A program made the position numbers and the translations under genes. A stretch of DNA of 64,000 nt, taken from sequence record QB031382.1. The stretch is one strand, 5' to 3'. Positions within the stretch are counted from its first letter, which is position 1, and each line of letters opens with the position of its first letter. Shown here in pieces: positions 1 to 64,000 of this stretch. The notes below the pieces were generated by a model. The model was not told where the DNA came from, searched no databases, and worked only from the letters and a program-made list of their open reading frames with translations. This stretch comes from a phage.

Positions 1-40
1 AACAACACAACCCTTGCAGAGTTTGTCTAGAGGAGGCAGA

Positions 41-412
41 ATGTTAGTAAAAGGTACCCACACAGTAAAGCAACGTATTGAAGTTGAGATCGATGATTGT
101 GAGCTGAAGCATATTTTGCGGTCATGCTCCAACGTTTTGCTCCTTAGTATTCTCCAGGAGCGAGCGGAGAACGAGTTCTTAAATGCACTGGCAGGCCGTC
201 CTGGGGACTTCTGTGTGCGTAAGCGTGAAGATCATAAGTCATGGTTGTGGGAAATCGATGCCGACTGGGATTACCACAAAAATGAGGGCATAGATGAGCC
301 TATTCGTGAATTGACAGATAAAGAGATTCAGATGTACAATGAAGTTTGTCATTGGGCAAAACGCCAACAAATTTACCTCGACCCTGTGTGGATGATTGAA
401 AATAGCCATTGA
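41..412 (+). CDS. hypothetical protein
   Basis: Track ORF 14..412 trimmed to ATG 41 preceded by AGGAGG (31-36); no motif recognised. Confidence 0.45.
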   Translation: MLVKGTHTVKQRIEVEIDDCELKHILRSCSNVLLLSILQERAENEFLNALAGRPGDFCVRKREDHKSWLWEIDADWDYHKNEGIDEPIRELTDKEIQMYNEVCHWAKRQQIYLDPVWMIENSH

Positions 413-437
413 CAAGAAGTAAGATTGGATATAAGAT
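409..437 (+). promoter_or_regulatory. sigma70-like promoter
   Basis: TTGACA 409-414, 17-bp spacer, TAAGAT 432-437, upstream of gene at 489. Confidence 0.45.
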
Positions 438-488
438 GCTTCACACAAACAGAGAGTTGATTTTTAAATAATTGAGGAGACTGCCAAG

Positions 489-743
489 ATGAAAATTACT
501 TTGAAGCCAGAATGCGTTGCAAATGACCGAGCTTTTAAAGATTGCACAGTCGGTGCAATTTATGAAGCAGAGTTTTGTGAGAACCCTCTGGTAAAAGCCC
601 TTCTGGAAGAAGGGGCCCCTTTATCACAAGAAGAGATTGATGAGCTGGAAAACTCAGCACAGTGCCTTACCTTTAAAGATGACGAAGGAGACTCTGTCTG
701 GTGCACTGTTAATGAAGTAGTTTTTGTAAAACCTGAACATTAA
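489..743 (+). CDS. hypothetical protein, paralog of 807..1079
   Basis: RBS GAGGAG upstream of ATG; shares DRAFKDCT and KDDEGD-type motifs with the next ORF. Confidence 0.6.
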   Translation: MKITLKPECVANDRAFKDCTVGAIYEAEFCENPLVKALLEEGAPLSQEEIDELENSAQCLTFKDDEGDSVWCTVNEVVFVKPEH

Positions 744-746
744 TAC

Positions 747-775
747 TTGACAACAGTGATGTGGCCTAATATAAT
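747..775 (+). promoter_or_regulatory. consensus sigma70 promoter
   Basis: TTGACA 747-752, 17-bp spacer, TATAAT 770-775. Confidence 0.7.
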
Positions 776-806
776 GGCCCTATCGAAACGGAAGGGGATC
801 ACAGCA

Positions 807-1079
807 ATGACCAAACAATATCAACGAATTAAAGCCAAGGTTAAGCCAGACTACTTGGAGAAGGACTCTGCTTTTCGGGACTGCACCGCAGACAAAGTTT
901 ACACAGGGGCCGTCCTGTTGAACGACGAATTTGAAGTGGATGTGCTGGGTAAAGAGGCTACTATCAAGGACGACCAGGGAGATTATGTTTGCTGCACCAC
1001 ACGCGAGCTAGAAATCTTAGAATACTTCGGTGAAATCTTCACCTCTCTTGATGATTACTTAGATGATGAGGCAGAGTGA
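807..1079 (+). CDS. hypothetical protein, paralog of 489..743
   Basis: Track ORF 747..1079 overlaps its own promoter; trimmed to in-frame ATG 807. Confidence 0.55.
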   Translation: MTKQYQRIKAKVKPDYLEKDSAFRDCTADKVYTGAVLLNDEFEVDVLGKEATIKDDQGDYVCCTTRELEILEYFGEIFTSLDDYLDDEAE

Positions 1080-1480
1080 TGAAAAACATTTGGGATATCA
1101 ATATCTTTGAAGCCTCTGAGCTTGACGGTGCCGATGGGGTTATTATAGTTTCTGATGGAAAGGCAACACTGACCTCTGGACTGACCTATGAGGACACTAC
1201 CTACGCATTGGGCGATCTTGCCTTGTTGAAATCAACAGGCGACTCTCTGGAAGAACGTCTGCAAGGATTTGCCTTTAAAGAAGGCACAAACACCACACTG
1301 ATGTGCACTACACGCACTGTTCAGTTGGGCAACGGGGTATATATGGTCATTGCAGTGTGCCCCAAATTCAGCAACATTAATAAAGATGATGCTGACGCTG
1401 TCAACGACGTGGTTGTCCTATTCGTGGGTGACGCTATGGCAGATCTGATGAATGCAGGAGAAGCAGCAAATGAAGACTGA
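1076..1480 (+). CDS. hypothetical protein
   Basis: Track ORF; start overlaps previous stop. Confidence 0.5.
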   Translation: MMKNIWDINIFEASELDGADGVIIVSDGKATLTSGLTYEDTTYALGDLALLKSTGDSLEERLQGFAFKEGTNTTLMCTTRTVQLGNGVYMVIAVCPKFSNINKDDADAVNDVVVLFVGDAMADLMNAGEAANED

Positions 1481-1772
1481 AAACATTACACCAGAAGGAT
1501 TCCTGAAAGTATACCGTGAACTATTGTATACCACAGAGGATAGTGTTCTAGAGTACCCAGAATATCTTTTGCTGTATAAGTATCTGCAGGAAGCTGGTGA
1601 AAATCTTCCAATTAGCGCAGAAGGTGGTCCAAACTGGGTCTACAGTGCATGGAGAAAGGTTGACATTCTCCCAGATCCCGGTAAAGATATGGTAGTTTGG
1701 CAGCTTATCAACAACATCGGGATTCCAATCTTTGATGAAGCTGTTAAAATCTATTTTGAACTTGACGATTAA
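1470..1772 (+). CDS. hypothetical protein
   Basis: Track ORF 1452..1772 trimmed to ATG 1470 preceded by GGAG. Confidence 0.5.
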   Translation: MKTENITPEGFLKVYRELLYTTEDSVLEYPEYLLLYKYLQEAGENLPISAEGGPNWVYSAWRKVDILPDPGKDMVVWQLINNIGIPIFDEAVKIYFELDD

Positions 1773-1789
1773 TATCAGGAGACCTTAAG

Positions 1790-2035
1790 ATGGCTGAAGT
1801 AGTTGCTCGTGCAGGACAGAAAGTGCGTTGTGTTGAAGTGGGTTTTGGTGGCAAAGGGTGTCAAAACTTGACTCAAGGTAAGGAATACACTGTTGTTTCT
1901 GGCGGTGGTGACGAAAGTATTGTGTTCGATGACCATATTCTGGATGTTGAAAACTTTGAAATAATTGATGATGATGGTGATCCGATCACCTGCCTGCTGA
2001 ACGGGAGTTGGGGTACTTTCGAAGTAATTGGCTAA
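1790..2035 (+). CDS. hypothetical protein
   Basis: Track ORF; RBS AGGAGA upstream. Confidence 0.55.
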   Translation: MAEVVARAGQKVRCVEVGFGGKGCQNLTQGKEYTVVSGGGDESIVFDDHILDVENFEIIDDDGDPITCLLNGSWGTFEVIG

Positions 2036-2117
2036 CAAATATCTGTTGTAATTTACAGAAGGAGATGCTAAAATGGTGTCTCCTTTATGTTGTTCAAATA
2101 AAATCGGAGATTCCATA

Positions 2118-2483
2118 ATGGAACAAATGAACGATCAAGCGTCGGTTGCGATGAACGAGCAAGAACAACCTCAAGAATTTTTCTTAGGGTTAAGCAAAGA
2201 TCAGGTGTCTCTCCTGCTAGTGCTCTCTTCTTTCATGGGGAGACTTCAGGAGCTCACACAACAACCAGAGGCTGAACAATTATTTCAGGCTCTGCGCGAA
2301 GAAGAAAAATATCGTCGTTTGGATTATGCCTTAGGTTGGGTAGCTCAGCAACGAGATATGCTAATGGCCCTTTCTGGGACGACAAGTTTTGCAATGGGCC
2401 TGTTGGCTCAAGTGCAGGACAAATTAATTCAAGCAGGGTTTGCACACACAGCAAACACCAACGAAGAACAAGGAGACAAATAA
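2118..2483 (+). CDS. hypothetical protein
   Basis: Track ORF 2073..2483 trimmed to ATG 2118 preceded by GGAG. Confidence 0.5.
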   Translation: MEQMNDQASVAMNEQEQPQEFFLGLSKDQVSLLLVLSSFMGRLQELTQQPEAEQLFQALREEEKYRRLDYALGWVAQQRDMLMALSGTTSFAMGLLAQVQDKLIQAGFAHTANTNEEQGDK

Positions 2484-3709
2484 TGAGCGTTATTCAACAA
2501 TTTGCCAACCCGATGAATCCGCGTGAAACTGTTTTACTGGCTCACGGCATGATTAAACGTGTCAGCATCAAACCTATCAAAGGTGCTGATCCTACAACAG
2601 GTATTAAAACCACTGTGTGGCAAGGTAAGAAAATCGAGTCCAGTCACACCATCTCTTTACTGATTTCTGAACTGGATTCTTCTGATAACCTACTTCAAGG
2701 TGGTGAAGAAGTTTGGATCAGTATGGGTGATAAATTGCTCAAACCTGGTCATCAAGATTCCGTCTCTGTTAAAATTGATGACAAGTGGGAAACAGTAACG
2801 CCAGGATGGATCGTAAATATCCCTTTAAAGGCAAATGAGCATAACGGTAAGACCTACTACAAAGGCTCATTGGCTAAAATGGTTAAGCTGGGGGCAGGAG
2901 AGGCTCCAGCAGCTCCACAGCAACAAAAACAGCAACAAGGCACACAATCACAAGGCCAGAAGCAGAAACCTCAGCAGAATGCCAATCAGGACGTTTTACG
3001 CATCTATGGTGATGTGACTCAGATTGTTGGTAACGTGGTTACTGTCAATGACCACAAGATTGGCGAAGGTGCTATGGTTGTCTCCGATGAGCAGCTTAAA
3101 GACCTGGTGGTTGGCGGTCGTGTTGCAGCTATTGTTGACAAAGACACCGGGAATATTATCAGCGGCTTCAAGGCCTACCCGCCTAAAGCAGAGAACGGTA
3201 CACAAGGTTCTGGTGGTAAGCGTAAATCCTCTTACGACCCCATTGGTGTAGAGACAGGGCACAGTATCAATGCGTTGCAGATCATTCTGGATCGCGGGTT
3301 TAAGATTGACAGCCCTTTAGATGTGGCTAAAACATTGCACGTGGTCACCATCGAGCTTAAGAAAGAGTACGCTCAAGCCACCAACCGGACTGAAGATGAA
3401 GTAGGTGCCAGTGTTGGTAACGCGGTATTGAATGCTTGTCGCCGTATTGACAAGAAAACGAAAGTTGATGATTTTGCAGCAGCAATTACTGCAGAGGCAA
3501 AAGATGTCTTGACTAATCTTGCTGAACCGTTGTACGATTGGATCAAGAATGGTGCGGGGACTACTGAGCATCAAGAACCTCAAGCTGCCAAACAGGAAGC
3601 CACTCCACAGCAAAACACTGTAGATGCCCCTCCTGTAGATGATGACGGAGATGACCCGATGGATCAGAATCCGGCACAATACGCCTTTGATGATGACATT
3701 CCTTTTTAA
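2483..3709 (+). CDS. SSB-like protein with Q-rich linker and C-terminal acidic DDDIPF tail
   Basis: Track ORF 2336..3709 trimmed to ATG 2483 after AAGGAG; protein ends DDDGDDPMDQNPAQYAFDDDIPF, matching the bacterial SSB C-terminal tip. Confidence 0.6.
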   Translation: MSVIQQFANPMNPRETVLLAHGMIKRVSIKPIKGADPTTGIKTTVWQGKKIESSHTISLLISELDSSDNLLQGGEEVWISMGDKLLKPGHQDSVSVKIDDKWETVTPGWIVNIPLKANEHNGKTYYKGSLAKMVKLGAGEAPAAPQQQKQQQGTQSQGQKQKPQQNANQDVLRIYGDVTQIVGNVVTVNDHKIGEGAMVVSDEQLKDLVVGGRVAAIVDKDTGNIISGFKAYPPKAENGTQGSGGKRKSSYDPIGVETGHSINALQIILDRGFKIDSPLDVAKTLHVVTIELKKEYAQATNRTEDEVGASVGNAVLNACRRIDKKTKVDDFAAAITAEAKDVLTNLAEPLYDWIKNGAGTTEHQEPQAAKQEATPQQNTVDAPPVDDDGDDPMDQNPAQYAFDDDIPF

Positions 3710-3724
3710 CATCTAGTTAACATA

Positions 3725-3754
3725 GCCCTGCCCGAAAGGGTGGGGCATTTTTGT
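3725..3754 (+). terminator. rho-independent terminator
   Basis: GCCCTGCCC-GAAA-GGGTGGGGC hairpin followed by ATTTTTGT. Confidence 0.75.
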
Positions 3755-3771
3755 ATAAGGAGATCTGAAAA

Positions 3772-4188
3772 ATGACATTAGAAGATATCATTGTTAAACC
3801 TGAGAACTATGACCAATACAATCTATCAACTCAATCTGTGGACCTTGGATGCGCCACTGCCAGTGCGTGGCTGGTTAACGGAAAAGAGCTGGATAAATGC
3901 TTAGAAGCTCACATGTCTATTAACAAGTTTCTGGATGAAAATACTCACTGGCTTGAGGGTGCAGGCGTATATGCTTCATGGTTGGAGAGTATGGGATTCG
4001 ACTACCAATCTGAAGAGGGGTGGTGGAGCTATTTAGCTATCTGTCCAGAGACGCTACAATGCTTCATGAAATATTCTGAAGATTTGGAGTACCGGGCGAT
4101 GGTTGATAGTGCTATTGCCCGTTATAGCCGTAAACCTTTTTCCCACGACATTAAAACTGTGGAAGAATTTGTTGAAGTTTTCTGTTGA
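3772..4188 (+). CDS. hypothetical protein
   Basis: Track ORF; RBS AAGGAG upstream. Confidence 0.55.
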   Translation: MTLEDIIVKPENYDQYNLSTQSVDLGCATASAWLVNGKELDKCLEAHMSINKFLDENTHWLEGAGVYASWLESMGFDYQSEEGWWSYLAICPETLQCFMKYSEDLEYRAMVDSAIARYSRKPFSHDIKTVEEFVEVFC

Positions 4189-4284
4189 CACAGATTGAAA
4201 GGTGTGCAATTATAACTTCATAGAACGGGAGGACGTGATGAACGAAGAAAACTGGGATGTATAACTAACAGGAGGCCACTGCCC

Positions 4285-4482
4285 ATGATTTATCGAATCC
4301 GTGTAAGAGAAGATGCACCAGGCTGTTACTTTGACTGGCGTGGGTGGTGGTTTCTCCACCCGATGGATGGACTCACAGATAGAATGCTGGATGCTGCCCT
4401 TTATACAGATACCGACATAGAATATAATCTCTATCTGAAGGACGGTATAGATAACGGTCTATTTGAAGCAATTCCTGTGTAA
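4285..4482 (+). CDS. hypothetical protein
   Basis: Track ORF; RBS AGGAGG upstream; TTGACA at 4185. Confidence 0.5.
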   Translation: MIYRIRVREDAPGCYFDWRGWWFLHPMDGLTDRMLDAALYTDTDIEYNLYLKDGIDNGLFEAIPV

Positions 4483-4550
4483 GAGGATGTGATAGCCATG
4501 TTTTATGATCTTCCTATAGCGCCACCACCTGTTGAACCCGGAGAACTAAG

Positions 4551-4976
4551 ATGACCTATGAAATGCCAAAACTGATTCGTGACGATGCCCAAAACGCTCA
4601 CACCATTATTATGGGCAAACGCATGGATATTATTTGTCATAAAGATTTCTGGGAAGGAAGTTACTTCACAGAGTATTTTGGTAAACTGGACAATGGTCTG
4701 CTGATCCAGTTCTACACCGATGCGGAAAACAACATTCACTGGGAGTTCGAAACTGAAGATATCCATAAACTTTTCACCTTCCTCGGTATTAAGGTTGAGG
4801 CCAAGTTTGAAGAAGGTGAGTGCGACGATTGTGGATTCTACGAGGTAACAGATTTCTATCTTCCGAGTGGTGAGAACCTTTACTATGAAAGCCACTTCGG
4901 TAACTCCAATATGCCACAGTGCTGGACTGAGTTTTTTGAAATTGTGGAAGAGGAGTTGGCATATCGTGATTATTGA
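4551..4976 (+). CDS. hypothetical protein, translationally coupled to macrodomain gene
   Basis: Track ORF; its TGA stop overlaps the GTG start of the next gene. Confidence 0.5.
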   Translation: MTYEMPKLIRDDAQNAHTIIMGKRMDIICHKDFWEGSYFTEYFGKLDNGLLIQFYTDAENNIHWEFETEDIHKLFTFLGIKVEAKFEEGECDDCGFYEVTDFYLPSGENLYYESHFGNSNMPQCWTEFFEIVEEELAYRDY

Positions 4977-5424
4977 TACTGTAGAGGGAGATTTAATCTC
5001 CCTTTTTAAGAGTGGTGCTGGTCACCTGATCCACGGTTGTAACTGCTTCCACACAATGGGCAAGGGTGTAGCAAAACAGATTGCCCGTGAGTTCCCTCAA
5101 GCATTGGCAGCTGACAAAACGACTACCTACGGTTGCCTAAGTAAGCTAGGTGCGTTCTCTCGGTGGGAGCACTTATCTCCGAAAGGTATTGTCTACGGAA
5201 TCAATCTATACACTCAGTTCTACCCAGGGCCTAATGCTGAATATTTCTCAATTCTGAAAGGCTTTGAACGAGTCAATGAGATATTCAAGGGATCTACTTT
5301 ACCATTCTACATCCCTAAGATTGGGTGCGGCATAGGCGGCTTGAAATGGGGACACGTAGAGGACGTTATTAACCTTGCCACTTTTGATATAGATATTATC
5401 GTGGTGGAGTACAAAGAGTGTTGA
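4966..5424 (+). CDS. macrodomain protein, TARG1/DarG-like ADP-ribose hydrolase candidate
   Basis: Track ORF 4867..5424 trimmed to GTG 4966 after GAGGAG; motifs EGDLISLF..HLIHGCNCFHTMGKGVAKQIAREFP and PKIGCGIGGLKWGHVEDVI resemble TARG1/OARD1-type macrodomains. Confidence 0.65.
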   Translation: MIIDTVEGDLISLFKSGAGHLIHGCNCFHTMGKGVAKQIAREFPQALAADKTTTYGCLSKLGAFSRWEHLSPKGIVYGINLYTQFYPGPNAEYFSILKGFERVNEIFKGSTLPFYIPKIGCGIGGLKWGHVEDVINLATFDIDIIVVEYKEC

Positions 5425-5449
5425 CAGCCGGATTTTAAGGTGGTATAGT
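5421..5449 (+). promoter_or_regulatory. sigma70-like promoter
   Basis: TTGACA 5421-5426, 17-bp spacer, TATAGT 5444-5449. Confidence 0.65.
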
Positions 5450-5477
5450 CACCACAACGATTAAGACAGGGGGCACT

Positions 5478-5678
5478 ATGGAGACTAAAATCTTAATTCT
5501 AGCTGTGATAGATACAACAGAAGGGGCTATATTTGAATCTGCAGGAGGGTATTTCTACCTGCCCTATGGAAAAAGAACTTCCGAGCCGAGTAAAGATTCA
5601 ATCCTCAAAGTGTTCCCGTGTTCTTTCTGGCTGGAGATTCTGGTAGAGGATTGCAAAGGATTGGAGAGACAATTATGA
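5478..5678 (+). CDS. hypothetical protein
   Basis: Track ORF downstream of promoter. Confidence 0.5.
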   Translation: METKILILAVIDTTEGAIFESAGGYFYLPYGKRTSEPSKDSILKVFPCSFWLEILVEDCKGLERQL

Positions 5679-5869
5679 GAAACAAGAAAGAGCTTTACTC
5701 TGGTGAGTGGATCAACGATCAACAGATCGGAGAGGTAACCTGCTTCCGATGTTTTACCAGGTACAATATTAAAACTGCACCAAAAAGTGTTCCAAAGACT
5801 GACGGTTATTACATAAAAGAACCTCATTGCCCAAAATGTAAATGCCGATTGTACTGGAGCAATCTGTAA
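5675..5869 (+). CDS. small zinc-ribbon protein
   Basis: Track ORF 5618..5869 trimmed to ATG 5675 after GGAGAG; CFRC and CPKCKC cysteine pairs. Confidence 0.5.
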   Translation: MRNKKELYSGEWINDQQIGEVTCFRCFTRYNIKTAPKSVPKTDGYYIKEPHCPKCKCRLYWSNL

Positions 5870-5873
5870 GAGG

Positions 5874-5901
5874 TTGACATCTGAAAACTGCAGTGTATAA
5901 T
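5874..5901 (+). promoter_or_regulatory. sigma70-like promoter
   Basis: TTGACA 5874-5879, 16-bp spacer, TATAAT 5896-5901. Confidence 0.65.
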
Positions 5902-5932
5902 ATACTCATAAACTAACAGAGAGCGATGTATT

Positions 5933-6124
5933 ATGGTAATTTTTAACCGGGATGGTATCATAGTTAGACAGCACCCGTTCCTTGAATACTATCAAATTGA
6001 GCAATGGTGCTACGGGGATTGCAGTCACTCCTATGGGCAAAGTTGGGGATATCGCACAGTTTTTGAATCAACAGACCTTGACAAAGTAAGACAGAAAGTT
6101 TTAGAACTTATTAACAACAAGTGA
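5933..6124 (+). CDS. hypothetical protein
   Basis: Track ORF downstream of promoter. Confidence 0.5.
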   Translation: MVIFNRDGIIVRQHPFLEYYQIEQWCYGDCSHSYGQSWGYRTVFESTDLDKVRQKVLELINNK

Positions 6125-6131
6125 GTATGAT

Positions 6132-6464
6132 ATGGTAACATTAGAAAGACGTAAAGCTATTGCCGCTACACTGGCAGACATCTTTTGGGATTGTAATTTA
6201 AAAGATACCCGATATTGCGGCGCATCTGTAGATGTATTATTCCCACGGCCCACCATTGTTGCAATGGGCAGTCTACTGGGCGTAGTTGCAGGTGCATGGG
6301 ATAAGGAAGGCGGTTTTTATATCTGGCAACCTGACTACGGTACCTGGAAAGAAGTAAGGGGTGCTGATGACTTTGGGCCTGCAGTTGCTAAGATGGATGG
6401 CTGGGAAATTTATGTTGGAAACGACATGAAGCTGAAAGGCGAGATTGTTTACTGGTTACCTTAA
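6132..6464 (+). CDS. hypothetical protein
   Basis: Track ORF. Confidence 0.45.
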   Translation: MVTLERRKAIAATLADIFWDCNLKDTRYCGASVDVLFPRPTIVAMGSLLGVVAGAWDKEGGFYIWQPDYGTWKEVRGADDFGPAVAKMDGWEIYVGNDMKLKGEIVYWLP

Positions 6465-6484
6465 GAAAGTGCAGGAGATAAAGT

Positions 6485-6730
6485 ATGAACAAAGGGTGGA
6501 CATTCGTAGACGGCGTTGAAAACATGCCTCTCGGAAAGTATATCGTAGCCATGGCTGACAAGAATGGCAATGTAGATTTCGGAGCTTGCGAGGTTGTTCT
6601 TGCAGGATCTGGTGGCTATGTGCACAAAACTGGGGTAATTAATGGTCAGTTCTACTTTGATCACAACCCTGTTGTAGCGTATATGGCTATGCCAGAGTTC
6701 AAGCTACCAAAGGAAGGTGCTGATGTTTAA
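6485..6730 (+). CDS. hypothetical protein
   Basis: Track ORF; RBS AGGAGA upstream. Confidence 0.55.
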   Translation: MNKGWTFVDGVENMPLGKYIVAMADKNGNVDFGACEVVLAGSGGYVHKTGVINGQFYFDHNPVVAYMAMPEFKLPKEGADV

Positions 6731-6956
6731 GCTTAAATCTGCATGGAACATTGCTGTAGGCGATGAGATCCGCATTCCGGGTGGGAAGACCGTTATGAAG
6801 ATATCCCGTATTGAATACGAAGGTGACCGTGTATTCCATATTTTTGCAGAAGATGGTCGAGAAATTTATATACAGGCGGGCTCACACATCTATATTCGTA
6901 AAGGGGATGACAAACGACAGAGATCATCATTTCAACTGCAGGGTATGTATTCCTGA
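6717..6956 (+). CDS. hypothetical protein
   Basis: Track ORF; start overlaps previous gene. Confidence 0.5.
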   Translation: MLMFKLKSAWNIAVGDEIRIPGGKTVMKISRIEYEGDRVFHIFAEDGREIYIQAGSHIYIRKGDDKRQRSSFQLQGMYS

Positions 6957-7288
6957 CAATCATTGCGCTGATCATCTTGGTGGTGGTGTATGGATTTGTT
7001 ATCCTGCCTATTCTTGAGACATTTAGTTTGTGTCGGTGTTGGAGAAAGGCTTACGGACCACAGCCGTGGAAAGACTGGCCTCATCTGTTACGCATAGCGT
7101 TCTCCTATGCCTATGATCACTCCAGCAGTGCATGCATAACTGGGTATCACGCCCACAACTGGAACTGGGAAGGGTTGGGGAGATGGAATGTTATAAAAAC
7201 TATACCTCTACGCATGTACAAGCCTAAAAACAAAGATAGTTGATACTTGAAAATCCCTGGCACATCAAACATAAGGAGGATTTCTAAA

Positions 7289-7543
7289 ATGGATTTCCTC
7301 CTTTTGATATTTTACCTGGCCGGATATTTTAAAATTCTTAGAAAATCAGAAAATGGATCGAAAACTAAAATGGATTTTTTCAAGACAGGCACGATAAGCT
7401 GTGCTAATCATCCTATCGTTCGCACCGTACTTCAAATCACCGTTCCAGATTTTCCGCACACACTCTCACCCTTCTACCAGAACTTTCCCAACTTACCTTC
7501 GGCCTTTTATGACAATAAGTTAATTATTATCAGTAAGTTTTGA
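7289..7543 (+). CDS. hypothetical small protein with hydrophobic N-terminus
   Basis: Track ORF 7247..7543 trimmed to ATG 7289 after AAGGAGGA; sits in repeat-rich AT-rich DNA so coding status is uncertain. Confidence 0.35.
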   Translation: MDFLLLIFYLAGYFKILRKSENGSKTKMDFFKTGTISCANHPIVRTVLQITVPDFPHTLSPFYQNFPNLPSAFYDNKLIIISKF

Positions 7544-7554
7544 TACATCTCTCT

Positions 7555-7745
7555 CAGTACTCGATCTGTTTTTCATTTCAAAGATTGGATTTTCTGAAAA
7601 TTTTTCTCGATAAATTTTTCGGTACTCGATCTGTTTTTCGTTTTCTGAATCGGATTTTCTTGAAATTGGTCCAGCACCAGATCTAAAATTTTTGGGAACG
7701 AAAGCGATTTTTCGTTTTCAGAAATGGATTTTTAAAATTTCTATA
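7555..7745. repeat. tandem direct repeats, about 65-bp unit, 2-3 copies
   Basis: GTACTCGATCTGTTTTTC exact at 7557-7574 and 7622-7639, each followed by GGATTTTCT-GAAA-type sequence; degenerate third copy near 7700. Confidence 0.7.
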
Positions 7746-7874
7746 TGGGAATATTTTATGAGGTATTATTTTATATAGAATTGTCACGGTAGGTAATTAG
7801 CATGCTAACTAAATTTATGAAATGCGAAAAGTTCTCATTTAGAATTTTGAATGATAATCATTCTCGTTTGCAGA

Positions 7875-7903
7875 ATAACGGGCACCCCCGGTGATTGTCT
7901 CCC
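7875..7903. repeat. 29-bp inverted-repeat arm A, partner at 15983..16011
   Basis: ATAACGGGCACCCCCGGTGATTGTCTCCC is the exact reverse complement of 15983-16011; degenerate tandem copy near 8012-8050. Confidence 0.85.
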
Positions 7904-8412
7904 GGCCCCTACTGCCCCGGCTTGCTATTATAGTATCACACAGGACAAAGAAAGCAAGGAGTTTTTGCATAAATTTTTAGACGATAATGATAATCGTTCT
8001 CATTTCATGCAGCGCCCATCCCCGGTGGTTGTCTCCCCCGTCACCGGTGCCTGCCGTCCTTTCGATATGTATATTGTGCCACCTGGCGGGGCCGCTGTCA
8101 ACACTTTTCAAAAATTTTTTTCTAACCTGATGCACTAACCGCTGCAACCTGGCGGGGCCAGCCTGGCAGGACCTAACTGACCAGGTGGGCCTATGCTATA
8201 GGATAGGTAACAATTGAAGAGGAGGTACAAAAAATGGAAGGTAATATGATCCCCTGGAAAATGTAGCTATTAATGACGCTGAGGCTATCGCCCTGGTTGA
8301 AAAGGCTATGGCGGGAGCGTTGGAACATAAAGAAGAGTACGAAAAAATTATGGTTAACCTGGCAGGGTCGGCGGCTGAGGAATTTTGCCCAAAAAATAAT
8401 TTTAACTAGTGG

Positions 8413-8441
8413 TTGACAGCTCGGACAGTTTTTGCTATTCT
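8413..8441 (+). promoter_or_regulatory. sigma70-like promoter
   Basis: TTGACA 8413-8418, 17-bp spacer, TATTCT 8436-8441. Confidence 0.5.
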
Positions 8442-8493
8442 TATCCTCGCAAGGTGAACAACACCACACTAATTAACAGAGAGGATAAAAATC

Positions 8494-8691
8494 ATGAACG
8501 CCTACGGAATCAAAGTACGTCGCAACACTCGCCAGGTGGTCACCAATCAAGTGATTTGCCGGGCGGATGTAACCATCAACAACGGGCAAGGCCTTTATAA
8601 ATTTCGTCGCGGTCATAGTTATACCCTGCAACAGCTTAATCGTTGCGCCCTGACAAAAGGCCAGATCAACCACTGGTTTAATAAAAAATAA
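8494..8691 (+). CDS. hypothetical protein
   Basis: Track ORF; RBS GAGGA upstream. Confidence 0.55.
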   Translation: MNAYGIKVRRNTRQVVTNQVICRADVTINNGQGLYKFRRGHSYTLQQLNRCALTKGQINHWFNKK

Positions 8692-8694
8692 GTA

Positions 8695-8723
8695 TTGACA
8701 TATAGCCTGACACAAAATACACT
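8695..8723 (+). promoter_or_regulatory. sigma70-like promoter
   Basis: TTGACA 8695-8700, 17-bp spacer, TACACT 8718-8723. Confidence 0.5.
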
Positions 8724-8755
8724 AAAAGCACAAAAGACACTAAGAGGATAAAATC

Positions 8756-9154
8756 ATGAAAACCACTACCTTTAATTTTGACAATGCGGACTTTTCTTTT
8801 TCTGATGTCAAGAACTGCCGCCGTGATCGTGGATTTTATAAGGCTTATAATCTGGTGGGCCTGGACGATGACAATAATTTGCACGAAGTAGCTGAGATCC
8901 GGTATTATGCCGCCGCCAGTGGGAACACTCACTACTGCGTTTTTTGGATACACGACAACAAGAACAATAAGTACGGCTATACTGGCGGCAAGGCGAGCGG
9001 TCACGGTTATGATAAAGCTAACGCAGCACTTGAGAGCGCATTAAATGCTATGGGGATCACTGCCGACGGCTGGATCTACGAAGAAGAGTTTTTGTCGGCA
9101 CTTGCTGACCGCCTGGGATATAAAAAGCACATTGTAACATGTGCCCACGAATAA
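8756..9154 (+). CDS. hypothetical protein
   Basis: Track ORF; RBS AAGAGGA upstream. Confidence 0.55.
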   Translation: MKTTTFNFDNADFSFSDVKNCRRDRGFYKAYNLVGLDDDNNLHEVAEIRYYAAASGNTHYCVFWIHDNKNNKYGYTGGKASGHGYDKANAALESALNAMGITADGWIYEEEFLSALADRLGYKKHIVTCAHE

Positions 9155-9165
9155 AAAAAAAATTA

Positions 9166-9193
9166 TTGACACGCTGCAAAATTCAAGTAAACT
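9166..9193 (+). promoter_or_regulatory. sigma70-like promoter
   Basis: TTGACA 9166-9171, 16-bp spacer, TAAACT 9188-9193, preceded by A-tract. Confidence 0.5.
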
Positions 9194-9241
9194 AGACACA
9201 AAAGGCGGGAATGTTTCCCGCCAACACAAAGGAAAAAGATC

Positions 9242-9646
9242 ATGAATAAGAACGTACGCCGCATCATGAACGAGTTGGCAAACGATGAAAAAATTATTGA
9301 CATGCATTTGATCAACATTTGCCGCCGTTGTGTAACATATAACAACCGCGCCGCAAAAGCGCGTGAGATGAACGCAAAAGGCACCTTAAAGCCATTCCAG
9401 GTGGTGGTAAAGGCCATTAAAAATGTAACTAATACGGCAAACCAGGTACAGGGGAACACCAACGAGAGTACCAATATTGATCCGGCTTACATCATGAAAC
9501 GGATCCGGACCTGTAAGAACAAAGAGCAAGTGTATAATGTTATAGACTGGTTGGATTCTATGGGCGACGTGGTGTACAATAGATTCTCGGCAGCTATTGA
9601 GATCCAGCTTGACAGGTTGGACGGTAAAGTACTGAAAACTTATTAA
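9242..9646 (+). CDS. hypothetical protein
   Basis: Track ORF; RBS AAGGAAA upstream. Confidence 0.5.
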   Translation: MNKNVRRIMNELANDEKIIDMHLINICRRCVTYNNRAAKAREMNAKGTLKPFQVVVKAIKNVTNTANQVQGNTNESTNIDPAYIMKRIRTCKNKEQVYNVIDWLDSMGDVVYNRFSAAIEIQLDRLDGKVLKTY

Positions 9647-9694
9647 GTTTATTTTTAGATGGCCTTGACTCCAGGGCCATCAATAAAGTAAACT
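9645..9694 (+). promoter_or_regulatory. repeated promoter-hairpin module, copy 1
   Basis: AT-rich tract, then GATGGCC..GGCCATC inverted repeat containing TTGACT, then TAAACT; near-identical copies at 10266 and 13992. Confidence 0.55.
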
Positions 9695-9846
9695 AGTCTC
9701 AACTAAGCGAAAAAGGGGGCTTTAAGATGAGCACTACACGCCAATACACAAAGGTAACTATTATCGTTTGCGTTGTCGGTTACATCCTGGCGCAAATGTT
9801 AATGAGTAGCGCCAACAGTTTTGCAAAATTTTTCTTAAATTTTTAA

Positions 9847-9874
9847 TTGACAAGCTAACCCAAATCAGTATACT
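9847..9874 (+). promoter_or_regulatory. sigma70-like promoter
   Basis: TTGACA 9847-9852, 16-bp spacer, TATACT 9869-9874. Confidence 0.55.
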
Positions 9875-9925
9875 TAAACACGTAAACGGGAAAACTTCCC
9901 AGAACACACAAAAGGAGAAAACACC

Positions 9926-10267
9926 ATGACTACTATGACCGCCGCAGAAAAAGCTATGCAGATCGCCGCGCTGAAAAAACAGATCGCAGACCTTGAGAAC
10001 AAGATCGATAACTTTGAAATCGACGAGGACAAGTACGACGAAAACTATAATGAATGGCTAGACGAGATCCACGGCGAAATTATGATCGGTAACATTTCTT
10101 TTCTTCCGTCGCGTATCCTCAAGGAGTTAGATCCTATCGCTTACCGCTGCGGATTTAGCGACTACATCGACAGCCTGGGCATTGAGGACGACGAAGACTA
10201 TCAAGAATTGCAGACAGAGTTGGAAGAAATGAAAGAGGAGCTTTCAAAGCTGGAAGAAAACGAGTAA
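9926..10267 (+). CDS. hypothetical coiled-coil acidic protein
   Basis: Track ORF; RBS AAGGAGA upstream. Confidence 0.55.
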   Translation: MTTMTAAEKAMQIAALKKQIADLENKIDNFEIDEDKYDENYNEWLDEIHGEIMIGNISFLPSRILKELDPIAYRCGFSDYIDSLGIEDDEDYQELQTELEEMKEELSKLEENE

Positions 10268-10317
10268 AATTTATTTTTAGATGGCCTTGACCCCAGGGCC
10301 ATCAATAAAGTAAACTT
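10266..10317 (+). promoter_or_regulatory. repeated promoter-hairpin module, copy 2
   Basis: TTTATTTTTAGATGGCCTTGACCCCAGGGCCATCAATAAAGTAAACT, near-identical to copies 1 and 3. Confidence 0.55.
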
Positions 10318-10353
10318 TACACTGTTACACTGAACTAATGAGGAGTTAAAACT

Positions 10354-10599
10354 ATGGCAGCACTAATCACAAAATATTATGCGCCCACCAACACCAAAAG
10401 CGCCCGTATCATGGTAAAAGGTTTCGGACGTAAAAAGGTCTACACCTGGGACTATTCCCTAGATATGGAAGACAATTATACCAACGTAATGACTGATTTT
10501 ATTAATGATCTGAATAAACAGATCCTAACCGACTACAAAGTGACCGATATTGTTTACATAGGTGAAGGCGGGATCTGTTTTGTAGGCATTGTGAAATAG
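10354..10599 (+). CDS. hypothetical protein
   Basis: Track ORF; RBS GAGGAG upstream. Confidence 0.55.
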   Translation: MAALITKYYAPTNTKSARIMVKGFGRKKVYTWDYSLDMEDNYTNVMTDFINDLNKQILTDYKVTDIVYIGEGGICFVGIVK

Positions 10600-10675
10600 T
10601 TATTTTTTCGGTGGTCCTGGTTGCAGGGGCCATCTATAAAGATAATTTATTAACACCATGAAAGGAGAAAGTAAC

Positions 10676-11029
10676 ATGATCAGCGGGGCCAGTTTTATTA
10701 TCGGCGCTATTGCTACGGCTTTAATTGTAAACAAGATCCAGGATAAAAAGGAAAGAGGAAGTACCGCCCTTGCAGAATATCCATTTTGGACATTCAACGA
10801 TAACGAAGATTATATTATAAAGTATAAAAATAAAGAAGGCGACCAAGTAACACCGCGACCGATCCCGGCTTACAAAATGCAGGAAACACTATACCGCCTT
10901 GAGGCGGGCGGCGCAAAAATTGTTGACTTTTGGGGATACGACCACACAGATCAGGAAGTTATAAAGCGCCGTATCCGGGCTATTCAGGCCAATATTGAGG
11001 TTAGCAAGAGGGGAATATATGAAAATTAA
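10676..11029 (+). CDS. hypothetical membrane protein
   Basis: Track ORF 10658..11029 trimmed to ATG 10676 after AAGGAGA; N-terminal hydrophobic helix. Confidence 0.5.
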   Translation: MISGASFIIGAIATALIVNKIQDKKERGSTALAEYPFWTFNDNEDYIIKYKNKEGDQVTPRPIPAYKMQETLYRLEAGGAKIVDFWGYDHTDQEVIKRRIRAIQANIEVSKRGIYEN

Positions 11030-11216
11030 TTTCGAGAAAATTGTAAAGCGCCCTCATGATTCCGAAGAGTTGCCAGAACGCCGCCAGCGCAACAATAAGC
11101 TGAATAAGCCAAAAAGGTTTGGGAAGATCTGGCGTAATCATTATGATCGTAAATTGCCCGGCCTACTTTTGGAACGTGAACGACAGGCAGAACGCTACCG
11201 CCATAAAGACAAATAA
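11019..11216 (+). CDS. hypothetical basic protein
   Basis: Track ORF 10995..11216 trimmed to ATG 11019; overlaps previous gene end. Confidence 0.45.
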   Translation: MKINFEKIVKRPHDSEELPERRQRNNKLNKPKRFGKIWRNHYDRKLPGLLLERERQAERYRHKDK

Positions 11217-11224
11217 CAACCAAC

Positions 11225-11253
11225 GCCCCGCCATTGTGCGGGGCTTTTTATTT
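11225..11253 (+). terminator. rho-independent terminator
   Basis: GCCCCGC-CATTGT-GCGGGGC hairpin followed by TTTTTATTT. Confidence 0.8.
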
Positions 11254-11373
11254 CTATCCTACGAATAGCGCCCCTGGTTGGCCCTGTAAGCGCCAAAAAG
11301 GCCCCCACCTATGCAATCGCCCCTTTAACCTGAAAACATCGCCCAGGGCCGTCCTATGGCGTTAAAAATATCA

Positions 11374-11401
11374 TTGACATCGTCAACAGGTTAGCTATAC
11401 T
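11374..11401 (+). promoter_or_regulatory. sigma70-like promoter
   Basis: TTGACA 11374-11379, 16-bp spacer, TATACT 11396-11401. Confidence 0.6.
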
Positions 11402-11433
11402 AACCACATCAAAGAGAGAAAGGAGTAAACGCC

Positions 11434-11694
11434 ATGCGTAAATTAAAAAATTTTGATAAAGTTGATGTTATCCTGAATAATTTTTACTACTGCAACAATA
11501 AAGCTATCTGGTGGCGGGATAGTTCCACCGATAAAGTCAAAGCGCGCTTTCTTCAAGGGCACTGGCAAGGCCGCCCAGTGATTAAAATCATGGGGCAATT
11601 GGTAGCGTTTAAAAATTGCCGCCGCGTTGATGACGTTGAGGAGATTTTAAACATTTTGCGCCACAATAATTTAAAAAATAGTGTTGACAAGTAG
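11434..11694 (+). CDS. hypothetical protein
   Basis: Track ORF; RBS AAGGAG upstream. Confidence 0.55.
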   Translation: MRKLKNFDKVDVILNNFYYCNNKAIWWRDSSTDKVKARFLQGHWQGRPVIKIMGQLVAFKNCRRVDDVEEILNILRHNNLKNSVDK

Positions 11695-11711
11695 ATCTCA
11701 ATAAGTATAAT
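11684..11711 (+). promoter_or_regulatory. sigma70-like promoter
   Basis: TTGACA 11684-11689, 16-bp spacer, TATAAT 11706-11711. Confidence 0.65.
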
Positions 11712-11768
11712 TAAACACACAGGCGGGAAAACTTCCCGCCACTAACAAAGAAAACAGGAGAAAATATC

Positions 11769-12392
11769 ATGACCACCGTTAACATTACCACAGGTTACAA
11801 TTTATCTTTCGACGTGCTGACCGACGAACAAAAAGAAAAAGCCATTGAAATGGTCCGCGAAAGAGAAGAACGTAGCGGGGACGATTTTTTCGCAGAAAAT
11901 GTAATTGAATACTATAAAGAACAAGTTTTTCCAGAGTACGGCCTTGAGGATACCGAAGTACATTGGTCCGGCTTTTGGTGTCAAGGCGATGGCGCATCGA
12001 TCAGTGCTGAAAATGTAGACTTAGAAAAATTCTTGCGTAAAGTCAAGGCCCTGACCAAGTTCAGATCAATTCGTCACTTGTTCGGCACAATGCACGATGG
12101 CGAACTATCCGCCAGTGTTGAACGCGACAAGTACAGCCATTACAGCCATGAAAACACTATAAGCGGGTACATTGATACCACTTGGATAGATCTGACCGCC
12201 AAACAAGAAAACAAAGTGGAAGACCTGGAAGAATTGATCACCGAGACGGTACGGGAGCTATCCCGCAAGGTTTACGTAGACCTTGAGGAGGCCTATCTAG
12301 AACAGTTCACCGCAGAAAACCTGATCGGCCTTATTCAGGCCAATGATTGGCGGTTTGATGTCGATGAATATGGTGAGATGACTTTTTCATAA
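11769..12392 (+). CDS. hypothetical protein
   Basis: Track ORF; RBS AGGAGA upstream. Confidence 0.55.
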   Translation: MTTVNITTGYNLSFDVLTDEQKEKAIEMVREREERSGDDFFAENVIEYYKEQVFPEYGLEDTEVHWSGFWCQGDGASISAENVDLEKFLRKVKALTKFRSIRHLFGTMHDGELSASVERDKYSHYSHENTISGYIDTTWIDLTAKQENKVEDLEELITETVRELSRKVYVDLEEAYLEQFTAENLIGLIQANDWRFDVDEYGEMTFS

Positions 12393-12485
12393 ATAAAGTG
12401 TTGCAATAACCTAAAAACCTGCTATATTAAAACTCAAGGGGGGCAAGACATTTGCCCGCCAACACAAAACAAAGAGGATAACATC

Positions 12486-12866
12486 ATGAAAAATACTACT
12501 AAGGCTATTGACACCGTTATGTTTAACCTGGTTACACTCCGTGAAGATATGAAAGATCTTCCGCGTGAAACAGTGTGCGACCATATCGAAAACTATCGCA
12601 AACTAATCAAAGAGTTGCCATTAAAACGAGATCAGTACGCGGCTAACGCTATGCTAAACGCCATGATCAAAAAGATGATCCAGTGTGATCTAACCCTGGC
12701 CTATGATTATGCAGGCGGTCGTTTTGCAGTATACAATCAGCCCGTGCCTGGTATGAGCACCACCGAAGAATTGCACGCGCTCAATCTAAAACAGGACGTG
12801 TGGGATAGTATGCCTCGCGTGGTGGTATGGGTAGAAAGCGGGAAGATTTACGGCGATAATTTTTAA
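12486..12866 (+). CDS. hypothetical protein
   Basis: Track ORF; RBS AGAGGA upstream. Confidence 0.55.
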   Translation: MKNTTKAIDTVMFNLVTLREDMKDLPRETVCDHIENYRKLIKELPLKRDQYAANAMLNAMIKKMIQCDLTLAYDYAGGRFAVYNQPVPGMSTTEELHALNLKQDVWDSMPRVVVWVESGKIYGDNF

Positions 12867-12876
12867 TCAGGTAGCA

Positions 12877-12902
12877 GGCGGCATAATTGCCGCCTTATTG
12901 TT
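12877..12902 (+). terminator. rho-independent terminator
   Basis: GGCGGC-ATAATT-GCCGCC hairpin followed by TTATTGTT. Confidence 0.65.
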
Positions 12903-12930
12903 GATCAGAACTGCAAAAGGGGTACATAGA

Positions 12931-13302
12931 ATGGAATTTATTATTTTGGCCGTATTGGTTGCCTTATTTAACGCCTGGATCGCTGGCAAGATGGGAAGAT
13001 CCGCCTTTTTATGGTTTATTATATCTATTTTCCTGGGGGTGGTTGCAACTATTGTACTGGTTATCCTTGCAATTGTTGACAAGGGGAATAATAGAAAGGG
13101 TAAAGTATTTTCAGACCTGTACGACGCTCAAACGTTTGTCAACGCCTATTACAGCGATCTTCCAGTCTCCCTACGTTGCAGCCTTGCACAACAGGTTTTT
13201 GATGAGGCTAAAACCAGAGATCACGCCCATGAGATTTGTTTAACTGAGGCGGATCGCTTATTTGAGAGGAATAGAAAATATGTGGGCCAGCCGTTTAAAT
13301 AA
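12931..13302 (+). CDS. hypothetical membrane protein
   Basis: Track ORF 12898..13302 trimmed to ATG 12931 after AAAGGGG; two hydrophobic helices. Confidence 0.5.
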   Translation: MEFIILAVLVALFNAWIAGKMGRSAFLWFIISIFLGVVATIVLVILAIVDKGNNRKGKVFSDLYDAQTFVNAYYSDLPVSLRCSLAQQVFDEAKTRDHAHEICLTEADRLFERNRKYVGQPFK

Positions 13303-13521
13303 TACCACGTTAATTAATCCATTTAGTGAAGATTTGAGGCCAGCCGCCTGGCGGAATGGATTCAATAACGAAAAATTTACTTTTAGGCCTGATCTTGAGG
13401 AATTTTATAACAATGGATCGAACAACGACAGAAATAATTTTTCTCGTAATGTGCGTGGCGATAATACTCCTGGGGGCCATTGTAAACCACGTCACTGCTA
13501 ACAGGAGGAAAGGGGGAGACG

Positions 13522-13641
13522 ATGACAACCAAGGATAAGCCCAGCACCGACAAGGCGCGCCGCGTTATGGTATGGCTTGAGATTATCGCCCTTGAAATAT
13601 TGTTAGGCGTAGGGATGTATTTTATCGCCGTACGTACCTGA
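13522..13641 (+). CDS. small hydrophobic protein, 39 aa, absent from track
   Basis: ATG 13522 preceded by AGGAGGAAAGGGGGAG; hand translation MTTKDKPSTDKARRVMVWLEIIALEILLGVGMYFIAVRT. Confidence 0.45.
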   Translation: MTTKDKPSTDKARRVMVWLEIIALEILLGVGMYFIAVRT

Positions 13642-13645
13642 TAAC

Positions 13646-13677
13646 GGCCCCCGATCCCTGGGGGCCTGACTTTTTTC
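13646..13677 (+). terminator. rho-independent terminator
   Basis: GGCCCCC-loop-GGGGGCC hairpin followed by TTTTTTC. Confidence 0.65.
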
Positions 13678-13705
13678 AAAAAAAAAAATTTTTTCTTCCG
13701 GGGTG

Positions 13706-13734
13706 TTGCAATCCGGTCCGGAATATGGATAATA
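13706..13734 (+). promoter_or_regulatory. promoter, family 2
   Basis: TTGCAA then conserved AATATGGATAATA; same architecture at 14524-14552. Confidence 0.45.
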
Positions 13735-13792
13735 ACAATCAACGGGGAGACACTCCCCACCACACAGACAAAGTTCCAAAAGGAGAAACAAA

Positions 13793-13993
13793 ATGAGCAA
13801 CAATATCCGCGTTATTAACTTCAAAAAAGAAGAAAAAATAGCTGTGCTGGTTGATGGTCAAGAAATATTCAAGGGGTATTACGAAGATCATCAGGCGGCG
13901 ATCAGTATTACCCGCGTAATTGGTTACCATAATTTTTACCCTCAAGGCGCTGAGGCAGCAGTAAAACGAATTAAGGAGATTGTAGGCCTGTAA
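13793..13993 (+). CDS. hypothetical protein
   Basis: Track ORF; RBS AAGGAGA upstream. Confidence 0.55.
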   Translation: MSNNIRVINFKKEEKIAVLVDGQEIFKGYYEDHQAAISITRVIGYHNFYPQGAEAAVKRIKEIVGL

Positions 13994-14043
13994 AATTTAT
14001 TTTTAGATGGCCTTGACCCCAGGGCCATCAAATAAAGTAAATT
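13992..14043 (+). promoter_or_regulatory. repeated promoter-hairpin module, copy 3
   Basis: TTTATTTTTAGATGGCCTTGACCCCAGGGCCATCAAATAAAGTAAAT. Confidence 0.55.
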
Positions 14044-14085
14044 TAAAACCTGTTAAAATAATCAGTGCAAAAAGGAGAAATGATC

Positions 14086-14385
14086 ATGTTTATACCCGCC
14101 AATGATCTTTATTTCTTTGATGGTCAGATCGTAGACGGCGTGGAAGTTGAGATCGCTGGATGTAAAGGCGGCCAGGTAATGATCTTCCGCAATAGTGCCT
14201 TTAACGATCATTTTATTACAATGACTGTGGAAGTTAAAAAGCTGGATGATAAGAAAACACTCATTGACTATTCCGTGAAAGATCATCCAGACTACCACAT
14301 GATCTATGGTGATTTGTGCATTGTTGACCGTGACAAGGTGGGCGGCATTGTGATCGCTATTGTGAACGATGTTTTCTCTGAATAA
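14086..14385 (+). CDS. hypothetical protein
   Basis: Track ORF 14065..14385 trimmed to ATG 14086, best spaced from AAGGAG. Confidence 0.5.
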   Translation: MFIPANDLYFFDGQIVDGVEVEIAGCKGGQVMIFRNSAFNDHFITMTVEVKKLDDKKTLIDYSVKDHPDYHMIYGDLCIVDRDKVGGIVIAIVNDVFSE

Positions 14386-14523
14386 TTCCGGCAAATGATG
14401 CAAAATAAGGCCCATGGCAGGGCCTGCAGCGATATAATCACACAAAGGCTATGCAGTTGCATGGCCTTTTTATTTTAGCGCTACAGCGGCCCCCAAGGCG
14501 TTTAAAAAATTTTTAAAAAGTAC

Positions 14524-14552
14524 TTGCATCAAGTCCGACAATATGGATAATA
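14524..14552 (+). promoter_or_regulatory. promoter, family 2
   Basis: TTGCAT then AATATGGATAATA. Confidence 0.45.
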
Positions 14553-14610
14553 GGACTTATCAGGGGGGGGCGGCCCCCAATCATTAACCGGATAGATGGG
14601 AGTTAAAATC

Positions 14611-14895
14611 ATGGCTATTGTTACCGTGGGCGATGTAGTAGAAATGGAAGCAAAATACTTAAAAGCGGGTATGCATATCCTACGCAACGATCTTGAACTA
14701 GTCCTGACAATGGTCGACTATAATCCCGGTCAGGATTATCCAAGCATCGACTACTTTTTCCAGTATGTTGACGAAGAATTAAAAGAAGATGACGCTTATC
14801 GTGGTGAATTTTGCAATTTCTTTTGCCCTGATGAGGTTGTAAAAGTTATCTATCAACCTGGCGTACCTTTCCCGTTGCACGCCATCAATAAATAA
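14611..14895 (+). CDS. hypothetical protein
   Basis: Track ORF 14596..14895 trimmed to ATG 14611 after GGGAG. Confidence 0.5.
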   Translation: MAIVTVGDVVEMEAKYLKAGMHILRNDLELVLTMVDYNPGQDYPSIDYFFQYVDEELKEDDAYRGEFCNFFCPDEVVKVIYQPGVPFPLHAINK

Positions 14896-15020
14896 GCCTG
14901 GCGGGGCCGAAAAAGGCCCCTCCTGAAACTATGAAAAAATAAAGATAGGTGAATCATCATGATGGAACAAATTAAACGCGCTGAGGCTATTAATGGCAAT
15001 GATGCCGCCAACATGACAGA

Positions 15021-15284
15021 ATGAAAAACATCATTTACAGATTGACAAAACGCAACATCATGATCGCCACCGTGATCGCTTGCCTTTTCGCTTTCGTGAG
15101 TAACGCAACGTTTAACGCCGTGGGCCGGGTGGTGTTTAATGCTGGCAGTGTTTCAACAGCTAACACAATAATCGATTGTTTGCAACTTTTCTTTTATGTT
15201 GCCTTTCGTTTAAAAATAGCTTGCAAGGTAGACCGTTTTGATTTACCTTTTATTTGTGGCGGCGTGATCGCTATCGTATGCTAA
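15021..15284 (+). CDS. hypothetical membrane protein
   Basis: Track ORF; hydrophobic segments. Confidence 0.45.
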   Translation: MKNIIYRLTKRNIMIATVIACLFAFVSNATFNAVGRVVFNAGSVSTANTIIDCLQLFFYVAFRLKIACKVDRFDLPFICGGVIAIVC

Positions 15285-15356
15285 CAGAGGATCAGAAGAA
15301 AAGTGTACGACATAGGGCGGGGCAATAAGGCAACGCCCATTAATGAGGGTGGAATC

Positions 15357-15461
15357 ATGTTAGAAAAAATTTTCACGGTTGTAGTAGTTGGCATGGCATT
15401 ATCGGTTGGAGTGGTTGCAACTATGGCTAACATGATCCTATCTTCCCACGGTATCGGGTAA
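15357..15461 (+). CDS. small hydrophobic protein, 34 aa, absent from track
   Basis: ATG 15357 after GAGGGTGG; hand translation MLEKIFTVVVVGMALSVGVVATMANMILSSHGIG. Confidence 0.4.
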   Translation: MLEKIFTVVVVGMALSVGVVATMANMILSSHGIG

Positions 15462-15471
15462 GGTGAAACAA

Positions 15472-15630
15472 ATGATCACGAACAAAACAGGAAAAACGGA
15501 ATTTTTACGCGGCTTGCAAATAGGTAAGCCTGAGATCTGGTATTGCACTAAAACACCACGTGACGAAATGAAAGATTTTACCGCCACGCTGAAGCGGGTA
15601 AAGATATCTATCACGCAGAAAAAGCCTTGA
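15472..15630 (+). CDS. small protein, 52 aa, absent from track
   Basis: ATG 15472 after AAGGTGA; hand-translated open frame to TGA 15628-15630. Confidence 0.4.
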   Translation: MITNKTGKTEFLRGLQIGKPEIWYCTKTPRDEMKDFTATLKRVKISITQKKP

Positions 15631-15776
15631 TAGTGGTGGAAGGTGAGATCCCTCAAGCCGTTGTTATAGTTGAGCGTACAGCATAGTTTAATCTATACCG
15701 TACGCCCCATTAACTAACAAAGCATAAGCAGGCGGCGGTGACCGCCTTGAACGCAACAGAAAGAGAATAGAAAAGC

Positions 15777-15911
15777 ATGAGAAAGGTAATTATCACCATA
15801 GGGATCGTGGCGGCAATGTTGGCGATCTTTCCCTTTATGGTTAGGTATGTGCTGATCAGTATTGTCCTGATAGTCAGTGGTCTATTGGAAACGGTTGGCA
15901 ACTGGTTTTAA
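15777..15911 (+). CDS. small hydrophobic protein, 44 aa, absent from track
   Basis: ATG 15777 after AAAGAGAA; followed by terminator hairpin. Confidence 0.4.
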   Translation: MRKVIITIGIVAAMLAIFPFMVRYVLISIVLIVSGLLETVGNWF

Positions 15912-15919
15912 GATAATAA

Positions 15920-15948
15920 ACAGGGCTTGCAATGGTCCTGTTTTTTGT
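15920..15948 (+). terminator. rho-independent terminator
   Basis: ACAGG-loop-CCTGT hairpin followed by TTTTTTGTT. Confidence 0.5.
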
Positions 15949-15982
15949 TATACTTATCTCACGGGTGGCACCTGGCGACGGG

Positions 15983-16011
15983 GGGAGACAATCACCGGGG
16001 GTGCCCGTTAT
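15983..16011. repeat. 29-bp inverted-repeat arm B, partner at 7875..7903
   Basis: GGGAGACAATCACCGGGGGTGCCCGTTAT, exact reverse complement of arm A. Confidence 0.85.
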
Positions 16012-16030
16012 ATAAAAACTATAAAAACAG

Positions 16031-16059
16031 TTGACATCTGCCAGGTGGTTAGGTAACAT
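16031..16059 (+). promoter_or_regulatory. sigma70-like promoter
   Basis: TTGACA 16031-16036, 17-bp spacer, TAACAT 16054-16059. Confidence 0.5.
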
Positions 16060-16113
16060 TTATCTTGAAGGGGCAAAAGTGCCCACACAACAACCAGAAG
16101 AGAGGAAAACATT

Positions 16114-16386
16114 ATGTCAAGCTGGATTAATCAAAAAGTTGAATCACGTTTTAATGCTATCTGGGATCTCATCGAAAAAGAGGACGGAACATCAAGCCCT
16201 TACCTCAATAATCTTGAATTCCATTTTGTGGAAGCGATGAACGCAGAACATGATCACAAAGGTGGCGCGGATGAGTTCGCTCAAGGGTATGGCTTCAACA
16301 ATGCCAACGAAATGATTGAAGCGGTTGTACTTCAGGCTGAGGAAGATTATCAATTAAAAACACTTGAATTTTGCCGCCGTAAGTAA
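16114..16386 (+). CDS. hypothetical protein
   Basis: Track ORF; RBS AGAGGAAAA upstream. Confidence 0.55.
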   Translation: MSSWINQKVESRFNAIWDLIEKEDGTSSPYLNNLEFHFVEAMNAEHDHKGGADEFAQGYGFNNANEMIEAVVLQAEEDYQLKTLEFCRRK

Positions 16387-16447
16387 TAAGATAATGACAC
16401 GGGCCAAAAGGCCCACCAAACCAGAACCCCATAAAGAGGAAAACATC

Positions 16448-16711
16448 ATGAAACGCCTTGATCAGCTCAAACTAGTTCAGTACATGGCCTACAAAGTTAT
16501 TGAAGTCCAAAAAGGTAGTAAAAAGGAGGTTTGCGAGAAAGCGTATAAGATCTTTACTCGTAAAAAAGATGATTGGATGTTACGCCAGACCAAAAAGGCT
16601 GATATCCTGGGGTACCTGGAAGAAGAGATCCGGCTTGAAGAGCAAGAAGAGATCCGCCGCAGTGAGGCAGATTATCAGGCAGCTTGGGAAAGCTGGATGA
16701 GAAACAAATAA
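16448..16711 (+). CDS. hypothetical protein
   Basis: Track ORF 16364..16711 trimmed to ATG 16448 after AAGAGGAAAA. Confidence 0.5.
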   Translation: MKRLDQLKLVQYMAYKVIEVQKGSKKEVCEKAYKIFTRKKDDWMLRQTKKADILGYLEEEIRLEEQEEIRRSEADYQAAWESWMRNK

Positions 16712-16723
16712 TAAACATTATCA

Positions 16724-16752
16724 AGGGGCTTAGGCCCCTTTCTTTTTGTTTG
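16724..16752 (+). terminator. rho-independent terminator, end of + block
   Basis: AGGGGC-TTAG-GCCCCT hairpin followed by TTCTTTTTGTTTG. Confidence 0.8.
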
Positions 16753-17364
16753 CTCTTTTCCTACCATAAACGGCCCTACCTGGCAAGTGGAATAATTGAC
16801 GAGCCATTAATCCCGCACACTGTACAAATATACATATAAAATAACTATTGCATAATCTTTCATCTTGTGGTAGCAGGGTCATTTTTACACGTTTTTCCTT
16901 CCAAAAATGCACGTAATGCAGCTATTGCACAAAATTTAACCTGATGCACATTTTCAGCATACTGTCAACAATTAAAAACCCTTATAAATCATACACTTAC
17001 ACAAACCAAAAAGCGTGTCCTACGTGAAAAATCGGGTGTAACTATAGCCGACAGATCTCAGAATCCACGTACGATCACCATTCTATAGCCTGCTAAGTAT
17101 TTATTCCAACCACAGAATAACGGAATAGTCAATACCTGTACAAAATAATTATTCGTATAAACTGCATAACATAAATTTTCTCATGTGTAAACATTTTTCG
17201 TAAACAGTCCGAAATTGTCACGATAGGTTACTATAATCAGAGAAATCTTTAGTCGTCTAATGTTTACTGCACATAACTATACTGACTGGAATCATTAGAT
17301 GACTAAGAGAAAGATAAGAAATAGTTAACAATGTAATTGTTTTACCTGTAACAATAAGGCAACT

Positions 17365-17642
17365 ATGCAAACGAATGTCATGGCGCGACGGAGTCGCGAC
17401 ATAATATAAAAGCAGTAACCATCACCCCCGTGATAGTTTATCTGCAAACTATTGATCAGATCATAGTTGCCTTAGATTTAGTTAATCATGACATAATAAG
17501 CAAGGCAACTATAGATCTGATAATAGTTGCCCTGCTTTTATATTATGTCATATATTATTAACCTGTTAATTGTCAGCTTATTGGCTGTTAGCTTGTCAAT
17601 TGTTAACTTGTTAATTGTTATCATGCAAACGAATGTCATGGC
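17365..17642. repeat. composite repeat element: 20-bp direct repeats flanking an 18-bp inverted-repeat pair
   Basis: ATGCAAACGAATGTCATGGC at 17365-17384 and 17623-17642; GACATAATATAAAAGCAG 17398-17415 is the reverse complement of 17532-17549; interior has repeated GGCAACTAT/ATAGTTGCC and a TGATCAGATCA palindrome. Confidence 0.8.
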
Positions 17643-17653
17643 TTATCATCTTT

Positions 17654-17765
17654 GTGTAAACTGTCAGGGTGTAGACTATTCAAGGTGTAAATTATTCAGA
17701 TGCAAACTATCCAGGCGTAAACAGTCTATGCGGGAACAATCTGCACGTGAACAATGAAACATGAA
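17654..17765. repeat. degenerate tandem array, about 16-bp period, about 7 units
   Basis: GTGTAAACTGTCAGG / GTGTAGACTATTCAAG / GTGTAAATTATTCAGA / TGCAAACTATCCAGGC and further units. Confidence 0.55.
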
Positions 17766-19254
17766 ATAATAACAGTCGTTATTGTATCGAAAGTGTATAA
17801 GGTGTCAGATTATGGCATATTGTGTGACATTGTGTCAGACAAGTTTTTCTCCTCTTTGTCAAGTGCTGCATGTAAAATTTACAAACTGGTATGGTAGCAT
17901 TTTTGCGGCCCTGTTTACATTCAGGAGTGTATGTATAACCCTTGTTGTGTGGGCGTTTAGACGTCTGGACGGTCAGAAGTCTGCAGGTTAATATCTAATC
18001 TATTGGTCGCTAACTATATCCCCACAAATAATAAGAAATGCAATTGTTATATGCGTAAACAGTAACTCATGTTATCAATCCCTGTATGTATCGCCAGTGG
18101 TGCGCATAATGGGTATTATGTTAAATTGCCCGTAATGATAACGATTCTCACAATGATAGGTATTCTCATTCACCCGCCCAGGATAGGTTGCAAATGTTGT
18201 GCCACTGTGTGAACGGCCTCGCCTATTAATTTGCCTCACTGCCCCGATATTTGAGAATTATTATAAGAATGAGAAGTATTCCCATTTCGTCCGCCTGGCA
18301 GCACTCCTGTAGGACAAGCACAAAATCGTGGCATAACTGTACCTGTTCAGATATTTCTGGCTGACTCTTCAGGTCTGTGTGGGAAAAGCCAACCTCTCCG
18401 GCGGCGGGGAGTGGGTCAATTAAAAAATTTACGTGGTGTATGAAGCGCTCTTCAGGTAAGGCAGGTATTATGGGATGAATCACTCTTCAGGTGATGATAT
18501 TTGTAGGTGTGATATTTGCTGGAAAGCCAGATATGACGGGACTCCCGGCGGGGCAGGGGTAGTACAGACAGGGAAAATGTGGAGAATGTGGTGGGTAAAT
18601 TGATCAAGCAGGTAGAGTATGGAATATGTTACAGGTATGTTAAATATGGAGGTAAGATATTTGTAAGATTTGTGTGTAAAATCAAAGACTTAAGTAGTGT
18701 TGTGGTATTTTCTATAAATAATTCAAGTTTAATAGGGAATATTTGCCTCTATCCACTTTGTATGGTAACTATATTCTAATTGAATTGGTTTACAAGTGTA
18801 TATAAAGTATACAAATTAAAGATACAAGAAACCCCCCTCCCCCTTCGGCTACCATTCACCTTTTCCTCTGACTGGTACTTAAACACTTATTCAGACTCTT
18901 CAGGTTATCACTCATATATCATATGGCAGTGACTGGTGTCCTCCGGCCCCTCTTTCGTCACCCGTCCGCTTCGCCATGCTAATGCCATAGCTAACTGTTC
19001 GGTTGTTCACCCTGTTCACTCAGGTGTATCTCCATACCCCTTCAAACCGAAGAGAACAGAAAACCCGAATTACTCGGTAAAAGAAAAGAGAAGAACTTAA
19101 TTTTATCAGGATAGGCAAGAATGTCAAGGCATGACTGCTCACTAAACAAGCAAACAGTCATGTGTGGGAGGTAAGTGATTGTGGTGGTAGGAAATTTAGT
19201 TGAAAGATGTGTTATAGGTGCTTCCAGCACTTTAGCCTGGCAGCTAATTGTGTG

Positions 19255-19470
19255 TCAGTCCAGCGGTTCATCCTCTACTTCACTGAAATCAATGTTCAGG
19301 GTCTCTTCCCAACCATCGATCTCAGCACAAGAGTGGAGTTCTTTAGGGTTTACTCCCAAAGCCTCAGCAACAGAGTCTATATTTAACACCTCTGGCAGGT
19401 ATGATTCATCGAATTCAAGGTAAATCAGGCCACGAGTGTTGTCAGCTCCACCAAATATTTCTATCTTCAT
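19255..19470 (-). CDS. hypothetical acidic protein
   Basis: Track ORF, last gene of minus-strand array. Confidence 0.5.
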   Translation of the reverse strand: MKIEIFGGADNTRGLIYLEFDESYLPEVLNIDSVAEALGVNPKELHSCAEIDGWEETLNIDFSEVEDEPLD

Positions 19471-19590
19471 AAAATCTCCTCTGGAAATGAGAGTGTGAAC
19501 AGGGTTATACGTTCCAATGCGCAGGAATTTATATACGTTTGCCTCTTCAGGCCATGCTTTAGCATGATAAACTTATGTGGGCTCGGTGCT

Positions 19591-19893
19591 TCATAGTCTG
19601 CCACCTCTGAACTCTTCGTGCTCGGGCAGGATAGAGAACCAGATGTCTAAGATGTCTTCCCACGTCAGGTCATCAGCCTCAGGGTCTAAGTTTTCCTCTA
19701 CGGTCACTTCTTCAGATGTCTCTTCAGATGCATGTGTGTTGGTCATGTTCCACCCGTTAGTATTCCGGCAACAGCCGCTATGGACGTAATGATCATCAGG
19801 ATCACCACTAAAACTTCGGACAATGTTTTCATTGCGTATTCCATATTCTTCAAACGATGTGAGGATACTATCACAGGAGCGGTAATGTGTCAA
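19591..19893 (-). CDS. hypothetical acidic protein
   Basis: Track ORF in minus-strand array. Confidence 0.5.
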   Translation of the reverse strand: MTHYRSCDSILTSFEEYGIRNENIVRSFSGDPDDHYVHSGCCRNTNGWNMTNTHASEETSEEVTVEENLDPEADDLTWEDILDIWFSILPEHEEFRGGRL

Positions 19894-20049
19894 CAGAAAC
19901 GCCGCGAGGGTTGGTTAAAATCCGAGCGTATGGTGATTTGGGTCAAAACGGACGTGCGTTCTCGCTACGCTCGAAATAGAGAGTTGTTTACAGGCCGCCC
20001 TTAAACGCTCTGTAATAAGATTATCCATCTAAGGTATGCAATCGTGCAC

Positions 20050-20080
20050 CAGATAAAGAAAAGGACGCCACAGAGCGTCC
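20050..20080 (-). terminator. rho-independent terminator
   Basis: GGACGC-CACAGA-GCGTCC hairpin; minus-strand transcript continues UUUUCUUUAUCU. Confidence 0.65.
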
Positions 20081-20105
20081 TAGGTGCCTTAAATTTGATA
20101 TTTTG

Positions 20106-20417
20106 CTATACCCATGAGGGCTTGTCCAGGTTGGAGTAACTGAAAGGGGTCAAAAGGTGACTGTCAAAATCTTTCAAACTGTCCAGATCTTTTTCCTCGT
20201 CCTGACACCATCTGTGTCTACATTTATTGTTGTAGTGCATGGAATGCATAGCGTTCTGCAACTTAATAGGCACAAGTGATTCAGGAGTAGATAGAATTGT
20301 TGGGTATGCCAGAACTATCTCAAACAATGGAAACACATCGAAACTAAAGTCTACCTCTGCAGAGGTTGATGGCATATAGGAGTATTTAGCCGCCCTTGTA
20401 GACATAATCCACCTCAC
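20106..20417 (-). CDS. hypothetical protein
   Basis: Track ORF. Confidence 0.5.
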   Translation of the reverse strand: MRWIMSTRAAKYSYMPSTSAEVDFSFDVFPLFEIVLAYPTILSTPESLVPIKLQNAMHSMHYNNKCRHRWCQDEEKDLDSLKDFDSHLLTPFSYSNLDKPSWV

Positions 20418-20644
20418 ACAGGTTTGATAATACCTTTACCGAATAACTCTTCGTATCTAATCTTATCCGGATCCCACTCCTGGATAATTTCGAAGACAAT
20501 ATCTAACCCAGGGATAATCACTTCTCCAGTATCAAGTTTGGCAAGAACAAAACCAGAAGGCTGAATGGTTTCCCAGTTGCGACGATTGGAATAGAAGACC
20601 TCAAAAATATCACCGACCTCGATCTGTTGATCAAGATGGTTCAA
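20414..20644 (-). CDS. hypothetical protein
   Basis: Track ORF; 4-nt overlap with downstream gene. Confidence 0.5.
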   Translation of the reverse strand: MNHLDQQIEVGDIFEVFYSNRRNWETIQPSGFVLAKLDTGEVIIPGLDIVFEIIQEWDPDKIRYEELFGKGIIKPV

Positions 20645-20761
20645 GATTCTCTTTCATACGGACGCAGCGGATTTTTCGTGCAGGCCATAGACCACCTGCA
20701 TCACGTTCATTCAACTCTTTTACAGTGATCGGTATACCCATCTCAAATCTCCTTCATAGAT

Positions 20762-20788
20762 AGTAAAAAGAGGGGCCCAAGCCCCTCT
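20762..20788 (-). terminator. rho-independent terminator
   Basis: AGAGGGGC-CCAA-GCCCCTCT palindrome followed on minus strand by TTTTACTA. Confidence 0.65.
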
Positions 20789-20796
20789 CTTTGTCA

Positions 20797-21102
20797 TTAT
20801 TCTACAGAGCGTTTGAACAGAATGTCTGCTTCAGACATGTGCTCAACCTCTTCTTCGATTTTAGCTCGACGTTTTTCAGCTTCGTAGCGGATATCGAACT
20901 CGGTAGCCACCAGAGATTTGATGAATTTAGGAGAATACAGATGATCCTGCTTCTCAACAAGAATGATATCTTTGATAGCATCTTTCAGATCTTTGATCTG
21001 AAGCTGGAGTTCCACCAGTTCTTCGATTGTTTTGCGAAGGCGATCACGTTCTGCAGTGTCAGAAGGAAGAGAGGTGAACAGTTCAACTTTAGATTTAGCC
21101 AT
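20797..21102 (-). CDS. hypothetical coiled-coil protein
   Basis: Track ORF. Confidence 0.55.
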   Translation of the reverse strand: MAKSKVELFTSLPSDTAERDRLRKTIEELVELQLQIKDLKDAIKDIILVEKQDHLYSPKFIKSLVATEFDIRYEAEKRRAKIEEEVEHMSEADILFKRSVE

Positions 21103-21130
21103 AGTAAAAGTCTCCTTATGTTGTTTTAAA

Positions 21131-21448
21131 TTAACGTTCTACAAAAATACCGTTCAGTTCAATAACCAGGAATTTCTGGTCTTCACTATCGTCTCGTGCC
21201 AGAACCTCACAGACGTATCGGTCATCCCCATCATCATCGCAGTCAAATACAAGACTGAGGACTTTATCATGGTAAACCTTCGCCACTACCGCCTCGTAAG
21301 TATTGCCGATTGTGAATCCAAGATAATCTCCGATGCATTTGACAACAACATGGTCGCCAGCATTTAAGTCAATCTTCGTCATTACTGTGCTCCTTGGGTG
21401 ATAATATGGTATGTAAAACTTTAACCAGAGATGTGAATAACGCCCCAA
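21131..21448 (-). CDS. hypothetical protein
   Basis: Track ORF. Confidence 0.5.
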   Translation of the reverse strand: MGRYSHLWLKFYIPYYHPRSTVMTKIDLNAGDHVVVKCIGDYLGFTIGNTYEAVVAKVYHDKVLSLVFDCDDDGDDRYVCEVLARDDSEDQKFLVIELNGIFVER

Positions 21449-21537
21449 AACACACAGATAGCGCTAAAACGGATAAGGCCATCATTAAAGCTTCAGTAAA
21501 ATCAGTCATTCCTCACCTCTTGTTAGTAACTATACTA

Positions 21538-21738
21538 TCATTTATCTTCGCCGTCAAGAACTTTTTTAAATCTCTCAGGAATATCTCCTGTTCTTAGATA
21601 GCTCATGACCTCCCAAGGTTTCCACTTGAACTTCTTGCACAGTAAGGCAGCCGAGATCGTCTCGTTGCGAAAAGAAAGGATATTAATATCCCACTCTGAG
21701 AACCCCAATTTCCGAAGAGTGGCTATAGAAATCCTCAC
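21538..21738 (-). CDS. hypothetical protein
   Basis: Track ORF. Confidence 0.45.
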   Translation of the reverse strand: MRISIATLRKLGFSEWDINILSFRNETISAALLCKKFKWKPWEVMSYLRTGDIPERFKKVLDGEDK

Positions 21739-21890
21739 AGCAACCTAACAAGAGAGGCACGCAACAAACGCCACTGCCACAACCCACATCAGGATGTTCA
21801 TACAGCCCCCTTAATGAAATACAAGACATAGTGCCAAGGTCACTATCCAGCAAATAATTAACAGTGCCGTTGCAACCTTGGCAAGATTTA

Positions 21891-22178
21891 TCATAGCGTC
21901 TCTAAAATTTCATACCCTTCGGGTCGGAAAACAAGCCACTCAGGTGCTCCATTTGGTCGATACGCTTTATACAGAACAACCTGATCTCGGCACATACACA
22001 TTGCTACATAGTTTTCATCCACACCTGCAGCCTGCATTGCATCTTCTTCTCCGGCAACCGCTTTGCTTACAACTTCCTTGGTAGGCAGGTGGGCGATCAG
22101 CTCGTCACCATCGTTAATTCCAAAATGGCTGAGTTCTCCATTGGTATCTTTAATCTTGATCTTAACCAAATCTTTCAT
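21891..22178 (-). CDS. hypothetical protein
   Basis: Track ORF. Confidence 0.5.
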   Translation of the reverse strand: MKDLVKIKIKDTNGELSHFGINDGDELIAHLPTKEVVSKAVAGEEDAMQAAGVDENYVAMCMCRDQVVLYKAYRPNGAPEWLVFRPEGYEILETL

Positions 22179-22507
22179 TAGTCTTCCCCCAAGTTCAAAG
22201 GTCCTAAGATTTCATATGCCAGATTAGAAGTTACCAGGGGATCTTCTGCATCTTTAGTATTATACCACCCGTGAATAACCAGAGTCCCACTTTGCTTCAT
22301 GTCTAACTGAAACTGTTCTGCCGTTTCCTCATCCATCTCCAAGATCTCCATGAGGTATTTGATGTTAGGAAGGTATGCAGCTGTTACAGTCCCCTCTACC
22401 AGGCCTTCAGGCCAACCTACATCCGGATGACAAGTAGGGACCAGAGAGGTCAGCTTGATAGTGTATGCTTTTTCTGCACGAGCCTTCAGTAACGGATCAA
22501 TTTTCAT
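22178..22507 (-). CDS. hypothetical protein
   Basis: Track ORF; 1-nt overlap with neighbours. Confidence 0.5.
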   Translation of the reverse strand: MKIDPLLKARAEKAYTIKLTSLVPTCHPDVGWPEGLVEGTVTAAYLPNIKYLMEILEMDEETAEQFQLDMKQSGTLVIHGWYNTKDAEDPLVTSNLAYEILGPLNLGED

Positions 22508-22857
22508 TATTCTTCCTCCTCTTCGGTGCCTGCTTCCAGTAGTAAGTTAAGAACATCTTCAGCAGAAGGTTCGTAGAACTCCTGGCCTTCGTTGTCGATG
22601 ATACGATAGTCATCACCACGAATAATCAGAGGATCGTTATCAAAACCTTCAAGACCTTTAACAACGACAACACGGTCGATTGCCATCATTGTAAGAACTT
22701 TATCAACATCTTCCTCTGCCACACCATACTGCAGTAGGATGTCTTTGGTAGGAGGAACAGCATCAACCACAACACCGTTACCAAAACCTTCCGGAAGTTT
22801 AGCTAAAATATCTTCCGGAACCGCATTCATATCAAAACCTGTGATCTCTACTTTCAT
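22507..22857 (-). CDS. hypothetical acidic protein, MKxE/MKxK family
   Basis: Track ORF; acidic C-terminal tail. Confidence 0.5.
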   Translation of the reverse strand: MKVEITGFDMNAVPEDILAKLPEGFGNGVVVDAVPPTKDILLQYGVAEEDVDKVLTMMAIDRVVVVKGLEGFDNDPLIIRGDDYRIIDNEGQEFYEPSAEDVLNLLLEAGTEEEEE

Positions 22858-23115
22858 TTACAGCACCTCTTCGTCAACTACTTCATAAAAATGGCTTGGG
22901 ATTGCAATAGCGTTCTCACCTTCACCTACAAACACGGTCCCGTCAAGGATCAACATCATAAGAATGTCTGTAATATCCTCTTCCGGAACGTTGCCAAAAC
23001 CTTTAATCAACTTATAGGTCGGGATATTCGCCTCTAAGATGTCGCCATCTTTAGAGCGGAAATCAACACCGTCCTGAATCTCTGCCGTTTCAAGGTTTTT
23101 CAATTTAATCTTCAT
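22858..23115 (-). CDS. hypothetical acidic protein, MKxK family
   Basis: Track ORF; ends YEVVDEEVL like 24283..24552. Confidence 0.5.
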   Translation of the reverse strand: MKIKLKNLETAEIQDGVDFRSKDGDILEANIPTYKLIKGFGNVPEEDITDILMMLILDGTVFVGEGENAIAIPSHFYEVVDEEVL

Positions 23116-23194
23116 TAATCAGTCTCCTGCCTTGTTAAGATGAAGGTATTATTGCACACAGGGTTGGTGTTGTCAACACCTGTGTGGCATAAAA

Positions 23195-23590
23195 TTACTG
23201 AAACAGTGCAGATAAATTACCTTCTGGTGGAAACTTATCTGCCAAGAACGGAGTCAGAACAGTGGCCTTCTGAAGATCTGGAGTCCACTCGTTGTTCAGA
23301 ACATCCCAGTAGTACGCAATGTTGCTGTGTGGGTGCCGCATTACGAACTTTTTCCCTTCGTAGTCAGTTGAAACCTCTACAGAAGAAATAACAACAGAAT
23401 CTTCAAGAGTTTCTTCATAGAAAGATCCACCCTCGAATTTCCAACGAGATGCAAGAGCTCCTGCCTTAAACGCTGCAGATAACGGACTGTCGGCAAGAAC
23501 ATACATTTCTTGCACTCTGTCGCTGCGATCTTTGCTTCTTACGTTGTATACAGTATCTGAGCTATACTCAACACGGTATAGACTTACCAT
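23195..23590 (-). CDS. hypothetical protein, paralog of 25400..25810
   Basis: Track ORF; shares HP.S....YW.....WTP motif with 25400..25810. Confidence 0.55.
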   Translation of the reverse strand: MVSLYRVEYSSDTVYNVRSKDRSDRVQEMYVLADSPLSAAFKAGALASRWKFEGGSFYEETLEDSVVISSVEVSTDYEGKKFVMRHPHSNIAYYWDVLNNEWTPDLQKATVLTPFLADKFPPEGNLSALFQ

Positions 23591-23949
23591 TACCGCACCT
23601 CCTCAATAACTTCCACATCTGAACCTACCACAAATGCAAAAGGACAGGTTTCATGAAAGACATCCGGATCGCCGCCAAGCTTGCTAACTATTTCTCCACC
23701 ACTGATAAACACAAGCTCACCAATATTCATCAGATTGCTGAAATAGTATCCATAATGGTTAAAGAATGCAGCAGGGTCAGGTAGACTGGTGGCCTCAAGC
23801 TCTACATCGGTTGAGATTACTTTCTTATCATACCCTCTGGCCTTTTGAGATGCAAGATCTGCAGAATCCTCAGGCGACCGAAGATGCACAGGAATTGTTT
23901 CACCAATAAAGCGTACTTTCATATTATCACCCAACAACCATAGCTTCAA
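23590..23949 (-). CDS. hypothetical protein
   Basis: Track ORF. Confidence 0.5.
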   Translation of the reverse strand: MKLWLLGDNMKVRFIGETIPVHLRSPEDSADLASQKARGYDKKVISTDVELEATSLPDPAAFFNHYGYYFSNLMNIGELVFISGGEIVSKLGGDPDVFHETCPFAFVVGSDVEVIEEVR

Positions 23950-24190
23950 AAGGGGTCATAAACGAATAAACAGCATCATCATCTGCTTCAGGAAATGCCC
24001 CCAAAGCCTTCATGTCTGAGCCTTTAACAAATACAAGGTTTTGATCAAAAGCTTCTTGTGGATCAATCCGGTACATATTTCGTAGGGTATCACTTACCTC
24101 ATCATCAAGAGGCGAGTATGCTGTGCACGTTTTTCCAATCAAGCTTTGAGAATCAGGGTATCCACCTGAAGTTTTAAAATAAACAATCAT
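23927..24190 (-). CDS. hypothetical protein, KGxDLxAAGA family
   Basis: Track ORF; FVKGSDMKALGAFPE motif. Confidence 0.5.
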   Translation of the reverse strand: MIVYFKTSGGYPDSQSLIGKTCTAYSPLDDEVSDTLRNMYRIDPQEAFDQNLVFVKGSDMKALGAFPEADDDAVYSFMTPFEAMVVG

Positions 24191-24282
24191 ATAGTCTCAC
24201 CTCTGGTAAGAGATGGGGATTCCTTTCCCACAAATAGTTACAAACCTTTCTTGTCGAGGAAAGTATGCTAACCCAAGCAGGA

Positions 24283-24552
24283 TTACTCTTCTACAACCTC
24301 ATACACATCCGGAGTTACAATCAACTCTTCTCCGTTACCCGGTGCAACAAACACCACCAGACCTTCAGGTGTGTGCTTTTTAGCCATTTCGATGACATCT
24401 TCTCGCAGAGCTGGCTCCATCAGATCAAAACCTTCACCCAGGGCATCACGAACCACCTTCATGTAGTCCACTGGTTGTGCTTCAACGATCATGCCTTCAA
24501 CCAGTCCACAGTTTTTGTCTGCCAGCTCAGTTTGGAATAATTTAATTTTCAT
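24283..24552 (-). CDS. hypothetical acidic protein, MKxK family
   Basis: Track ORF; ends VYEVVEE. Confidence 0.5.
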   Translation of the reverse strand: MKIKLFQTELADKNCGLVEGMIVEAQPVDYMKVVRDALGEGFDLMEPALREDVIEMAKKHTPEGLVVFVAPGNGEELIVTPDVYEVVEE

Positions 24553-24578
24553 TTAGAGGTCTCCTCAATTATTTGATA

Positions 24579-24680
24579 TTAATAGCCGTAACCTAACACA
24601 TTAACTACAACTGCGATTGCAAACATAATTTCAAAGCATGCAATCTCTACATTTGGGACTAATTTCTTAATCATGCCCAT
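24579..24680 (-). CDS. small hydrophobic protein, 33 aa, absent from track
   Basis: ATG at 24680 after GAGGTG; hand translation MGMIKKLVPNVEIACFEIMFAIAVVVNVLGYGY. Confidence 0.4.
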   Translation of the reverse strand: MGMIKKLVPNVEIACFEIMFAIAVVVNVLGYGY

Positions 24681-24695
24681 TGTAGCACCTCAATC

Positions 24696-25007
24696 TCAAA
24701 AGTCAATCTTTACTTTACCTTTTCCCTTACCTTTCTTTCCACCACATTTAGCCAACTGGCGTGCTGCAACATCTACCATACGGTCAGTTGCCTCGTAAGC
24801 ATCACTACCTTTAGCTTTGGCAATGACTTCTTTTCCAGAATTGTCAAAAATGAAAGCCATAACTTCCTGGTGATCATTTTCAACTTTTACACTCACACGT
24901 GCATAGTTGGCAGAGGGGTGCAAACGCTCCAGCTTAGACATTTTGTGGGAAATGAAAGACACCATACCTTCAGTGATTTCTACGTTGCCAGTGATTTCAA
25001 TTTGCAT
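24696..25007 (-). CDS. ribosome hibernation factor-like protein (HPF/RaiA fold candidate)
   Basis: MQIEITGNVEITEGMVSFISHKMSKLERL...ATDRMVDVAARQLAK parallels E. coli RaiA/HPF; Lys/Gly-rich C-terminal tail. Confidence 0.5.
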   Translation of the reverse strand: MQIEITGNVEITEGMVSFISHKMSKLERLHPSANYARVSVKVENDHQEVMAFIFDNSGKEVIAKAKGSDAYEATDRMVDVAARQLAKCGGKKGKGKGKVKIDF

Positions 25008-25091
25008 AACGTGCTCCTTTTAAGGAAGAGAGAATAACAACCATCTCTTGAAAACAATAATACTATAGCTGAAGCGTTGTGTCAACAGTTT

Positions 25092-25382
25092 TTACAGCTT
25101 ATTATCGATAGTATCTAAAATATCTACAGCAAGATCTGCCATTTTTCGAACATACTCTGCAAACTCAACAGGATCCTTGATCAAAGAATTCACAGGGTCG
25201 TACCCTAGAGCGTTCAAAATGGCTGCAGCATCTACAACCTTCTCATCATTTGCGAAGATCTCACCGTCAAACTTGTAGGTCCATTTTGAGTCAATCTTGG
25301 CATGGCAGGATTGGTCCATGCTTATTACACCATCTTTTTTAAACGATTCGGTGTTATCAGTGTCCAAAACTAAATCCATCAT
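25092..25382 (-). CDS. hypothetical protein
   Basis: Track ORF. Confidence 0.5.
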   Translation of the reverse strand: MMDLVLDTDNTESFKKDGVISMDQSCHAKIDSKWTYKFDGEIFANDEKVVDAAAILNALGYDPVNSLIKDPVEFAEYVRKMADLAVDILDTIDNKL

Positions 25383-25399
25383 GTAAGTACCCCACTATT

Positions 25400-25810
25400 T
25401 CAGCTTATCTTTTCTTCAACAACCCCATAGCTTGGGGCAGAGTCAAGAGCTTTCTGGTTTAAAAGTGGTGTAGCAGAATCTGCAAACGGTGTCCAGGTTT
25501 TTGTTCTGGCATTCCAGTAATGCTTCACTCTAGAATCAGGATGCACTATAATAAAAACTTTTTCACTTGTCAACACGTTAATTTCTTCCACACCCTTGCT
25601 GACAATTTCTCCGTCATAGCCTCCAGTCTGGTATCCTTCGTACCAGGTTCTTGCATAGGCATATCCAGCCTGCCAGCATGCAGCCTCTTCAGAGGTGGAG
25701 ACTACGTAGAAGTCTTTCTCAAACTCTGGGATACGCCCTTGCTTTACGCTCCAAGCTCCGCGAATTTTCATTGTAACTTTAAACAGTTTATTTTTCACAA
25801 CAGTCCCCAA
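25400..25810 (-). CDS. hypothetical protein, paralog of 23195..23590
   Basis: Track ORF; shared C-terminal motif. Confidence 0.55.
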   Translation of the reverse strand: MGTVVKNKLFKVTMKIRGAWSVKQGRIPEFEKDFYVVSTSEEAACWQAGYAYARTWYEGYQTGGYDGEIVSKGVEEINVLTSEKVFIIVHPDSRVKHYWNARTKTWTPFADSATPLLNQKALDSAPSYGVVEEKIS

Positions 25811-26065
25811 TCACGGCTCTAAAATATCTGCATCTGACCCTACCCCAAAGGCATAATACGAGTCCTCTCCGAAATAATATTCCGGAGCACCAGCCGCGAT
25901 CAGGTCTGATCCCAAAATGAACACCACATTGTGGCCTACATAGCTGTGATTTTGCCGCACAGGATCATCCCACGGCAACCCTTCGAAGTATACAGCAGGT
26001 ACTACCTTTCCCTTCAGGAATGATTGTCCCAAGTAGACGTTAGAGTCAAGAATTTTAACCTTCAT
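25811..26065 (-). CDS. hypothetical protein, KGxDLxAAGA family
   Basis: Track ORF; MKVKILDSN...LGSDLIAAGAPE. Confidence 0.55.
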   Translation of the reverse strand: MKVKILDSNVYLGQSFLKGKVVPAVYFEGLPWDDPVRQNHSYVGHNVVFILGSDLIAAGAPEYYFGEDSYYAFGVGSDADILEP

Positions 26066-26279
26066 AATCGTCCTCCACTATCTCCACATCCTCCCCTAGG
26101 GCAAAGTTGTAGGCCCACTGACTGTCAAAGCATTCCTGAGACGCGCCAGCGGCAATAAGATCTGCCCCTTTTATTTTTAAAAGGTCAGGATAATCTTCGT
26201 TAGGGATAGCGGTAAACACTTTTCCAACTAAAGGCTCTTGACCAATATAGAAGTTTGAATCTAAAACTTTCACTTTCAT
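26055..26279 (-). CDS. hypothetical protein, KGxDLxAAGA family
   Basis: Track ORF; MKVKVLDSN...KGADLIAAGASQ. Confidence 0.55.
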   Translation of the reverse strand: MKVKVLDSNFYIGQEPLVGKVFTAIPNEDYPDLLKIKGADLIAAGASQECFDSQWAYNFALGEDVEIVEDDYEG

Positions 26280-26563
26280 CAGCGGTCTCCATCGGGCGGT
26301 TGTGGAACGTAAACACTGTTACGAATCTCGTCAGCAGTGTAGTAACAAGTTTTCCCCTCTCTGTCTCTGGCAGCAATGTATTCAGCTATACCAATAAGTG
26401 CCATAGACTTGGTAGCGTATCTCTTAAGCTCGTTAGCTCCCCAGCAAAATCTCTGCCAAAACGGTATGAAACCGAATAGGTACACTTTCTGTTTTACTAT
26501 CCAATAAGTGCCTTTACAGATCACTTTAAACTCTGCAGCACTGTTGCTGACACCATTGCTCAT
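26279..26563 (-). CDS. hypothetical protein
   Basis: Track ORF. Confidence 0.5.
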   Translation of the reverse strand: MSNGVSNSAAEFKVICKGTYWIVKQKVYLFGFIPFWQRFCWGANELKRYATKSMALIGIAEYIAARDREGKTCYYTADEIRNSVYVPQPPDGDR

Positions 26564-26575
26564 TATCTTCTCCTT

Positions 26576-26860
26576 TTATTTTTCTGGGTTTGGTAGATAT
26601 TGCACATTGGCAGGAGGAACACCGGATAGCTCCCAAACAACCATAGTGCTGTACCCTGGCACACTTCTAACATTTAAAAGAGTAGGAGCACCAACACATT
26701 TAAACTTCCTTTTCCCAAATCCGTTCTCCATCATAACCCAGTATCCTGTATCCTGATCACCTGGAATTTGTGTTCCATCATCGTCCACCCAGCGGACGGT
26801 CCATTTCGATACAGCAACGGCTCGGTATTTAAACTTTTTAAACCACTCAAACAGTTTCAT
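26576..26860 (-). CDS. hypothetical protein
   Basis: Track ORF. Confidence 0.5.
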   Translation of the reverse strand: MKLFEWFKKFKYRAVAVSKWTVRWVDDDGTQIPGDQDTGYWVMMENGFGKRKFKCVGAPTLLNVRSVPGYSTMVVWELSGVPPANVQYLPNPEK

Positions 26861-26944
26861 AATTAGCCATAATAACTATAAACAGACAAATAATGAATCC
26901 GAATGCCACGCCACCCATAAACGTTAATATTGATGCGACCATAA

Positions 26945-27130
26945 TCAATCATCCTCGTTTGGCAGCTCTTCCATTTTGACATACCGGAAAGTGTTGCCGT
27001 AATAGTTGATCCATGACATCAGCTCGCTTTCTTGCTCTTCCTCTGGGATTGACTCTCGGATGCTGACAAGTTTTAAGAAAATCCAATCACAATCTGCACC
27101 CATCCTACCAGACAGGCAATAGTGCTTCAT
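26945..27130 (-). CDS. hypothetical protein
   Basis: Track ORF. Confidence 0.45.
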   Translation of the reverse strand: MKHYCLSGRMGADCDWIFLKLVSIRESIPEEEQESELMSWINYYGNTFRYVKMEELPNEDD

Positions 27131-27148
27131 AGAACCCTCCCGACTGGT

Positions 27149-27343
27149 TTAGAATATTGCTTCTTCCATTGCACCTGAGAGCAACAAAGAGGTAATATGG
27201 CTAACATTCATCTCAGACTCTACTTCCTCCCCTTTGAAAGGTTCGCGGCAGAATAGGACTGTTTCAGGACTTTTACTTCGAACAATATAATACAAATCAT
27301 TCAAAGTGTTGTAGTAATAAGTGTTAAAACGTAAGTTTTTCAT
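27149..27343 (-). CDS. hypothetical protein
   Basis: Track ORF. Confidence 0.45.
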   Translation of the reverse strand: MKNLRFNTYYYNTLNDLYYIVRSKSPETVLFCREPFKGEEVESEMNVSHITSLLLSGAMEEAIF

Positions 27344-27627
27344 TTTCTAGTCCCCTTCTTAGATTTTTGTGAAGAAACGCTTTCTGCAATACGAGACAGG
27401 CGTTCTTCTGAAGCTTTACCTACCCCAGGTTTCTTGAGCGGGTTATCTTTATGACCGCAATCCAATTGGATGCTAGATACCTCTCCAACCTTGTAAGTCA
27501 ATTCTAGCAAAAGGTTGTCGTCCTTGTCAAATGTTTTTACGATAAATTTTTTATCGTCCTCCTGAACTTCATACCTAGTACCTGCAGTATACAGCATGGT
27601 GCCATCAGTGTAGGATATCCAAATCAT
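27340..27627 (-). CDS. hypothetical protein
   Basis: Track ORF; 4-nt overlaps. Confidence 0.5.
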   Translation of the reverse strand: MIWISYTDGTMLYTAGTRYEVQEDDKKFIVKTFDKDDNLLLELTYKVGEVSSIQLDCGHKDNPLKKPGVGKASEERLSRIAESVSSQKSKKGTRK

Positions 27628-27971
27628 TGCACCTCCTTCTGCTGCAACAGCATTAACTCTTTGTTGGAAATCTTTACTACTGTCTTTATTGTTCCATCTT
27701 CACGGAACCACGACCAGAATTCTACAGTGTCACCACTATCAAGCAAGGCATGACCATGGTAAAAATCCTTGTCCTTAGACAGTTTCTCATCTATATCTGC
27801 ATCGACACATTCGTGATCCATAGCATTTTGCCTGAATGCATCGGTTATGCCAATGCATGCCTTGCTCTCAAGACTGGCATATCCGATATCTTTTAATTCA
27901 GTTTCCCAAACCCAGAACCCTATAAAAGCCACAACAGCTACCCACATTAATATCGATTTAATCTTTGACAT
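27624..27971 (-). CDS. hypothetical membrane-anchored protein
   Basis: Track ORF; N-terminal hydrophobic helix. Confidence 0.5.
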   Translation of the reverse strand: MSKIKSILMWVAVVAFIGFWVWETELKDIGYASLESKACIGITDAFRQNAMDHECVDADIDEKLSKDKDFYHGHALLDSGDTVEFWSWFREDGTIKTVVKISNKELMLLQQKEVQ

Positions 27972-28031
27972 TCTCTCTACCTCTTTCTTAATTTGTTTAA
28001 TTATGGCACATCCTTTGTGCCTTGTTGCACA

Positions 28032-28502
28032 CTACTTAGACAACAGTTCAAAATAGTGCAAAATTAACAGAAGTTGAATTACGCCTAGCACAACGGTAAG
28101 TATGTTAATCTTAGAATCAAAAAACTTCTTAACTTTTACTCTAAAAGGTTCCTTAATGTCCTTTACGATCCTATCTATAGATGACCTCATATCTCTGATT
28201 ACCATCCTGAACATTAAAGACGGATGCTCCCCCATCTCTGTAACGGAATCGAAAACATACTCTCTTCGGTCATAAGGGCCGCCAGCTCTGCGTATTAACC
28301 TCTCCACAGAGACCTCGAACGTCACACCTGTAACGTAATCATCTATAACAAGTCGTGACGGGTCTTTACCTTTACTATCAAGAGGTATCAAAGTTATCTT
28401 TCCAGATTTTGTTAAAATTTCTCCTTTTTCAAGCAAGGTGTACCAATGCTCTCTACCAAGATTGTTGAGGCACGTTTTTACATATTTAACAAACATCGTC
28501 AC
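28032..28502 (-). CDS. hypothetical protein with C-terminal hydrophobic helix
   Basis: Track ORF. Confidence 0.5.
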   Translation of the reverse strand: MTMFVKYVKTCLNNLGREHWYTLLEKGEILTKSGKITLIPLDSKGKDPSRLVIDDYVTGVTFEVSVERLIRRAGGPYDRREYVFDSVTEMGEHPSLMFRMVIRDMRSSIDRIVKDIKEPFRVKVKKFFDSKINILTVVLGVIQLLLILHYFELLSK

Positions 28503-28702
28503 CCCTTATCGCACGTCTGATATAACCATTCTATGAAATCTTGATACCACTCTCCCTCTGAGCGCTCCGTAGGCCAATAATCTTCCCCCTCTCTTGCATT
28601 AAAATCTGAGTATTCGACTTTCCACTCCTTTACCAGCTCGTGGAGAAGGTTTTCAGCCTGTTCTAAGGATTTATTTTTTGTCATTACTGTCCCCTTTTTC
28701 AA
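28499..28702 (-). CDS. hypothetical protein
   Basis: Track ORF. Confidence 0.5.
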   Translation of the reverse strand: MKKGTVMTKNKSLEQAENLLHELVKEWKVEYSDFNAREGEDYWPTERSEGEWYQDFIEWLYQTCDKG

Positions 28703-28904
28703 GATAATTATACATCAGTGCCGCGCCACCCAAAATGGCTACTAGCAGTAATACTCCAGAGAGCATTTCAATAAACATGGCTTGAAACATTAGAAGGCCC
28801 CCTCTAATTTCACGCACCATTTTAAATACATACTCTTTTCCCATGAAGATGCTAAACTAAGGTCTGTATAGAATGCAATCTCCCTAAGAACAGCATAAAC
28901 AGTT

Positions 28905-29141
28905 TCAGGCACTGTTACCATTCTTATCTGCCTCCTTCATTTTCCTGACGGTTTTACAGTGATCTACCAAGCACATAACCACAATGAAGAGAACAATAGG
29001 CCAAAAAGGTGCGGCAGTGATTATAGTTATAAAGTCGTCAAACTTAATTTTTCTACAAGATATGATGCAAAGAGTTGCTAAAACAACCATTGTCAGAAAG
29101 GTCAATGCGCAATACCAAACCAGCACAGTGTCTATAGTCAT
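28905..29141 (-). CDS. hypothetical membrane protein
   Basis: Track ORF; two hydrophobic helices. Confidence 0.5.
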   Translation of the reverse strand: MTIDTVLVWYCALTFLTMVVLATLCIISCRKIKFDDFITIITAAPFWPIVLFIVVMCLVDHCKTVRKMKEADKNGNSA

Positions 29142-29142
29142 A

Positions 29143-29670
29143 CTATATCTCCTGGTTCAAACTGTTAAGAAAGGATACCCTGTCTTCGCTATTTTTCTCT
29201 GTGATGTACCCTCCAAACATGGAAAGAATCACATGCTTCAAGTAATCTTTTTCTGGGTCGCTTAGATGATTGCGTGGCTTTATTTCCACATCATGGTAGT
29301 CATACAATCCACAATCATGATACCCCCAGTATCGACACACCTCAATACTGATCGGGAGTTTTTTGTCACACGAAACTTTCCAACGGGTTACGTTGTTACC
29401 AGGAGATAAATCCTCTCCCACCTTCACGAATGACAAATCATAATTCATAAACTTTTCGTACAGTTTAAGTACAAAACCTTCTACCTGTGGAGAAACACCA
29501 GCCACTAGCTGGGCGTATCTATATTTACTTTCAATAATTTTTCGGCGCTTTGCTGTAAGGTTTATTGCAGCAATTTGACTCTCCGAGTATCTCCAAGGCT
29601 TATATATAAATGCTTTCGGGTCTTTATCGCCATAAAAATCTTTCCAATCAACTAGCAGCATACCTGTCAC
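29143..29670 (-). CDS. hypothetical protein
   Basis: Track ORF. Confidence 0.5.
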   Translation of the reverse strand: MTGMLLVDWKDFYGDKDPKAFIYKPWRYSESQIAAINLTAKRRKIIESKYRYAQLVAGVSPQVEGFVLKLYEKFMNYDLSFVKVGEDLSPGNNVTRWKVSCDKKLPISIEVCRYWGYHDCGLYDYHDVEIKPRNHLSDPEKDYLKHVILSMFGGYITEKNSEDRVSFLNSLNQEI

Positions 29671-29900
29671 TCCTCCACAACTTCAAGGCCTTTGCCGCCT
29701 CGTTCTGGTAGATTACTTAAAGACAGGTAATACGTATAGTCAGGAGAGATCCTACCAGACTCTGCACCTGCAGATAGTAAATCTTTTCCCTTAACCATGA
29801 CAACATTATCGTTTGCAGATAGTCGTTTTGCTTCCACAGTTTTACCAACGCAGTCAACCAAGGAAGGGTACCCTAAATCTGTAAGAAATTTAACTTTCAT
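29667..29900 (-). CDS. hypothetical protein, KGxDLxAAGA family
   Basis: Track ORF; MKVKFL...VKGKDLLSAGAES. Confidence 0.55.
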   Translation of the reverse strand: MKVKFLTDLGYPSLVDCVGKTVEAKRLSANDNVVMVKGKDLLSAGAESGRISPDYTYYLSLSNLPERGGKGLEVVEE

Positions 29901-29939
29901 GCTACCTCCTACTTCTACCGTCCCTGGTAAGATAAATTA

Positions 29940-30338
29940 TTACTGAACAAAGCGCGGAGCTGGGAAGGATAACTCTTCTAAAGAGAAGATTTCATTCCCC
30001 ACAATCCATGTTGCCGGATCATCTGGGTTGACTGGATAGATAATCATCACCTCGTCCGGGTTACATACCCGCTTTTTACCTGTGGAGTTATCAGCAACCA
30101 GCATGCGCGGTTCTTCAGAAATGCACAGGTAGCCTCCTCGGCCCACTGTTCCTTCCACAGGGTCTTGTCCTTTGATCACGATGATTATCTTTTCACCTGA
30201 GGCGATATTACCTTGCACACTAACCGTTTGACCAACCTTAGATGTGCCAATCTTAGTGACTTCGAACATTGCATCCCGAATCACTGTTGCATAATCGCCA
30301 GACACTTTCTTACCTTCTTTAGTGATCTCAATCTTCAT
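29940..30338 (-). CDS. hypothetical protein
   Basis: Track ORF. Confidence 0.5.
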   Translation of the reverse strand: MKIEITKEGKKVSGDYATVIRDAMFEVTKIGTSKVGQTVSVQGNIASGEKIIIVIKGQDPVEGTVGRGGYLCISEEPRMLVADNSTGKKRVCNPDEVMIIYPVNPDDPATWIVGNEIFSLEELSFPAPRFVQ

Positions 30339-30574
30339 ACACTGGGCTCCTTAAATGAATCTATGTAATCAATTAAATCCCAAGCATCCCTATGACCTGT
30401 CAAAGGGTATACTTCTCCAAGAGGGATCATAGCAATAAGTCTATCAAAAACCCAGTCTGGACGCAACATTTTATGATGATATTCCCACTCACCTTCTACA
30501 GACTTTTTCTGAGTGATCAGAATCTCTGTGTAGTGTTTTGCCTGTCTTGAGTAGATTGAAAATGACTTGTACAT
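30335..30574 (-). CDS. hypothetical protein
   Basis: Track ORF. Confidence 0.5.
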   Translation of the reverse strand: MYKSFSIYSRQAKHYTEILITQKKSVEGEWEYHHKMLRPDWVFDRLIAMIPLGEVYPLTGHRDAWDLIDYIDSFKEPSV

Positions 30575-30611
30575 AGATGACCCCTCCTCTTGTTGAAAAC
30601 AAAATACACTA

Positions 30612-30896
30612 CTACCAGGTCACTGTCAAGTAGGCAACCGTGTTATTTTTCTCCGGAGAGATGCCAACAACATCCACCTGCAGACCTCCTGCCCTCAAAT
30701 CCCCAACGATGTGTGGGAAGTAGTCTGAGAGGTGCGATGGGAGATTTATCGAAAATCCGCATCCCAGAAAGCCTGCTAACGCTTTATTTTGTATCTCCCC
30801 TACAATCGCATCATAAATGGAGTTAAGCTCGTCAGGAAGAGTTACAGGACGTTTTAGCGCTAACTGGTGCAACTTGTCCTTAGCACTCATTTTCAT
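30612..30896 (-). CDS. hypothetical protein
   Basis: Track ORF 30612..30965 trimmed to ATG 30896, which forms an ATGA overlap with the upstream stop. Confidence 0.45.
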   Translation of the reverse strand: MKMSAKDKLHQLALKRPVTLPDELNSIYDAIVGEIQNKALAGFLGCGFSINLPSHLSDYFPHIVGDLRAGGLQVDVVGISPEKNNTVAYLTVTW

Positions 30897-31426
30897 TTCA
30901 GGTCTACCTCTGGAGGTGCCAACCACATAAATGGCGGCAGGTCTAAACGGTTCTTCTTGTCCCACACAAAATATGCATATGCTTGCCCGTCAGTTCTGCC
31001 ATTCGATTGGAATGATGGACGCTTAGATATTGTGATCACAGTGGTAGGTGCATTATCAAGCCACCATTCAAATCTGGCTTTGCTTTCCAGAAAATTAAGA
31101 CGCAAAAGCATAATAACTACGTCAGCATCTTTCAACGCCTTGTCTACAAACTCACGAGCCAGGCTGTACGGTGGGTTGGTGATAATACAGTCAACATGGT
31201 TGTATTCTGTATTCAGATAGTCAACACCTTCTTGGATTTCTCCCCATGCAGATCCTAATGGCATACGGGAGTAGAACACACCTGAGGCGCTGTTCCTGCA
31301 AGGCTCTAGGTAGGTCCAGTCTTCTGGGAACGGAATAAGGTCATACAGCCCTTCTGCACACCACTCCGGTGTCACATACTCGTCGTAAGCGTTACGTTGT
31401 TCATCAGGTTTTCTAGCACAAGTCAT
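30893..31426 (-). CDS. putative DNA methyltransferase (N6-adenine or N4-cytosine)
   Basis: DCIITNPPYS (motif IV NPPY) and upstream EPCRNSASGVF. Confidence 0.55.
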   Translation of the reverse strand: MTCARKPDEQRNAYDEYVTPEWCAEGLYDLIPFPEDWTYLEPCRNSASGVFYSRMPLGSAWGEIQEGVDYLNTEYNHVDCIITNPPYSLAREFVDKALKDADVVIMLLRLNFLESKARFEWWLDNAPTTVITISKRPSFQSNGRTDGQAYAYFVWDKKNRLDLPPFMWLAPPEVDLK

Positions 31427-31445
31427 GCAAATCTCCAGATCATAA

Positions 31446-31465
31446 AAGCCCTCCGAAGAGGGCTT
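31446..31465 (-). terminator. possible terminator
   Basis: AAGCCCTC-CGAA-GAGGGCTT hairpin just downstream of the ClpP-like gene; weak U-tract. Confidence 0.45.
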
Positions 31466-31477
31466 TAGAATTAATGT

Positions 31478-32527
31478 TTAAGCTTCTTCGACAATTCCTG
31501 CACCCAGGATTTTTTCATTGAGCTCTTTTGCTGTTTTAATAATATTGTCCACCAGACGCTTGCGGGTCTTATCTTTAACCTGAACTTCTTCACCTCCGTT
31601 CAGGGTGGTTTTCAATTGGGACAAAATGTCCTGAAGCTCTACCACAGAGAATCGCTGCAGATCTTCCGAGGTAATCTCACCCAGTGCAATCTTAACGGTC
31701 TCGCCACTCTCCATCTGCAGATTCAGGAACACAGTGTGAACATCACCTTTCACACCATTTGCTTTTGCAGACTCAACAGCATGAACCAGCTCGTCCAGAG
31801 ATGTGCATTGGTGAATCTCTGGCAGGCCTGCTTCACCTAGCACACCTTCTTCATCACTTTTTGCCAGAAGCTTTTTCGGTTTCTGTCCATTCTGAATGCG
31901 CTGAATGTTTTCATCGTCCAGAATAATAGCACCAGTTCGAGATGCCAGCTCTTCTCCATCTAACCACACTTCGCCGCCAGCTGTGATGGATGCGATCTCA
32001 TCTTCTGTTAGCACTCCACCGTAGTATTTTTCGATCAGGCGTTCAAAACGTTTCTTCCAGTAGTTGACCTGGGTATTCATGTTCACACCGTTACCATAGG
32101 TGCCACCTTGATAATAGTGGAACATAAATTCTGTGTCCGGAGCCACAGTTCGTTCTTTGCAACCCAGCCATAAGATTGTTCCTGCTGAACAGCACATCCC
32201 TTCAGCGTGTACAACAACGCTTGCCTGAGACTCGCGGAATGCCTGCAAATACGCCATAGCAATGTGAACGCAACCACCAGGGCTGTTAATGATTACACGG
32301 ATACTTTCTTCTGGCTGAGCCATACGAATCGTCTGTAGACGAGACATATGATCTTGCAGGTCGTCCAAATCGTCAATATAAAGAACGTGGTCAACAACAG
32401 GTGTTGGGTAGCTGTATGTTTCCATAATACCACCAGGCATACCAAACATTTTGTTACTCATAGGTTCGAAACCGTTCTGTTTTTCTTTCATGCCGTGTAC
32501 CATGGTGCTGCGAGGTGTTAAATTCAT
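31478..32527 (-). CDS. ClpP-like serine protease with C-terminal coiled-coil extension
   Basis: VIINSPGGCVH and GMCCSAGTILW resemble ClpP/S14 motifs. Confidence 0.55.
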   Translation of the reverse strand: MNLTPRSTMVHGMKEKQNGFEPMSNKMFGMPGGIMETYSYPTPVVDHVLYIDDLDDLQDHMSRLQTIRMAQPEESIRVIINSPGGCVHIAMAYLQAFRESQASVVVHAEGMCCSAGTILWLGCKERTVAPDTEFMFHYYQGGTYGNGVNMNTQVNYWKKRFERLIEKYYGGVLTEDEIASITAGGEVWLDGEELASRTGAIILDDENIQRIQNGQKPKKLLAKSDEEGVLGEAGLPEIHQCTSLDELVHAVESAKANGVKGDVHTVFLNLQMESGETVKIALGEITSEDLQRFSVVELQDILSQLKTTLNGGEEVQVKDKTRKRLVDNIIKTAKELNEKILGAGIVEEA

Positions 32528-32587
32528 GAGAAATCCTTAATATTGGAAGTTGAAAGCTATTTATTTAAACCTGATTCACATTTACCT

Positions 32588-32899
32588 TTATTTAGCAATC
32601 ACTATAGAATACTTACGATTGTCAGAAGCATCACAGCTCAATGATTGCCAGTCTACCACATACCACGTATCATTGTCAACAATTACTTTATCGCCTGTTC
32701 TGTAGCAGGTGCTGCTTTCAATAATCCGAGACTCGATAAAGAATCTGTGTCGGCGCTCACGTAGCAACGCTAAGTTGATTATATTACCACCACTGTCCTT
32801 GGTCCACACATTCTTGGATCCCTTATTTGCCAAAATTGTCTCGCCGTTATATACAAACAGGCAGTATATTTTATTCAGTCTCTCTTGTATTGTAGCCAT
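32588..32899 (-). CDS. hypothetical protein
   Basis: Track ORF; RBS AAGGAG; own promoter with -35 TTGACA (complement of 32965-32970). Confidence 0.55.
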   Translation of the reverse strand: MATIQERLNKIYCLFVYNGETILANKGSKNVWTKDSGGNIINLALLRERRHRFFIESRIIESSTCYRTGDKVIVDNDTWYVVDWQSLSCDASDNRKYSIVIAK

Positions 32900-32925
32900 A
32901 CTGTGCCCTTCTCCTTGTTTTGTTC

Positions 32926-32946
32926 AATAATAATAATAATAATAAT
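32926..32946. repeat. (AAT)7 microsatellite
   Basis: Seven perfect AAT units; on the minus strand they overlap the -10 and start of the 5-prime UTR of gene 32588..32899. Confidence 0.9.
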
Positions 32947-32988
32947 ATCTAAAGCTCACCTGTTTGTCAACAACTGTTTTAGATATTT

Positions 32989-33009
32989 AAGGGTGGAATA
33001 ACCACCCTT
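32989..33009 (-). terminator. rho-independent terminator after phoH
   Basis: AAGGGTGG-loop-CCACCCTT 8-bp stem; minus strand continues UUAAAUAUC. Confidence 0.6.
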
Positions 33010-33014
33010 CTGTA

Positions 33015-33803
33015 TTACTCGGAAACAGGAGTCCAAATATGATTTGCACGATCCTCAATAAGATTGAGTGCAATCTGACGGCCCAACCCGGAACGAACGA
33101 CATCGTCTGGACTATCAAAGCTAATCATTCCAACCTCAGGATCTGGATGACGAGTAAAGAAATCCGTCACCCATGCAAGGCCAGATTTACCAGGGATGTC
33201 ACGTTGGCTATTATCACCCATAATTACAAGGGTGGCCTGATCAGAGATCCTTGTGATGATTGACAACATTTCTTCAGGATTGGTTTGCTGTGCTTCATCA
33301 ATAAGGACAAAGCATCGTTCATCAAAACTACGACCACGAATGCTTTCAACCTCACAAATCTCGATACGGCTGTTCTGACCGTCCCCAAGCATTGCTGCAA
33401 AAGCACCTTTGCCAACACGACGACAAATAGTGTCCATCATGCTTCGAAGATAGGGCCACAGTTTCTGCATTGCATTTCCGGGTTTAAATCCTGAAGTCTT
33501 TCCTGTCTGAACGTAAGGACGTGCAACAATGATCTTATCAATCTCGTTCTTGCGCAGAAGATCACCTGCATATGCAGATGCCATGAATGTCTTACCGGAT
33601 CCAAACACACCGTTTACAATGATAATCTTACGCGACCCTAGATAATCAAGATACTTTTGCTGCTTTTTATTCATTGGTCGGAGAGCTGGAGCGGTGTGCT
33701 CTCGTTCGTCAGCAAATTTTTCAGCAGCCTTACGCAGGCGATCAGATTTGCGAGCCTCTCTAGCTTCATCACGCATGCGTTTTGTTTCTTTAGCTCGACC
33801 CAT
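33015..33803 (-). CDS. phoH: PhoH-like ATPase
   Basis: Walker A GVFGSGKTFMA and overall PhoH-like layout. Confidence 0.8.
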   Translation of the reverse strand: MGRAKETKRMRDEAREARKSDRLRKAAEKFADEREHTAPALRPMNKKQQKYLDYLGSRKIIIVNGVFGSGKTFMASAYAGDLLRKNEIDKIIVARPYVQTGKTSGFKPGNAMQKLWPYLRSMMDTICRRVGKGAFAAMLGDGQNSRIEICEVESIRGRSFDERCFVLIDEAQQTNPEEMLSIITRISDQATLVIMGDNSQRDIPGKSGLAWVTDFFTRHPDPEVGMISFDSPDDVVRSGLGRQIALNLIEDRANHIWTPVSE

Positions 33804-33842
33804 GTTGGGACTCCTTTCAGATTGAGATGTGCCAAGTACTTT

Positions 33843-34193
33843 TTACTGCAATAGTTTTTCAATAGCCGCTTCCATGCTGCTTGCAACAGCCTGAACTCGG
33901 ATATTCATCTCTTCTTGGTGGATCAGCTCCTTAAGCTCTTTAATGGTAAATTCTTTAGAGAAACCTTCCACCATAATCTTGTGTAAGGCTTCTTGCGTGT
34001 CTACCTGCAAGAACTTTTCCAGTTTGTTGGCAGAGGCTTCTAAATCAGCCCGAATACGAGGGTCATCTGTGCGATTCAGCATCAGGCGTAAGCCATCAAG
34101 ATTAGTAGAAATAGCGTCTGCATGTTGAGTAACTAATCGTGGCAAAATGAGATCTACAAACTTATTAGCCAAATCGATACGTTCTTGTGTCAC
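33843..34193 (-). CDS. hypothetical protein
   Basis: Track ORF; GTG start overlaps stop of upstream small ORF. Confidence 0.45.
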   Translation of the reverse strand: MTQERIDLANKFVDLILPRLVTQHADAISTNLDGLRLMLNRTDDPRIRADLEASANKLEKFLQVDTQEALHKIMVEGFSKEFTIKELKELIHQEEMNIRVQAVASSMEAAIEKLLQ

Positions 34194-34303
34194 TGTTGCA
34201 CCCCCTCTTCATCCTCATGATGTTTCTTTTCATGCTTGTGTTTTTTCTTAAGCTCAAGCGCAATCTCTTTTTTGTACGCCTTCTTCAAGGCCTTTTTAGC
34301 CAT
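34190..34303 (-). CDS. small lysine-rich basic protein, 37 aa, absent from track
   Basis: ATG at 34303 after GAGGAGG; hand translation MAKKALKKAYKKEIALELKKKHKHEKKHHEDEEGVQQ. Confidence 0.45.
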   Translation of the reverse strand: MAKKALKKAYKKEIALELKKKHKHEKKHHEDEEGVQQ

Positions 34304-34365
34304 TTGGCACCTCCTCTGCTTTCATTACGCTAATTATAACCAACTTAACAAGACTTTGTCAACAA

Positions 34366-34839
34366 TTAGTCAATCTGAACCCAACCGCCTGCTACCTTTT
34401 TAAACATTCTTTGGTTATCACTACCTCTGAAAGGTTTTTTGGTTGGTAAATCTTTTACATACTTTCCATCAATGACGATATCAGCCAGTTTAAGAACATC
34501 ACTAGAGATATGCTCAAATGTGAACCCAGTATACACAAGAATAGTTTTCTTGTCACCAAACTTTTCCTTAATTCTCCTCATAAGGTCAATAATACCTGGC
34601 TCATTATAAGTAGCCAAAGGCTCTCCACCAAGTAAAGAAATACCGCATACAGATTCATTGTCTAAATCCAACAAAATTTTCTGCAAATCTTCTTCGGTGA
34701 ACTCTCTTCCTTTATCTTTTGACCAAAATGCTTGATTAAAGCAACCGGGACAAGCGTGTGGGCACCCAGATACCCACAAAGCTGTCCTAATACCTGGCCC
34801 CTCGGTGTAAGATATCTCTGTATACCCGACAATATTCAT
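34366..34839 (-). CDS. nrdG: anaerobic ribonucleotide reductase activating protein
   Basis: GCPHACPGC cysteine motif; track ORF 34366..34857 trimmed to ATG 34839 (MNIVGYT), which forms an ATGA overlap with the upstream small ORF. Confidence 0.75.
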   Translation of the reverse strand: MNIVGYTEISYTEGPGIRTALWVSGCPHACPGCFNQAFWSKDKGREFTEEDLQKILLDLDNESVCGISLLGGEPLATYNEPGIIDLMRRIKEKFGDKKTILVYTGFTFEHISSDVLKLADIVIDGKYVKDLPTKKPFRGSDNQRMFKKVAGGWVQID

Positions 34840-34952
34840 ACATACTCCGCATCGCATTTAGGACAATGCCAAATAAAATCGTCCAGTGCCTTACACCAAC
34901 GAAGATTGCAATGACAACCACACTTGCAAATTTTATAAATACCTGTAGACAT
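34836..34952 (-). CDS. small Cys-rich zinc-ribbon-like protein, 38 aa, absent from track
   Basis: ATG at 34952 after GGAGGTG; hand translation MSTGIYKICKCGCHCNLRWCKALDDFIWHCPKCDAEYV. Confidence 0.45.
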   Translation of the reverse strand: MSTGIYKICKCGCHCNLRWCKALDDFIWHCPKCDAEYV

Positions 34953-35015
34953 GCTGCACCTCCTAGTTTACTGTGTGACAACAATATGCCACATCCTTGT
35001 GACTTTTGTCAAGTA

Positions 35016-36008
35016 TCAGCAACCACAACTTCCGTAGTGCTTAACCCGTTCTATAACCTCCGCTTGCTTACCTTTATTGTAAGGACGGGAGTTTGGACTG
35101 GACAGATACCCGGATACACGTCTAATCACACTGATCGTTCCCTCTTCATGGTTTCCACACTCTGGGCATACAAAGCCTTTAGCTGTTGCACTGAACTCAC
35201 CAGAGAATCCACACTTAAGACATTTATCCACAGGCTGGTTAATACCAAAATACATAATGTGTTTATATCCGAAATCAACAAGAGCTTCCAAAGCATCTAA
35301 GTTGTTTTTCAGATTTGGTGTCTCTATGTACCCAATGTTGCCACCAGAGGAGATCATAGCAAAACCTTCCTCATACTTCCACTTATCAAAAGGCGAGCTA
35401 TTGATCCATACTGGCTGATGGAAACTGTTGGTGAGGTATTCATGCTCGTGCTTCAACACTTCTGGGTATTCACGATCCAGACAGGTTGCAGCTTTATAGC
35501 ATAAACTCTCAGAAGGTGTGCCGTACAAGCTAAATGCTAGTCCACTTTCCTTCTTGTATCGCTCACAAGCATCTTTCATGTGCTGAAGGATTCCAAGAGC
35601 TAAAGCCTTGTCACCCTCTCTGCCCAAAATCTGACAGGTTTCATACACACCAATATACCCAATACTGATGGAAGCGTACCCGTCATAGAAGAGTTTATCG
35701 ATACTCTCTTCAGGATCCAGGCGAGCAAGAGCTCCTTCACACCACATGATAGGGTTATGCCCTGCCTTTGTTCCTTTTAGACGGTTAACTCTTACAAGGT
35801 GAGCCTCATATGCCAAATCCAAATATTCGTCAAGAACTGCAAAGAAATCAACACCTTCCGTTTTAGCTTTTGCCGCAATCATTGGTAGGTTAAGGCTAAC
35901 AACACCCAAGTTGAATCTGCCAAGGTATTTCTCCTCGCCTGTTACAGGATCGCTATATTTCGATAAGAAACTTCTACACATTATGTTCAAGGTGGTTCGC
36001 AAGGCCAC
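35016..36008 (-). CDS. nrdD: anaerobic ribonucleotide reductase, C-terminal part
   Basis: Ends CLKCGF...CPECG...RRVSGYL (Zn site plus glycyl-radical RxSGY motif); track start is a GTG, true 5-prime boundary unknown. Confidence 0.75.
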   Translation of the reverse strand: MALRTTLNIMCRSFLSKYSDPVTGEEKYLGRFNLGVVSLNLPMIAAKAKTEGVDFFAVLDEYLDLAYEAHLVRVNRLKGTKAGHNPIMWCEGALARLDPEESIDKLFYDGYASISIGYIGVYETCQILGREGDKALALGILQHMKDACERYKKESGLAFSLYGTPSESLCYKAATCLDREYPEVLKHEHEYLTNSFHQPVWINSSPFDKWKYEEGFAMISSGGNIGYIETPNLKNNLDALEALVDFGYKHIMYFGINQPVDKCLKCGFSGEFSATAKGFVCPECGNHEEGTISVIRRVSGYLSSPNSRPYNKGKQAEVIERVKHYGSCGC

Positions 36009-36128
36009 CCCCGCACCATTACGTGCTGCTGCATGTCCCCATGCAGATCAGACTATATCTTCACACTTAGTGTGTCTACCATTTCGAGTGTCATCAGCTT
36101 ACACCCTACACCGCTACATTCATCACGG

Positions 36129-36638
36129 TTAGTCGTTAGGCATTTCGTAACAGAACTCGTAATCATAGTTATTAGGTGCACCACGTTTCAGGATAGCAGA
36201 TATTCTTTTTCTATCTATTCCTAAAACATCAGCACAACATCTCAGACTCTTAAAGTGAATAACCACACCAGTTAATTTGTGGGTGGCTTTCACCCCGTGA
36301 CATCTTGTGTAAAAAGCATAACAGTTGTTGTCGTATCCTTCTTGAGTATTGTCTGGGCAAGCTCCCCACTCAAGGTTGTATACGCTGTTATCTTTCCTGT
36401 TGTCACCTTTGTGCTTAACATATGGTAAATTGTCTGGATTTGGTAAAAACGCTTCAGCAACAAGTCTGTGAACCCTTAGGCAAACAGTCTTTTTGTTCTT
36501 GCGTATCCTGACAAGACGGTAACCTGTGTTTATCTCTTCCCACGAATGAATAATTCTTTCATTTTCGTATCGGGTGCAATAAACATTGCCCATCTCGTCA
36601 ATTTCATAACCTTCAAAATCACGAATTTGTTTTCTCAT
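36129..36638 (-). CDS. HNH homing endonuclease inserted in nrdD
   Basis: Track ORF 36129..36680 trimmed to ATG 36638 after AGAGGAG; GYEIDEMGNVY..RLVAEAF..HKGDNRKDNSVYNLEW resembles HNH homing endonucleases. Confidence 0.65.
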   Translation of the reverse strand: MRKQIRDFEGYEIDEMGNVYCTRYENERIIHSWEEINTGYRLVRIRKNKKTVCLRVHRLVAEAFLPNPDNLPYVKHKGDNRKDNSVYNLEWGACPDNTQEGYDNNCYAFYTRCHGVKATHKLTGVVIHFKSLRCCADVLGIDRKRISAILKRGAPNNYDYEFCYEMPND

Positions 36639-36731
36639 TTCAGGACTCCTCTTAGTCAGGAGTTCTGTTACGTTTAGCACGGGATTGTCCGTTCTGGAGT
36701 TTCCCCGTTTAGATAGATTTTACATGAGCAG

Positions 36732-37901
36732 TTATAGTTTACCCATGCTTGTTACTTTGCCGTCTGTTGAACCTGTCACTTTACGATTTAGCGGAACAGA
36801 AACAAAGTCAGGATAAATCCGCTCTGCAGAGCATTCTAAGGCCAATCGTTTCAAATCATAGTTAGGATCCCCAGGGTTCATGTTGACACCCTCCTCTAAG
36901 AAGAACAACACTTTAGGGAACACAGGTGTGATCCGTTCTTCACCAAGACCCATTTTGTGAACTTTCAAGTAGTTTTTGGTAATCATTCTACCAAAGACCG
37001 AAGTATCCAGCCCTAAACTTAATGTGATGAATGGGGTTTGCCCGTTGACAGAAGTTAACGTATTGATTTGGTAGAGCAAAGTTTGCATACTATCAAACAC
37101 GTCTTTATCTGTCATTTGCATTGCAACAGTCTCAGCATCTGGCAACCAATGTTCCTGACAAAATTTAAGGTTCTTCTCATAAGTTGCTTCAGCATACTGT
37201 GCCAAATAATGATCAATATGACTCATGGTCTGACCGCCATATTGAGCACTAGCTACTGCACTAGAGATTTGGCTAAGGATTGTTGTTGCAACCCCTATTG
37301 ACTTCGGCTTACTGACATGGGCGTTGCCAATGTTGAATCCGTTTTCCAGCATATCCGGATAATTTACCAAACAACAGTTTGTTAACGGACTGATCAGGTA
37401 GTCAAGATCATGCACATGGATGAAGCCTTTGTTGTGCTCTTCAGAGACACGGTCTGGCAGGATCTGTGTTGATGCAAGATGTTTGCTAAGGATGCCTGCA
37501 AGCAGGTCACGATGAGTATGCACATGATTAGTAGGCTTATTTGCGTTTTCTTTTGTAAATTCATCACAAGTACGATCCAAGAATCCGCTAATATCTGCAA
37601 GCAGTTTTCCACCTGCCTCTCTGTTATTATCTCTTGTCTGTCTATACTGGATGTATCCTCTGGCTGCACATTTTAAACCCATATCCATAAGAGCATCTTC
37701 AACAAGGATATGGATATTTTTTACAGAGATCGTGCACTGGTCGGTTGGCAGATTGTTGGCAACAACTTCATTAACCGCGCAGGCAATCCGGTAAGCTTCT
37801 TCTTCAGTATGTCCAGACTCAAGTAAGGCGGACTCTGCCGCCTTGATCACCTTAATTCCGTTATAAAACTCTTCTCTACCGTCCCGTTTTACAACTTTCA
37901 C
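36732..37901 (-). CDS. nrdD: anaerobic ribonucleotide reductase, N-terminal part
   Basis: N-terminal ATP-cone-like VKRDGREEFYNGIKV; frame closes at TAA 36732-36734 just before the HNH insertion. Confidence 0.7.
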   Translation of the reverse strand: MKVVKRDGREEFYNGIKVIKAAESALLESGHTEEEAYRIACAVNEVVANNLPTDQCTISVKNIHILVEDALMDMGLKCAARGYIQYRQTRDNNREAGGKLLADISGFLDRTCDEFTKENANKPTNHVHTHRDLLAGILSKHLASTQILPDRVSEEHNKGFIHVHDLDYLISPLTNCCLVNYPDMLENGFNIGNAHVSKPKSIGVATTILSQISSAVASAQYGGQTMSHIDHYLAQYAEATYEKNLKFCQEHWLPDAETVAMQMTDKDVFDSMQTLLYQINTLTSVNGQTPFITLSLGLDTSVFGRMITKNYLKVHKMGLGEERITPVFPKVLFFLEEGVNMNPGDPNYDLKRLALECSAERIYPDFVSVPLNRKVTGSTDGKVTSMGKL

Positions 37902-38176
37902 TTTTTCTCTCCAAAACCATTCTTAACAAAAGAGATGAAATCGTCAGCACCACCTATGTGGATACTGTCAAGGTTGCTTTCCAAGAAGATCTGAGGCAAC
38001 GTTCTGGGAACAAATGGGCTACACTTCTCGATAAGCTCTTCTTTTGTGTATCCTTCACCTAGCGTCTTGTATACGAAAGGTATGCCTTTGCTGACTGCAA
38101 ATTCTTTTGCTCTTACACAATGTGGGCAGTTATCCTTACCGTAAATGATGATGAAAAAAGATTTTTCGCAGCTCAT
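37898..38176 (-). CDS. glutaredoxin/NrdH-like redoxin
   Basis: CPHC active-site motif near N-terminus; 92 aa; sits between nrdB and nrdD. Confidence 0.7.
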   Translation of the reverse strand: MSCEKSFFIIIYGKDNCPHCVRAKEFAVSKGIPFVYKTLGEGYTKEELIEKCSPFVPRTLPQIFLESNLDSIHIGGADDFISFVKNGFGEKK

Positions 38177-38179
38177 ATA

Positions 38180-39268
38180 TTAAAACTCCCAAATTTCTTC
38201 TTCAGCGTCGTTAACAGTTGTGTTGACGCGGTAGTCAGTGTTCGACATTTCTTGGTTCGCCGTCTGTTGCAATGAAGGTTTCATCCACACCTGCATAAAC
38301 GGTAGCGGGTCCTTTGTTGGCGGCACAAAGTCTTTGTCGATGTCGTAATAATCATAAATCGGTGAGCAGTTATAGTCAACCCATTCTTTAAGCAACGGTG
38401 AATTAAGACCTATAATCGCTCTTCCTTCGCTGAAAATATAGTCACTCCAACCGTACTCCTTGGTCCGCACTTCGTCAAGAATTTCTTTTAACTCACCCTT
38501 AATCTCAAGAAAGCTTTGCTCCCATGCAGGATCATCAAGCAGAATATCGATGATAGCAAAATCACCTTTCGAATGCAGCATTTCGTCAAGCATAATTTTT
38601 TGAACAAGTTGCGCCACTTGAACAAAAATACCTTGCTCAGCTACTGCGAACGTACATGCAAAACTTGCAATAAACTCAATACTTTCTAGAGCTAAAAGTG
38701 CAAAAAGTGCTCTAAGGATACATTTCCGTACAACATCTTCTTCAACACTGGAAGGATCCAGTCGGTATTTTGCACCAATAACCTCAAGCTCTTGCATATA
38801 TTTGACAATAACTCCAGATCTGCTCAGCACGTTCTGGTTTTCCTGAATCTCTTCTATAATCTCACGAGCATTAGGAAGGCATTGTCTAACAATCTCTGAG
38901 TAAGTTAGTGCATGAAGAACCTCAATCTCAGACTGCTTCATCAACAAGGTGAAAAGCTCACTATTGGTGATAAATGGTGAAAACAGACAAATGATAGATC
39001 TTGCTGCAACACTGTCTGCCTCCCATTGCCACATCAGTGTCTGCACCATCACATCGTAAGTTGACTTTGAGCATGTTACGAAATCCGAAATAGACTGTGA
39101 CAAATCTACTTCGTCCTCTGCCCAATCTTGTTCTTTTTGTTTTTTGTATAGTTCAAACAGCTGTGGATACTTTTTGTTAATAGAGTCGTACATCCCCATC
39201 TGCTGTCCTAGAAACAGCGGATAATCACCAGTTTTATGAGCAGTGTTCTCAGTATTAAATACGGACAT
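38180..39268 (-). CDS. nrdB: ribonucleotide reductase class I beta subunit
   Basis: 362 aa directly downstream of nrdA; helical iron-site region LESIEFIASFACTFAVAEQG. Confidence 0.8.
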   Translation of the reverse strand: MSVFNTENTAHKTGDYPLFLGQQMGMYDSINKKYPQLFELYKKQKEQDWAEDEVDLSQSISDFVTCSKSTYDVMVQTLMWQWEADSVAARSIICLFSPFITNSELFTLLMKQSEIEVLHALTYSEIVRQCLPNAREIIEEIQENQNVLSRSGVIVKYMQELEVIGAKYRLDPSSVEEDVVRKCILRALFALLALESIEFIASFACTFAVAEQGIFVQVAQLVQKIMLDEMLHSKGDFAIIDILLDDPAWEQSFLEIKGELKEILDEVRTKEYGWSDYIFSEGRAIIGLNSPLLKEWVDYNCSPIYDYYDIDKDFVPPTKDPLPFMQVWMKPSLQQTANQEMSNTDYRVNTTVNDAEEEIWEF

Positions 39269-39285
39269 TATTCTACCTCTAAAAT

Positions 39286-39299
39286 GGGGCCGAAGCCCC
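39286..39299 (-). terminator. possible attenuator hairpin between nrdA and nrdB
   Basis: GGGGC-CGAA-GCCCC hairpin; only 4 U downstream on minus strand. Confidence 0.4.
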
Positions 39300-39306
39300 T
39301 TTTAAA

Positions 39307-41622
39307 TTACAGTGCACAACTTTCGCAATACGGATCTTCAACTGAACTATCTGCAATCAAAGGATAGTTCTTTCTGGTTTCATCTTCAGCCTGTTTCTTC
39401 GCGTGAAGCTCCTCTGTCAAAGAGTCACCAGCACCAACCCGAGAGTTTAAGTAATACCATGTCTTCATCCCGAATTTAGTAGCACGGATAAGATACCCAA
39501 GCTGCTCCTTCATTGAAATTTTACCATCTTTCAACTTGGTGTAATCAATATATAGGTCAGCACTGATTGCCTGTCCTGTGAATTTTTGAATCACAGCATA
39601 CATATCAATCATGTCGTTAGTATCAACGTCCCAAGCCGAGGTATAATACTCTTTCAGTTCATCATATTCAGGAACGATAAACAGCACCTGCCCTTGTGGC
39701 GACTTTTTAAAGATAATGTGCTCACGGACAGGATAAACCCCGTTAGTTGTGTTTGTTGCCAACGAAGAGCTTTCATTAGGCATATATGCTTCAAGAACGC
39801 TATTACGTAGTCCACCGTTTTCAATAATTTCTTTACGTAACCCTTCCCAATCCTGCTTAAGAGAAGGATCTTTCACCACACTATCGACCTCTTTGTTATA
39901 AGTGTCGATTGGTAACCAACCATCTGGGTATTTTGTTTTATGCATCCACTCGCAGACACCACGCTCTTTTGCCAATCGTAAACTTGCCTTATGCAAGCTG
40001 TAGCTGTGAAGCTCTGCAAGATCGTGAACAAGCTGTTTACTTTCAGGAGACCCGTAAGCAACCTTGTGGCTGGCAATAAAATGTGCAATATTGGTAAGGC
40101 CAACCCCGATGGATCTGCGTTTTTTAACAGTGCTCTCCATATTTTCATACGGATATGTCATGATTTCCATAACATTGTCAATCATAAGCACAGTGTAGTA
40201 TGCAACATCCTCATACTCCTCTGGGGTAACCCTTCCAGCTACAAGGGATGATAGGAAGCACAATGCAACCTCACCATCATCAGCATCGTACTTGAAGATA
40301 TTACGCATATCTGAATAGCCTTTTGTCGGAAGAGCTATCTCTGCACACAGATTACTTGAATAGATTACATCTTTAAAAGGTGTATGTCTATTCATCTCAT
40401 CTGTCCAGTACACATACAGTCTGCCCACCTCGGTACGCTGCGTGATCAGTTCAACAGCAAGGTCTCTAGCACGGATCCATGTTTTAGGAATGCTGTCATC
40501 TTTAGCGATACGATCAACCTCTGCATCAAACTCCTCCATAGACATGGTGAAGATACCCTCGTGCAGTTGAGGCGCGTGCTTATAGGAAACAAGCATCCAA
40601 TCTAAATTCTTAGCCACACGGTTGATAAATGACCTATTAATACCTATAGAGTAGTCCATAGTGTTGATTCTTTTTGAAGCAACAGTCATAGGGTTTCTCA
40701 AACGGATCAGTTCATCAATCTGTGGGTCTAGCGCAAGGAATGATACCGTTGCCGAACCTCCGCGTGATTGTTGTCTATTCTCCTTAACCCCGGCATCAAT
40801 GCCTCGATAATATGGAAGCTTACCCATATGTTTAATAGTGTTACCACGAACACCATCACCTGCAGATCTTGATGATAGATAGTAGCCAATACCTGCTTGG
40901 TTAACCGTCATTGTGTACGCAACTTCACGTGCCACGCCAATAGATTTTGCTGTATCGTCCGCTTTTATTACGCAACAAGATGCATACCCTGTCTTACCTG
41001 TGCGTAGACCGTTTAAGTACGGTGTCGGGGCATTAATCTTCAAGTCCGACAGATAAGTGTATAATTTTACAACATCGTCAATACGGCGTTCTTTAGGCAT
41101 ATTCTTCATGACAGCCATTGCTATCCCCATAAACATCATCTGGGGAGATTCAAACAGGGTGTCTTTAAGAGTATCCTTGATCCCGTATTTGTCGCGAAAC
41201 TGTTTAAGGACTGCATAGCCATAACCGAGATCTTTACTGTGATCAATAACAGCGTCTAAAGTGTTTAACTCGGTAAAGCTATAACCCATATCCTCCCAAT
41301 ACCCTTTATCAACCATGGTATTGTAAAATGAGGGTAAGGAAGGGATCTTTGTAAATCCTCCAAAAGCCTCTTTATAAATCTGACCAATAAGAACACGACC
41401 AGCCATGCGGGAATGTGCTTCGTCTTTACGGCTAACACAGGAGTCTATGATAGCTTGGTTAACTTCTTTTGTTGTACATCCATCATACAGCCGTTTGTAT
41501 GCATCGAGTGCAATATGTGACCAATTTCCGTTACCGTCGTCACCGAAAATAGCTGCCTTATTTAAACGTTCTGGATCGAATGTCACTTCACATCCGTTGC
41601 TTTTAATTACCTTGGTGATCAA
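39307..41622 (-). CDS. nrdA: ribonucleotide reductase class I alpha subunit
   Basis: 771 aa; ATP-cone start VIKSNGCEVTF; active-site SNLCAEIALPT; TTG start overlapping upstream stop, preceded by GGAGG. Confidence 0.9.
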   Translation of the reverse strand: MITKVIKSNGCEVTFDPERLNKAAIFGDDGNGNWSHIALDAYKRLYDGCTTKEVNQAIIDSCVSRKDEAHSRMAGRVLIGQIYKEAFGGFTKIPSLPSFYNTMVDKGYWEDMGYSFTELNTLDAVIDHSKDLGYGYAVLKQFRDKYGIKDTLKDTLFESPQMMFMGIAMAVMKNMPKERRIDDVVKLYTYLSDLKINAPTPYLNGLRTGKTGYASCCVIKADDTAKSIGVAREVAYTMTVNQAGIGYYLSSRSAGDGVRGNTIKHMGKLPYYRGIDAGVKENRQQSRGGSATVSFLALDPQIDELIRLRNPMTVASKRINTMDYSIGINRSFINRVAKNLDWMLVSYKHAPQLHEGIFTMSMEEFDAEVDRIAKDDSIPKTWIRARDLAVELITQRTEVGRLYVYWTDEMNRHTPFKDVIYSSNLCAEIALPTKGYSDMRNIFKYDADDGEVALCFLSSLVAGRVTPEEYEDVAYYTVLMIDNVMEIMTYPYENMESTVKKRRSIGVGLTNIAHFIASHKVAYGSPESKQLVHDLAELHSYSLHKASLRLAKERGVCEWMHKTKYPDGWLPIDTYNKEVDSVVKDPSLKQDWEGLRKEIIENGGLRNSVLEAYMPNESSSLATNTTNGVYPVREHIIFKKSPQGQVLFIVPEYDELKEYYTSAWDVDTNDMIDMYAVIQKFTGQAISADLYIDYTKLKDGKISMKEQLGYLIRATKFGMKTWYYLNSRVGAGDSLTEELHAKKQAEDETRKNYPLIADSSVEDPYCESCAL

Positions 41623-41849
41623 TTTGCTTCCTCCACTTCATCAACGTATTTATCAAGGCAGGTATCAGTATCTTGTTGGATAAAGGTATCCTCTTCTACG
41701 GAGATATTTATAATTTTACCTGTATACTCGTCATAATAAACATCATCATACATTTTAATATCGTTTGTCAGACCGTTGAACCAAAGCCAACCAACATATT
41801 CTGCCCGACTTGCAAAACCAAGATCCTTCCACTTGGAGTTATGACTCAT
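41619..41849 (-). CDS. hypothetical protein
   Basis: Track ORF 41619..41927 trimmed to ATG 41849 after AAGGTGG. Confidence 0.45.
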   Translation of the reverse strand: MSHNSKWKDLGFASRAEYVGWLWFNGLTNDIKMYDDVYYDEYTGKIINISVEEDTFIQQDTDTCLDKYVDEVEEAN

Positions 41850-41859
41850 CTTCACCACC

Positions 41860-42360
41860 TTAGCTTTCAATACCGAATAATTTTTCCAGGCGATGCAGAT
41901 CTTCAAAATTGAAAGGTTCATCAACAATATGAATATCTTCAGCCTTTTCAGATTGTTTTGTATACTTTCTTACATTAACACGATCTTCTACAGGGATATC
42001 ATAGGGGAGATCTTGAACAAGCATTGCCTCATCGGGTGCTTTATCTACATCTAAAATATCTACACCGTTATACATTTGCGGGTATCTAAAGTCTGCACGC
42101 ATGACACCAGCAAATACATCTGCCTTTCTATAATGTGTCGGCTTATTTTTGCATCGAACGTTTTTTCCACGAAGAACATCAATATTTTTTAAATCAAACC
42201 CTACAGCAAAGAGTGCAGCTCGGAGACCGTTTCGTGTGCGAACGTTAAATCCGGGAACAGTAGATAGGAAATCTAAAGTAACTGAAATAAATGTCTTTTT
42301 AGGAATCATAACATTACTCATATCTGTCTCCATTTCTGGCTCACCAACAAAGTGAGCCAT
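41860..42360 (-). CDS. hypothetical protein
   Basis: Track ORF. Confidence 0.5.
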   Translation of the reverse strand: MAHFVGEPEMETDMSNVMIPKKTFISVTLDFLSTVPGFNVRTRNGLRAALFAVGFDLKNIDVLRGKNVRCKNKPTHYRKADVFAGVMRADFRYPQMYNGVDILDVDKAPDEAMLVQDLPYDIPVEDRVNVRKYTKQSEKAEDIHIVDEPFNFEDLHRLEKLFGIES

Positions 42361-42419
42361 TATTATAGATTATCTAATACTATTAGTCAACACAAAAGTT
42401 ACCTATCGCTGTAATAGGA

Positions 42420-43403
42420 TTAACCTTTCATGAAGTGGTTATTAAGCAGCTGTCTGTGCTGAACCCACCCACAAAAGTTGGCAGACCAGAATTTACCATC
42501 ACGGTCTTGATGGGTTACACCTTCCTGCCAAACACAGCTGTCCTGTGTGATTTCACATGAAGACAGGTAGTAGTTTAAACGTTCCATTGCGTTATCGTGA
42601 TCCATAGGTGTTGCCTGGTGCTCGTAAGGGCTTGCATGAATACGATCCCCACCAATCAATTTTTTAGCCACACTGTCTGCCTTTTCAAACGTGCTGTCAA
42701 TATTTCGATAAGATACCTGTGCACAGCAACTAGCACTAATAGACAGAGCTTCTTTAGTATCGAGAATGCAGAGCTTTCCTTCTGTGTCACGTACAGCGTA
42801 GTTAAACTCTCCGTCCAAATAAACGTGCTCTACATATGGGGTGTGCCATTGACCCGGTTTAAGGATTTCAGGAGTGCTATTCCCAAGAGCCTCCCACATA
42901 CAATTAGCCAACATCTGAATTGTAGGATCCGCATCGTGCCAGCAACGGAGGTGGAAAAAATTATTCCACTCGGTGCTTGTTACAACTGTTTTCATGCGTT
43001 GAAAAGGTTCCACTAAGCGGTTACATACTTGCTTATGGTAACCAGCAAGGGCGAACTTCTCTGCATGCCAAGCGGCGTTTTTTGCAGCTTCTTTCCAAAA
43101 CTCTTCAGGGGTCATCTCCATGTCAGTGTATTCTACACGGATCTTTTGATCGTGTTCCCCTCCATCTTCCATTCCTCGCTTATTTACACCGAAGCGAACT
43201 GGCATTGCCGGATTCTCCACAATCTGCTGCAGCATCTTGCTGACAGGCACTGCACGAGAAGACATAGCGTTTCGGCTGAACATTCGATGTGTCATAAGCT
43301 CTGAGTGAATAATTCGAGGATATTCTAGCTCAAAAGTAGTGATACGCTTACCTTTCTCGGAAATGCTGTCGGCAATAATCTTTGCAGTGCACAGTTTTAG
43401 CAT
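42420..43403 (-). CDS. thyX: flavin-dependent thymidylate synthase
   Basis: THRMFSRNAMSSRA fits the ThyX RHR-x7-S signature; C-terminal HASPYEH. Confidence 0.65.
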   Translation of the reverse strand: MLKLCTAKIIADSISEKGKRITTFELEYPRIIHSELMTHRMFSRNAMSSRAVPVSKMLQQIVENPAMPVRFGVNKRGMEDGGEHDQKIRVEYTDMEMTPEEFWKEAAKNAAWHAEKFALAGYHKQVCNRLVEPFQRMKTVVTSTEWNNFFHLRCWHDADPTIQMLANCMWEALGNSTPEILKPGQWHTPYVEHVYLDGEFNYAVRDTEGKLCILDTKEALSISASCCAQVSYRNIDSTFEKADSVAKKLIGGDRIHASPYEHQATPMDHDNAMERLNYYLSSCEITQDSCVWQEGVTHQDRDGKFWSANFCGWVQHRQLLNNHFMKG

Positions 43404-43603
43404 TATTTAGCTCTCCTTGTTTTAATTTTGGAAATTTCGTCTGGGTTTATGTTGGCCTTAAATGCAAGGTATCTGTTAAACATATCGGAGCACATATCTT
43501 GGGTGATCCTAGAGGCATACACCAGCTTACCGCCCAGATCATACACCTCTATCCAGTCACCGTATCTGACTACAGGATCGCCACCTTTAGAACATCTACC
43601 CAT
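43403..43603 (-). CDS. hypothetical protein
   Basis: Track ORF. Confidence 0.45.
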   Translation of the reverse strand: MGRCSKGGDPVVRYGDWIEVYDLGGKLVYASRITQDMCSDMFNRYLAFKANINPDEISKIKTRRAK

Positions 43604-43604
43604 T

Positions 43605-44198
43605 TCAAATACCTTCTAAAAACTTCCCTATTTTATACCAGCTGTTAGCGGTATAGTCAACACTAACCTTCAACTCCTCGAATTGCTCGTAAGGAGTGTC
43701 TTTTAAGATTTTAATAACTTCAGGGCGTGAAGCGAATTGGTTCAGGTATTCATGCCTGTCGTCAATTATAACGTCTACAGCCACATTACCTTTGAAATGT
43801 GTGGCGTAGAAGCCGTGACCCTGGGTGTGATCGTCCAGATCCATAAAATCGCTGGTCCAACGCTTTAAGAACCTTGATTTAGATGCAAGGTGACCTTTCT
43901 TACATACAGAGATAAATGCAAGCTTGTGACCACGAGCCACCAAATCTTTCATAACCTCAATAGCCCCATCTTCAGGCTTAAGAAAGTCGTAGAGGAACGG
44001 GTCACTCCAGAAATCAAAAGGCCCTATGATGTTTTCTTTGGGGCGATCAGGCCAATATTTTGACAGATCGTAATACATCAGTCCGTTAGAAGGTTTAGCG
44101 ACTGTCTTGCTGGCTGGACCATATAAACGCTCTAGCCACTCCCACCATGCTGTTCCTGAGTCTACCAGTGTTAAATCTACATCAATTCCGATCAGCAT
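43605..44198 (-). CDS. HAD-family 5-prime(3-prime)-deoxyribonucleotidase-like
   Basis: N-terminal IDVDLTL (DxDxT) HAD motif. Confidence 0.55.
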   Translation of the reverse strand: MLIGIDVDLTLVDSGTAWWEWLERLYGPASKTVAKPSNGLMYYDLSKYWPDRPKENIIGPFDFWSDPFLYDFLKPEDGAIEVMKDLVARGHKLAFISVCKKGHLASKSRFLKRWTSDFMDLDDHTQGHGFYATHFKGNVAVDVIIDDRHEYLNQFASRPEVIKILKDTPYEQFEELKVSVDYTANSWYKIGKFLEGI

Positions 44199-44203
44199 TG
44201 TTC

Positions 44204-44806
44204 TCAGCCCTCTTTAGCATCAATATACTTGCACACAATCTCAGACGCGCACTCCCAAGGAGCTCCCTCAGGGTTAACAACATCAAACTCAATACCTTTT
44301 ATCCCGTTCTTCTCTAGGCTAAGGTAAGTTCTGGAATCATTTCCCCAATCATATCCTGCACGGTGGATACGGAACAGTAGAAGATCGCCACCTGTGCTGT
44401 ATGCGTACTCGCCAAGGCATGCCAGCTCCTCTTTGAAGCCACCATCGGAGTAAACAACAACCCCTTTACCTTCAGGGAAATCTTTCTTCAAGGATGCGAC
44501 TGCGGCCTTACCGAAAGCATCTTCACCAAAGATAGGTTTAATCAGATTTTCACTACAATGGATCATCCATTCTCGCGGAGAAACATGCTTGCCGTCTATC
44601 ATTAAGAACGGGCACGGTTCTTCTTTGTAGCGGCGATCATAAAGTGCATTCCACAACTGTGGTGAAATACCAGCTGCCTTAATTGCCACACTGAATAGCA
44701 TTTCCTTTACCTCGCGGTGATGCGAGTTTGGAATGGCTTCCAACAAAAGATCTGCGATATGGTCTTTTCCAGAACTTGGTGGAGCATTAAGAACAATAAT
44801 ATCCAT
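44204..44806 (-). CDS. deoxynucleoside monophosphate kinase-like
   Basis: N-terminal P-loop IIVLNAPPSSGKDHIADLL resembles T4 gp1 dNMP kinase. Confidence 0.55.
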   Translation of the reverse strand: MDIIVLNAPPSSGKDHIADLLLEAIPNSHHREVKEMLFSVAIKAAGISPQLWNALYDRRYKEEPCPFLMIDGKHVSPREWMIHCSENLIKPIFGEDAFGKAAVASLKKDFPEGKGVVVYSDGGFKEELACLGEYAYSTGGDLLLFRIHRAGYDWGNDSRTYLSLEKNGIKGIEFDVVNPEGAPWECASEIVCKYIDAKEG

Positions 44807-45009
44807 TAAAAACCTCCGTGGTATTCTTCAACTGCATCAATAATACTTTTACACTTATCTACCAGCTCGTTAGCTACTACAGCATCGTCTTCCCAAACAG
44901 CCTCCTCAATCTGATCAAGCAGTGATCGCATCTTCTTCATCATTTCTGGGATAAAGCTTTCTGAAAAGCTGTCTGGAATTGTTAACTCTGGTGTCATTGC
45001 GGTCTCCAA
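44806..45009 (-). CDS. hypothetical protein
   Basis: Track ORF. Confidence 0.45.
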   Translation of the reverse strand: METAMTPELTIPDSFSESFIPEMMKKMRSLLDQIEEAVWEDDAVVANELVDKCKSIIDAVEEYHGGF

Positions 45010-45024
45010 TCATACTGCACGTTA

Positions 45025-45483
45025 TTAGAAGTTTGTTTTTACACGTCTCTTTTCATCTACTTCGTTGTTAGCTAAAAGCGTTACAAAGTCTGTAAAACGA
45101 ACATGAAGAACTCTTTTCTTATCCAGGTATCCTAAAGCCACACCTGAGAAATTTAGCATTAAAGGGGCTAAAGAAGCTCTAGCACTGAGATGCTGCTGTT
45201 CAACTCTTCCAACACCCTTAGTATAAGAAGGGTTGAGATTGTAAGTTCTGAATCCAAGTTTTGTTGGAGCTTTAGAATTAAAAACAACTTTATAACGTTT
45301 CTTACTCAGCTTATGTTCCAGAATAAGCATTCCCTTTTCGCCACGGATAAGCTGAAAATCTGTAAAATGCTCTTTTAAGACAAAAGGTAGTGCCAGCCCC
45401 ATAGCCTGTCCCCTTTGCACAGCTGTCTCACCAAAAGCCTTTGCATCAGTAAGCTCTTTAGTCAAGTCTATACTTTTGATCAT
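45025..45483 (-). CDS. hypothetical protein
   Basis: Track ORF. Confidence 0.5.
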   Translation of the reverse strand: MIKSIDLTKELTDAKAFGETAVQRGQAMGLALPFVLKEHFTDFQLIRGEKGMLILEHKLSKKRYKVVFNSKAPTKLGFRTYNLNPSYTKGVGRVEQQHLSARASLAPLMLNFSGVALGYLDKKRVLHVRFTDFVTLLANNEVDEKRRVKTNF

Positions 45484-46264
45484 ACCTGGTCTCCAAAATG
45501 TATTGTAGTTCTTTCTTGCCTATACTCTTCATTCCAGCAGTCTTACCTGCTTCTTCTTGAAAAGAAGAATAGCATTCAGCAAACACTCTGTCAACACCAT
45601 CAACTAAAGATTTTATGAAATATGTTGATTCTTCAGATTTTGGGTCATCCTCCCCCAATACTTTTCCAGCATTATACCCGACACGTCTTATGCAGAAGTC
45701 GTAGTCATCTGGTGTGCTAAAAGAAAATAACTTATTCTCCCCAATCTCTACAGGATTCCTATTGCACACCTTTTTCTCCCAAATTTGGAAAACACATGGC
45801 ACGTCATAAGGTTTGCCGTTAAGTAAAAACGAGTTCTTGGGGCACCTTTCGCTGTAAATAAGGTGCATCGACATGTCAAGCCTGTTTGCAAAAAATATTT
45901 TTTCAAATGTCCGTGGCAAGATGAAGGCTATAGCCCCACCAGGCTCTAGCAATGATGCACAGTGGTTAAAGAACTTGCAAGCTAAAGACGAATTTTTGCC
46001 GAATGGAGGATTGCCTATGAAGACATCAGCCTTAGGGTACACCTCTAAGAAGTTTGCCTTAATACACGGTGTTGGGCCTTCAAATTCAGGATCTGGTACC
46101 AAATCGTACGACAGTATCTCTGAAAATAGTTTTGAAAAAGAACCCTTTCCAGCAGAAGGCTCAACGTATGCACAATTCCCATACCTAACTTTTACTTTAC
46201 CAACAAGATATTCTGCATACTCAGGGTCTGTGTAATATTTGTCGTTGGACTCTTTCTTGCTCAA
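45458..46264 (-). CDS. DNA N6-adenine methyltransferase-like
   Basis: YYTDP start, EPSAGKGSF (motif I-like), FIGNPPFG (motif IV). Confidence 0.65.
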   Translation of the reverse strand: MSKKESNDKYYTDPEYAEYLVGKVKVRYGNCAYVEPSAGKGSFSKLFSEILSYDLVPDPEFEGPTPCIKANFLEVYPKADVFIGNPPFGKNSSLACKFFNHCASLLEPGGAIAFILPRTFEKIFFANRLDMSMHLIYSERCPKNSFLLNGKPYDVPCVFQIWEKKVCNRNPVEIGENKLFSFSTPDDYDFCIRRVGYNAGKVLGEDDPKSEESTYFIKSLVDGVDRVFAECYSSFQEEAGKTAGMKSIGKKELQYILETRYDQKYRLD

Positions 46265-46269
46265 GGTGC

Positions 46270-46302
46270 CTCCAAAATGAAAAGGGGAGGCGCAAGCCTC
46301 CC
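46270..46302 (-). terminator. rho-independent terminator
   Basis: GGGGAGGC-GCAA-GCCTCCC hairpin; minus strand continues CUUUUCAUUUUGG. Confidence 0.7.
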
Positions 46303-46310
46303 TCTACTTG

Positions 46311-47294
46311 TCAGATTATCTGAATCAGGGTGTTTTTCATCTCTTCTCGGGTACGGATGTTGTTACGATCACGAACAACAGATCCACAACCTTCGCAGCG
46401 GTAGGTTTTAAATGCACTCAGTTGAGTATACGCCAAAGCCTCTTCCTCGTGAAGGTGTTCTCCACCACAACGTGGGCAACGAACTTTTGACTCCTCATCT
46501 TGGTAGTACAACGACATGTTGGGGTGCTGCTTAGCAAACGGACGCGCCAGCAAATACAGACCTTCCAGAGACAAGATGTCCCCAACATTATACTCCCGCA
46601 TCTGTTTAAACGCCTCAAGATCACCATGAACACACTTGATCCACATTTCAAATGTGTGGGCAATTAGTTTCTGTCTGGCCAGTTGGAAGTATTTACATGC
46701 ATACTCTAACGTGTTTGCATTCAAACGGAATGCCTTTTTAATCATCTTGAGGGTGTCAACCTCTTTGTATGGGCTTGTTGGCGGCAAACCGTGAAATGCA
46801 AATCGTTGGTTGGCCCACCCACAGTCAAAACCAGAGTTGTGCGCTACTGCGATATCGCATTTATCCAGATAATACCACAAATCTTGAATCAGTTCAAGAT
46901 CGTTGTGGATATCCTCGTCCCACATTTTGTAATCAGGAAGAGCACAGTCAACCACGCTAGGACTGTCTAACCATTTACCTGCGAAAGTTAGCATATATGG
47001 CATAATTTCAATACCGCAGGTTTGAATGTTGGTCTTATAATGCCCAAAGAACCAGCCGTTTGTTGGAGATGTCTCTGTATCATACACCCAAACTTTGGCA
47101 CCTTTGTGTTCTTCAAGGAAGCGCTCCGTTGCCTCTCCTACAATCTCTGACATATTCTCTTGTGCACGTTTAAGCTGTAGTCGGATCCAGCTCTCACGTG
47201 ACTCACGACCTAAAAATTCACGAGCAATTTGTCTATTAGTGTATCCCTGTTGCTTCAGTGTTAAAATTTGCTCAAGAGTTAACTTTGTCATCAT
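46311..47294 (-). CDS. DEDD-type 3-prime-5-prime exonuclease with N-terminal HTH and C-terminal zinc ribbon
   Basis: VYDTETS (exo I), AHNSGFDCGW (exo II), YNVGD (exo III), CPRCGG...CEGCG. Confidence 0.55.
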   Translation of the reverse strand: MMTKLTLEQILTLKQQGYTNRQIAREFLGRESRESWIRLQLKRAQENMSEIVGEATERFLEEHKGAKVWVYDTETSPTNGWFFGHYKTNIQTCGIEIMPYMLTFAGKWLDSPSVVDCALPDYKMWDEDIHNDLELIQDLWYYLDKCDIAVAHNSGFDCGWANQRFAFHGLPPTSPYKEVDTLKMIKKAFRLNANTLEYACKYFQLARQKLIAHTFEMWIKCVHGDLEAFKQMREYNVGDILSLEGLYLLARPFAKQHPNMSLYYQDEESKVRCPRCGGEHLHEEEALAYTQLSAFKTYRCEGCGSVVRDRNNIRTREEMKNTLIQII

Positions 47295-47306
47295 CGTTAA
47301 GATTCC

Positions 47307-47528
47307 TTAGTAAAACTGAAGAATGTCTTTTAAAGCGAAGTCACGATATTCGCCCTTGTCTACATCAAATGCATGCATCAACCACTGCTCTTCTTTATGA
47401 TACTCTGTAGAGCCAAACCATAAATTGGGCTCAGTAACGCAGCGATCTGCAACAACACCTTTCCAGTTACGGTATTTCATCCTGATCAGGACTGAATCGC
47501 AAGGATTGAATACCTTTTTCATCCCCAT
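47307..47528 (-). CDS. hypothetical protein
   Basis: Track ORF. Confidence 0.45.
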   Translation of the reverse strand: MGMKKVFNPCDSVLIRMKYRNWKGVVADRCVTEPNLWFGSTEYHKEEQWLMHAFDVDKGEYRDFALKDILQFY

Positions 47529-48072
47529 AGAAATCTCTCTCCTCAGTTTTCTTTATAAACTCCTGCATGTAGGCCTCAATAGCCTCATGCTTGGTGTACT
47601 CTGAATTAATGACAAGATCAAGATCCGATTCTGCCCGTGCAATAATCGTAGCTTTAGAGCATCTCCTCAAGAACTTTGTCATATCGTCCCTGTAGTTTTT
47701 GTGGAGCGGGAAGTCGCTGTAGTCTTTCTCCAGATAGTCAGCCATCCGGCGCAACGCCTCTGATAAACTGCAATCTGTGTACTCGTTACAGTATTTCATC
47801 CAGTATTTAAGCACATACCCCTCGAAGGTATTAGTGCATTGGGACAAAACACCCCTGCAACGACCAGTCAGATGATCATGATCTAAACAAGGCTTACGAA
47901 GTGGTTCACACAAGATCGGATCAAGACCATCCTGCTCTTCTGACAATTCTTTTCGAAAGTTGGCTATGTCCTTAGAATCTTTTAGCCACCCGCTATGAAC
48001 GGGGGCTTTGACAGCTTTCTTTCTTATTTTACGCTTTGCGATAATCCCTCCAGATGCGCCCTGCCTATCCAA
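47467..48072 (-). CDS. endonuclease VII-like nuclease
   Basis: CLDHDHLTGRCRGVLSQCTN matches the T4 endonuclease VII HLDHDH...RGLLC..CN zinc/active-site region. Confidence 0.6.
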   Translation of the reverse strand: MDRQGASGGIIAKRKIRKKAVKAPVHSGWLKDSKDIANFRKELSEEQDGLDPILCEPLRKPCLDHDHLTGRCRGVLSQCTNTFEGYVLKYWMKYCNEYTDCSLSEALRRMADYLEKDYSDFPLHKNYRDDMTKFLRRCSKATIIARAESDLDLVINSEYTKHEAIEAYMQEFIKKTEERDFYGDEKGIQSLRFSPDQDEIP

Positions 48073-48653
48073 TAAGCATCTGCGAGATCGGCCTTACCTT
48101 GTACCAAATTGATCCCATCTAGGAACCCAGGTTCAGATACTTCGCAGGCCTTAACCATCAACTTTTTATCCATTGTAACAGGTTTCTTCACAGTATGCTC
48201 TTTACCTGTCTTTTTGTCAAGCTTTTTCTTCTCCTCGAAAGCAAGTTCCTCAGGAAGATGACTACGAGCAAACTTTTTGGCAGTTGTTGGTGTCACTGTG
48301 TGGACCTTAAACAGGCCGTCATTTTCACAATCAGCTAAGGCATCCCAAAGCATAACTTCAAGACCGTAAAACAACCCAGCCAGTTCACGTGTGGCATCAC
48401 CGCGTGATCCAAAGGAAAGCCCTTCCATAACTACGGTGTCAACGCCGTGCGTGTGGATATAATATCTGACCTGTTTGCAGATCCAGTCAATACGCTCAGC
48501 AGCTGTTGCAAAAGAAACCGTCCCTGGTTTCTTCTCTTTTGCAGATGAGCTTTGAGTTCGTAACACAACCTTATGAACAGGCTTTCCATCGTCCCATACA
48601 ACGCAAGCTGTGTGTGTCAACGACTGGTCTATGGATAATAGACGCTCTCTCAT
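48024..48653 (-). CDS. RuvC-like resolvase candidate
   Basis: SIDQSLTHT, VVMEGLSFG and ADAYWIG resemble RNase H-fold resolvase acidic motifs. Confidence 0.45.
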   Translation of the reverse strand: MRERLLSIDQSLTHTACVVWDDGKPVHKVVLRTQSSSAKEKKPGTVSFATAAERIDWICKQVRYYIHTHGVDTVVMEGLSFGSRGDATRELAGLFYGLEVMLWDALADCENDGLFKVHTVTPTTAKKFARSHLPEELAFEEKKKLDKKTGKEHTVKKPVTMDKKLMVKACEVSEPGFLDGINLVQGKADLADAYWIGRAHLEGLSQSVK

Positions 48654-48985
48654 GCTTCCTCATCCCCCTCTCCTTCATCAGGAGCATAAGCCTTATCTTT
48701 GAACAAGACGAGAGAGCAAAGCTTAACATCTGTTTCCACACTGGTGAACATGCATAACCGCTCGCCCTCAATCAGCTCACAATCCTCTTTTAAAACAGCA
48801 GACCATACACGGTCATCTGCGTAATCATCCGTGTACAGGATGTATGAAATGGTGTCATCTTCATACAACCGCCACATACCTGTGGCAACAACGAATGTGT
48901 TTTTTGTTTTAAGTGTCCCTGTTGTATGATCATCCTCAAAAACAGCTTCCATAATTGCGTTATCTACAGCATTTTTAGTCATCAA
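48650..48985 (-). CDS. hypothetical protein
   Basis: Track ORF. Confidence 0.5.
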   Translation of the reverse strand: MMTKNAVDNAIMEAVFEDDHTTGTLKTKNTFVVATGMWRLYEDDTISYILYTDDYADDRVWSAVLKEDCELIEGERLCMFTSVETDVKLCSLVLFKDKAYAPDEGEGDEEA

Positions 48986-50121
48986 ATTGCTCCAACATTT
49001 CTAAGAACGTTAACAAGTTTTGTTTGATCATTGAATGTTCGCTTCATATACAAACAGTCAAAAATTATACTCATCCATTGACCTACGGAAATTCTGCGAT
49101 CAATACCATTGAAGTCAGTATACTTAACAACACCTTTCGGGAACCACTTCTTGTACTGATCAATAATAGCCACCCACATCTCCTTTGGAGTGCTGCACTG
49201 AGACAGTAGGTAGAATGCTGAGGCATCCCCGAACTTACCCTTACCGATAAGTCCTTGATACGGCTTGATATTGTCAGCAGAGTCACCACACAGCATTTGG
49301 TATCCGAAGAACAGCATCCCGTAACCACCAACCTCTCCATTAGGCTTCATGAAGATGTTCCCCATACCGTTGTCGATCAGCATAGGGGTTTCCCTTACAA
49401 AATCTCCCTTATCGTTTCGCATGGGATCGAACACAAGCCCCGGTAGTGTTCTTTGGTCCTTATCAATAGAGATAATAAACTTGTTGAACTTACCTGTTTT
49501 TTGGTAGTGGTTCCAACCTTCAAATTGCTGGATAGCTAACCAGTCGTCAGCCTCGATACCGTTGATCACTTGAGCATTATACTGCTTTTGGAGATACTGT
49601 CTTGCATCTCCAAGCAGCAGTGGTCGAAGAGTATTGTTACGGTTGGCTTTATATCTTTCCGGCATGGGAAGATCTAGTCTGAAATTACCTGTGCCTCCAA
49701 GTACCCCCACGCACCGATCTTCCGGAATACCGAGATAATTAAGGACTGCATTAGCTTTACACTTAATTGTGTGCAAGCAGTTCTCTACAGGATCAGGGGT
49801 TTGGATATCCAAGACATCGAAATCTTCTCGTGTCCACGGAATAAACTCCTTGCCAGCCTTTTTACATGCAGCTTCACGGTTGGTATTCTCAGCTTTTAAC
49901 CAACCACCAACGGTGTTCTTCTGCCTCCCCCAGAACTCTGTTCGTGTTTTAAACATCTTCTTACGTCCGGAGGCTTTGTGTGTTACCTCAATTGTCCTTT
50001 TTTCACAACTTGCTGCAGCTTGATATGCAACCTGATCGAAGTCATAATAAACTATAGCGTCAGGTTCAAGAAGATCAGCCAGACAATCTATGGACTCAAT
50101 AAGTGGATATTCTCTACTCAA
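48982..50121 (-). CDS. FEN-family 5-prime-3-prime exonuclease / flap endonuclease
   Basis: GIEADDWLA, ISIDKD and LCGDSADNIKPYQGLIGKGKF parallel T5 D15 exonuclease motifs; TTG start after AGGAGGG. Confidence 0.65.
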   Translation of the reverse strand: MSREYPLIESIDCLADLLEPDAIVYYDFDQVAYQAAASCEKRTIEVTHKASGRKKMFKTRTEFWGRQKNTVGGWLKAENTNREAACKKAGKEFIPWTREDFDVLDIQTPDPVENCLHTIKCKANAVLNYLGIPEDRCVGVLGGTGNFRLDLPMPERYKANRNNTLRPLLLGDARQYLQKQYNAQVINGIEADDWLAIQQFEGWNHYQKTGKFNKFIISIDKDQRTLPGLVFDPMRNDKGDFVRETPMLIDNGMGNIFMKPNGEVGGYGMLFFGYQMLCGDSADNIKPYQGLIGKGKFGDASAFYLLSQCSTPKEMWVAIIDQYKKWFPKGVVKYTDFNGIDRRISVGQWMSIIFDCLYMKRTFNDQTKLVNVLRNVGAI

Positions 50122-50136
50122 AGACCCTCCTGTTAG

Positions 50137-50421
50137 TTATTCTGCAAGATGGTTGGATGCTGTAATGGAATGCATCATCACTCTCTGCAATAAGTGACTC
50201 AACATCCCAATACTTTTCAAAAAGGAACGGATTAGACCCCAGTGGTGGGTTATTTTCATCAAGGAGTCTGGTATCAGATAGCCACAGATCTTAATTACAT
50301 CGCCAGGTTGAATTGTATTTTCATGAAGGTTGCTTGCCTTCTTCAGGATCATACCTTTATGATTCTCGTTTGCATACAACTGGACAATATCTTTATCTTC
50401 AACAATAAAAATTTTAAGCAT
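50137..50421 (-). CDS. hypothetical protein
   Basis: Track ORF; RBS AGGAGA. Confidence 0.45.
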   Translation of the reverse strand: MLKIFIVEDKDIVQLYANENHKGMILKKASNLHENTIQPGDVIKICGYLIPDSLMKITHHWGLIRSFLKSIGMLSHLLQRVMMHSITASNHLAE

Positions 50422-50480
50422 ACCTAGTTCTCCTGGTTTATAAATATCTGACTGATAATATCAGATTAATAACACTTTTG

Positions 50481-50777
50481 TCAAGACTTTTTAGTCTTCC
50501 TTGGAGAGCTTTTTGTTGATCTTTTCCTTTTGTGGTAGATTCCAAGTGCAGCGTTTTCTTGGGCGCACGTTTTAACAGTTCTCAGACAAGAGCTTTCAGC
50601 TTTAGGCAGGTTTAGCTCCCACCAACCAAGCCAGTAAAGTTCTGATTCAGACAACTGCTCTGATTCAGCCTTTCTATACAATGATTGCATACCTCTAATA
50701 ATGTCGTCCAGAGGTGTATCGAATACAAAAGCTGTCTTATCAAATTTCTCTTTTACAGGTTTCTTAGCCACACTCAC
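50481..50777 (-). CDS. hypothetical basic protein
   Basis: Track ORF. Confidence 0.45.
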   Translation of the reverse strand: MSVAKKPVKEKFDKTAFVFDTPLDDIIRGMQSLYRKAESEQLSESELYWLGWWELNLPKAESSCLRTVKTCAQENAALGIYHKRKRSTKSSPRKTKKS

Positions 50778-51666
50778 CTCTCACACAATCATCCACTGAC
50801 TTAATGAACTCTTGCACCCAAAGTGCCCCTATTTGCGGAACTATAGCGTTACCGAAGCCTTTGTGGCGAGACAATCCCATTGGGGTGGATAGCCCATCAA
50901 CCAACAAGGGAATGCCGGGTTCAGGAAGTTTACGCCATTTTCCGTCTCGGCATAGACACTGTCCTGTATGCTCCCACACCCGTAATACATCCTCACCTGC
51001 TCCCACAGATTCCCAGGACTTAATGACTTCCTGCCAGTTGCTAAGCGTTGTTGCTTGCGCCTCTCCATCGCCTCCTGAGATCTGCACCCTACCTGAGTTA
51101 CCGTAGGGGTTAACCATGTTGCTAACTGCCCCGAAGTAAAGTCGTTCGCGGCGGTGCGGGGCGTTGAGGATTGCAGCATTAAGTATGGAAGCCCCGAAGC
51201 TGTAACCAGCGTTTTCCATTTCATCCTGCATATCGTCGAGCCATCCAGATTCAGTCGCTTTTGCAACCTGCTCTCCAAACATGAACTCAGGTCTAAGCTG
51301 TTTAACGATCCGGAGGTATGTTGGTGCGAGATGTCTTGGGTCAAATTTTCCACGTTGCTTACCTGCCTGAGAGAAAGGTTGGCAGCACGGAGATCCTGTG
51401 CATACCGACCAAGTTTCTGGAATGCCAGCAAGTTTCAAGGCCAAAGGCCATCCACCTATGCCAGCGAAGAAGTGCCACTGTGTGAAACCTTTAAGATCTT
51501 CTACAGTAACCTCTGTGATAGAACGATCATCAACCTCGCCTTGAGGAAGTAGCCCTAAAGATATTAGGTTCTTCAACCAAGCAACGGCATCTTTATCATT
51601 ATCGTTATAGTATACCACACTCAACTCTCCAAATACTGATGTATCCAAGAAAAGTCTGTTTCCCAT
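50764..51666 (-). CDS. DNA cytosine-5 methyltransferase-like
   Basis: HFFAGIGG (motif I), SPCCQPFSQAG (motif IV PCQ), HRRERLYF (motif VIII), GNAIVPQ (motif X); unusually short I-IV spacing. Confidence 0.55.
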   Translation of the reverse strand: MGNRLFLDTSVFGELSVVYYNDNDKDAVAWLKNLISLGLLPQGEVDDRSITEVTVEDLKGFTQWHFFAGIGGWPLALKLAGIPETWSVCTGSPCCQPFSQAGKQRGKFDPRHLAPTYLRIVKQLRPEFMFGEQVAKATESGWLDDMQDEMENAGYSFGASILNAAILNAPHRRERLYFGAVSNMVNPYGNSGRVQISGGDGEAQATTLSNWQEVIKSWESVGAGEDVLRVWEHTGQCLCRDGKWRKLPEPGIPLLVDGLSTPMGLSRHKGFGNAIVPQIGALWVQEFIKSVDDCVRGECG

Positions 51667-52085
51667 TCTGGAACCTTGCTGAGCTCACGCCACTCTGCAA
51701 AGCAGTCTCGGTAATAAGCCTCTGCCATACCTTTAGTGATCTTATTCACCTTAGCCAACTGATTAACTGCCTGAGCATACTTTCCACGGATATTTGCTAA
51801 CCCAGGATGCACCGATGTGTGACAATCTGGGCACAACGCTATCAGTCCGACAAGCCGGATCACCCCCTCTTCGAAGGTGTAAAGTTCATGACACTCCACA
51901 GGGTGTTTGCTACCTTTGCCGCCGCACACCTCGCAAGTGTAGTTGGCCTCTCTGTAGCACTTCTTACGGATCTTATCCCACTCACTCTTCTTCACAGCGT
52001 TTCGGAGGTTATTATACCAAGCTGTTTCTGGGATCAGTTGCACAATAAGCCTGCGTTCAGACTTCATTAAACGTCCGTCTTCCAC
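51621..52085 (-). CDS. HNH endonuclease
   Basis: CEVCGG...H...CPDCHTSVH zinc-finger HNH pattern. Confidence 0.55.
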   Translation of the reverse strand: MEDGRLMKSERRLIVQLIPETAWYNNLRNAVKKSEWDKIRKKCYREANYTCEVCGGKGSKHPVECHELYTFEEGVIRLVGLIALCPDCHTSVHPGLANIRGKYAQAVNQLAKVNKITKGMAEAYYRDCFAEWRELSKVPEWETDFSWIHQYLES

Positions 52086-52094
52086 GTATCCTCC

Positions 52095-52301
52095 TCATTC
52101 AAAGAAATGGGTGCGAGGGCAGGAACCTGCCTCACCTTGTTTCACAAGCTCATATAGCTCACCTTGGCTTGTCTCATAAAGGCAAATACGTTTACCATTG
52201 TCCCGATATACATCTACAAGGTACGCTGTCTCACCTGCAAACACGACACCACAGACAAGGCATGCTGCCATGAACAAAATTGCCAACAGAAAATCTTTCA
52301 T
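52095..52301 (-). CDS. small secreted/lipoprotein candidate
   Basis: N-terminal signal-like LLAILFMAACLVCG with possible lipobox. Confidence 0.4.
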   Translation of the reverse strand: MKDFLLAILFMAACLVCGVVFAGETAYLVDVYRDNGKRICLYETSQGELYELVKQGEAGSCPRTHFFE

Positions 52302-52364
52302 GGTTAAACCCTCCTGAACATTCTATGAGGCAACAATACCACATCCGTGTGGTTATGTCAATGA

Positions 52365-52835
52365 TTAATCCAGGACAACGCCGCCTGACTTTTTAAACAC
52401 CTCGATCAACTTTTCGATCTTCTGTTCGTGCTGACCGTACCCTGCACCTGGGAGGCTTGCCCATCGGGATCTGCAAAGATGGATGGCCTGGTGAATACGA
52501 CCTTCATCAATATTATCGAGCGCCTTACACTCACGGATCAGTTGCAACGCAATCTTGTCCTGACTGGTAGGGCCAAAATCTGGTAATCCTAACTGTTTCA
52601 TATAGTGTTTAGCAAACTTCTCCAGAATCTGGTAACGCCCAGCAGCAGAGGAGGTAAGTTTAGCATTTAGTTTAACGTAAACACCTGGATGCTTACTGTA
52701 ATCGCTAAACAGCTTGCCCCCGACTATGACATCGTAGCCCCGATCCTTGGTAGGTTGTCTACCATTATCTGTACCTTCTGAATATGCGATCATATCCAAG
52801 AAAGCTTTTCGTTGAACATTTTTATCAAGTTTCAT
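52365..52835 (-). CDS. endolysin, lambda R-like lytic transglycosylase
   Basis: QRKAFLDMIAYSEGTDNGRQ...GYDVIVGG...WASLPGAGYGQ is nearly collinear with phage lambda R. Confidence 0.85.
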   Translation of the reverse strand: MKLDKNVQRKAFLDMIAYSEGTDNGRQPTKDRGYDVIVGGKLFSDYSKHPGVYVKLNAKLTSSAAGRYQILEKFAKHYMKQLGLPDFGPTSQDKIALQLIRECKALDNIDEGRIHQAIHLCRSRWASLPGAGYGQHEQKIEKLIEVFKKSGGVVLD

Positions 52836-52959
52836 TTTTCATACTCTCCAGTTTACTCATAACTAACCAGATCAACAACACTGCATAATGTGGTTATGTA
52901 GGTGCCAATTGAAAAACCATCATTCAATTGGCTACCGTTATCTACTAAACATCTCTACA

Positions 52960-54243
52960 TTATTCCAGCACCTCCCAAGTGTCTGGATTAACATTTCGGA
53001 CGCAGATACCGACAGGGAATTGGTAGTTGTTGTCTTCTGTCCTTGCTTGATATTTGAAGGTGACAAACTTGCCGATCATTTCCTGCATCCTGTCATAGCT
53101 ACGCTCCTCGTGCGTACCTTTCATCTTCATTTTAACAACAATACCTTCCTTGTCAACACAGATAAGAACACCTTCATCATTCTTATCTTTCTCAACGTCA
53201 ATAACTTTCACCTCTGCGTCGTTGAACTTTTTCCATTTCAATGCTTCAGATGTTCGCTGACCATACTCATATTTACCACAGAAGTTACGCATGATAGTAC
53301 CTTCATACCCTTCGGACATGAATACACCAACAGACTCTTCGCAATGATCAACTGTGTACGCAATCTCTGCGTCAACAACCTTGATATGGTCAAGCATCAG
53401 AGTGGTAATGGTATCTTCTGCATCCATAAGATCCTTGCAGCGTCCAGACTCTGTTTCTGGATCCCACCACACCTTGTCACTAGGGATATCAAAAATGTGA
53501 TACTCTAGATCATAGCTGCAGTACCCTCCGTAACGCAAATCATCACGAACAGGCTCAACATCGACAGGAATATCTACCTTATTGAAGTTTTTGTATGTTG
53601 ATAAGCCTGCCTTAATTGCGGCATGACGGCGTTTTTTATCTGCCTCGTAGTCTTTATCGATCTCGGCCTGAATCTCTTCCTGTGTGCGCCACCGTTTAGC
53701 AAGAGACACTATTTTCTGCAGAGGCAGGCCATGAATATAGATCTCTCCGTCGAGCTGTTTAATCCCGGTGGTGAAGTGGAAAGAACGAAGTTGCTCCAGA
53801 AGCTTTCCTTGAATAGGGTAGGACTTATTACCACGGGAAATAAATTTAGGCTCACCATTTTGGAAAACAACAAGTAGACGAAGGCCATCTAACTTACGCA
53901 AGATCCAGCAAGGTAATTTAAGTGCCTTTCCACGCTTCAGGTAGTCATGCACCAGCATGGGTAAAAGGTCAACACCCTGCTCGCAATCTTCCATATTTTC
54001 AACATACCCCAGACGGACTTGTTTTTCCCACTTACTGATCGCTTCCAGCTCAGCCTGTTGCTCAGCTGTAGTTTCATTGGCACGACCAACGTTCTTAGGT
54101 GTGCAGATCGTCTCTTTGTATTGCAGTTTACCATCAAGCTTGCCAAACTCTACGATAACCTTATCACCATCCGTGAATACTTTCCACTGTTGGTAGCTGC
54201 CATCTTTGTTCAGTACGTACAGTGTTGTTTTGATCTGATGCAT
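52960..54243 (-). CDS. ATP-dependent DNA ligase
   Basis: Motif I KLDGLR, motif III DGEIYIHG, motif IV EGTIMRN, motif V LKWKK. Confidence 0.8.
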   Translation of the reverse strand: MHQIKTTLYVLNKDGSYQQWKVFTDGDKVIVEFGKLDGKLQYKETICTPKNVGRANETTAEQQAELEAISKWEKQVRLGYVENMEDCEQGVDLLPMLVHDYLKRGKALKLPCWILRKLDGLRLLVVFQNGEPKFISRGNKSYPIQGKLLEQLRSFHFTTGIKQLDGEIYIHGLPLQKIVSLAKRWRTQEEIQAEIDKDYEADKKRRHAAIKAGLSTYKNFNKVDIPVDVEPVRDDLRYGGYCSYDLEYHIFDIPSDKVWWDPETESGRCKDLMDAEDTITTLMLDHIKVVDAEIAYTVDHCEESVGVFMSEGYEGTIMRNFCGKYEYGQRTSEALKWKKFNDAEVKVIDVEKDKNDEGVLICVDKEGIVVKMKMKGTHEERSYDRMQEMIGKFVTFKYQARTEDNNYQFPVGICVRNVNPDTWEVLE

Positions 54244-54512
54244 TACTCAGCCTCTTCCTTAAAAATTTTAAACATCTCTTCTTTGCTCATTACCAACCAG
54301 TCTCCCATAAAGTCAACTAACCAATCCCCTTGGTACAAGACAAGGTTACCAAACGGCTCGACAAGCTCACACATGCGAAGAATATCTCTGGTTCGAACAG
54401 GTGACGATGTAAACACACCTGTATCAATCCACCGTTGCAGATCAGATACTGATGAAGAGCTTCCGTCAAACTGGTGTGCTTCTACAGGTTTAGCAAGATT
54501 AAATAACGGCAT
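54243..54512 (-). CDS. hypothetical protein
   Basis: Track ORF. Confidence 0.5.
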   Translation of the reverse strand: MPLFNLAKPVEAHQFDGSSSSVSDLQRWIDTGVFTSSPVRTRDILRMCELVEPFGNLVLYQGDWLVDFMGDWLVMSKEEMFKIFKEEAE

Positions 54513-54807
54513 TGCAGTCCTCCTTCTCTAATAGGTCTTTTATCGGGTAAACAAGTAGGTGCGGATCGTAATAACTTATAGTTCTATTCTGCCACACTAT
54601 GAACTTAATTACAACTAAATTTACTACATCCTTATCCCCATGTAGTCCAACACACAAATTTGTCCATATCTTGTGGTTGAATACTTTACTGTCGATGTAG
54701 ATTTTAGTGTCAAACTTATCCTCTATCCTGCCTATTAGTTTAACCAATTCTTTCATCTGATCTCCAAACACAGCATCATTTTCAAGATCTCTGGAGTGCT
54801 TGTACAT
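54499..54807 (-). CDS. hypothetical protein
   Basis: Track ORF. Confidence 0.5.
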   Translation of the reverse strand: MYKHSRDLENDAVFGDQMKELVKLIGRIEDKFDTKIYIDSKVFNHKIWTNLCVGLHGDKDVVNLVVIKFIVWQNRTISYYDPHLLVYPIKDLLEKEDCNAVI

Positions 54808-54870
54808 AACTATCTACCTCACTTGCATACTTTCCACAACAAGTAAAGCCGGGATCGCCCGGCTATGTTG

Positions 54871-55584
54871 TTAAATATACTCTGTTACATCCTTGAAGCT
54901 TGAAGGCTTCATGATCTTGCCTTTACTGTCAAGGAATATGATAACTTTATTACCGTTGTAGAATTCCTCTTTAGCAACAAAACCTTCATAGCGACCATCA
55001 AAGCGTCGCTCAAGATCTTTAATCTCCAACTCGATGAGTTGTTCAGCAGGCATATCTGCACTGGCACCGTGTGAATACCGCAGATGGTTGACCCGTGCAA
55101 ACTTGCTGTCATTAGATTTTAGAACCTTCCGCATCATCCCGCACACATCACCGCGAAGCTGGAACAGTAAAGCCGTTGACAGCTCTACTAAGCGGTAAGC
55201 AGACGCTCTTTGCTTAGAGGTATTTTTCGCAGCGATCAGTGTATCATAAAATTCACCGATCTTAAACTTAAGACCTCGCGGGTTATCAAACAGGTTTGAC
55301 CACTTTTCATGGTTATCGTTAACAAGATAAGCGGCATAACTTGTGACAACGTGAAGATCGCAGGCCTCTTTTAGGAGATGATCCCCACCATCACCTTTCT
55401 CCAACTCTTCCAAAACTTCATTGAACTCTTCCTCAATGAAACTCAGCTGAAGTTCGAATGGTGTGTATGATTTTTTCACTTTAGCTGCTACACGGTTCCA
55501 ATTTTCCACCCAGTTGGCAGACCAAAGGTAGTTTTCAGGCTGAGACAGTTTTTCCAGGTTGTCGATCAGTTTAGTATTCAGCAT
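54871..55584 (-). CDS. hypothetical protein, possible MazG-like NTP pyrophosphohydrolase
   Basis: Glu-rich helix SFIEEEFNEVLEELEKGDGGDHLLKE; weak call. Confidence 0.3.
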   Translation of the reverse strand: MLNTKLIDNLEKLSQPENYLWSANWVENWNRVAAKVKKSYTPFELQLSFIEEEFNEVLEELEKGDGGDHLLKEACDLHVVTSYAAYLVNDNHEKWSNLFDNPRGLKFKIGEFYDTLIAAKNTSKQRASAYRLVELSTALLFQLRGDVCGMMRKVLKSNDSKFARVNHLRYSHGASADMPAEQLIELEIKDLERRFDGRYEGFVAKEEFYNGNKVIIFLDSKGKIMKPSSFKDVTEYI

Positions 55585-55598
55585 TAAAAGGCCTCCGC

Positions 55599-56360
55599 TT
55601 ACAGTTCCATAAAGTTTTCTACGATGTCAATAAATGTTTTATCAGAGAAAGCGTCAACCGCCCCGTTAAACCAAACTGGGATGCCGCGATCCTCATACTG
55701 GTAAATGTCACTACGTGAAATGCCATTCTCCCCTAAATGCTGTGAGTCGTATTTGTTAACGATTAGTAGTTTAGTCCCCTTATTACAGGCAGGAAACAGC
55801 TCCCAGTTAAAATTGATAACTGTATTGGAGCACCCTACAAGAATAACCATATCATTGCTAGTCAGAGAAGTCAACAAGTCATACATGTCTGTATACTTTG
55901 GGGCTACTTCTCCGAAGAATACTACATTAGGCTTAACCCAAATATACTTGCTTGTATCTACCTCAGAGTATCCAATGTCTTTAATGACGTCATTCCCTTC
56001 ATCATCCTCATAAACTATTTCTGGCAAATACCCGTGGACATGTAAAATATCTTCATGTTTTACACCAGCACGCTCCAGCAAATCATCTACATTGGTGGTC
56101 AGGTTGATCACACGACCAGACCAGCGGGAATACCACTCAGCTATCCGGAGATGTGCAAGGTTAGGATCAACACTGCCCAGAGCTACACGCCGTGCATTAT
56201 AAAAGTCATGCACCTTATAGTAGTTCTTGGCAAAGGTGTGGATGTTACACACCTCATCGATGCTGAAATTCTCCCACATTGCAGTGCCACCAGATCGGAA
56301 AGTTGGGATACCAGATTCAGCGCTCAAACCAGCACCAGAGATAATGATCAGTCGTCGCAT
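55599..56360 (-). CDS. Sir2-family NAD-dependent deacylase / ADP-ribosyltransferase
   Basis: GAGLSAESGIPTFR, TTNVDDL, HVHG, VVFFGE, VGCS sirtuin motifs; no zinc-finger cysteines seen. Confidence 0.7.
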   Translation of the reverse strand: MRRLIIISGAGLSAESGIPTFRSGGTAMWENFSIDEVCNIHTFAKNYYKVHDFYNARRVALGSVDPNLAHLRIAEWYSRWSGRVINLTTNVDDLLERAGVKHEDILHVHGYLPEIVYEDDEGNDVIKDIGYSEVDTSKYIWVKPNVVFFGEVAPKYTDMYDLLTSLTSNDMVILVGCSNTVINFNWELFPACNKGTKLLIVNKYDSQHLGENGISRSDIYQYEDRGIPVWFNGAVDAFSDKTFIDIVENFMEL

Positions 56361-56368
56361 AAGTGTCC

Positions 56369-56719
56369 TCAGTAGATGTTTTGTTTAATCTCTATTCCAA
56401 ACTTTTTAAACGAGTCAGCAGCAAGCATGAATTTACGAGCCGCTGATGGGTTAGAAGTATGCACGAAAATCTTCACGTTGTCAACTACAGGAGGCTTACC
56501 AAATACAAATTTTTCTTCCAGCATAGATAGGCAATCGTACCCTTCAAATACCTCTCCAAGGTCGTTGTCCATGTGCCACTCAGAAACGCGCCTATAGAGC
56601 TTTCCCTTATCGTTAATAAAATCCATAAACTCAGAGGAATTCTTTAGCCAAAGAGCATCTGGGAGCCCATAATTTGACGGATCTCTCAAGTCATCCAGCC
56701 ACACAATCAACTTCTTCAT
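56369..56719 (-). CDS. hypothetical protein, coupled to RNA ligase gene
   Basis: Track ORF; 4-nt overlap with RNA ligase gene. Confidence 0.5.
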   Translation of the reverse strand: MKKLIVWLDDLRDPSNYGLPDALWLKNSSEFMDFINDKGKLYRRVSEWHMDNDLGEVFEGYDCLSMLEEKFVFGKPPVVDNVKIFVHTSNPSAARKFMLAADSFKKFGIEIKQNIY

Positions 56720-57651
56720 TGCATATAGTCCTCGTTGTGGAAATAGCAGTCAAGTATCTCACGGCGTTCCTGCTCCAAGAGGCAATTCCACACATCTTCT
56801 GTGTAGTTTCTACGAATGAAGTTTACCATGCCGTAAAACTCTTCGTCAACACGTTTAAAGATATCATTATCCCAAATCTTCCAAGCTTTACCCCTCATTA
56901 CGGCCTTCCGTGCCAAATAGTATGGAGACTTGATCTTCAGCTGCAGATCATAAGGATAGTAAGGCTTACGAATCATATACCCTTCACCTCTTGTTTCTGC
57001 AGCTAATTCTTTTGCATAGCTGAACGGAATTTCACGCACAGTGTGAGGACGTTTTGCACCAAGGTATTTGGCAATCCCATCTAAAGCTGCTTCTGGTAGC
57101 ATTATTCCAGAATCATTATATCTGCAACCTATCAAATATGCGCCATGATCTTCCTGAACAATATGCGGATCTGAAGGGTGACAAATTTCAAACATGAATG
57201 TCATGTTTTCATGGCCCATAACCTTCTTGATAAGATCTAAATTACCACATTGCTCCTGGATTGTTTCCTTTGCAAGGTTACAATATGGAGAATCAAGAGA
57301 CCCGGTTGTTGAGAACAACAGTTCACCTTTGTGAGATGATACCACACCAAGGAATCCGTTCTTTTTCTCTACCGCCGTCACAAGTTTATTGTCAGGCAGG
57401 TTTGTGGAATTTTCTCCCAAGTTAAACACTTTTGTGAAGGGCCATGCCACAACATTTCCTTCATTACCAACAACAATTCCTCGGCACTCTGGTAAACGCG
57501 GAGACAAATGCCATAAATTGTTGTAGAATACTTTTCTGGCATATTTGTAGATCTTTAATCCAAGATCTGGGTAATACCGACTGGTTACAAGACCTTTATC
57601 CACTAAATCATCTGCATTAAAATACTTCATCATACATTCCTCGTTTGTCAT
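56716..57651 (-). CDS. RNA ligase-like nucleotidyltransferase
   Basis: EKKNGF (KxNG variant of lysine motif I), FMFEI (III), GEGYMIRK (IV), LKIKS (V). Confidence 0.55.
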   Translation of the reverse strand: MTNEECMMKYFNADDLVDKGLVTSRYYPDLGLKIYKYARKVFYNNLWHLSPRLPECRGIVVGNEGNVVAWPFTKVFNLGENSTNLPDNKLVTAVEKKNGFLGVVSSHKGELLFSTTGSLDSPYCNLAKETIQEQCGNLDLIKKVMGHENMTFMFEICHPSDPHIVQEDHGAYLIGCRYNDSGIMLPEAALDGIAKYLGAKRPHTVREIPFSYAKELAAETRGEGYMIRKPYYPYDLQLKIKSPYYLARKAVMRGKAWKIWDNDIFKRVDEEFYGMVNFIRRNYTEDVWNCLLEQERREILDCYFHNEDYMQ

Positions 57652-57665
57652 TTTGTCACTCTATC

Positions 57666-57691
57666 TTGACACACAAATAAACTCGTGTCAA
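57666..57691. promoter_or_regulatory. inverted repeat in divergent promoter region
   Basis: TTGACAC 57666-57672 and GTGTCAA 57685-57691, perfect 7-bp arms. Confidence 0.6.
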
Positions 57692-57694
57692 CAC

Positions 57695-57723
57695 TTGAAA
57701 TGAACAAAAGAGTTATGTATACT
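57695..57723 (+). promoter_or_regulatory. sigma70-like promoter for kinase operon
   Basis: TTGAAA 57695-57700, 17-bp spacer, TATACT 57718-57723. Confidence 0.55.
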
Positions 57724-57751
57724 ACCATTAAAATTAAAACGGAGGATTACT

Positions 57752-58162
57752 ATGTCTAAAATGCTATATATCGTGCGTGGTCTACCAGGTTCTGGCAAAT
57801 CAACACTGGCAAATGCACTATCTTTAGAGGGGCTGTACCCACATTTTGAGAACGACATGTTCTGGTACGACGACGATGGAAATTACAACTGGGATGCAAG
57901 TAAAGTAACACTTGCAGCAAAATGGTGCAAAGATAACGTAGAAGATATGATACGTATGGGATACGACCGTGTCGTGGTAAGTAATACGTTTACAAAAGAA
58001 AAACATGTGCAAGAATATGTTGACATGGCAATCAGTCATGGGTATAGTTATACTGTGATCGTGGTTGAAAACCGCCACGGTAATAAGAGCATTCATGATG
58101 TTCCAAATAGGGTTGTGGACCGTATGGAGCGTGAGCTTAAAAACTGCATTAAACTAAAATGA
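57752..58162 (+). CDS. P-loop kinase, polynucleotide kinase-like
   Basis: GLPGSGKST Walker A, VVVSNTF; size and layout like the T4 Pnk kinase domain; RBS GGAGG. Confidence 0.5.
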   Translation: MSKMLYIVRGLPGSGKSTLANALSLEGLYPHFENDMFWYDDDGNYNWDASKVTLAAKWCKDNVEDMIRMGYDRVVVSNTFTKEKHVQEYVDMAISHGYSYTVIVVENRHGNKSIHDVPNRVVDRMERELKNCIKLK

Positions 58163-58169
58163 GGGATGT

Positions 58170-58724
58170 ATGAAATATTTTGTAACAAGCGATACACACT
58201 TTCTCCACCAGCGAGTCATGGAGTTTGATTCATGTCAAAAACACAGATCTCAGTATGATCGCAATCTTGACAGTATGAATGCAGGAATCATCGCCGAGTG
58301 GAACTCTGTTGTGTCACCGGAAGACACTGTGTTTCACTTGGGCGATATTGCATGCACTAAGGATAAGAATATCAACAAATTTCTCCCAGATGTTCTAAAT
58401 ATGTTGAACGGACATATTATTCTTGTTCGTGGTAACCATGACACAAGGACGACTGTCAGAATTATGAAAGAGTTCGGTCATGAGGTTGTAGATTATTACG
58501 AGCTTCGCCACAACAAGAATTTGATCTGTATGAGCCATTACCAGTTTGCAAAGTGGAACAGAAAGCCTCACGGATCAGTCCAACTGTTCGGTCATGCTCA
58601 CGGAACCACACAGCAGTTGTTTGGCAGGCAGTTTGATGTCGGTTGGGATGTGTGGGGGAGACTCTTACCATTAGAAGAGGCATACCGTATTGCAATGAGT
58701 CTTGCTATTGACAGCGGGGAGTAA
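58170..58724 (+). CDS. calcineurin-like metallophosphoesterase
   Basis: TSDTH, GDIA, VRGNHD, GHAHG metal-binding motifs. Confidence 0.65.
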   Translation: MKYFVTSDTHFLHQRVMEFDSCQKHRSQYDRNLDSMNAGIIAEWNSVVSPEDTVFHLGDIACTKDKNINKFLPDVLNMLNGHIILVRGNHDTRTTVRIMKEFGHEVVDYYELRHNKNLICMSHYQFAKWNRKPHGSVQLFGHAHGTTQQLFGRQFDVGWDVWGRLLPLEEAYRIAMSLAIDSGE

Positions 58725-58771
58725 TCCCTGCTATTTTAAAGAAAATTGCCACACAAGGAGAATCAGGAGAT

Positions 58772-59122
58772 ATGAAAGATGGGGATAAGCTACTATATCT
58801 TAAAGTCCCCCTTGAAATACTGTCTATGTCAAAAGTTTTGAATGACACAACCGGGGAGGTTGTTGTTCTTGACTTATATGACAAGATCGTATACTGCTAC
58901 CTGCACAACTGGTATAAGCTTGGAGGAAATTCACGCTTCACACCCAGCACAAGGAAAATTGCAGCAGATGTTGGGATAAAGAAAACAAAAGCAGCAGCGT
59001 GCGTTAAAACTTTAGAATGTGCAGGAGTGGTTGAAATATCCACACAAGGGAGAGGTAAAAGATGTACATTTTCCAAAGTTTTGCCGCCAGAGGAAGTTAT
59101 TCGAATGGCAACAACTGGTTAG
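58772..59122 (+). CDS. putative winged-helix DNA-binding protein
   Basis: Track ORF; STRKIAADVGIKKTKAAACVKTLECAGVVE looks like an HTH; directly upstream of palindromic operator array. Confidence 0.4.
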   Translation: MKDGDKLLYLKVPLEILSMSKVLNDTTGEVVVLDLYDKIVYCYLHNWYKLGGNSRFTPSTRKIAADVGIKKTKAAACVKTLECAGVVEISTQGRGKRCTFSKVLPPEEVIRMATTG

Positions 59123-59197
59123 ACCAGTAAAAACTTAAATATCTGTACTATAAAGGTTCGTATGTTTTATGTTCACTTTGGAGCTAAGATTATTAAC

Positions 59198-59257
59198 TGT
59201 CCGCCACGCGGACACATCTGCCCGTAATACGGACACTAACTGTCCGCAATACGGACA
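59198..59257. promoter_or_regulatory. array of palindromic operator-like sites
   Basis: TGTCCGC-CAC-GCGGACA 59198-59214, TGTCCG-CAATA-CGGACA 59241-59257, partial site between, centres about 21 bp apart. Confidence 0.65.
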
Positions 59258-59762
59258 CATAAAGAATATAACTAAAATAACTAAATAATAAAAATAAAAG
59301 ATCTAGTACTTATGGTACTAAAGTACATATACTTAACTTATGTAGAATATACTAGATCCTAAGTACCATGTTTTAAATTTATTACTTATTATGGGTAGTG
59401 TCGGCCCCTCATTGGCACTCGCCTACGAGGGGGCGAGATGCCGGGCCTCCATAGTGCACACAATAACAGGAGTGCATACATGCAGGACTGTTAACATGTG
59501 TGGGAGCGAAGCGATAGCGCAGGCCAAAGGCCGAGCACTAATGTGGACCACCGACGAAAGCTTGCCAGCGCCGTAAGGAGTCGGTTGAGAGACTCCCGCG
59601 CGAGTTTGGTTAAAGTTTATGTGTGGAAACGGACAAGAAGGCTCCTAAATCTCACCACAGCTGTGTAAACTCTACCAAGTAAGGCAATCGCACCAGTTTG
59701 ATAGAAAAGCTCGTTACAAAGCGATACAGTGAGTTTTTCTATAACTTGAAGAGGAGGCAGCT

Positions 59763-60341
59763 ATGAGTTCACGCAAAGATGACCGCGAAAAGATTGCAAA
59801 ACGTTATCAGAATGAAGAACAGATGGAGAAAACTTTCAAGTGGAAGCCAGGTTTCCAGCGTAATCATTCTAACGCTAGTGATCGTAAGCATCCGGATAAG
59901 TGGCTAACACCGCCAAATGATGGCATGCAGGTTGGTGATGAGAAGGAGCTATCGCCTGGAAAAGATGGCAACTACATTCGCACTAAGGACGCTGGTCCAA
60001 AGGATGACAGCTATCTTGTAGATAAAGTTCTTGATGGTATTGATGTAGATGTTGACACTACACGGAACTTTTTTCTTGGGTGGTATCGCACAGGTTTTTT
60101 CGACATCAAGGCCATTCGTCGTGTTTGTGATATTAAAAAGTCTGCATATGATGACGACTCGTTACATCGCACCCTGAGACAATATTCAGAAAGATATGGT
60201 CATCCGGTTATCACTCTTGACGATGTTAACGAAGTGATGTATCATGCAGAGGTTGTTGCAGGAAGATTTGGTGATGCATATCTGGATATCCTTTCTGCAA
60301 AGGATGAGGTAATGTTAAATAAGATTTACTATGAACGCTGA
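59763..60341 (+). CDS. hypothetical protein
   Basis: Track ORF; RBS GAGGAGG. Confidence 0.6.
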   Translation: MSSRKDDREKIAKRYQNEEQMEKTFKWKPGFQRNHSNASDRKHPDKWLTPPNDGMQVGDEKELSPGKDGNYIRTKDAGPKDDSYLVDKVLDGIDVDVDTTRNFFLGWYRTGFFDIKAIRRVCDIKKSAYDDDSLHRTLRQYSERYGHPVITLDDVNEVMYHAEVVAGRFGDAYLDILSAKDEVMLNKIYYER

Positions 60342-60353
60342 GAGGGGAGATTA

Positions 60354-60542
60354 ATGAATAATCCAGTAGCAAAGAACTGCAATAAGTTCAACAAGTCTGC
60401 AATTCACACTGACAGGAAAAAGAGCTGGTCGCCAGACATTGATGAGGAGCTTGAGAATTACTTTGAAGATCTGGTTACCAATGCAGGTGAGGTTGCGATT
60501 AAAGAATACACAGACAGGAGGTATAAGGCCGGAATCTGTTGA
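60354..60542 (+). CDS. hypothetical protein
   Basis: Track ORF; RBS GGGGAG. Confidence 0.45.
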   Translation: MNNPVAKNCNKFNKSAIHTDRKKSWSPDIDEELENYFEDLVTNAGEVAIKEYTDRRYKAGIC

Positions 60543-60618
60543 CAAAAATAATGTTACCTGATAAGATCTGCAATATGATGTGATACAATTTTAACTTACG
60601 AGGTCTACAGGTAATGCT

Positions 60619-60861
60619 ATGTTTAAGGTTAAGCTCGTTTTCCGTTCCATGAATGAGGATTATTTAGAAGATGAAGGTGAATTTCGTGCACTAGATGATG
60701 CAATAGATTTTGCCAACGACTTAGCTTGTATGAATACGGGTTATGGTTTATGTTGTTGGGATGGTGGTGTTCAGATTGGTGATAGCAAGATCTTCTACTT
60801 CTACCCTGAGCCCGATAACAAACAAATTAAGTATGTTTTATTTATTTGTGCTTTACAATGA
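60619..60861 (+). CDS. hypothetical protein
   Basis: Track ORF. Confidence 0.45.
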   Translation: MFKVKLVFRSMNEDYLEDEGEFRALDDAIDFANDLACMNTGYGLCCWDGGVQIGDSKIFYFYPEPDNKQIKYVLFICALQ

Positions 60862-61149
60862 GGTTGTTTTCGTGTATCATGATGAATATCCAATTTAAAG
60901 ATGAGTTTGATGGCTTTATCTCCGGATGCTTTGAAACAGGGTTCGGAGAAGTCTGAGTTCCCCTTAGAGGGCTTGATAGTGCACCACACTTAAAATGGTA
61001 GGGGCAGCCAGCACATGACGATGTGACCCCAGCCAACCTGTAATAAGGTCGAGCCAAAGCGCGGTAATGGGTCTCTGGTAACCCACTTGTTGGGTCTTGC
61101 TGGTCCAGGACGCTGGGCAAGTCGCAGGGAATACCACCCTGCGGCGAAC

Positions 61150-61178
61150 TTGACAATCAGTATTTGCCGTGATAAAAT
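61150..61178 (+). promoter_or_regulatory. sigma70-like promoter with downstream palindrome
   Basis: TTGACA 61150-61155, 17-bp spacer, TAAAAT 61173-61178; TATCACGTGATA at 61184-61195. Confidence 0.6.
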
Positions 61179-61206
61179 CCACCTATCACGTGATAATGGA
61201 GGAAAC

Positions 61207-61545
61207 ATGGCGGATACAACTAAAAAGCGTCGCCGTAGAGGCAGACCTCTGAAAGAGGAGTCCAACGCCATTCAGCTAGAGAAGAACATTCTTGATATGA
61301 AGGAATCTTTTATAGCAATGGTTCCAGAAGCTCACAAAGTTTTAAGAGAGCTGATGTTGGATCCGAAAACCAAGCAAAATATTCGTCAAAGCATTGCAGA
61401 GTATGTTCTTGATAAGGCAGACCGAATGCAGGAAGAATATGATGAGATGTTTGGTGAAGAGGAAGAGGTGGTAGTAGAAGAGGCTGAAAAACCAGCACCT
61501 TTTATGCCGTTTACCACAGAAATACAGCCTGTTGGCAATAGTTAA
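61207..61545 (+). CDS. hypothetical DNA-binding protein (RGRP AT-hook-like), possible small terminase subunit
   Basis: Track ORF 61087..61545 trimmed to ATG 61207 after GGAGG; N-terminal KKRRRRGRPLKEE. Confidence 0.35.
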   Translation: MADTTKKRRRRGRPLKEESNAIQLEKNILDMKESFIAMVPEAHKVLRELMLDPKTKQNIRQSIAEYVLDKADRMQEEYDEMFGEEEEVVVEEAEKPAPFMPFTTEIQPVGNS

Positions 61546-61641
61546 AATATTTTCTTGACAAACTTTGCTTAACAGTGTAATATTGTAAACATGGTCTCCC
61601 ACCTTTTCTGGCGGCTCAGGTGTAAAAGAAAGCCACCCAGT

Positions 61642-61716
61642 GCCCTGTTAGCTTAGTGGATAAAGCAGCGGCCTTCTAAGCCGTTGACACTGGTTCGAGT
61701 CCAGTACGGGGTGCCA
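61642..61716 (+). tRNA. tRNA-Arg(UCU): tRNA-Arg (anticodon UCU)
   Basis: Hand-folded cloverleaf: acceptor GCCCTGT/ACGGGGT, loop CTTCTAA, T-loop TTCGAGT, encoded CCA. Confidence 0.8.
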
Positions 61717-61720
61717 AATT

Positions 61721-61807
61721 GGGGAGTTATCCCGTAGAGGTAGCGGTGTAGACTGTAAATCTATTGTCATTGCGACTCGGGTGGTTCGACTCCACCACTC
61801 CCCACCA
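61721..61807 (+). tRNA. tRNA-Tyr(GUA): tRNA-Tyr (anticodon GUA), long variable arm
   Basis: Acceptor GGGGAGT/ACTCCCC, loop CTGTAAA, T-loop TTCGACT, encoded CCA. Confidence 0.75.
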
Positions 61808-61921
61808 AATTTATATTTTTAAATGCATAAATCATACAGATAATGACATTGATATTTATCGTCGTTTATACTAGTCACTAACTGCTCGAAAATCAGTGTC
61901 ATTATCAGTGTAATTTATAAA

Positions 61922-62012
61922 GGAGGGTAGGGAGCAATGGTGCTCAAGCGGTCTTGAAAACCGTCCCGTTGAGGATGACTCGATGATGGTTCGATTCCAT
62001 TACTCTCCGCCA
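61922..62012 (+). tRNA. tRNA-Ser(UGA): tRNA-Ser (anticodon UGA), long variable arm
   Basis: Acceptor GGAGGGT/ACTCTCC with one GU, loop CTTGAAA, T-loop TTCGATT, encoded CCA. Confidence 0.75.
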
Positions 62013-62110
62013 CATTGTTGACCTTGTAATTAAGCGAAAGCCGGAAGCAGAACCGGATTATCAAATGTTACAGTCGTCATCGCCGACTAGCCACATGGTC
62101 AACATATTGC

Positions 62111-62207
62111 GCTAGGTAAGCCCTTTGGCAAGGGCGAGGATTTTTAATCCTGAAAATAGACGCGGTAGTCGTTGAATACATAGGTGGTTCGATTCCATCA
62201 CCTAGCA
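62111..62207 (+). tRNA. atypical tRNA-like gene, identity unresolved
   Basis: Perfect acceptor GCTAGGT/ACCTAGC, D-arm and T-arm (TTCGATT), but the anticodon region is a 6-bp hairpin AGGATT/AATCCT with UUU loop and about 30 extra nt; 97 nt. Confidence 0.4.
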
Positions 62208-62214
62208 CCTTTTT

Positions 62215-62290
62215 GCTGATGTAGCACAATCGGTAGTGCAATTGATTTGTAATCAATAGGTTGCAGGTTCAAGTCCTGCCATCAGCACCA
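62215..62290 (+). tRNA. tRNA-Thr(UGU): tRNA-Thr (anticodon UGU)
   Basis: Acceptor GCTGATG/CATCAGC, stem ATTGA/TCAAT, loop TTTGTAA, T-loop TTCAAGT, encoded CCA. Confidence 0.8.
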
Positions 62291-62291
62291 T

Positions 62292-62366
62292 GGCCCTGTA
62301 GCTGGAAGGTTCAAGCAAGCGACTCATAATCGCCAGACGGTGGTTCAATTCCACCCAGGGCCACCA
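62292..62366 (+). tRNA. tRNA-Met(CAU): tRNA-Met or tRNA-Ile2 (anticodon CAU)
   Basis: Acceptor GGCCCTG/CAGGGCC, loop CTCATAA, T-loop TTCAATT, encoded CCA. Confidence 0.75.
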
Positions 62367-62377
62367 AATTATAAATA

Positions 62378-62454
62378 CTCCGCGTAGCTCAGCTTGGTAG
62401 AGCGCCTGATTTGGGATCAGGAGGTCGAGTGTTCGAATCACTCCGTGGAGACCA
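62378..62454 (+). tRNA. tRNA-Pro(UGG): tRNA-Pro (anticodon UGG)
   Basis: Acceptor CTCCGCG/CGTGGAG, D-arm GCTCAGCTTGGTAGAGC, loop TTTGGGA, T-loop TTCGAAT, encoded CCA. Confidence 0.75.
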
Positions 62455-62500
62455 CCTTTAGTTATACTTTAAACATATATACACAAAAGGAACCTTTAAA

Positions 62501-62770
62501 ATGTATACACTTAAAATTGTAGAGCGTGTAAATCCAACCCATACTGTAGATTTTCGTGACGATTTCAATCCTCTGGCTGTAAATCTTCGAGAGTCATATC
62601 ATGAACTCAGCTGCGATGCAGTGGTGGTCTTTTTTGAAGACAACTCTGAAGGGGCGGTAGCTTGTGTTGTTGATAGTGAGCAGAAGTTTTATATTTACAG
62701 AGATGTAGATGCATACTTGATGAATGAAAATGCAGTTACTGTTAGAATCATCCACCGAGTGCCTCGATAA
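62501..62770 (+). CDS. hypothetical protein
   Basis: Track ORF; followed by strong terminator. Confidence 0.5.
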   Translation: MYTLKIVERVNPTHTVDFRDDFNPLAVNLRESYHELSCDAVVVFFEDNSEGAVACVVDSEQKFYIYRDVDAYLMNENAVTVRIIHRVPR

Positions 62771-62826
62771 GTATTAGTCTCCTTTTAGTTAGTTTCGATC
62801 TATTTAGGTTACTCAATTTTAACCCG

Positions 62827-62860
62827 CCCCGTTAGCTGTATAGCTGCGGGGTTTTTTCGT
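62827..62860 (+). terminator. rho-independent terminator
   Basis: CCCCG..AGCTG-TA-TAGCT..CGGGG extended hairpin followed by TTTTTTCGTTTC. Confidence 0.8.
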
Positions 62861-62875
62861 TTCTGGAGCCTTAAA

Positions 62876-63274
62876 ATGATTTCAGTTTTAACATGGCTGA
62901 GTAGGTATAGAGGGATCATAAAAGGTTTAGTTTTTGCAGCTGCTCTAGGCACAGCATACCTGGGGGCCGTGTATTGGTTTAACTCTAAGCTTAACGCTGC
63001 TTATCAGGAAGGTGTAACAGCAACAGAGTTGAAGTGGGAGCAGATCCTTGACCAGCAACAAAAGCGAGCCGACAGGATTAAAATGGGACATGCCGAGGAG
63101 GTGAAAAACCTTGAAAAATCCCTTTCTGACTTACAGGATAAGCTGGAGGCAGCTAAGATGGCAGGTAAAGAAAAGCAGATTATCTACCTTCAGTCGCCTG
63201 AGGGTAAGAAGTCAACACTACCTGACCAGCTTATAGATATTTATAACGAGAGCATTAATCAGGAGGGTAGATGA
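62876..63274 (+). CDS. i-spanin candidate
   Basis: N-terminal TM helix LVFAAALGTAYLGAVYWF then coiled-coil; 4-nt overlap with downstream lipoprotein gene. Confidence 0.55.
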   Translation: MISVLTWLSRYRGIIKGLVFAAALGTAYLGAVYWFNSKLNAAYQEGVTATELKWEQILDQQQKRADRIKMGHAEEVKNLEKSLSDLQDKLEAAKMAGKEKQIIYLQSPEGKKSTLPDQLIDIYNESINQEGR

Positions 63275-63558
63275 GAGCCGCCGTATTGTTAGTTACTTGC
63301 TTGCTGCTGTGCGGATGTGCGACAAGTGTCGAAAAAGAATATAAGATTGATCCTCCGGATGTGGGAAGATTGATTGTTAAACCGCCCGAAGGTGCTATGA
63401 AGCCTCCTGCTAAAGCTATACCTTTAAAGAAAGGTGCGCCTGATGCTGTGAATTCTGGCATTATGAGGGATAATAACCTGTCTTGCAGTAATGATAGGGC
63501 TAAATTGATCATTTTGCAAGACTATATTAGAACACTGTTTCCAAAGGAGAGAGGTTAA
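63271..63558 (+). CDS. o-spanin candidate
   Basis: Signal peptide with lipobox LLCGCA, Pro-rich mature region. Confidence 0.55.
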   Translation: MRAAVLLVTCLLLCGCATSVEKEYKIDPPDVGRLIVKPPEGAMKPPAKAIPLKKGAPDAVNSGIMRDNNLSCSNDRAKLIILQDYIRTLFPKERG

Positions 63559-63986
63559 TGTCTAAGATTTACGGACCGTGTTCTGAAAAGCAGAAGATGA
63601 TCCTTGAAAACGATGCAGACATTCTTGTCATTGGTGGTGCGGCTGGGTCAGGTAAGTCGTTCCTCCTGCAGTTGATGCCGCTTAAAATTATTGATGACCC
63701 ACACAGCTCTGTGGTTATGTTCCGAAGAACAACTCCACAGTTGGAAGGTGAGGGTGGGCTATGGCCTAAAGCAGTAGCTATTTACAGTGATCTGCCTGAA
63801 AACATTAAACCAAAGTTCAGAGAGAAGGATCATAAGTTTATTTTTCCACGGTTTGATCCGAGCACTGGTAAGTGGGACAGGAGCAAAAAAGGCGCTGTTG
63901 TAAAATACTGTCACATGGAATATGTCCAAGATAAGCTCAACCATCAAGGGCTTGAGTACACCATGGTTTGCTTCGATGAGGGTTAA
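63558..63986 (+). CDS. terminase large subunit, N-terminal ATPase segment only
   Basis: Walker A GGAAGSGKS and Walker B MVCFDE; frame closes at TAA 63984-63986 directly after Walker B, 14 nt before window end. Confidence 0.65.
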   Translation: MSKIYGPCSEKQKMILENDADILVIGGAAGSGKSFLLQLMPLKIIDDPHSSVVMFRRTTPQLEGEGGLWPKAVAIYSDLPENIKPKFREKDHKFIFPRFDPSTGKWDRSKKGAVVKYCHMEYVQDKLNHQGLEYTMVCFDEG

Positions 63987-64000
63987 TTTGTAGCTCTCGT

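Follow-up and report, generated by a model that had tools for sequence, protein, structure and literature searches.

The closest described system to the gene studied here is a phage RNA-repair-associated clade of sirtuins that Iyer, Burroughs, Anantharaman and Aravind assigned to a 'type 2' gene neighbourhood (Iyer et al., 2022; PMC9503650, section 3.7.3). Escherichia phage V5 and Proteus phage Mydo serve as the prototypes of this neighbourhood, and a MazG component is named as one of its parts. The sirtuin is predicted in that section to remove the 2'-phosphate of RNA in a KptA/Tpt1-like manner. In the same paper, KptA/Tpt1 is presented as an NAD-using enzyme that acts in RNA repair once a cyclic phosphate has been opened; nicotinamide is set free, and the reaction proceeds through a ribose-1'' adduct followed by attack of the 2''-OH, a course that formally parallels sirtuin chemistry (PMC9503650). 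The two proteins are unrelated in fold, KptA/Tpt1 having the ADP-ribosyltransferase fold (PTS_2-RNA) and the phage sirtuin the Sir2 Rossmann fold. The likeness is one of analogy: the phage sirtuin is only proposed to work like KptA/Tpt1 and is not a member of that family.

The cellular enzymes nearest to the phage protein are the class III sirtuins, including E. coli CobB (1s5p, 6rx*), Archaeoglobus Sir2-Af1 (1ici) and human SIRT5. Their acyl pocket is defined by a triad, A86/Y102/R105 in SIRT5 and A76/Y92/R95 in CobB. The Gln of the TQN motif (Q140 in SIRT5) is described as universally conserved in sirtuins and as an NAD-binding residue, and SIRT5 with a Q140A substitution is predicted to be inactive (PMC9499238).

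We analysed a window of 64,000 nucleotides (sequence record QB031382.1) from an rV5-like Vequintavirus with ∼98% identity to Escherichia phage FV3. A T4-like RNA ligase, cREC, kinase, MazG and calcineurin-like phosphoesterase are shared with the clade of Iyer et al., as is the lack of an adjacent macro domain; nothing essential differs from the description in section 3.7.3, and the sirtuin here is another member. The gene, its context and its putative role are already known, having been published in 2022, and the counterpart gene in FV3 and rV5-like phages is already annotated as Sir2. The RNA-repair role considered below is the same proposal, made independently by Iyer et al. (2022) in that section, which does not appear to mention the loss of the zinc ligands, the change of Gln to Thr/Ala or the pocket formed by C38, Y54 and R57; all three are presented here. 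No experimental work on the T5 gene T5.102 or on rV5 Sir2 was found in the literature searched.

The sirtuin operon

The sirtuin gene lies in a compact string of genes with predicted roles in nucleic-acid metabolism:

52960 to 54243, minus strand: ATP-dependent DNA ligase, 427 aa (PF01068 and PF14743; PHROG 114, E=4e-82)
54847 to 54864, minus strand: GC-rich hairpin, 7 bp stem with 6 GC pairs, in the 63-bp gap past the MazG-like gene
54871 to 55584, minus strand: MazG-like nucleotide pyrophosphohydrolase candidate, 237 aa (PHROG 671, E=5.5e-22, partial coverage)
55599 to 56360, minus strand: Sir2/sirtuin, 253 aa, ATG start (phage-specific clade, no zinc ligands, 'TTN' for 'TQN')
56369 to 56719, minus strand: cREC (cyclic-phosphate processing receiver-like domain), 116 aa (PF20274 cREC_REC, E=4.5e-14)
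56716 to 57651, minus strand: T4 Rnl1-like RNA ligase, 311 aa (PF09511 RNA_lig_T4_1, E=8e-15; PHROG 562, E=6e-65)
57752 to 58162, plus strand: P-loop nucleotide/polynucleotide kinase-like protein, 136 aa (PF13671 AAA_33, E=1e-10; P-loop GLPGSGKS)
58170 to 58724, plus strand: calcineurin-like metallophosphoesterase, 184 aa (PF12850 and PF00149, E ∼3e-7; PHROG 547, E=1e-51)

The Rnl1-like ligase, with a KxxG motif at K96, is the first gene of a tight unit, and shares 4 bp at its stop with the start of cREC. The cREC gene, in whose product D9, D10, R12, D13, D51, D53, H87, N90 and P91 are invariant across phage homologues, sits 8 bp upstream of Sir2, and the MazG-like gene starts 14 bp downstream of it, giving spacings of -4, 8 and 14 bp along the unit. 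The MazG-like candidate gave no Pfam match. Divergent from the RNA ligase is the kinase-like gene, whose product also matches PHROG 2071 (E=2.5e-57) and PHROG 505 'polynucleotide kinase' (E=4.6e-10); the phosphoesterase weakly resembles the ligase-associated PdeM family. The DNA ligase belongs to the same gene string as the sirtuin. The Pfam and PHROG matches of these neighbours bear out the preliminary description, which had placed the sirtuin beside RNA-repair genes. The hairpin possibly marks the end of the Rnl1-cREC-Sir2-MazG transcription unit, a reading that is only suggestive because its T tail is weak and the count of terminator-like structures does not exceed the shuffled expectation. 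A promoter scan of the operon gave 22 hits vs 17.1 ± 3.9 in shuffled sequence, and we claim no promoter since there is no excess.

A conserved sirtuin of phages

The Pfam SIR2 profile (PF02146) matches residues 9-181 with an E value of 1.1e-26 and 94.3 bits (cutoff 24), covering 178 of its 180 positions, and PHROG 2162 'Sir2' spans the ORF end to end (E=8.4e-109); sequences of solved structures were also matched in a sequence search. The NAD-binding motif reads G9-A10-G11-x-S13...S16-G17-I-P-T-F21-R22 and is followed by T88-T89-N90-V91-D92, H109-G110, F148-F149-G150-E151, G176-C177-S178 and N202. In an alignment of 113 sequences, the Rossmann residues G9, A10, G11, S13, S16, G17, F21, R22, G176, S178 and N202 vary little or not at all, and F21/R22, N90, D92 and H109 are invariant. 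H109, N90 and D92 align with H147, N130 and D132 of CobB (H110, N93 and D95 in the short isoform). The earlier identification of a Sir2-family enzyme with canonical NAD-binding motifs (GAGxS, F21/R22) is thus upheld by the profile matches, and the catalytic His and Asn positions that the preliminary description had singled out are present on the alignment.

The gene has a dN/dS of ∼0.08 against two orthologues, and purifying selection acts on it. The clade is full-length in 867 of 1006 phage records. The gene is real and conserved and represents a phage-only branch of CobB/SIRT5 enzymes annotated in ∼1000 phage genomes, including T5, a model phage, and the rV5-like phages applied in biocontrol. 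No homologue with more than 45% identity was found among 185,579 species-representative genomes, and the clade is most likely confined almost only to phages and descended from class III (CobB/SIRT5-type) deacylases.

The loss of both the zinc ligands and the conserved Gln, described below, is what a decaying or non-catalytic remnant, acting only as an NAD binder or structural partner, might show. Such a remnant is very improbable given the low dN/dS, the conservation of full length, the invariance of the catalytic His/Asn/Asp and NAD-binding motifs across ∼105 diverse phage members, and a compact AlphaFold2 model of high confidence.

Relationship to class III deacylases

Judged from sequence and predicted structure, the phage sirtuin is a class III (CobB/SIRT5-like) protein and not a defence-type SIR2 NADase. 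Its nearest relatives by both measures are CobB, Af1 and SIRT5, with which it shares 24-28% identity. Y54 and R57, equivalent to SIRT5 Y102 and R105, are invariant in the clade from mid-size phages, in which the Ala position of the triad is an invariant Cys (C38); members from jumbo phages often have L or M at the R57 position. Unlike these three class III sirtuins, the phage protein has no Zn(Cys)4 site, a Thr for the TQN Gln, an invariant Cys for the pocket Ala, and I-N for Y-P after GTS. The mid-size-phage clade as a whole has V-I-N after GTS vs the canonical 'VYP', and the jumbo clade is equally non-canonical. C38, Y47, G130, Y156 and W186 are invariant only within the phage clade. Among the NCBIfam models for CobB/NAD-dependent deacylases, the best score was 120 bits (cutoff 243) and the others reached 54-102 bits (cutoffs 221-395), so that the phage sirtuin falls short of every CobB cutoff. 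The gene also differs from those of CobB, Sir2-Af1 and SIRT5 in being phage-restricted and located inside a nucleic-acid repair operon.

The only cysteines of the protein are C38, C177 and C192, and no zinc-ligand Cys lies between H109 and E151, the usual site of the CxxC...CxxC arrangement; a CxxC pair is absent from the zinc segment of all ∼105 phage homologues. The segment from HG to FFGE nevertheless has a normal length, 37 residues vs ∼41 in E. coli CobB. AlphaFold2 run on the single sequence gave a pLDDT of 39 and was replaced by a run with a 113-sequence alignment, which gave a pLDDT of 91.8 and a pTM of 0.89 and superposed on E. coli CobB with a TM score of 0.75-0.85. Three strands (110-118, 124-128 and 142-146) occupy the zinc-ribbon site in the model, and the β module has therefore probably been kept while its zinc ligands were lost. 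The enzyme had been described as lacking the zinc ribbon; this holds for the ligands and not for the module, which the model retains. We considered zinc-ligand loss as a phage-specific hallmark and dropped the idea, as 43 of ∼75 cellular class III relatives from bacterial genomes, many of them Bacteroidota or Flavobacteriia, likewise have fewer than four cysteines in the zinc module. The closest TQN relatives in representative genomes are a mix of zinc-bearing and zinc-less forms.

Unlike the loss of zinc ligands, replacement of the Gln in the TQN(I/V)D motif appears from the alignments to be specific to the phage clade. The residue is T89 in this sirtuin, T in 63/63 mid-size-phage members and A, S or T in 42/42 jumbo-phage members; cellular relatives keep the Gln in 84 of 84 cases (9/9 and 75/75).

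These features bear on the possibility that the protein is an ordinary CobB-like lysine deacylase (deacetylase/desuccinylase) acting on host or phage proteins during infection. It might act on the neighbouring RNA and DNA ligases, at their catalytic lysines, or on the receiver-like cREC; deacetylation of CheY, a receiver protein, by CobB is cited in PMC9503650 (its reference 97). Phage esterases or pyrophosphatases would dispose of the by-product O-acyl-ADP-ribose. The nearest relatives by sequence and fold are bona fide deacylases; the mid-size-phage clade keeps the class III Tyr/Arg pair and has a small residue where SIRT5 has A86; neither the catalytic His/Asn/Asp nor the FGE loop has been lost; and the acidic pI of the whole phage family (4.6-5.9) resembles that of cellular CobB-type proteins. 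A deacylase would, however, have lost its NAD-binding Gln in every phage member, as no cellular relative has, at a position where substitution is predicted to be inactivating (Q140A; PMC9499238); the segment corresponding to 'VYP' is non-canonical in both phage clades, and the CobB equivalog cutoffs are missed by a wide margin. Together with the recurrent end-healing neighbours described below, this renders an ordinary deacylase rather unlikely.

NAD consumption, defence SIR2 proteins and the macro domain

The preliminary description had likened the phage sirtuin to bacterial SIR2 effectors that deplete NAD in defence. Defence-type SIR2 NADases (ThsA, DSR, SIR2-HerA/Nezha, Avs5 and SPARSA) consume NAD and share the Sir2-like Rossmann core, with no zinc-binding module. 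The likeness was not supported: none of the PADLOC defence SIR2 models matched the phage sirtuin, and it has no fused or adjacent SLOG, HerA, pAgo, STAND or DSR C-terminal domain.

A macro domain is indeed encoded elsewhere in the genome, as had been noted:

4867 to 5424, plus strand: macro domain ORF (PF01661, 26.1 bits, cutoff 22), 50 kb from the sirtuin

It resembles the macro domain of the DarG antitoxin (NCBIfam E=3e-11, a score far below the family cutoff) and more likely has an independent function than that of a Sir2 partner. SirTM proteins, the macro-domain-linked ADP-ribosylating sirtuins, likewise lack zinc-binding cysteines, and they are transferases and not deacylases. SirTM enzymes are not known to retain the catalytic His. 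The SirTM hallmarks, a macro-domain operon or fusion and a non-conserved catalytic His, are not found in the phage sirtuin, and a SirTM-like Sir2-macro pairing was rejected on account of the 50-kb distance and the DarG-like character of the macro domain.

An NAD-consuming ADP-ribosyltransferase, or a hydrolase of NAD or an NAD derivative, used for host take-over or against defence, was weighed as well. Its targets could be proteins, nucleic-acid termini other than 2'-phosphates (e.g. 5'-phosphates) or small molecules. With Gln changed to Thr/Ala, the surroundings of the N-ribose may be better suited to transfer or hydrolysis than to deacylation; a macro domain is encoded in the genome; and in 24 of 80 related loci the NAD salvage genes NAMPT and NMNAT lie within 8 kb of the sirtuin. 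We regard this activity as improbable: structural similarity to the defence NADases, whose models it does not match, is lower; the catalytic His is kept; the macro domain is remote and DarG-like; NAD salvage genes are absent from the window; and waste of NAD would harm the phage unless tightly directed. The suggestion that NAD or ADP-ribose metabolism is a battleground for this phage keeps its factual basis in the presence of both a Sir2 and a macro domain, and is weakened by the distance between the two and the lack of salvage genes in the window. The context is better matched by NAD use in repairing nucleic-acid ends than by competition for NAD pools.

Gene context and a predicted role in RNA repair

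A predicted end-healing gene lies within 8 kb of the sirtuin in 57 of 80 related IMG/VR loci, in three configurations: Rnl1, cREC, kinase and phosphoesterase in rV5/Mydo-like phages; HAD_SAK (PF18143) in T5-like phages; and 2H with Nudix-cREC in jumbo phages. In all Mydo-like and rV5-like loci examined, the DNA ligase is near the sirtuin, and in related phages it is also linked with Sir2, cREC, phosphoesterase and MazG. No NAMPT, NMNAT, Nudix, 2H or HAD_SAK gene occurs within the 64-kb window. Part of the clustering may reflect general NAD metabolism, since NAMPT and NMNAT are nearby in jumbo and Mydo-like phages. No recognisable repair neighbour is found in 16 of the 80 loci, and in Phapecoctavirus ∼30 kb separates the sirtuin from the cREC, phosphoesterase and ligase genes. 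The sirtuin-ligase association is facultative both ways: Salmonella-phage records contain the ligase 14 times vs 289 for Sir2, T5-like phages apparently have the sirtuin and no Rnl1 homologue, and many Pseudomonas, Vibrio and Streptomyces phages with the ligase are not among the Sir2 matches. An ordinary deacylase would fit both the T5-like phages, whose sirtuin has no accompanying RNA ligase, and Phapecoctavirus, whose sirtuin is remote from the repair genes; it would not explain why enzymes of three unrelated end-healing families recur beside the gene.

From the fold, catalytic residues, clade signature, operon and recurring context we infer the substrate and chemistry. Our tentative preference, held at somewhat less than an even chance, is that the main role is an NAD-dependent step in the healing of RNA (or nucleic-acid) ends cut by host nucleases, as a KptA/Tpt1 analogue. 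The sirtuin would be a catalytically competent, NAD-using, re-tooled class III enzyme in which the zinc ligands are lost with the β module kept, Thr has taken the place of the TQN Gln and Cys that of the pocket Ala (A86 in SIRT5), and the anion-binding Tyr/Arg pair Y54/R57 is retained. It would be co-transcribed with the Rnl1-type ligase, a candidate cREC cyclic-phosphate esterase and the MazG-like pyrophosphatase, with the kinase and metallophosphoesterase adjoining. The 2'-phosphate arising from an opened 2',3'-cyclic phosphate would attack C1'' of NAD, with departure of nicotinamide; the His-activated ribose 2''-OH would then attack phosphorus to give 2'-OH RNA and ADP-ribose 1'',2''-cyclic phosphate, which neighbouring esterases or pyrophosphatases might clear.

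Several observations speak against an RNA-repair role. The retained Y54/R57, FGE loop and catalytic His fit a protein deacylase, the acidic pI of the family is unusual for an RNA-binding enzyme, and the ligase link is facultative, with the Phapecoctavirus distance and the 16 loci devoid of a repair neighbour pointing the same way. T4-type Rnl1 pathways are not known to need a 2'-phosphate step.

It is possible, if doubtful, that the phage 'TTN' sirtuins are the first sirtuins with a nucleic acid as physiological substrate, processing RNA (or DNA) ends through either NAD-dependent 2'-phosphate removal or ADP-ribosylation of a terminal phosphate. They would then be a convergent replacement of KptA/Tpt1, evolved from a CobB-like deacylase by reshaping of the N-ribose and acyl pockets (Gln to Thr/Ala and Ala to Cys), with the Tyr/Arg pair kept as a phosphate clamp, and phages such as rV5 and T5 might use them to reverse the cutting of tRNA or mRNA by the host's defence nucleases. 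If the RNA-repair prediction is true, sirtuin chemistry would gain a new substrate class and phages a means of countering defences that cleave RNA; should the enzyme be a protein deacylase instead, phages would edit the acyl-lysine proteome of the host. The residue signature provides targets for mutagenesis, namely the TQN-to-TTN change, C38, and the missing zinc ligands within a retained module.

A jackhmmer search with E. coli KptA, run to see whether sirtuin and KptA exclude each other around cREC genes, found no homologue in the window or in ∼100 related loci. Domain fusions in longer homologues were considered as functional hints and set aside; these consisted only of a tandem Sir2 and a WG-repeat fusion, in TQN-type proteins.

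The sirtuin gene and its distribution

The Sir2 ORF (55599-56360, minus strand; 253 aa) matched Pfam SIR2 (PF02146, E=1.1e-26) over 178 of 180 profile positions and aligned end to end with PHROG 2162, 'Sir2 (NAD-dependent deacetylase)' (E=8.4e-109). The window derives from an rV5-like myovirus, and across the 4.8 kb surrounding the gene its identity to Escherichia phage FV3 (a Vequintavirus) is 98.4%. Over the Sir2 region 122 phage records are 90-99% identical, in which the gene is labelled 'Sir2-like' or 'NAD-dependent deacetylase'. By tblastn, 1006 phage records contain a homologue, which is close to full length in 867; T5 gene T5.102 (58% identity) is one such homologue. This spread, the existing annotation and a dN/dS of 0.08 against two orthologues indicate a real, conserved and previously annotated gene. 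No homologue above ~43% identity was found among 185,579 species-representative genomes; phage and metagenome collections, in contrast, contain the clade in large numbers, and it is essentially confined to phages.

Two database names deserve mention. The homologous entry P0063 (Klebsiella phage vB_Kpn_3) is a clear clade member (E=1.6e-81, PF02146) whose source record calls it 'tail assembly protein', likely a misannotation. T5.105 (NC_005859.1 57588-58094; 8142-8648 in the T5 locus L002) bears the RefSeq label 'Sir2 (NAD-dependent deacetylase)', which looks like an annotation error probably originating from a PHROG label. Its product is a HAD 'Swiss-army-knife' (HAD_SAK) RNA-repair phosphatase domain (PF18143, E=4e-20); the actual T5 sirtuin is T5.102.

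Catalytic core, zinc module and sirtuin class

Sirtuin motifs were found, in agreement with the preliminary description: the GAGLSAESGIPTFR motif spanning G9...R22, TTNVDD at residues 88-93, HVHG with H109 at the catalytic histidine position, FFGE at 148-151, GCS at 176-178, and N202. The catalytic His and Asn positions (H109, N90) are invariant across a 113-sequence alignment, as are G9, A10, G11, F21, R22, D92, G110 and G176. The protein has three cysteines (C38, C177, C192) and none from H109 to E151, so the zinc ligands are absent; none of ~105 phage homologues has a CxxC pair in this segment. The segment is nevertheless of normal length. An alignment-based AlphaFold2 model (pLDDT 91.8, pTM 0.89; a single-sequence model was of no use) superimposed as a whole on E. 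coli CobB with a TM of 0.75-0.85 and placed three strands there (110-118, 124-128 and 142-146). The supposed lack of a zinc ribbon thus holds for the ligands, while the module itself is predicted to be kept.

Ligand loss is not a phage peculiarity. We fetched 80 cellular relatives from species-representative genomes, and 43 of the ~75 that were parsable in the zinc segment have fewer than four cysteines there. Many cellular CobB-like sirtuins, especially from Bacteroidota/Flavobacteriia (bacterial genome loci L087-L166; entries P0174-P0178), keep TQN with 0-2 cysteines in the zinc-module segment; class III sirtuins that do without zinc thus seem widespread among cells.

Among solved-structure sequences, E. 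coli CobB and human SIRT5 matched best (E ~6e-21), compared with 1e-13 to 1e-11 for class U and class I sirtuins. The NCBIfam CobB and deacylase models were matched far below their cutoffs (120 bits vs 243), and no PADLOC defence model was matched.

Comparison figures for the Sir2 protein
Sir2-Af1: 22.4
PfSir2A: 20.2
Hst2/SIRT1/SIRT2/SIRT4: about 18
SirTM (macro-domain-linked sirtuins): 15.4
Defence SIR2 (PsSIR2, HerA-Sir2, ThsA, Avs5): 9-14

Given its closeness to CobB/SIRT5 and the absence of a defence-model match, the protein is a divergent offshoot of class III deacylases and not a defence-type NADase. The likeness to NAD-depleting defence effectors drawn earlier was not borne out, with figures of 9-14 for those proteins against 22.4 for Sir2-Af1.

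A clade-specific active-site signature

Clade members from mid-size phages (63) and jumbo phages (42) were aligned with 8 cellular relatives and E. coli CobB. The Gln of TQN(I/V)D (CobB Q129, SIRT5 Q140) is Thr in all 63 mid-size-phage members and Ala/Ser/Thr in all 42 jumbo-phage members; it is kept in 9/9 cellular sequences of this alignment, and 75/75 other cellular relatives whose motif could be read also have TQN. SIRT5 Q140 has been described as universally conserved and NAD-binding, and Q140A is predicted to abolish activity (PMC9499238). Of the best 150 clusters in a representative library built at 50% identity, ~45 are 'TTN' proteins; 40 have fewer than four cysteines in the module and five have four or more, so the Gln change and zinc-ligand loss are separate events. 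C38 is invariant in all phage members and Ala in 8/9 cellular sequences, and Y47, G130-Y131, K143, Y156 and W186 are further clade-specific invariants. The 'VYP' after GTS is V-I-N in the mid-size phage clade, and jumbo members likewise lack Y-P. By alignment, the signature points to a re-shaped active site rather than decay; a non-catalytic remnant is very improbable.

The SIRT5 pocket triad A86/Y102/R105 (CobB A76/Y92/R95) corresponds to C38/Y54/R57. Retention of the class III acyl-lysine determinants counts against a role in RNA-end healing, for which the main rival is a CobB-like protein deacylase acting on host or phage proteins; we regard this deacylase reading as possible but doubtful.

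Gene neighbourhoods

The Sir2 gene belongs to a tight minus-strand unit.

57752-58724, divergent from the unit: P-loop polynucleotide-kinase-like and calcineurin-like phosphoesterase genes
57651-56716, minus strand: RNA ligase like T4-type RNA ligase 1 (Rnl1); stop overlaps the cREC start by 4 bp
56719-56369, minus strand: cREC (cyclic-phosphate processing receiver-like domain); 8-bp spacer before Sir2
56360-55599, minus strand: Sir2; 14-bp spacer before the MazG-like gene
55584-54871, minus strand: MazG-like protein
54847-54864: GC-rich hairpin within the 63-bp gap after the MazG-like gene, suggestive only
61642-62454, plus strand: tRNA cluster, seven tRNA-like genes, ~3 kb downstream of the repair genes

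The hairpin is followed by two small ORFs and an ATP-dependent DNA ligase. The gene does lie next to RNA-repair genes, as had been described. The tRNA cluster comprises Arg-TCT, Tyr-GTA, Ser-TGA, Thr-TGT, Met-CAT, Pro-TGG and a 99-nt tRNA-like element (62111-62209) with a four-base anticodon (atcc) by ARAGORN; FV3 is annotated with only five tRNAs there. A PhoH-like ATPase gene (33018-33842, minus strand) lies 22 kb from Sir2; in T5-like and jumbo phages the distance between such a gene and the sirtuin is 2-4 kb.

Neighbourhoods at 80 IMG/VR loci compared by ORF-level jackhmmer (loci phylogenetically redundant; counts descriptive only)
rV5-like/Mydo-like, 12 loci and 4 partial: phosphoesterase, Rnl1, cREC, kinase, DNA ligase, MazG
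T5-like, 28 loci: HAD_SAK RNA-repair phosphatase (PF18143) and two DUF7415 proteins
Non-T5-like phage with a HAD_SAK neighbour, 1 locus
Jumbo-phage, 12 loci: NMNAT-like, NAMPT, 2H-like protein, Sir2, Nudix-cREC, PhoH
None of the tested repair families near the sirtuin, 16 loci

As a descriptive count, 57 of these loci have a predicted end-healing gene no more than 8 kb from the sirtuin. The association is recurrent, not obligatory. Phapecoctavirus sirtuin loci have no recognisable repair neighbour, and these genomes carry cREC, phosphoesterase, DNA ligase, MazG and an Rnl1 homologue ~30 kb off. T5-like phages appear, from sequence searches, to lack an Rnl1 homologue; Salmonella-phage records number 14 for the Rnl1 ligase vs 289 for Sir2, and the ligase occurs in many Pseudomonas, Vibrio and Streptomyces phages that have no clade sirtuin.

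In Phapecoctavirus-like phages, NAMPT, cREC, metallophosphoesterase, DNA ligase and MazG-like genes cluster without Sir2, Rnl1 or kinase, which are ~30 kb away (locus L176, IMGVR_UViG_3300030441_000047 ~65.5-81.9 kb, with Sir2 near 104.6 kb of the same contig in L036; also NC_052656.1). A ligase-associated end-processing module may form the conserved core; the cluster's phosphoesterase has weak PdeM-like similarity. In T5-like phages a DUF7415 gene pair always follows Sir2 and HAD_SAK (most loci L006-L055); in T5 these are the tandem genes T5.106 and T5.107 (L002 8651-9481), with two DUF7415 repeats each.

NAMPT lies within 8 kb of the sirtuin at 24/80 related loci, in Mydo-like (L026, L027, L031, L034, L047, L052, L057, L062) and jumbo phages (L065-L082), in the latter together with an NMNAT-like gene; the window has no NAMPT. 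Such proximity may reflect local recycling of nicotinamide released by the sirtuin.

A possible role in RNA-end healing

Taken together, the fold, catalytic residues, purifying selection, signature, operon and three independent repair-type contexts make RNA-end healing the leading explanation, which we hold tentatively. The 2'-phosphate oxygen would take the place of the acyl oxygen as nucleophile on C1'' of NAD; the ribose 2''-OH, activated by H109, would then attack phosphorus, yielding 2'-OH RNA and ADP-ribose 1'',2''-cyclic phosphate. Replacement of the Gln by the smaller Thr or Ala could provide space for the phosphate, and the retained Tyr/Arg pair could bind it. Against this stand the acidity of the family (pI 4.6-5.9) and the facultative linkage to the ligase; moreover, no 2'-phosphate step is required for T4-type ligation. 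NAD salvage genes near the sirtuin in some lineages also count against it, and an ADP-ribosyltransferase or NAD-metabolite role is an unlikely further candidate.

Section 3.7.3 of Iyer, Burroughs, Anantharaman and Aravind (Viruses 2022; PMC9503650) describes the same three neighbourhood types, the one in the window being typified there by Escherichia phage V5 and Proteus phage Mydo. It proposes that this distinct clade acts like KptA, an NAD-using RNA 2'-phosphotransferase, removing the 2'-phosphate left by 2',3'-cyclic phosphate opening, and that the associated esterases produce what the sirtuin acts on or process ADPr>P. The same authors defined the cREC domain in a 2021 paper on jumbo phages (PMC7824862). 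Annotation and computational role prediction for the window sirtuin are thus already known; two details of modest weight appear to be new, namely the signature at residue level (TQN to TTN/TAN, C38) and the wide zinc-ligand loss among cellular class III sirtuins. A full-text literature search returned no experimental study of any clade member. The question of function is a genuine one and can readily be tested, since T5 and rV5-like phages are tractable.

The macro domain and NAD metabolism

The genome does encode a macrodomain, as noted previously.

4867-5424, plus strand: macro-domain ORF (PF01661, 26.1 bits vs cutoff 22; domain ~4966-5424)

NAMPT, NMNAT, Nudix, 2H and HAD_SAK genes were all absent from the window. 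The earlier interpretation of NAD or ADP-ribose metabolism as a battleground is partly supported: NAD as a reagent in nucleic-acid repair fits better than a battle over NAD pools. The macro-domain ORF lies 50 kb from Sir2. Among NCBIfam models it most resembles that of DarG, an antitoxin and DNA ADP-ribosyl glycohydrolase (E=3e-11, 43 bits vs cutoff 250); distance and DarG likeness suggest a role independent of Sir2. Instead of partnering Sir2, its product might counteract DNA ADP-ribosylation of the DarT type. The FV3 orthologue is annotated only as 'phosphatase'.

Follow-up and report, generated by a model that had tools for sequence, protein, structure and literature searches.

A candidate iteron-type replication origin module in rV5-like phages: a small winged-helix protein gene, phased palindromic repeats and an AT-rich tract

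Background

In rV5-like phages, common E. coli O157 typing phages and therapy candidates, a gene for a 116 residue winged-helix protein is followed by a short array of palindromic repeats and then by strongly AT-rich DNA. Is this locus a replication origin with its initiator, or a regulator with its operators? A sequence-only reading of the 64,000 nucleotide stretch analysed here (record QB031382.1; hereafter the window) had recognised the layout of a repressor or initiator with sites beside an unwinding element, and that layout is upheld by protein homology, by conservation of the sites and by the extreme AT content of the tract.

The rV5 genome paper sought an origin by skew analysis and reported transcription-linked signals only, locating no origin. 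Our literature search turned up no publication connecting gene, repeats and AT tract or identifying an origin in rV5-like phages, and nothing usable on DUF6945 or on Vequintavirus transcriptomes. Already known are an initiation label on the protein and the marking of the array in some GenBank records as a bare 'repeat_region'; new here is the joining of gene, repeats and AT tract as a candidate origin module.

Genomic context

Between window positions 58000 and 60400 the sequence matches 120 phage records with identities of 90-97%, all of them Vequintavirus (rV5-like myophages), with Escherichia phage FV3 as the top match; the window genome is that of a Vequintavirus (rV5/FV3-like), an E. coli phage. 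The FV3 genome (136,947 bp) was used for whole-genome counts. The features of the neighbourhood are as follows.

~57.65-57.75 kb: divergent junction, with RNA ligase and Sir2 genes running leftward
Rightward of the junction: polynucleotide-kinase-like ATPase, phosphoesterase, then the ORF at 58772..59122
58708..58737, plus strand: sigma70-type promoter (TTGACA-18-TATTTT with TG) ahead of the winged-helix gene
58772..59122, plus strand: winged-helix gene, 116 aa (rV5 gp075 / FV3_00072)
59123..59194: spacer evolving at a roughly neutral rate (identity 0.84, near that of third codon positions)
59175 to 59147, minus strand: weak antisense promoter-like site (TGAACA-17-TATAGT, 9/12 match) within the spacer
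After the ORF at 58772..59122: a 640 bp non-coding stretch, then four small ORFs, seven tRNAs, spanins, terminase and structural genes

From the locus it is 1.5 kb to the main switch in divergent transcription and skew, and 4 kb to the terminase gene; no packaging signal is implied.

A stand-alone winged-helix domain

The winged-helix ORF proposed from the letters alone is confirmed as a 116 residue protein with near-threshold Pfam matches and a predicted fold of the expected kind. Both Pfam scores fall below their cut-offs (DUF6945, 27.1 bits vs 28; HTH_36, 24.5 vs 25), and the Pfam RepA_N model was absent among the protein's hits. In PHROGs the protein falls in phrog_12838, 'replication initiation protein', where its relatives are annotated as initiators, and the same label has passed from PHROGs to RefSeq.

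The best solved relative is PDB 4RO3 (E = 1.5e-6 with the single sequence and 5.8e-17 with the family profile), to which the phage protein is about 28-38% identical in single-sequence comparisons. When the 4RO3 fragment was searched by tblastn against 50,697 phage records, the hits were ICP1 (Odn) and the Vequintavirus protein only, at 36-38% identity; the latter hit had E = 3e-4. 4RO3 is the N-terminal domain of RepA from the Vibrio cholerae satellite PLE (Barth et al. NAR 2020, PMC7145576), and ICP1 captured the same domain to make Odn, an origin-directed nuclease (Barth et al. eLife 2021, PMC8263062). These two are the only homologues of known function.

An AF2 model built from nine sequences (pLDDT 84.5, against only 37.5 for single-sequence AF2) has the order H-H-H-beta-beta, with a beta-hairpin at the N-terminus, then three helices, a wing and a last helix at the C-terminus. 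Foldseek ranked 4RO3 first for this model (TM 0.65), followed by the staphylococcal RepA N-terminal domains 4PQL, 4PT7 and 5KBJ (TM about 0.6 over 113-115 columns). Alignments to 4RO3 and to the pSK41 and pTZ2162 RepA proteins spanned 107-115 columns, whereas those to transcription regulators covered only a 70-80 residue core. The protein ends at residue 116, one helix past the wing, and carries neither a C-terminal domain nor a nuclease domain. A C-terminal domain split off into the downstream ORFs was considered and rejected, those ORFs having no recognisable domain. From these comparisons the protein is most likely a stand-alone RepA_N-like DNA-binding domain of the DUF6945 type.

Relatives are few. 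A word-indexed search of 5.8 billion clustered proteins returned genus-level relatives only, an exhaustive HMMER search of 1.8 billion representatives added a handful at 29-35% identity, and a scan of IMG/VR with the protein gave none. Among the HMMER hits there were also spurious ones, to repetitive proteins and to Ig proteins.

The annotation is divided, most GenBank records calling the protein a 'putative transcriptional regulator'. That label points to an alternative, possible though in our view doubtful, in which the protein is a local transcription regulator only, its binding to the array repressing, blocking or activating transcription across the boundary while replication is uninvolved. 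A small protein consisting of a single winged helix would suit such a role, as would the weak matches of the family profile to the helix-turn-helix domains of CodY, MarR and GntR; its kinship to an origin-binding domain is something this alternative leaves unexplained.

The repeat array

59195..59260: iteron-like array of three 21-22 bp repeats, each with TGTCCG-N5-CGGACA
59198-59214: site TGTCCGCCACGCGGACA, centre 59206
59219-59235: site TGCCCGTAATACGGACA, centre 59227, one mismatch
59241-59257: site TGTCCGCAATACGGACA, centre 59249

The two full sites with a partial site between them, about 21 bp apart, that had been noticed in the sequence are present as described, with centre-to-centre spacings of 21 and 22 bp. 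Their placement directly after the ORF holds as far as the order goes; the actual gap is 75 bp past the stop codon. At up to one mismatch these three sites are the sole matches in the 64 kb (0.08 expected), and none of 100 shuffles reached three. In the whole FV3 genome at up to two mismatches there are five matches, four in the array and one stray within a gene; the array occurs once in 137 kb.

The same DNA can be viewed as six half-sites in alternating orientation, starting at 59198, 59209, 59219, 59230, 59241 and 59252, that is 11, 10, 11, 11 and 11 bp apart. With a period of ~10.7 bp, about one helical turn, the half-sites permit two registers of palindrome and all fall on the same face of the helix.

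The sequence-only reading had staked its claim in part on conservation of the sites in relatives, and the half-sites do hold across the genus, fixed save for an occasional one-sided T-to-C or A-to-G change, while spacers and flanks vary. The 5 bp centres take the forms CCACG, TCACG, CTACG, TAATA, CAATA, TGATA and TGAGA. Copy number also drifts: most relatives have four units, the window and phage nomine three, the unit lost being a different one in each. Fixed half-sites among drifting spacers and copy number are the pattern of protein-binding sites and not that of RNA hairpins with compensated changes. We consider it very probable that the 116 residue protein binds the array.

That the palindromes instead act as RNA hairpins, a stabiliser or terminator in the 3' untranslated region of the gene, is highly improbable. 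The array does lie past a stop codon and as RNA folds at -25.8 kcal/mol (z -5.0), but any inverted repeat would fold so. A scan of 59123-59762 for intrinsic terminators found none, the hairpins being followed by CACAT or CACTA and not by T runs. The variants TGCCCG...CGGACA and CGGGCA alter one arm without compensation, two of the three variant types breaking a pair, and both the helical phasing and the way in which the sites change with the protein from genus to genus (below) are properties of DNA-binding sites.

Neither the array nor the adjoining tract has a copy in 5,426 complete E. coli genomes, and the sole match among plasmid records is a 'plasmid' record that is a whole phage. These results bear on another DNA-level role, as a decoy or competitor against a satellite or rival element with the same iterons, on the model of ICP1 Odn, or as an organiser of the genome for recombination or packaging, which we regard as improbable. 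In its favour, ICP1 Odn shows that this domain has been co-opted in phage-satellite conflict, the metagenomic phage P0013 carries a GIY-YIG fusion of the domain, and the Vequintavirus protein is missing a C-terminal domain of the initiator type. Against it, the phage itself carries the cognate sites, next to the gene; the E. coli genomes and plasmid records searched gave no match other than that whole-phage record; the protein has no nuclease domain; and for packaging, the terminase gene is at a distance of 4 kb, with no packaging signal implied.

Three Logan contigs end in the array. Genome termini were considered as the cause and rejected, assembly breaks at repeats being the simpler explanation.

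The AT tract

59258-59395: AT tract, candidate DNA-unwinding element, 21% GC

The AT-rich stretch reported to follow the sites is there, and it is the lowest-GC region of the window; the lowest-GC 100 bp interval in the 64 kb is 59255-59354 (19% GC). In FV3 the 120 bp flanking the array (64271-64390) are 19.2% GC against a mean of 43.7%, the most AT-rich window genome-wide. Conservation was assessed by aligning ten genus members, in which third codon positions are 83-88% identical; identity within the tract is 0.957, compared with about 0.83-0.88 at third codon positions.

Several short motifs are concentrated here. GATC occurs twice (59300, 59355) against 0.23 expected, and the densest GTAC cluster of the window lies at 59306-59366. 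A match to GATCTnTTnTTTT, which we take to be the E. coli oriC 13-mer consensus, is found on the minus strand at 59291-59303; it is the only one in the 64 kb (0.11 expected) and serves as a lead, not a test. The nested palindromes to which the sequence-only reading drew attention do exist, two with 5 bp arms and one with 9 bp arms at 59300-59308/59350-59358, but the significance given them does not survive comparison with dinucleotide shuffles, in which the longest arm averages 7.8 and 22% of shuffles reach 9.

Related modules in other phages

Homologues 20-25% identical to the Vequintavirus protein (92-136 aa) are encoded by Erwinia Henunavirus, Klebsiella Mydovirus, Cronobacter Seunavirus and Pseudomonas phage phiPMW, those of the sister genera being 92-107 aa long. 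In these distant homologues the sequence of the sites differs along with that of the protein. The Henuna-, Mydo- and Seunavirus loci share one order, namely divergent promoters, an AT tract of ~110 bp with AAAAGATCT, two sites, an RBS and the start of the gene, and their sites are two copies of TGCTCAA(N)TTGAGCA, 23 bp apart. Because this array sits just before the RBS of the gene, the protein of the sister genera probably represses its own gene too.

In the Mydovirus BIS47, whose complete genome is 147 kb, the tract at 54778-54897 has 18.3% GC against 44.6% overall and is the genome-wide minimum. BIS47 also encodes a second paralogue, BIS47_214, with two TGCAAATTTTGC palindromes 23 bp apart right past its stop codon. 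The AT tract of this second module contains four GATC and ties for the second-lowest-GC window of the genome, and the order of gene, sites and tract is that of our window. A second paralogue was not found in FV3 or in the 64 kb window.

GATC is enriched in the tracts of Vequintavirus and of the Henuna-, Mydo- and Seunaviruses (1-4 observed vs 0.1-0.2 expected), although the tracts of Henunavirus, Seunavirus and Mydovirus module 1 are homologous and hence not independent observations. AGATCT is present in the tracts of all three of these sister genera. Comparison of the window's intergenic region with a Mydovirus genome by blastn found no similarity, so the alignment of cassettes across genera is one of common architecture and short motifs, not of proven homology.

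The phiPMW locus departs from this pattern. Three GGACAAAATGTCC sites lie upstream of its homologue gene, with no others within 50 kb; the region holding them does not rank with the lowest-GC windows in the first 50 kb of this phage, and it contains no GATC. Pseudomonas, the host, is not known to have Dam.

Initiator or regulator

The targets of a pure regulator at this locus could be read-through from the early promoters into the genes downstream, the antisense promoter-like site or a promoter within the AT tract that has escaped recognition. The array, as three or four 17 bp palindromes at about 21-23 bp, resembles operators of the lambda type. In the Henuna-, Mydo- and Seunaviruses the sites fall between the AT tract and the RBS of the gene, as operators might, and the repeats of phiPMW, L012 and L021 are in divergent regions that bear promoters. 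In the window the antisense promoter-like site ends 23 bp from the array, and its -10 hexamer is kept in relatives or improved to TATAAT.

Several observations run the other way. The gene's own promoter at 58708..58737, annotated as P76 in the rV5 record, has no TGTCCG-N5-CGGACA site near it (site scan of the 64 kb). A crude scan found no plus-strand sigma70-like promoter at or after the sites between 58737 and 60125, a result that a promoter of non-consensus type could escape, and in rV5 likewise no promoter is predicted over the array region. By the same crude scan, operators overlapping a -35 or -10 element in the manner of lambda CI/Cro were not found. Since the sites follow the gene both in Vequintavirus and in BIS47 module 2, and no sigma70-like promoter lies over them, simple promoter-proximal autoregulation is not the conserved role. 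Regulation alone also leaves unexplained the AT extreme in two genera and the enrichment of GATC.

For the initiator, three phased direct repeats, an AT tract and a gene 75 bp away make up the layout of an iteron origin. We favour an origin because the only characterised relatives of the protein bind replication origins, because the architecture of the sites matches RepA_N iterons, because the array is unique in the genome, because it is joined to a genome-wide AT extreme with Dam sites in two genera, and because in the window and in BIS47 module 2 the sites come after the gene. Taken together, the evidence supports a leaning towards initiator over repressor. We give about an even chance to the specific proposal that this locus is the replication origin, or main initiation site, of rV5-like phages, of iteron type and with an initiator reduced to its DNA-binding domain.

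Several points count against the origin. The protein lacks a recruiting domain; its family scores are below threshold; the sites have operator-like positions in three genera, and AT-rich DNA is also typical of promoters; and DnaA and IHF boxes are missing at the locus, with the replisome genes about 60 kb away. In detail, no DnaA box at up to one mismatch occurs in the intergenic region, the sole one in 59000-59900 being inside the winged-helix gene at 59036, and the exact IHF consensus was not found at the locus; the ~60 kb distance to the replisome genes is that in FV3. DnaA boxes and IHF sites are not universal among phage origins. The two main readings are moreover compatible, since plasmid Rep proteins commonly autoregulate.

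Comparison with known origins

PLE RepA binds semi-palindromic direct-repeat iterons that are needed for replication, and relies on the ICP1 replisome, consisting of a T7-like polymerase, a helicase-primase and an SF1B helicase (PMC7145576). RepA_N iterons are direct repeats that contain inverted sub-repeats flanking an A/T-rich centre (PMC7145576), and the C-terminal domain of PLE RepA, conserved across PLEs, is hypothesised to recruit the replisome. For its part, rV5 encodes a DnaB/T7 gp4-type helicase-primase and a PIF1/RecD-type helicase (rV5 genome paper).

The phage locus resembles the PLE system in its homologous DNA-binding domain, in having about three semi-palindromic direct repeats in non-coding DNA and in its setting of a T7-like phage replisome. 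It differs in that PLE RepA has a C-terminal domain and the phage protein none, in that PLE iterons are about 30 bp with 13 bp sub-repeats whereas the phage repeats are 21-22 bp with 6 bp sub-repeats, and in that PLE is a satellite whereas the phage element belongs to a virulent 137 kb phage, where its role is a presumed one. Odn is the only other phage protein with the 4RO3 domain in the 50,697-record collection; there the domain is joined with a nuclease of the T5orf172/GIY-YIG type and the origin attacked is a foreign one, whereas the sites of the Vequintavirus protein are in its own genome.

With the staphylococcal RepA_N initiators (pSK41, pTZ2162) the phage protein shares the full-length fold of the N-terminal domain, and the repeats share inverted sub-repeats towards an A-rich centre; the phage protein differs in lacking the C-terminal domain and a Pfam RepA_N hit. 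Staphylococcal RepA_N plasmids have their origin within the rep gene. The layout also finds parallels among classical iteron origins. Ori-lambda lies inside the O gene, and its four iterons, each a palindrome bound by a dimer, precede an AT-rich region; P1 oriR runs from an AT-rich region with GATC repeats through iterons to repA; and RK2 oriV runs from iterons through an AT-rich region to a GC-rich region. The P1 order recurs in the Henuna-, Mydo- and Seunaviruses, and the RK2 order in the window. All three origins differ from the phage locus in using other initiator families, and the lambda, P1 and RK2 initiators all carry extra domains or use DnaA.

A possible mechanism and its consequences

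If the locus is an origin, the 116 residue protein would bind the 3-4 semi-palindromic repeats as dimers. Because half-sites recur about every 10.7 bp, these dimers would occupy a single face of the DNA over roughly 65-85 bp and could interact. Such a nucleoprotein stretch might strain or bend the DNA and so aid the opening of the adjoining AT tract, which carries Dam sites and would be the least stable duplex in the genome. The phage's T7-like helicase-primase and polymerase would then load at the opened tract. As the protein has no recruiting domain, loading would have to depend on something else, be it the opened DNA, transcription passing through the locus or a further factor of the phage.

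A broader proposal, which we put forward tentatively and think rather unlikely in full, is that a minimal initiator of RepA_N type, ~100 aa and devoid of a recruiting domain, serves the Vequintavirinae and phages of distant synteny such as phiPMW, that the mydoviruses have two origins, and that this phage gene pool was the source of the PLE RepA and Odn domain. On the same reading, phased palindromic iterons would stand beside an unwinding element bearing Dam sites, and the two Mydovirus modules would differ in specificity.

The analysis yields a precise origin candidate, 65 bp of sites and 130 bp of AT tract. If it is correct, a RepA_N-type origin binder can do without the putative replisome-recruiting C-terminal domain, and a large family of virulent enterobacterial phages would be linked to the PLE replication module and to the anti-satellite nuclease Odn. 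It would also provide a cis-element for engineering rV5-like phages or phage-dependent replicons.

Adjoining GC-rich DNA

59397..59762: GC-rich non-coding block, 52-62% GC, conserved

Like the array and the AT tract, the GC-rich block has no second copy in FV3. Rfam (gathering and E-value thresholds) matched only tRNAs in 59100-61700, and RNAalifold on eight relatives found no compensatory pairs in the block, whose sequences vary too little. Its identity among ten genus members is 0.93 (59399-59762) without codon periodicity, and a 1 nt indel disrupts its ORF. The block may belong to the origin region, form a leader or encode a non-coding RNA, and as a transcript it could act as a primer or leader RNA; folding z-scores are close to -3 for either strand.

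Sequence in and beside the AT tract

Within the 138 or so bp of AT-rich sequence that follows the repeat array (59258-59395), GTAC occurs four times in 65 bp (59306-59366), the densest GTAC cluster in the 64 kb, despite the scarcity of this tetranucleotide across the window, where 122 occurrences are observed vs 238 expected, making it roughly two-fold too rare. Directly 3' of the tract, across a 10 bp variable joint (59388-59398), lies a conserved, non-coding GC-rich (52-62% GC) block at 59397-59762. Codon periodicity is absent at an identity of 0.93, and its sole long ORF is disrupted by a 1-nt indel. The block is single-copy, folds with a z-score of about -3 on either strand, finds no match in Rfam, and varies too little for covariation to be informative. 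Another GC-rich (51-61% GC) non-coding stretch, at 60900-61150, is unrelated to it in sequence and sits immediately upstream of a near-consensus sigma70 promoter (61150-61178) that corresponds to P074 of the related phage rV5.

Three independent short-read contigs (L017, L018 and L019, from Logan) stop inside or just past the repeat array, ends that most likely result from assembly breaks at repeats or from copy-number heterogeneity.

A possible second origin-like module in Klebsiella phage BIS47

BIS47 encodes a second small RepA_N-like paralogue, BIS47_214 (92 aa), located as follows:

L029 (BIS47 locus) 17277-17701, equal to 117,277-117,701 of the BIS47 record: BIS47_214 module

This gene has its own palindrome pair, TGCAAATTTTGC, spaced 23 bp, the first of which overlaps the stop codon; beyond the pair lies an AT tract in which GATC occurs four times. 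The arrangement could represent a second origin-like module within one genome.

Homologues in metagenomic contigs

Two tandem DUF6945 paralogues occupy positions 3522-4687 of an ENA metagenome contig (L012, ERZ27232218:k141_109066), and imperfect GTGNAA-N5-TTNCAC palindromes occur at least five times in the intergenic region upstream of them. One of the two, P0013, is a DUF6945 domain fused to an N-terminal GIY-YIG nuclease, a chimera similar to the ICP1 origin-directed nuclease Odn but with the domain order reversed. Longer homologues (P0011, P0012 and P0015, 182-217 aa; associated loci L020 and L021) carry an acidic C-terminal extension, ending in ...EAPF or ...DAPF in P0011 and P0012, reminiscent of the C-terminal tip of SSB, and in ...PPWEA in P0015. 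In L021 the homologue gene sits in a divergent region of ~500 bp that bears repeats and has a primase-helicase operon on one side and a DNA polymerase A operon on the other.

Other genomic features and database records

At the convergent junction of two long transcription units, phage FV3 has ~2.2 kb without annotated genes (104,328-106,594; 4329-6593 of the FV3 locus L011), into which two of the lowest-GC windows of its genome fall; this may be the box marked 'non-coding' on the map in the rV5 paper.

One full Vequintavirus genome (CP057073.1, L024) is filed under an E. coli isolate from cattle as its circular 137.6 kb 'plasmid' pRHB39-C03_2, which suggests episomal carriage of the phage in culture or else contamination. 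Eighteen MG0656xx records titled 'Campylobacter phage', from a phages collection, are 95-99% identical to this genus of E. coli phages and are probably wrongly attributed hosts or contaminants.

ARAGORN also predicts, in the window:

62111-62209: tRNA-like gene, 99 nt, four-base anticodon (atcc)

Its Rfam score is just 35.5 bits, and in phage nomine it is annotated as 'tRNA-OTHER'.

Follow-up and report, generated by a model that had tools for sequence, protein, structure and literature searches.

The locus

The window analysed here, a stretch of 64,000 nucleotides, belongs to an rV5/FV3-like E. coli myovirus (Vequintavirus). An initial annotation of this DNA had singled out two GC-rich, ORF-poor and hairpin-dense segments as candidate non-coding RNAs (ncRNAs) and had placed them on either side of a tRNA cluster. 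ARAGORN finds seven tRNA genes, all within 61642-62454 and none in either segment, and the Rfam tRNA and tmRNA models have no match there. Both segments thus lie upstream of the cluster and do not flank it, segment 1 by about 1.9 kb and segment 2 by about 0.5 kb, with three small ORFs between them. The main features are the following:

59194-59390, no strand assigned: context upstream of segment 1, with three iteron-like repeats (59194-59260) followed by an AT-rich palindromic stretch
59398-59745, + strand: segment 1, a GC-rich, conserved block that has the AT-rich region on one side and the ribosome-binding site (RBS) of a 192-aa gene on the other
60852-60880, + strand: promoter-like TTTACA-17-TATCAT, a possible start of the segment 2 transcript (consensus scan only, 10/12 matches)
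60858-60956, + strand: 32-aa ORF, annotated as nimi_198, with an ATG that overlaps the stop codon of the gene before it
60957-61149, + strand: segment 2 candidate ncRNA of about 190 nt, with a 5' domain, helix P_a, a three-way-junction core and 3' hairpins
61150-61178, + strand: sigma-70 promoter of the downstream gene 61207-61545 (consensus scan; annotated P74 in rV5)
61642-62454, + strand: tRNA cluster of seven genes (ARAGORN), downstream of both segments

The compositional contrast reported initially is confirmed, with a GC content of 0.50-0.59 at 59400-59700 and of 0.49-0.55 at 60900-61200 against 0.23-0.43 in adjacent DNA. The two inverted repeats that had been quoted are present as well, GGCACTCGCC (59414-59423) with GGCGAGATGCC (59432-59442) in segment 1 and CGCAGGG (61123-61129) with CCCTGCG (61137-61143) in segment 2, and the good promoter said to end segment 2 corresponds, at 61150-61178, to a near-consensus TTGACA-17-TAAAAT that has a TG extension; the inverted repeat CGTGATA-N9-TATCACG (61168-61190) overlaps it. 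A hairpin density beyond chance is at best weakly indicated: the repeats are real but the folding z-scores are only modest (segment 1: -2.1 for the + and -3.1 for the - strand; segment 2: -1.7 and -1.3, respectively). The term ORF-poor also has to be qualified, as open frames cross segment 1 and the start of segment 2, although those of segment 1 lack an RBS. Both segments are probably non-coding. The 32-aa ORF, which occupies the first third of segment 2 as initially delimited (about 95 nt), is doubtful as a gene because it is cut to 8 aa (MKDEFDGF-stop) in an uncultured sister lineage. The promoter-like site at 60852-60880 is not annotated in rV5, and the consensus promoter scan of the window found no strong promoter directly upstream of the segment 2 RNA.

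A structured element in segment 2

The proposal that the segments encode ncRNAs is strongly supported, and sharpened, for segment 2, which carries an element of conserved sequence and structure that many phage lineages have in common and that is associated with tRNA operons; segment 1, conserved but without covariation, is at most a putative ncRNA. The candidate ncRNA of segment 2 is organized as follows, all on the + strand:

60960-60999, + strand: 5' domain, comprising the CCCCTTAGAGGG hairpin, GGCTTG and ATAGTGCACCACACT, found only in rV5-like phages and the sister lineage
61001-61030, + strand: helix P_a, GGGG (61001-61004) paired with CCCC (61027-61030), covarying
61012-61025, + strand: hairpin CACAT-GACG-ATGTG, enclosed by P_a
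61032-61071, + strand: modelled three-way-junction core of about 40 nt (model R1, cross-lineage conservation, pairing)
61032-61035 paired with 61068-61071, + strand: helix P_b (core model)
61036-61049, + strand: P_c hairpin ACCU-GUAAUA-AGGU, 4 bp with loop GUAAUA (core model)
61050-61052, + strand: junction CGA, after P_c
61053-61062, + strand: P_d mini-hairpin GCC-AAA-G(C)GC (core model)
61063-61067, + strand: junction GGUAA, after P_d
61081-61143, + strand: three predicted 3' hairpins
61081-61095, + strand: 3' hairpin ACCCA/TGGGT (inverted repeat)
61097-61121, + strand: 3' hairpin CTTGC..GCAAG with inner CCAG/CTGG (inverted repeat)
61123-61143, + strand: 3' hairpin CGCAGGG/CCCTGCG (inverted repeat)

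The near-invariant sequence of the element at 61032-61071 reads ACCUGUAAnAAGGUCGAGCC-NNN-GnGCGGUAA. Because the helices around the core covary, the element is modelled as a small three-way junction on the + strand, in which P_b would close P_c and P_d with junction strands of 0 nt, CGA and GGUAA. The corresponding covariance model, R1, has a single match in the window, the segment 2 core (69 bits, E 4e-20), and 70 matches in 68 related loci.

Compensatory changes in relatives, which the initial annotation had put forward as a check, are found in segment 2. In a set of 33 distinct cores, pairing holds in 89.8% of cells; the closing pair of P_b is AU (21), CG (4), UA (4) or UG (4) and never unpaired, and the covariation score of 0.156, against 0.056 for shuffles, was reached by 0/500 of them. 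P_c shows one A-U to G-C swap among the cores, whereas the support for P_d is limited to its invariance and two divergent second copies. In 16 T4-like sequences 96.6% of cells pair, slid controls scoring lower, and one pair equivalent to P_a is GC in ten, CG in five and AU in one. P_a covaries between rV5-like phages and the sister lineage (GGGG/CCCC versus GGAAC/GUUCC; alignment pairs 51-79 and 52-78). The G-U pairs of the element are compatible with the + strand only. Single-sequence folding of the core gave a z-score of about 0, thermodynamically unexceptional, and its minimum-free-energy folds recovered neither P_b nor P_d. Pairing of CGACC-like upstream strands with the GGUCG of the core was considered for T4-like phages and discarded, the upstream strand not being conserved on inspection.

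Around the core, the candidate ncRNA is 93-99% conserved in Vequintavirus. The sister lineage (L029, L054, L070 and L071) has retained a homolog with a consensus sigma-70 promoter on either side, an arrangement that resembles a free-standing RNA gene. Between Vequintavirus and the sister lineage the 5' domain hardly differs, against an identity of only about 69% for the region as a whole. RNAalifold pairs its GGCUUG with the CGAGCC of the core; this pairing is invariant and hence gives no covariation signal. The 3' hairpins appear less constrained, since the sister lineage has them rearranged and L090 has lost part of them.

Distribution and genomic context of the core

As judged by sequence comparison, the core recurs almost letter for letter in hundreds of otherwise unrelated phages, T4 included. 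It was found in 701 cultured phage records and in IMG/VR contigs, and the groups that bear it include T4-like phages, rV5-like phages, 46-kb siphophages of Klebsiella and E. coli, and uncultured contigs. In 69 loci, the 32-nt core is 78-100% identical to the copy of T4 taken as reference, with flanks at about 50%, which is background. A pattern search of metagenomes returned 61 matches, about half of them chance matches in GC-rich coding DNA. A 20-mer of the core has no match in 185,579 bacterial and archaeal species (one genome each), and the idea that the core was copied from, or mimics, the host genome was rejected, with no match in E. coli genomes at E up to 10. T4 carries a single copy of the motif (64859-64902), between denV and vs.8. 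Variable core positions fall in loops and one bulge, out of codon phase, and the RNA core stays fixed while the vs.8 proteins encoded downstream diverge to 37% identity.

The element usually resides inside or beside tRNA operons; T4-like copies instead precede vs.8. Same-strand tRNA genes are located 33-700 nt from the element in rV5-like phages, the sister lineage, 46-kb siphophages, Pylas-like phages, L030 and L099. It follows a tRNA by 33 nt in L099 and is itself followed by an intrinsic terminator in L030; in these two and in the 46-kb siphophages its neighbours are tRNAs and other RNA modules, and there is no ORF that it could control. T4-like copies always lie 60-90 nt upstream of the vs.8 cassette, whichever gene precedes; this constant association with one gene cassette fits a cis-acting role and counts against the explanation favoured below. 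A search of the window revealed no vs.8 homolog, and the neighbouring genes, searched against Pfam and PHROG, received no functional assignment. A conserved micro-ORF was envisaged to account for GUGCCAnGGAAyGGCCC downstream of the T4-like element and abandoned, the frame not being kept in L009 and L010. Literature searches on vs.8, rV5 ncRNAs, phage tRNA-cluster RNAs and the motif sequence retrieved nothing relevant.

Comparison with known RNAs

The covariance-model scan suggested initially detected no known family in either segment. Only tRNAs pass the gathering threshold of Rfam 15 over the whole window, and at E up to 10 the sole additional match in 59100-61700 is a spurious rli43 (14.9 bits for a gathering score of 100). 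Since Rfam offers no match, the segment 2 element is not a known RNA family.

Several systems invite comparison. The stable RNAs C and D (species 1 and 2) encoded in the tRNA cluster of T4 are small structured RNAs of the kind to which the initial annotation appealed; like them, the element is small, structured, phage-encoded and presumably made with tRNA operons. It is nevertheless distinct from them, because the motif copy of T4 lies outside its tRNA cluster. RNAs C and D are not known from outside the T-even phages, whereas the element spans several phage families. ROOL and GOLLD are large structured ncRNAs of phages and prophages that often adjoin tRNA genes; they measure 500-800 nt and are in Rfam, while the conserved unit of the element is only about 40 nt and has no Rfam match.

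Self-cleaving ribozymes, HDV-like 'theta' and hammerhead, also occur in phage tRNA clusters. The element shares with them a small size, invariant unpaired nucleotides and a location between tRNAs or cistrons, and the hammerhead is a three-way junction too. It differs in its junction strands, in the absence of an evident double pseudoknot and in matching no covariance model. A hammerhead was rejected, as junction strands of 0 nt, CGA and GGUAA do not resemble the CUGANGA/GAA/H core and no Rfam hammerhead model matches. With respect to HDV-like ribozymes, CGAGCC has a P1 partner, the invariant GGCUUG, in rV5-like lineages alone and none in T4-like or siphophage copies; on inspection, an HDV-type nested pseudoknot could not be drawn consistently across lineages, and no Rfam HDV-like model matches. 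Three-way-junction riboswitches of the purine class resemble the element in their invariant junction nucleotides and covarying helices, and in the 5' leader position it takes in T4-like phages. Conservation is indeed aptamer-like; however, the element has no conserved expression platform or model match, a promoter precedes the next gene in rV5-like lineages and many copies have no downstream ORF.

Mimicry of 16S helix 18 (530 loop, GCCAGCAGCCGCGGUAAUAC) by the core was discarded, only GCGGUAAU and GCCA being shared, and model R1 run unfiltered on the E. coli rrnH operon found nothing at helix 18, its best match of 8.9 bits lying elsewhere. Segment 1 shares CCGGGC(C)UCCAUAG with E. coli M1 RNA; RNase P RNA was rejected for this segment, as the P4 region GGAAAGUCC is absent and the RNase P models, searched up to E 10, give no match. 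ToxI-type RNAs consist of tandem 36-nt repeats. Neither segment bears an evident resemblance to ToxI in sequence, and a ToxI-type or pseudo-ToxI RNA was rejected in the absence of tandem or long direct repeats from 59390-59760 and 60862-61206. The pseudo-ToxI of the rV5-like phage PhiTE is reported to be an RNA mimic that defeats ToxIN (PMC3475682). Being an ncRNA directed against a host system, it offers a precedent in this phage group for decoy RNAs.

Segment 1

Segment 1 precedes the 192-aa gene, whose ATG is at 59763. Its principal parts are:

59414-59442, + strand: hairpin GGCACTCGCC / GGCGAGATGCC, invariant in 12/12 sequences
59496-59604, + strand: near-invariant 109-nt centre (alignment count)
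59701-59742, + strand: 12-bp hairpin ATAGAAAAGCTC / GAGTTTTTCTAT, just before the RBS of the 192-aa gene and kept in L113

The segment is present in 119 Vequintavirus records at 88-99% identity. IMG/VR was scanned with two 17-mers from it and yielded one true relative, L113, the only homolog beyond Vequintavirus (about 80% identity). In 11 Vequintavirus genomes about 10 of 113 columns of the centre are variable, against about 30% in flanking stretches. The two segments share ATAGTGCAC and a GCGCSGTAA-plus-hairpin pattern, a likeness that we attribute to chance because ATAGTGCAC is not conserved in L113; descent of segment 1 from segment 2 as a diverged copy was rejected, since model R1 finds only segment 2 even unfiltered.

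Open frames of 56-61 aa cross segment 1, one of them annotated as gp074 in the rV5 RefSeq record. As a protein gene, gp074 (ORF78) was rejected: its GTG start has no Shine-Dalgarno sequence and relatives do not keep the frame, which some have broken by indels (phages Alma and 203; L102 and L105) and which differs in L113. Within the 109-nt centre substitutions of all kinds are nearly absent, and there is no synonymous-type variation. The consensus fold of the segment reaches -92.7 kcal/mol with a covariation term of about 0, and thus no usable covariation; a promoter of its own was neither found by the consensus scan nor annotated. The 192-aa gene is found wherever segment 1 is, and is missing where segment 1 is missing. 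Since it has no covariation and no own promoter and travels with this gene, segment 1 may well be a long 5' leader, as the initial annotation had allowed, or an intercistronic region. That it forms a structured, lineage-restricted intercistronic leader of the 192-aa gene, separate from the segment 2 element, is a plausible reading to which we give somewhat less than an even chance.

Features that in sequence resemble an iteron-type origin (initiator gene, direct repeats, AT-rich element) extend over 58772-59390. The HTH gene upstream of segment 1 matches phrog_12838, 'replication initiation protein', and an AT-rich stretch also precedes the L113 homolog. The vicinity of iterons and of an AT-rich region would allow segment 1 a role at the DNA level.

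Interpretation

Segment 2 very probably specifies a genuine functional structured RNA family, and the view that this family is new, phage-wide and absent from Rfam is strongly supported. Such extreme conservation points to a partner or a chemistry common to many hosts. In the explanation that we favour, segment 2 would encode an ncRNA from the + strand, with 61032-61071 as its functional heart; the element would be produced within early or tRNA-type transcripts and could persist as a small stable RNA module, and would not serve as a gene-specific leader. Its invariant junction may be where a conserved partner, a protein or RNA of the bacterium or the phage, makes contact, or may hold a self-contained activity. 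We infer the expression, ends and stability of this RNA. A trans-acting mechanism of this sort is advanced tentatively, with a probability clearly short of one half, and the overall account, which blends the segment 2 RNA family, the trans-acting module and the segment 1 leader, is in our estimation slightly better than an even bet. It is somewhat unlikely that the element represents a functional RNA class so far unnoticed in phages of enterobacteria and other hosts, T4 included, as a ribozyme, a ligand- or protein-binding RNA or a tRNA-arm decoy.

Cis-acting leaders, riboswitch-like or controlled by a protein, would bind a ligand or protein at the junction and so regulate the vs.8 cassette in T4-like phages, the downstream transcript in rV5-like phages and, for segment 1, the 192-aa gene, at the level of translation, stability or read-through. 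The fixed position of T4-like copies before vs.8, the aptamer-typical combination of an invariant core with variable helices and the joint occurrence of segment 1 and the 192-aa gene agree with this reading, and UGGGU (61068), ACCCA (61081) and UGGGU (61091) could form alternative hairpins. We nonetheless regard it as unlikely: in rV5-like and sister-lineage phages a consensus promoter stands between the element and the gene that follows, copies among tRNAs in the siphophages, L030 and L099 have no ORF to control, the alternative hairpin is deleted in L090 and there is no conserved terminator or Shine-Dalgarno-sequestering platform. A signal for the processing of polycistronic tRNA and mRNA transcripts, which would punctuate them by cleaving itself or by recruiting a nuclease, seems quite unlikely in view of the silent Rfam ribozyme models (E up to 10), junction strands foreign to the hammerhead core and the lack of an HDV-type nested pseudoknot consistent across lineages, even though a small junction with invariant unpaired nucleotides, placed between tRNAs (as in L099) or between the cistrons of T4-like phages, and the ribozymes of phage tRNA clusters would suit such a signal.

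The loop of P_c shows U-G-U-purine as in tRNA-Tyr and tRNA-His, and anticodon loops of this kind are read by Tgt, colicin-E5-like nucleases and retron-associated tRNA-Tyr nucleases. The element could thus mimic a tRNA anticodon arm and titrate a host enzyme or defence nuclease such as these. U16-G17-U18 of the P_c region varies little or not at all and precedes A or G, the element is linked to tRNA clusters and it lies about 2.3 kb downstream of phosphoesterase genes (57752-58724) in the window, the phage nimi record having phosphoesterase and RNA ligase 1 genes in the same upstream position. A decoy is still highly improbable, given that the P_c loop has 6 or 8 nt and not 7, that the greater part of the invariant sequence lies outside this loop and that no tRNA model matches. 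It is very unlikely that the sequences act as DNA, whether as replication origin, operator array or recombination site; this reading concerns mainly segment 1, where the iteron-like repeats, the AT-rich palindromic region (preceding L113 as well), the 'replication initiation' gene directly upstream and the lack of covariation favour it, but where the conserved block is 350 nt long, asymmetric and extends to the RBS of the next gene. For segment 2, compensatory changes and one-strand G-U pairs indicate RNA. Ordinary spacers or small protein genes (gp074, the 32-aa ORF) devoid of RNA function are scarcely credible: open frames exist, are annotated in some records and accompany modest folding z-scores, but those of segment 1 are broken in Alma and Phage 203 and have no RBS, its centre is free of synonymous-type variation, and unrelated phages share a conserved segment 2 core whose variable positions are not in phase with codons.

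If the segment 2 element is the RNA that it seems to be, selection in T4 itself acts more strongly on an RNA motif so far unrecognised than on the surrounding genes, and the same motif recurs beside tRNAs in unrelated phages. Segment 1 is of lesser weight, as a lineage-restricted conserved leader or possibly an origin-linked sequence. The element is accessible in T4 and in rV5-like phages that are candidates for therapy. The analysis corrects the start of vs.8 in the T4 RefSeq record and gp074 in rV5, and supplies model R1 for the annotation of phage genomes.

Gene order around the two GC-rich spacers

Over positions 59000-61700 the window shares 97% identity with Escherichia phage FV3, and 118 rV5-like records match at least 80% of the length of this region; the window therefore belongs to Vequintavirus. 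Eighteen MG0656xx records ('Campylobacter phage ...', C. jejuni label) are 93-98% identical to this region and are probably mislabelled or from contaminated preparations. The genes are arranged as follows.

57752-58724, + strand: two phosphoesterase genes, so named in the phage nimi annotation
58772-59122, + strand: HTH gene matching the PHROG family 'replication initiation protein'
59763-60861, + strand: three small genes, function not assigned, between segment 1 (59390-59700) and segment 2 (60862-61150)
61207-61545, + strand: 112-aa gene with a promoter ahead, after segment 2
61642-62454, + strand: seven tRNAs with a further promoter ahead, after the 112-aa gene

The nimi record has an RNA ligase 1 gene upstream of the two phosphoesterase genes. 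The tRNA-like gene at 62111-62209 is unusual, with 99 nt, a 4-base ARAGORN anticodon (atcc) and 35.5 bits against the Rfam tRNA model; a similarly odd tRNA (ctgg) adjoins the RNA motif described below in a metagenome locus (L099 3587-3669).

According to the initial annotation, segments 1 and 2 flank the tRNA cluster; both in fact lie upstream of it. Both segments are indeed richer in GC (0.50-0.59 for segment 1 and 0.49-0.55 for segment 2, versus 0.23-0.43 in adjacent DNA), the two inverted repeats quoted are present in the sequence, and the promoter said to close segment 2 occupies 61150-61178, with 11 of 12 consensus positions and a TG extension. Single-sequence folding z-scores are modest (-1.3 to -3.1), so the claimed hairpin density is unconvincing by itself. 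The description as ORF-poor holds in part: open frames do traverse segment 1, albeit without a ribosome-binding site, and segment 2 opens with ~95 nt that could be translated into a 32-aa peptide, coupled to the upstream gene and shortened to 8 aa in the sister lineage (a group of uncultured relatives of Vequintavirus).

Distribution of the segment 2 element

Sensitive blastn of 60880-61160 against phage records matched 701 of them: 119 rV5-like records over the full length and about 580 T4-like records in which the match is confined to 61029-61072, at 89-97% identity. T4 carries it in the denV-vs.8 spacer, on the transcribed strand. When IMG/VR and metagenomes were scanned for the core pattern, the element (61032-61071 in the window, + strand) was located in T4-like contigs, in 46-kb siphophage contigs whose relatives include Klebsiella phages VLCpiS13d and 6991, in a Pylas-like contig (70,408 bp; likened to Klebsiella phage Pylas), in 75-118 kb uncultured contigs and in the sister lineage (L029, L054, L070, L071). 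Three T4-like loci have two tandem copies (L032 5087-5255, L034 9016-9185, L094 358-527). A 20-mer core found no match in 185,579 bacterial and archaeal species, taken at one genome each, nor in E. coli genomes.

Compared with the T4 copy, a 32-nt core is 78-100% identical in 69 loci, and the 300-500 nt on either side align at background level. The RNA core is fixed in T4-like phages while the downstream vs.8 protein drops to 37% identity. R1, the covariance model of the core, matches the window once, at the element (69 bits, E 4e-20), and yields 70 matches in 68 related loci.

Structure of the element

We model the core as a small three-way junction, preceded by a further helix, with the following parts.

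61001-61030, + strand: helix P_a, directly upstream of the junction
61032-61035 with 61068-61071, + strand: helix P_b
61036-61049, + strand: helix P_c
61050-61052, + strand: junction strand CGA
61053-61062, + strand: helix P_d
61063-61067, + strand: junction strand GGUAA

The initial annotation had proposed looking for conservation with compensatory changes in related phages, and these were found here in P_a and P_b. The base preceding ACCU pairs with the base following GGUAA in all 33 distinct sequences (AU 21, CG 4, UA 4, UG 4), and the G-U pairs assign the RNA to the + strand. P_a reads GGGG/CCCC in rV5-like phages versus GGAAC/GUUCC in the sister lineage, and one of its pairs is GC in 10, CG in 5 and AU in 1 of 16 T4-like sequences, slid controls scoring lower. 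One T4-like subgroup has CUGGU/A(G)CCAG in place of UCCCU/AGGGU, and P_c shows a single A-U to G-C swap. Across the 33 distinct cores the pairing rate is 89.8% of cells, and none of 500 shuffles reaches the covariation score; pairing reaches 96.6% of cells in the 16 T4-like sequences extended upstream. Variable positions of the core fall in three places: three P_c loop bases, the P_d NNN triplet with one bulged P_d base, and the bases immediately outside the core.

P_b and P_d are short (3-4 bp each). Support for P_d consists of its invariance and two divergent second copies, the tandem second copies being its sole compensatory evidence. These copies (L032, L034, L094) are more divergent, with GCCU...AGGC in P_c and GUC/GAC or GCC/GGC in P_d. 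Minimum-free-energy folding neither favoured nor recovered the junction (z about 0), and the modelled fold would probably need tertiary contacts or a bound partner.

Known RNAs compared with the element

An Rfam 15 scan returned no family for the element, even at E up to 10. It was detected neither as a tRNA nor as a tmRNA and both identities were rejected, as was a hammerhead, whose core the junction strands do not fit; an HDV-type fold could not be drawn consistently across lineages, and a suspected resemblance to the 16S 530 loop failed a direct R1 test on the rrnH operon. A protein-coding reading was likewise discarded: the sequence varies without regard to codon phase, and neither a conserved start codon nor a ribosome-binding site was found. 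Small phage RNAs beside tRNAs are already known as a kind (T4 RNAs C and D, ROOL, GOLLD). The element matches none of these, and T4 itself carries it. The literature searched showed no trace of it, and we consider it rather unlikely that the element represents a new functional RNA class.

Genomic context

In six contexts (rV5-like, sister lineage, 46-kb siphophages, Pylas-like, L030 and L099) same-strand tRNA genes lie 33-700 nt from the element. T4-like phages depart from this pattern: there the element always stands ahead of the vs.8 cassette. The homolog of the entire segment 2 RNA in the sister lineage is ORF-free and lies between consensus promoters TTGACA-17-TATACT and TTGACA-17-TAAACT, arranged, judged from sequence, like a free-standing RNA gene of ~175 nt. 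The 5' domain of this homolog hardly differs from that of the window, although identity over the whole region is ~69%. The nearest promoter-like site upstream of the segment 2 RNA in the window is at 60852-60880; an intrinsic terminator after the RNA is absent from the window and present in L030. An inverted repeat, CGTGATA-N9-TATCACG (61168-61190), overlaps the strong promoter at 61150-61178 at its -10 region and start site, and looks like an operator; CGTGATAA is also present there as two direct repeats.

At L002 1491-1610 (L002 being T4, NC_000866), the start annotated in RefSeq for vs.8 (219 aa) falls inside the conserved RNA motif. All vs.8 homologs, at 37-98% identity, start at MRTFLTGPYLSLMNA (L002 1611), and the first 40 annotated T4 codons are therefore probably non-coding. 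Between motif and vs.8, AUGGA...GUGCCAnGGAAyGGCCC is conserved (L002 1546-1610 and equivalents in other T4-like loci). In T4 this stretch is readable as a 19-aa ORF (MDNSCATEWPKLIELIEKK), with its stop codon overlapping the start of vs.8; L009 and L010 do not preserve the frame, and the stretch may therefore be conserved at the RNA level. Its two GGA motifs resemble CsrA sites.

In the 46-kb Klebsiella/E. coli siphophage contigs (L028 8960-9160, - strand; also L081, L025, L033), a tmRNA-like tag frame, GCA AAC GAA GAA ATG TAT CTG GCA GTA GCC TAA (ANEEMYLAVA*), lies upstream of the motif. Rfam tmRNA and permuted-tmRNA matches to this region are weak, and ARAGORN made no call there. A 1.2-kb query matched 929 records by blastn, among them Kuttervirus, Felixounavirus and Erwinia phage records that match ~126 nt around the frame. 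In these siphophage contigs the motif belongs to a series of hairpin modules that precede the tRNA genes (L028 8640-8930, - strand) and are spaced by repeated linkers ACAACAGGTAAGAGCATTG ... CAGTGCTCTTTCCGTTGTGG; one module of L027 has a tRNA-type T-arm, GGTTCGATTCC.

Possible functions

These comparisons establish an RNA element that is under strong selection, specific to one strand and built of helices that covary; it occurs in several phage families and is associated with tRNA-type operons. It very probably constitutes a genuine functional structured RNA family. More tentatively, it might act in trans as a stable RNA module: a small stable RNA would be freed from, or persist in, transcripts of the early or tRNA type, with the invariant junction contacting a conserved partner or performing its own chemistry. 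One rival explanation is a leader acting in cis, which the arrangement in T4-like phages favours; another is a decoy of the anticodon arm, to which the nearly invariant U-G-U-purine of the P_c loop would point. The element might also be a processing or self-cleaving signal, while a role at the level of DNA is considered mainly for segment 1.

Segment 1

Segment 1 occurs in 119 Vequintavirus records at 88-99% identity, its sole homolog outside the genus being in a 137-kb uncultured contig (L113, ~80% identity). The sister lineage has neither segment 1 nor the downstream 192-aa gene, and the two therefore travel together. Blocks 59398-59450, 59496-59604 and 59700-59745 are nearly invariant and the intervening stretches vary by ~30% (alignment count). 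An 18-nt deletion in two genomes takes off the top of one predicted hairpin. Segment 1 is thus conserved, but compensatory change is not apparent: RNAalifold gave a stable consensus fold (-92.7 kcal/mol) with a covariation term of about zero, so that a structure is plausible and unproven.

One open frame across segment 1 is gp074 in the rV5 RefSeq. The frames are broken by 1-nt indels in phages Alma and 203 and altered in L113, and the central 109 nt are almost free of substitutions of every kind; this pattern is unlike that of a coding region. No promoter is annotated in rV5, or appears in a consensus scan, from P76 (58708 in the window) as far as the one at 60539 (P75 of rV5); segment 1 therefore probably belongs to the P76 transcript.

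Three iteron-like copies of TAACTGTCCGC-N5-GCGGACACAT, each an inverted repeat, lie directly upstream of segment 1, at 59194-59260 with 21-22 nt spacing; next come 140 nt of 23% GC that contain nested palindromes. The interval 59194-59390 looks like an iteron-type origin or operator array. Since these repeats and the AT-rich palindromic stretch come just after the HTH 'replication initiation' gene, segment 1 might have a replication-origin role.
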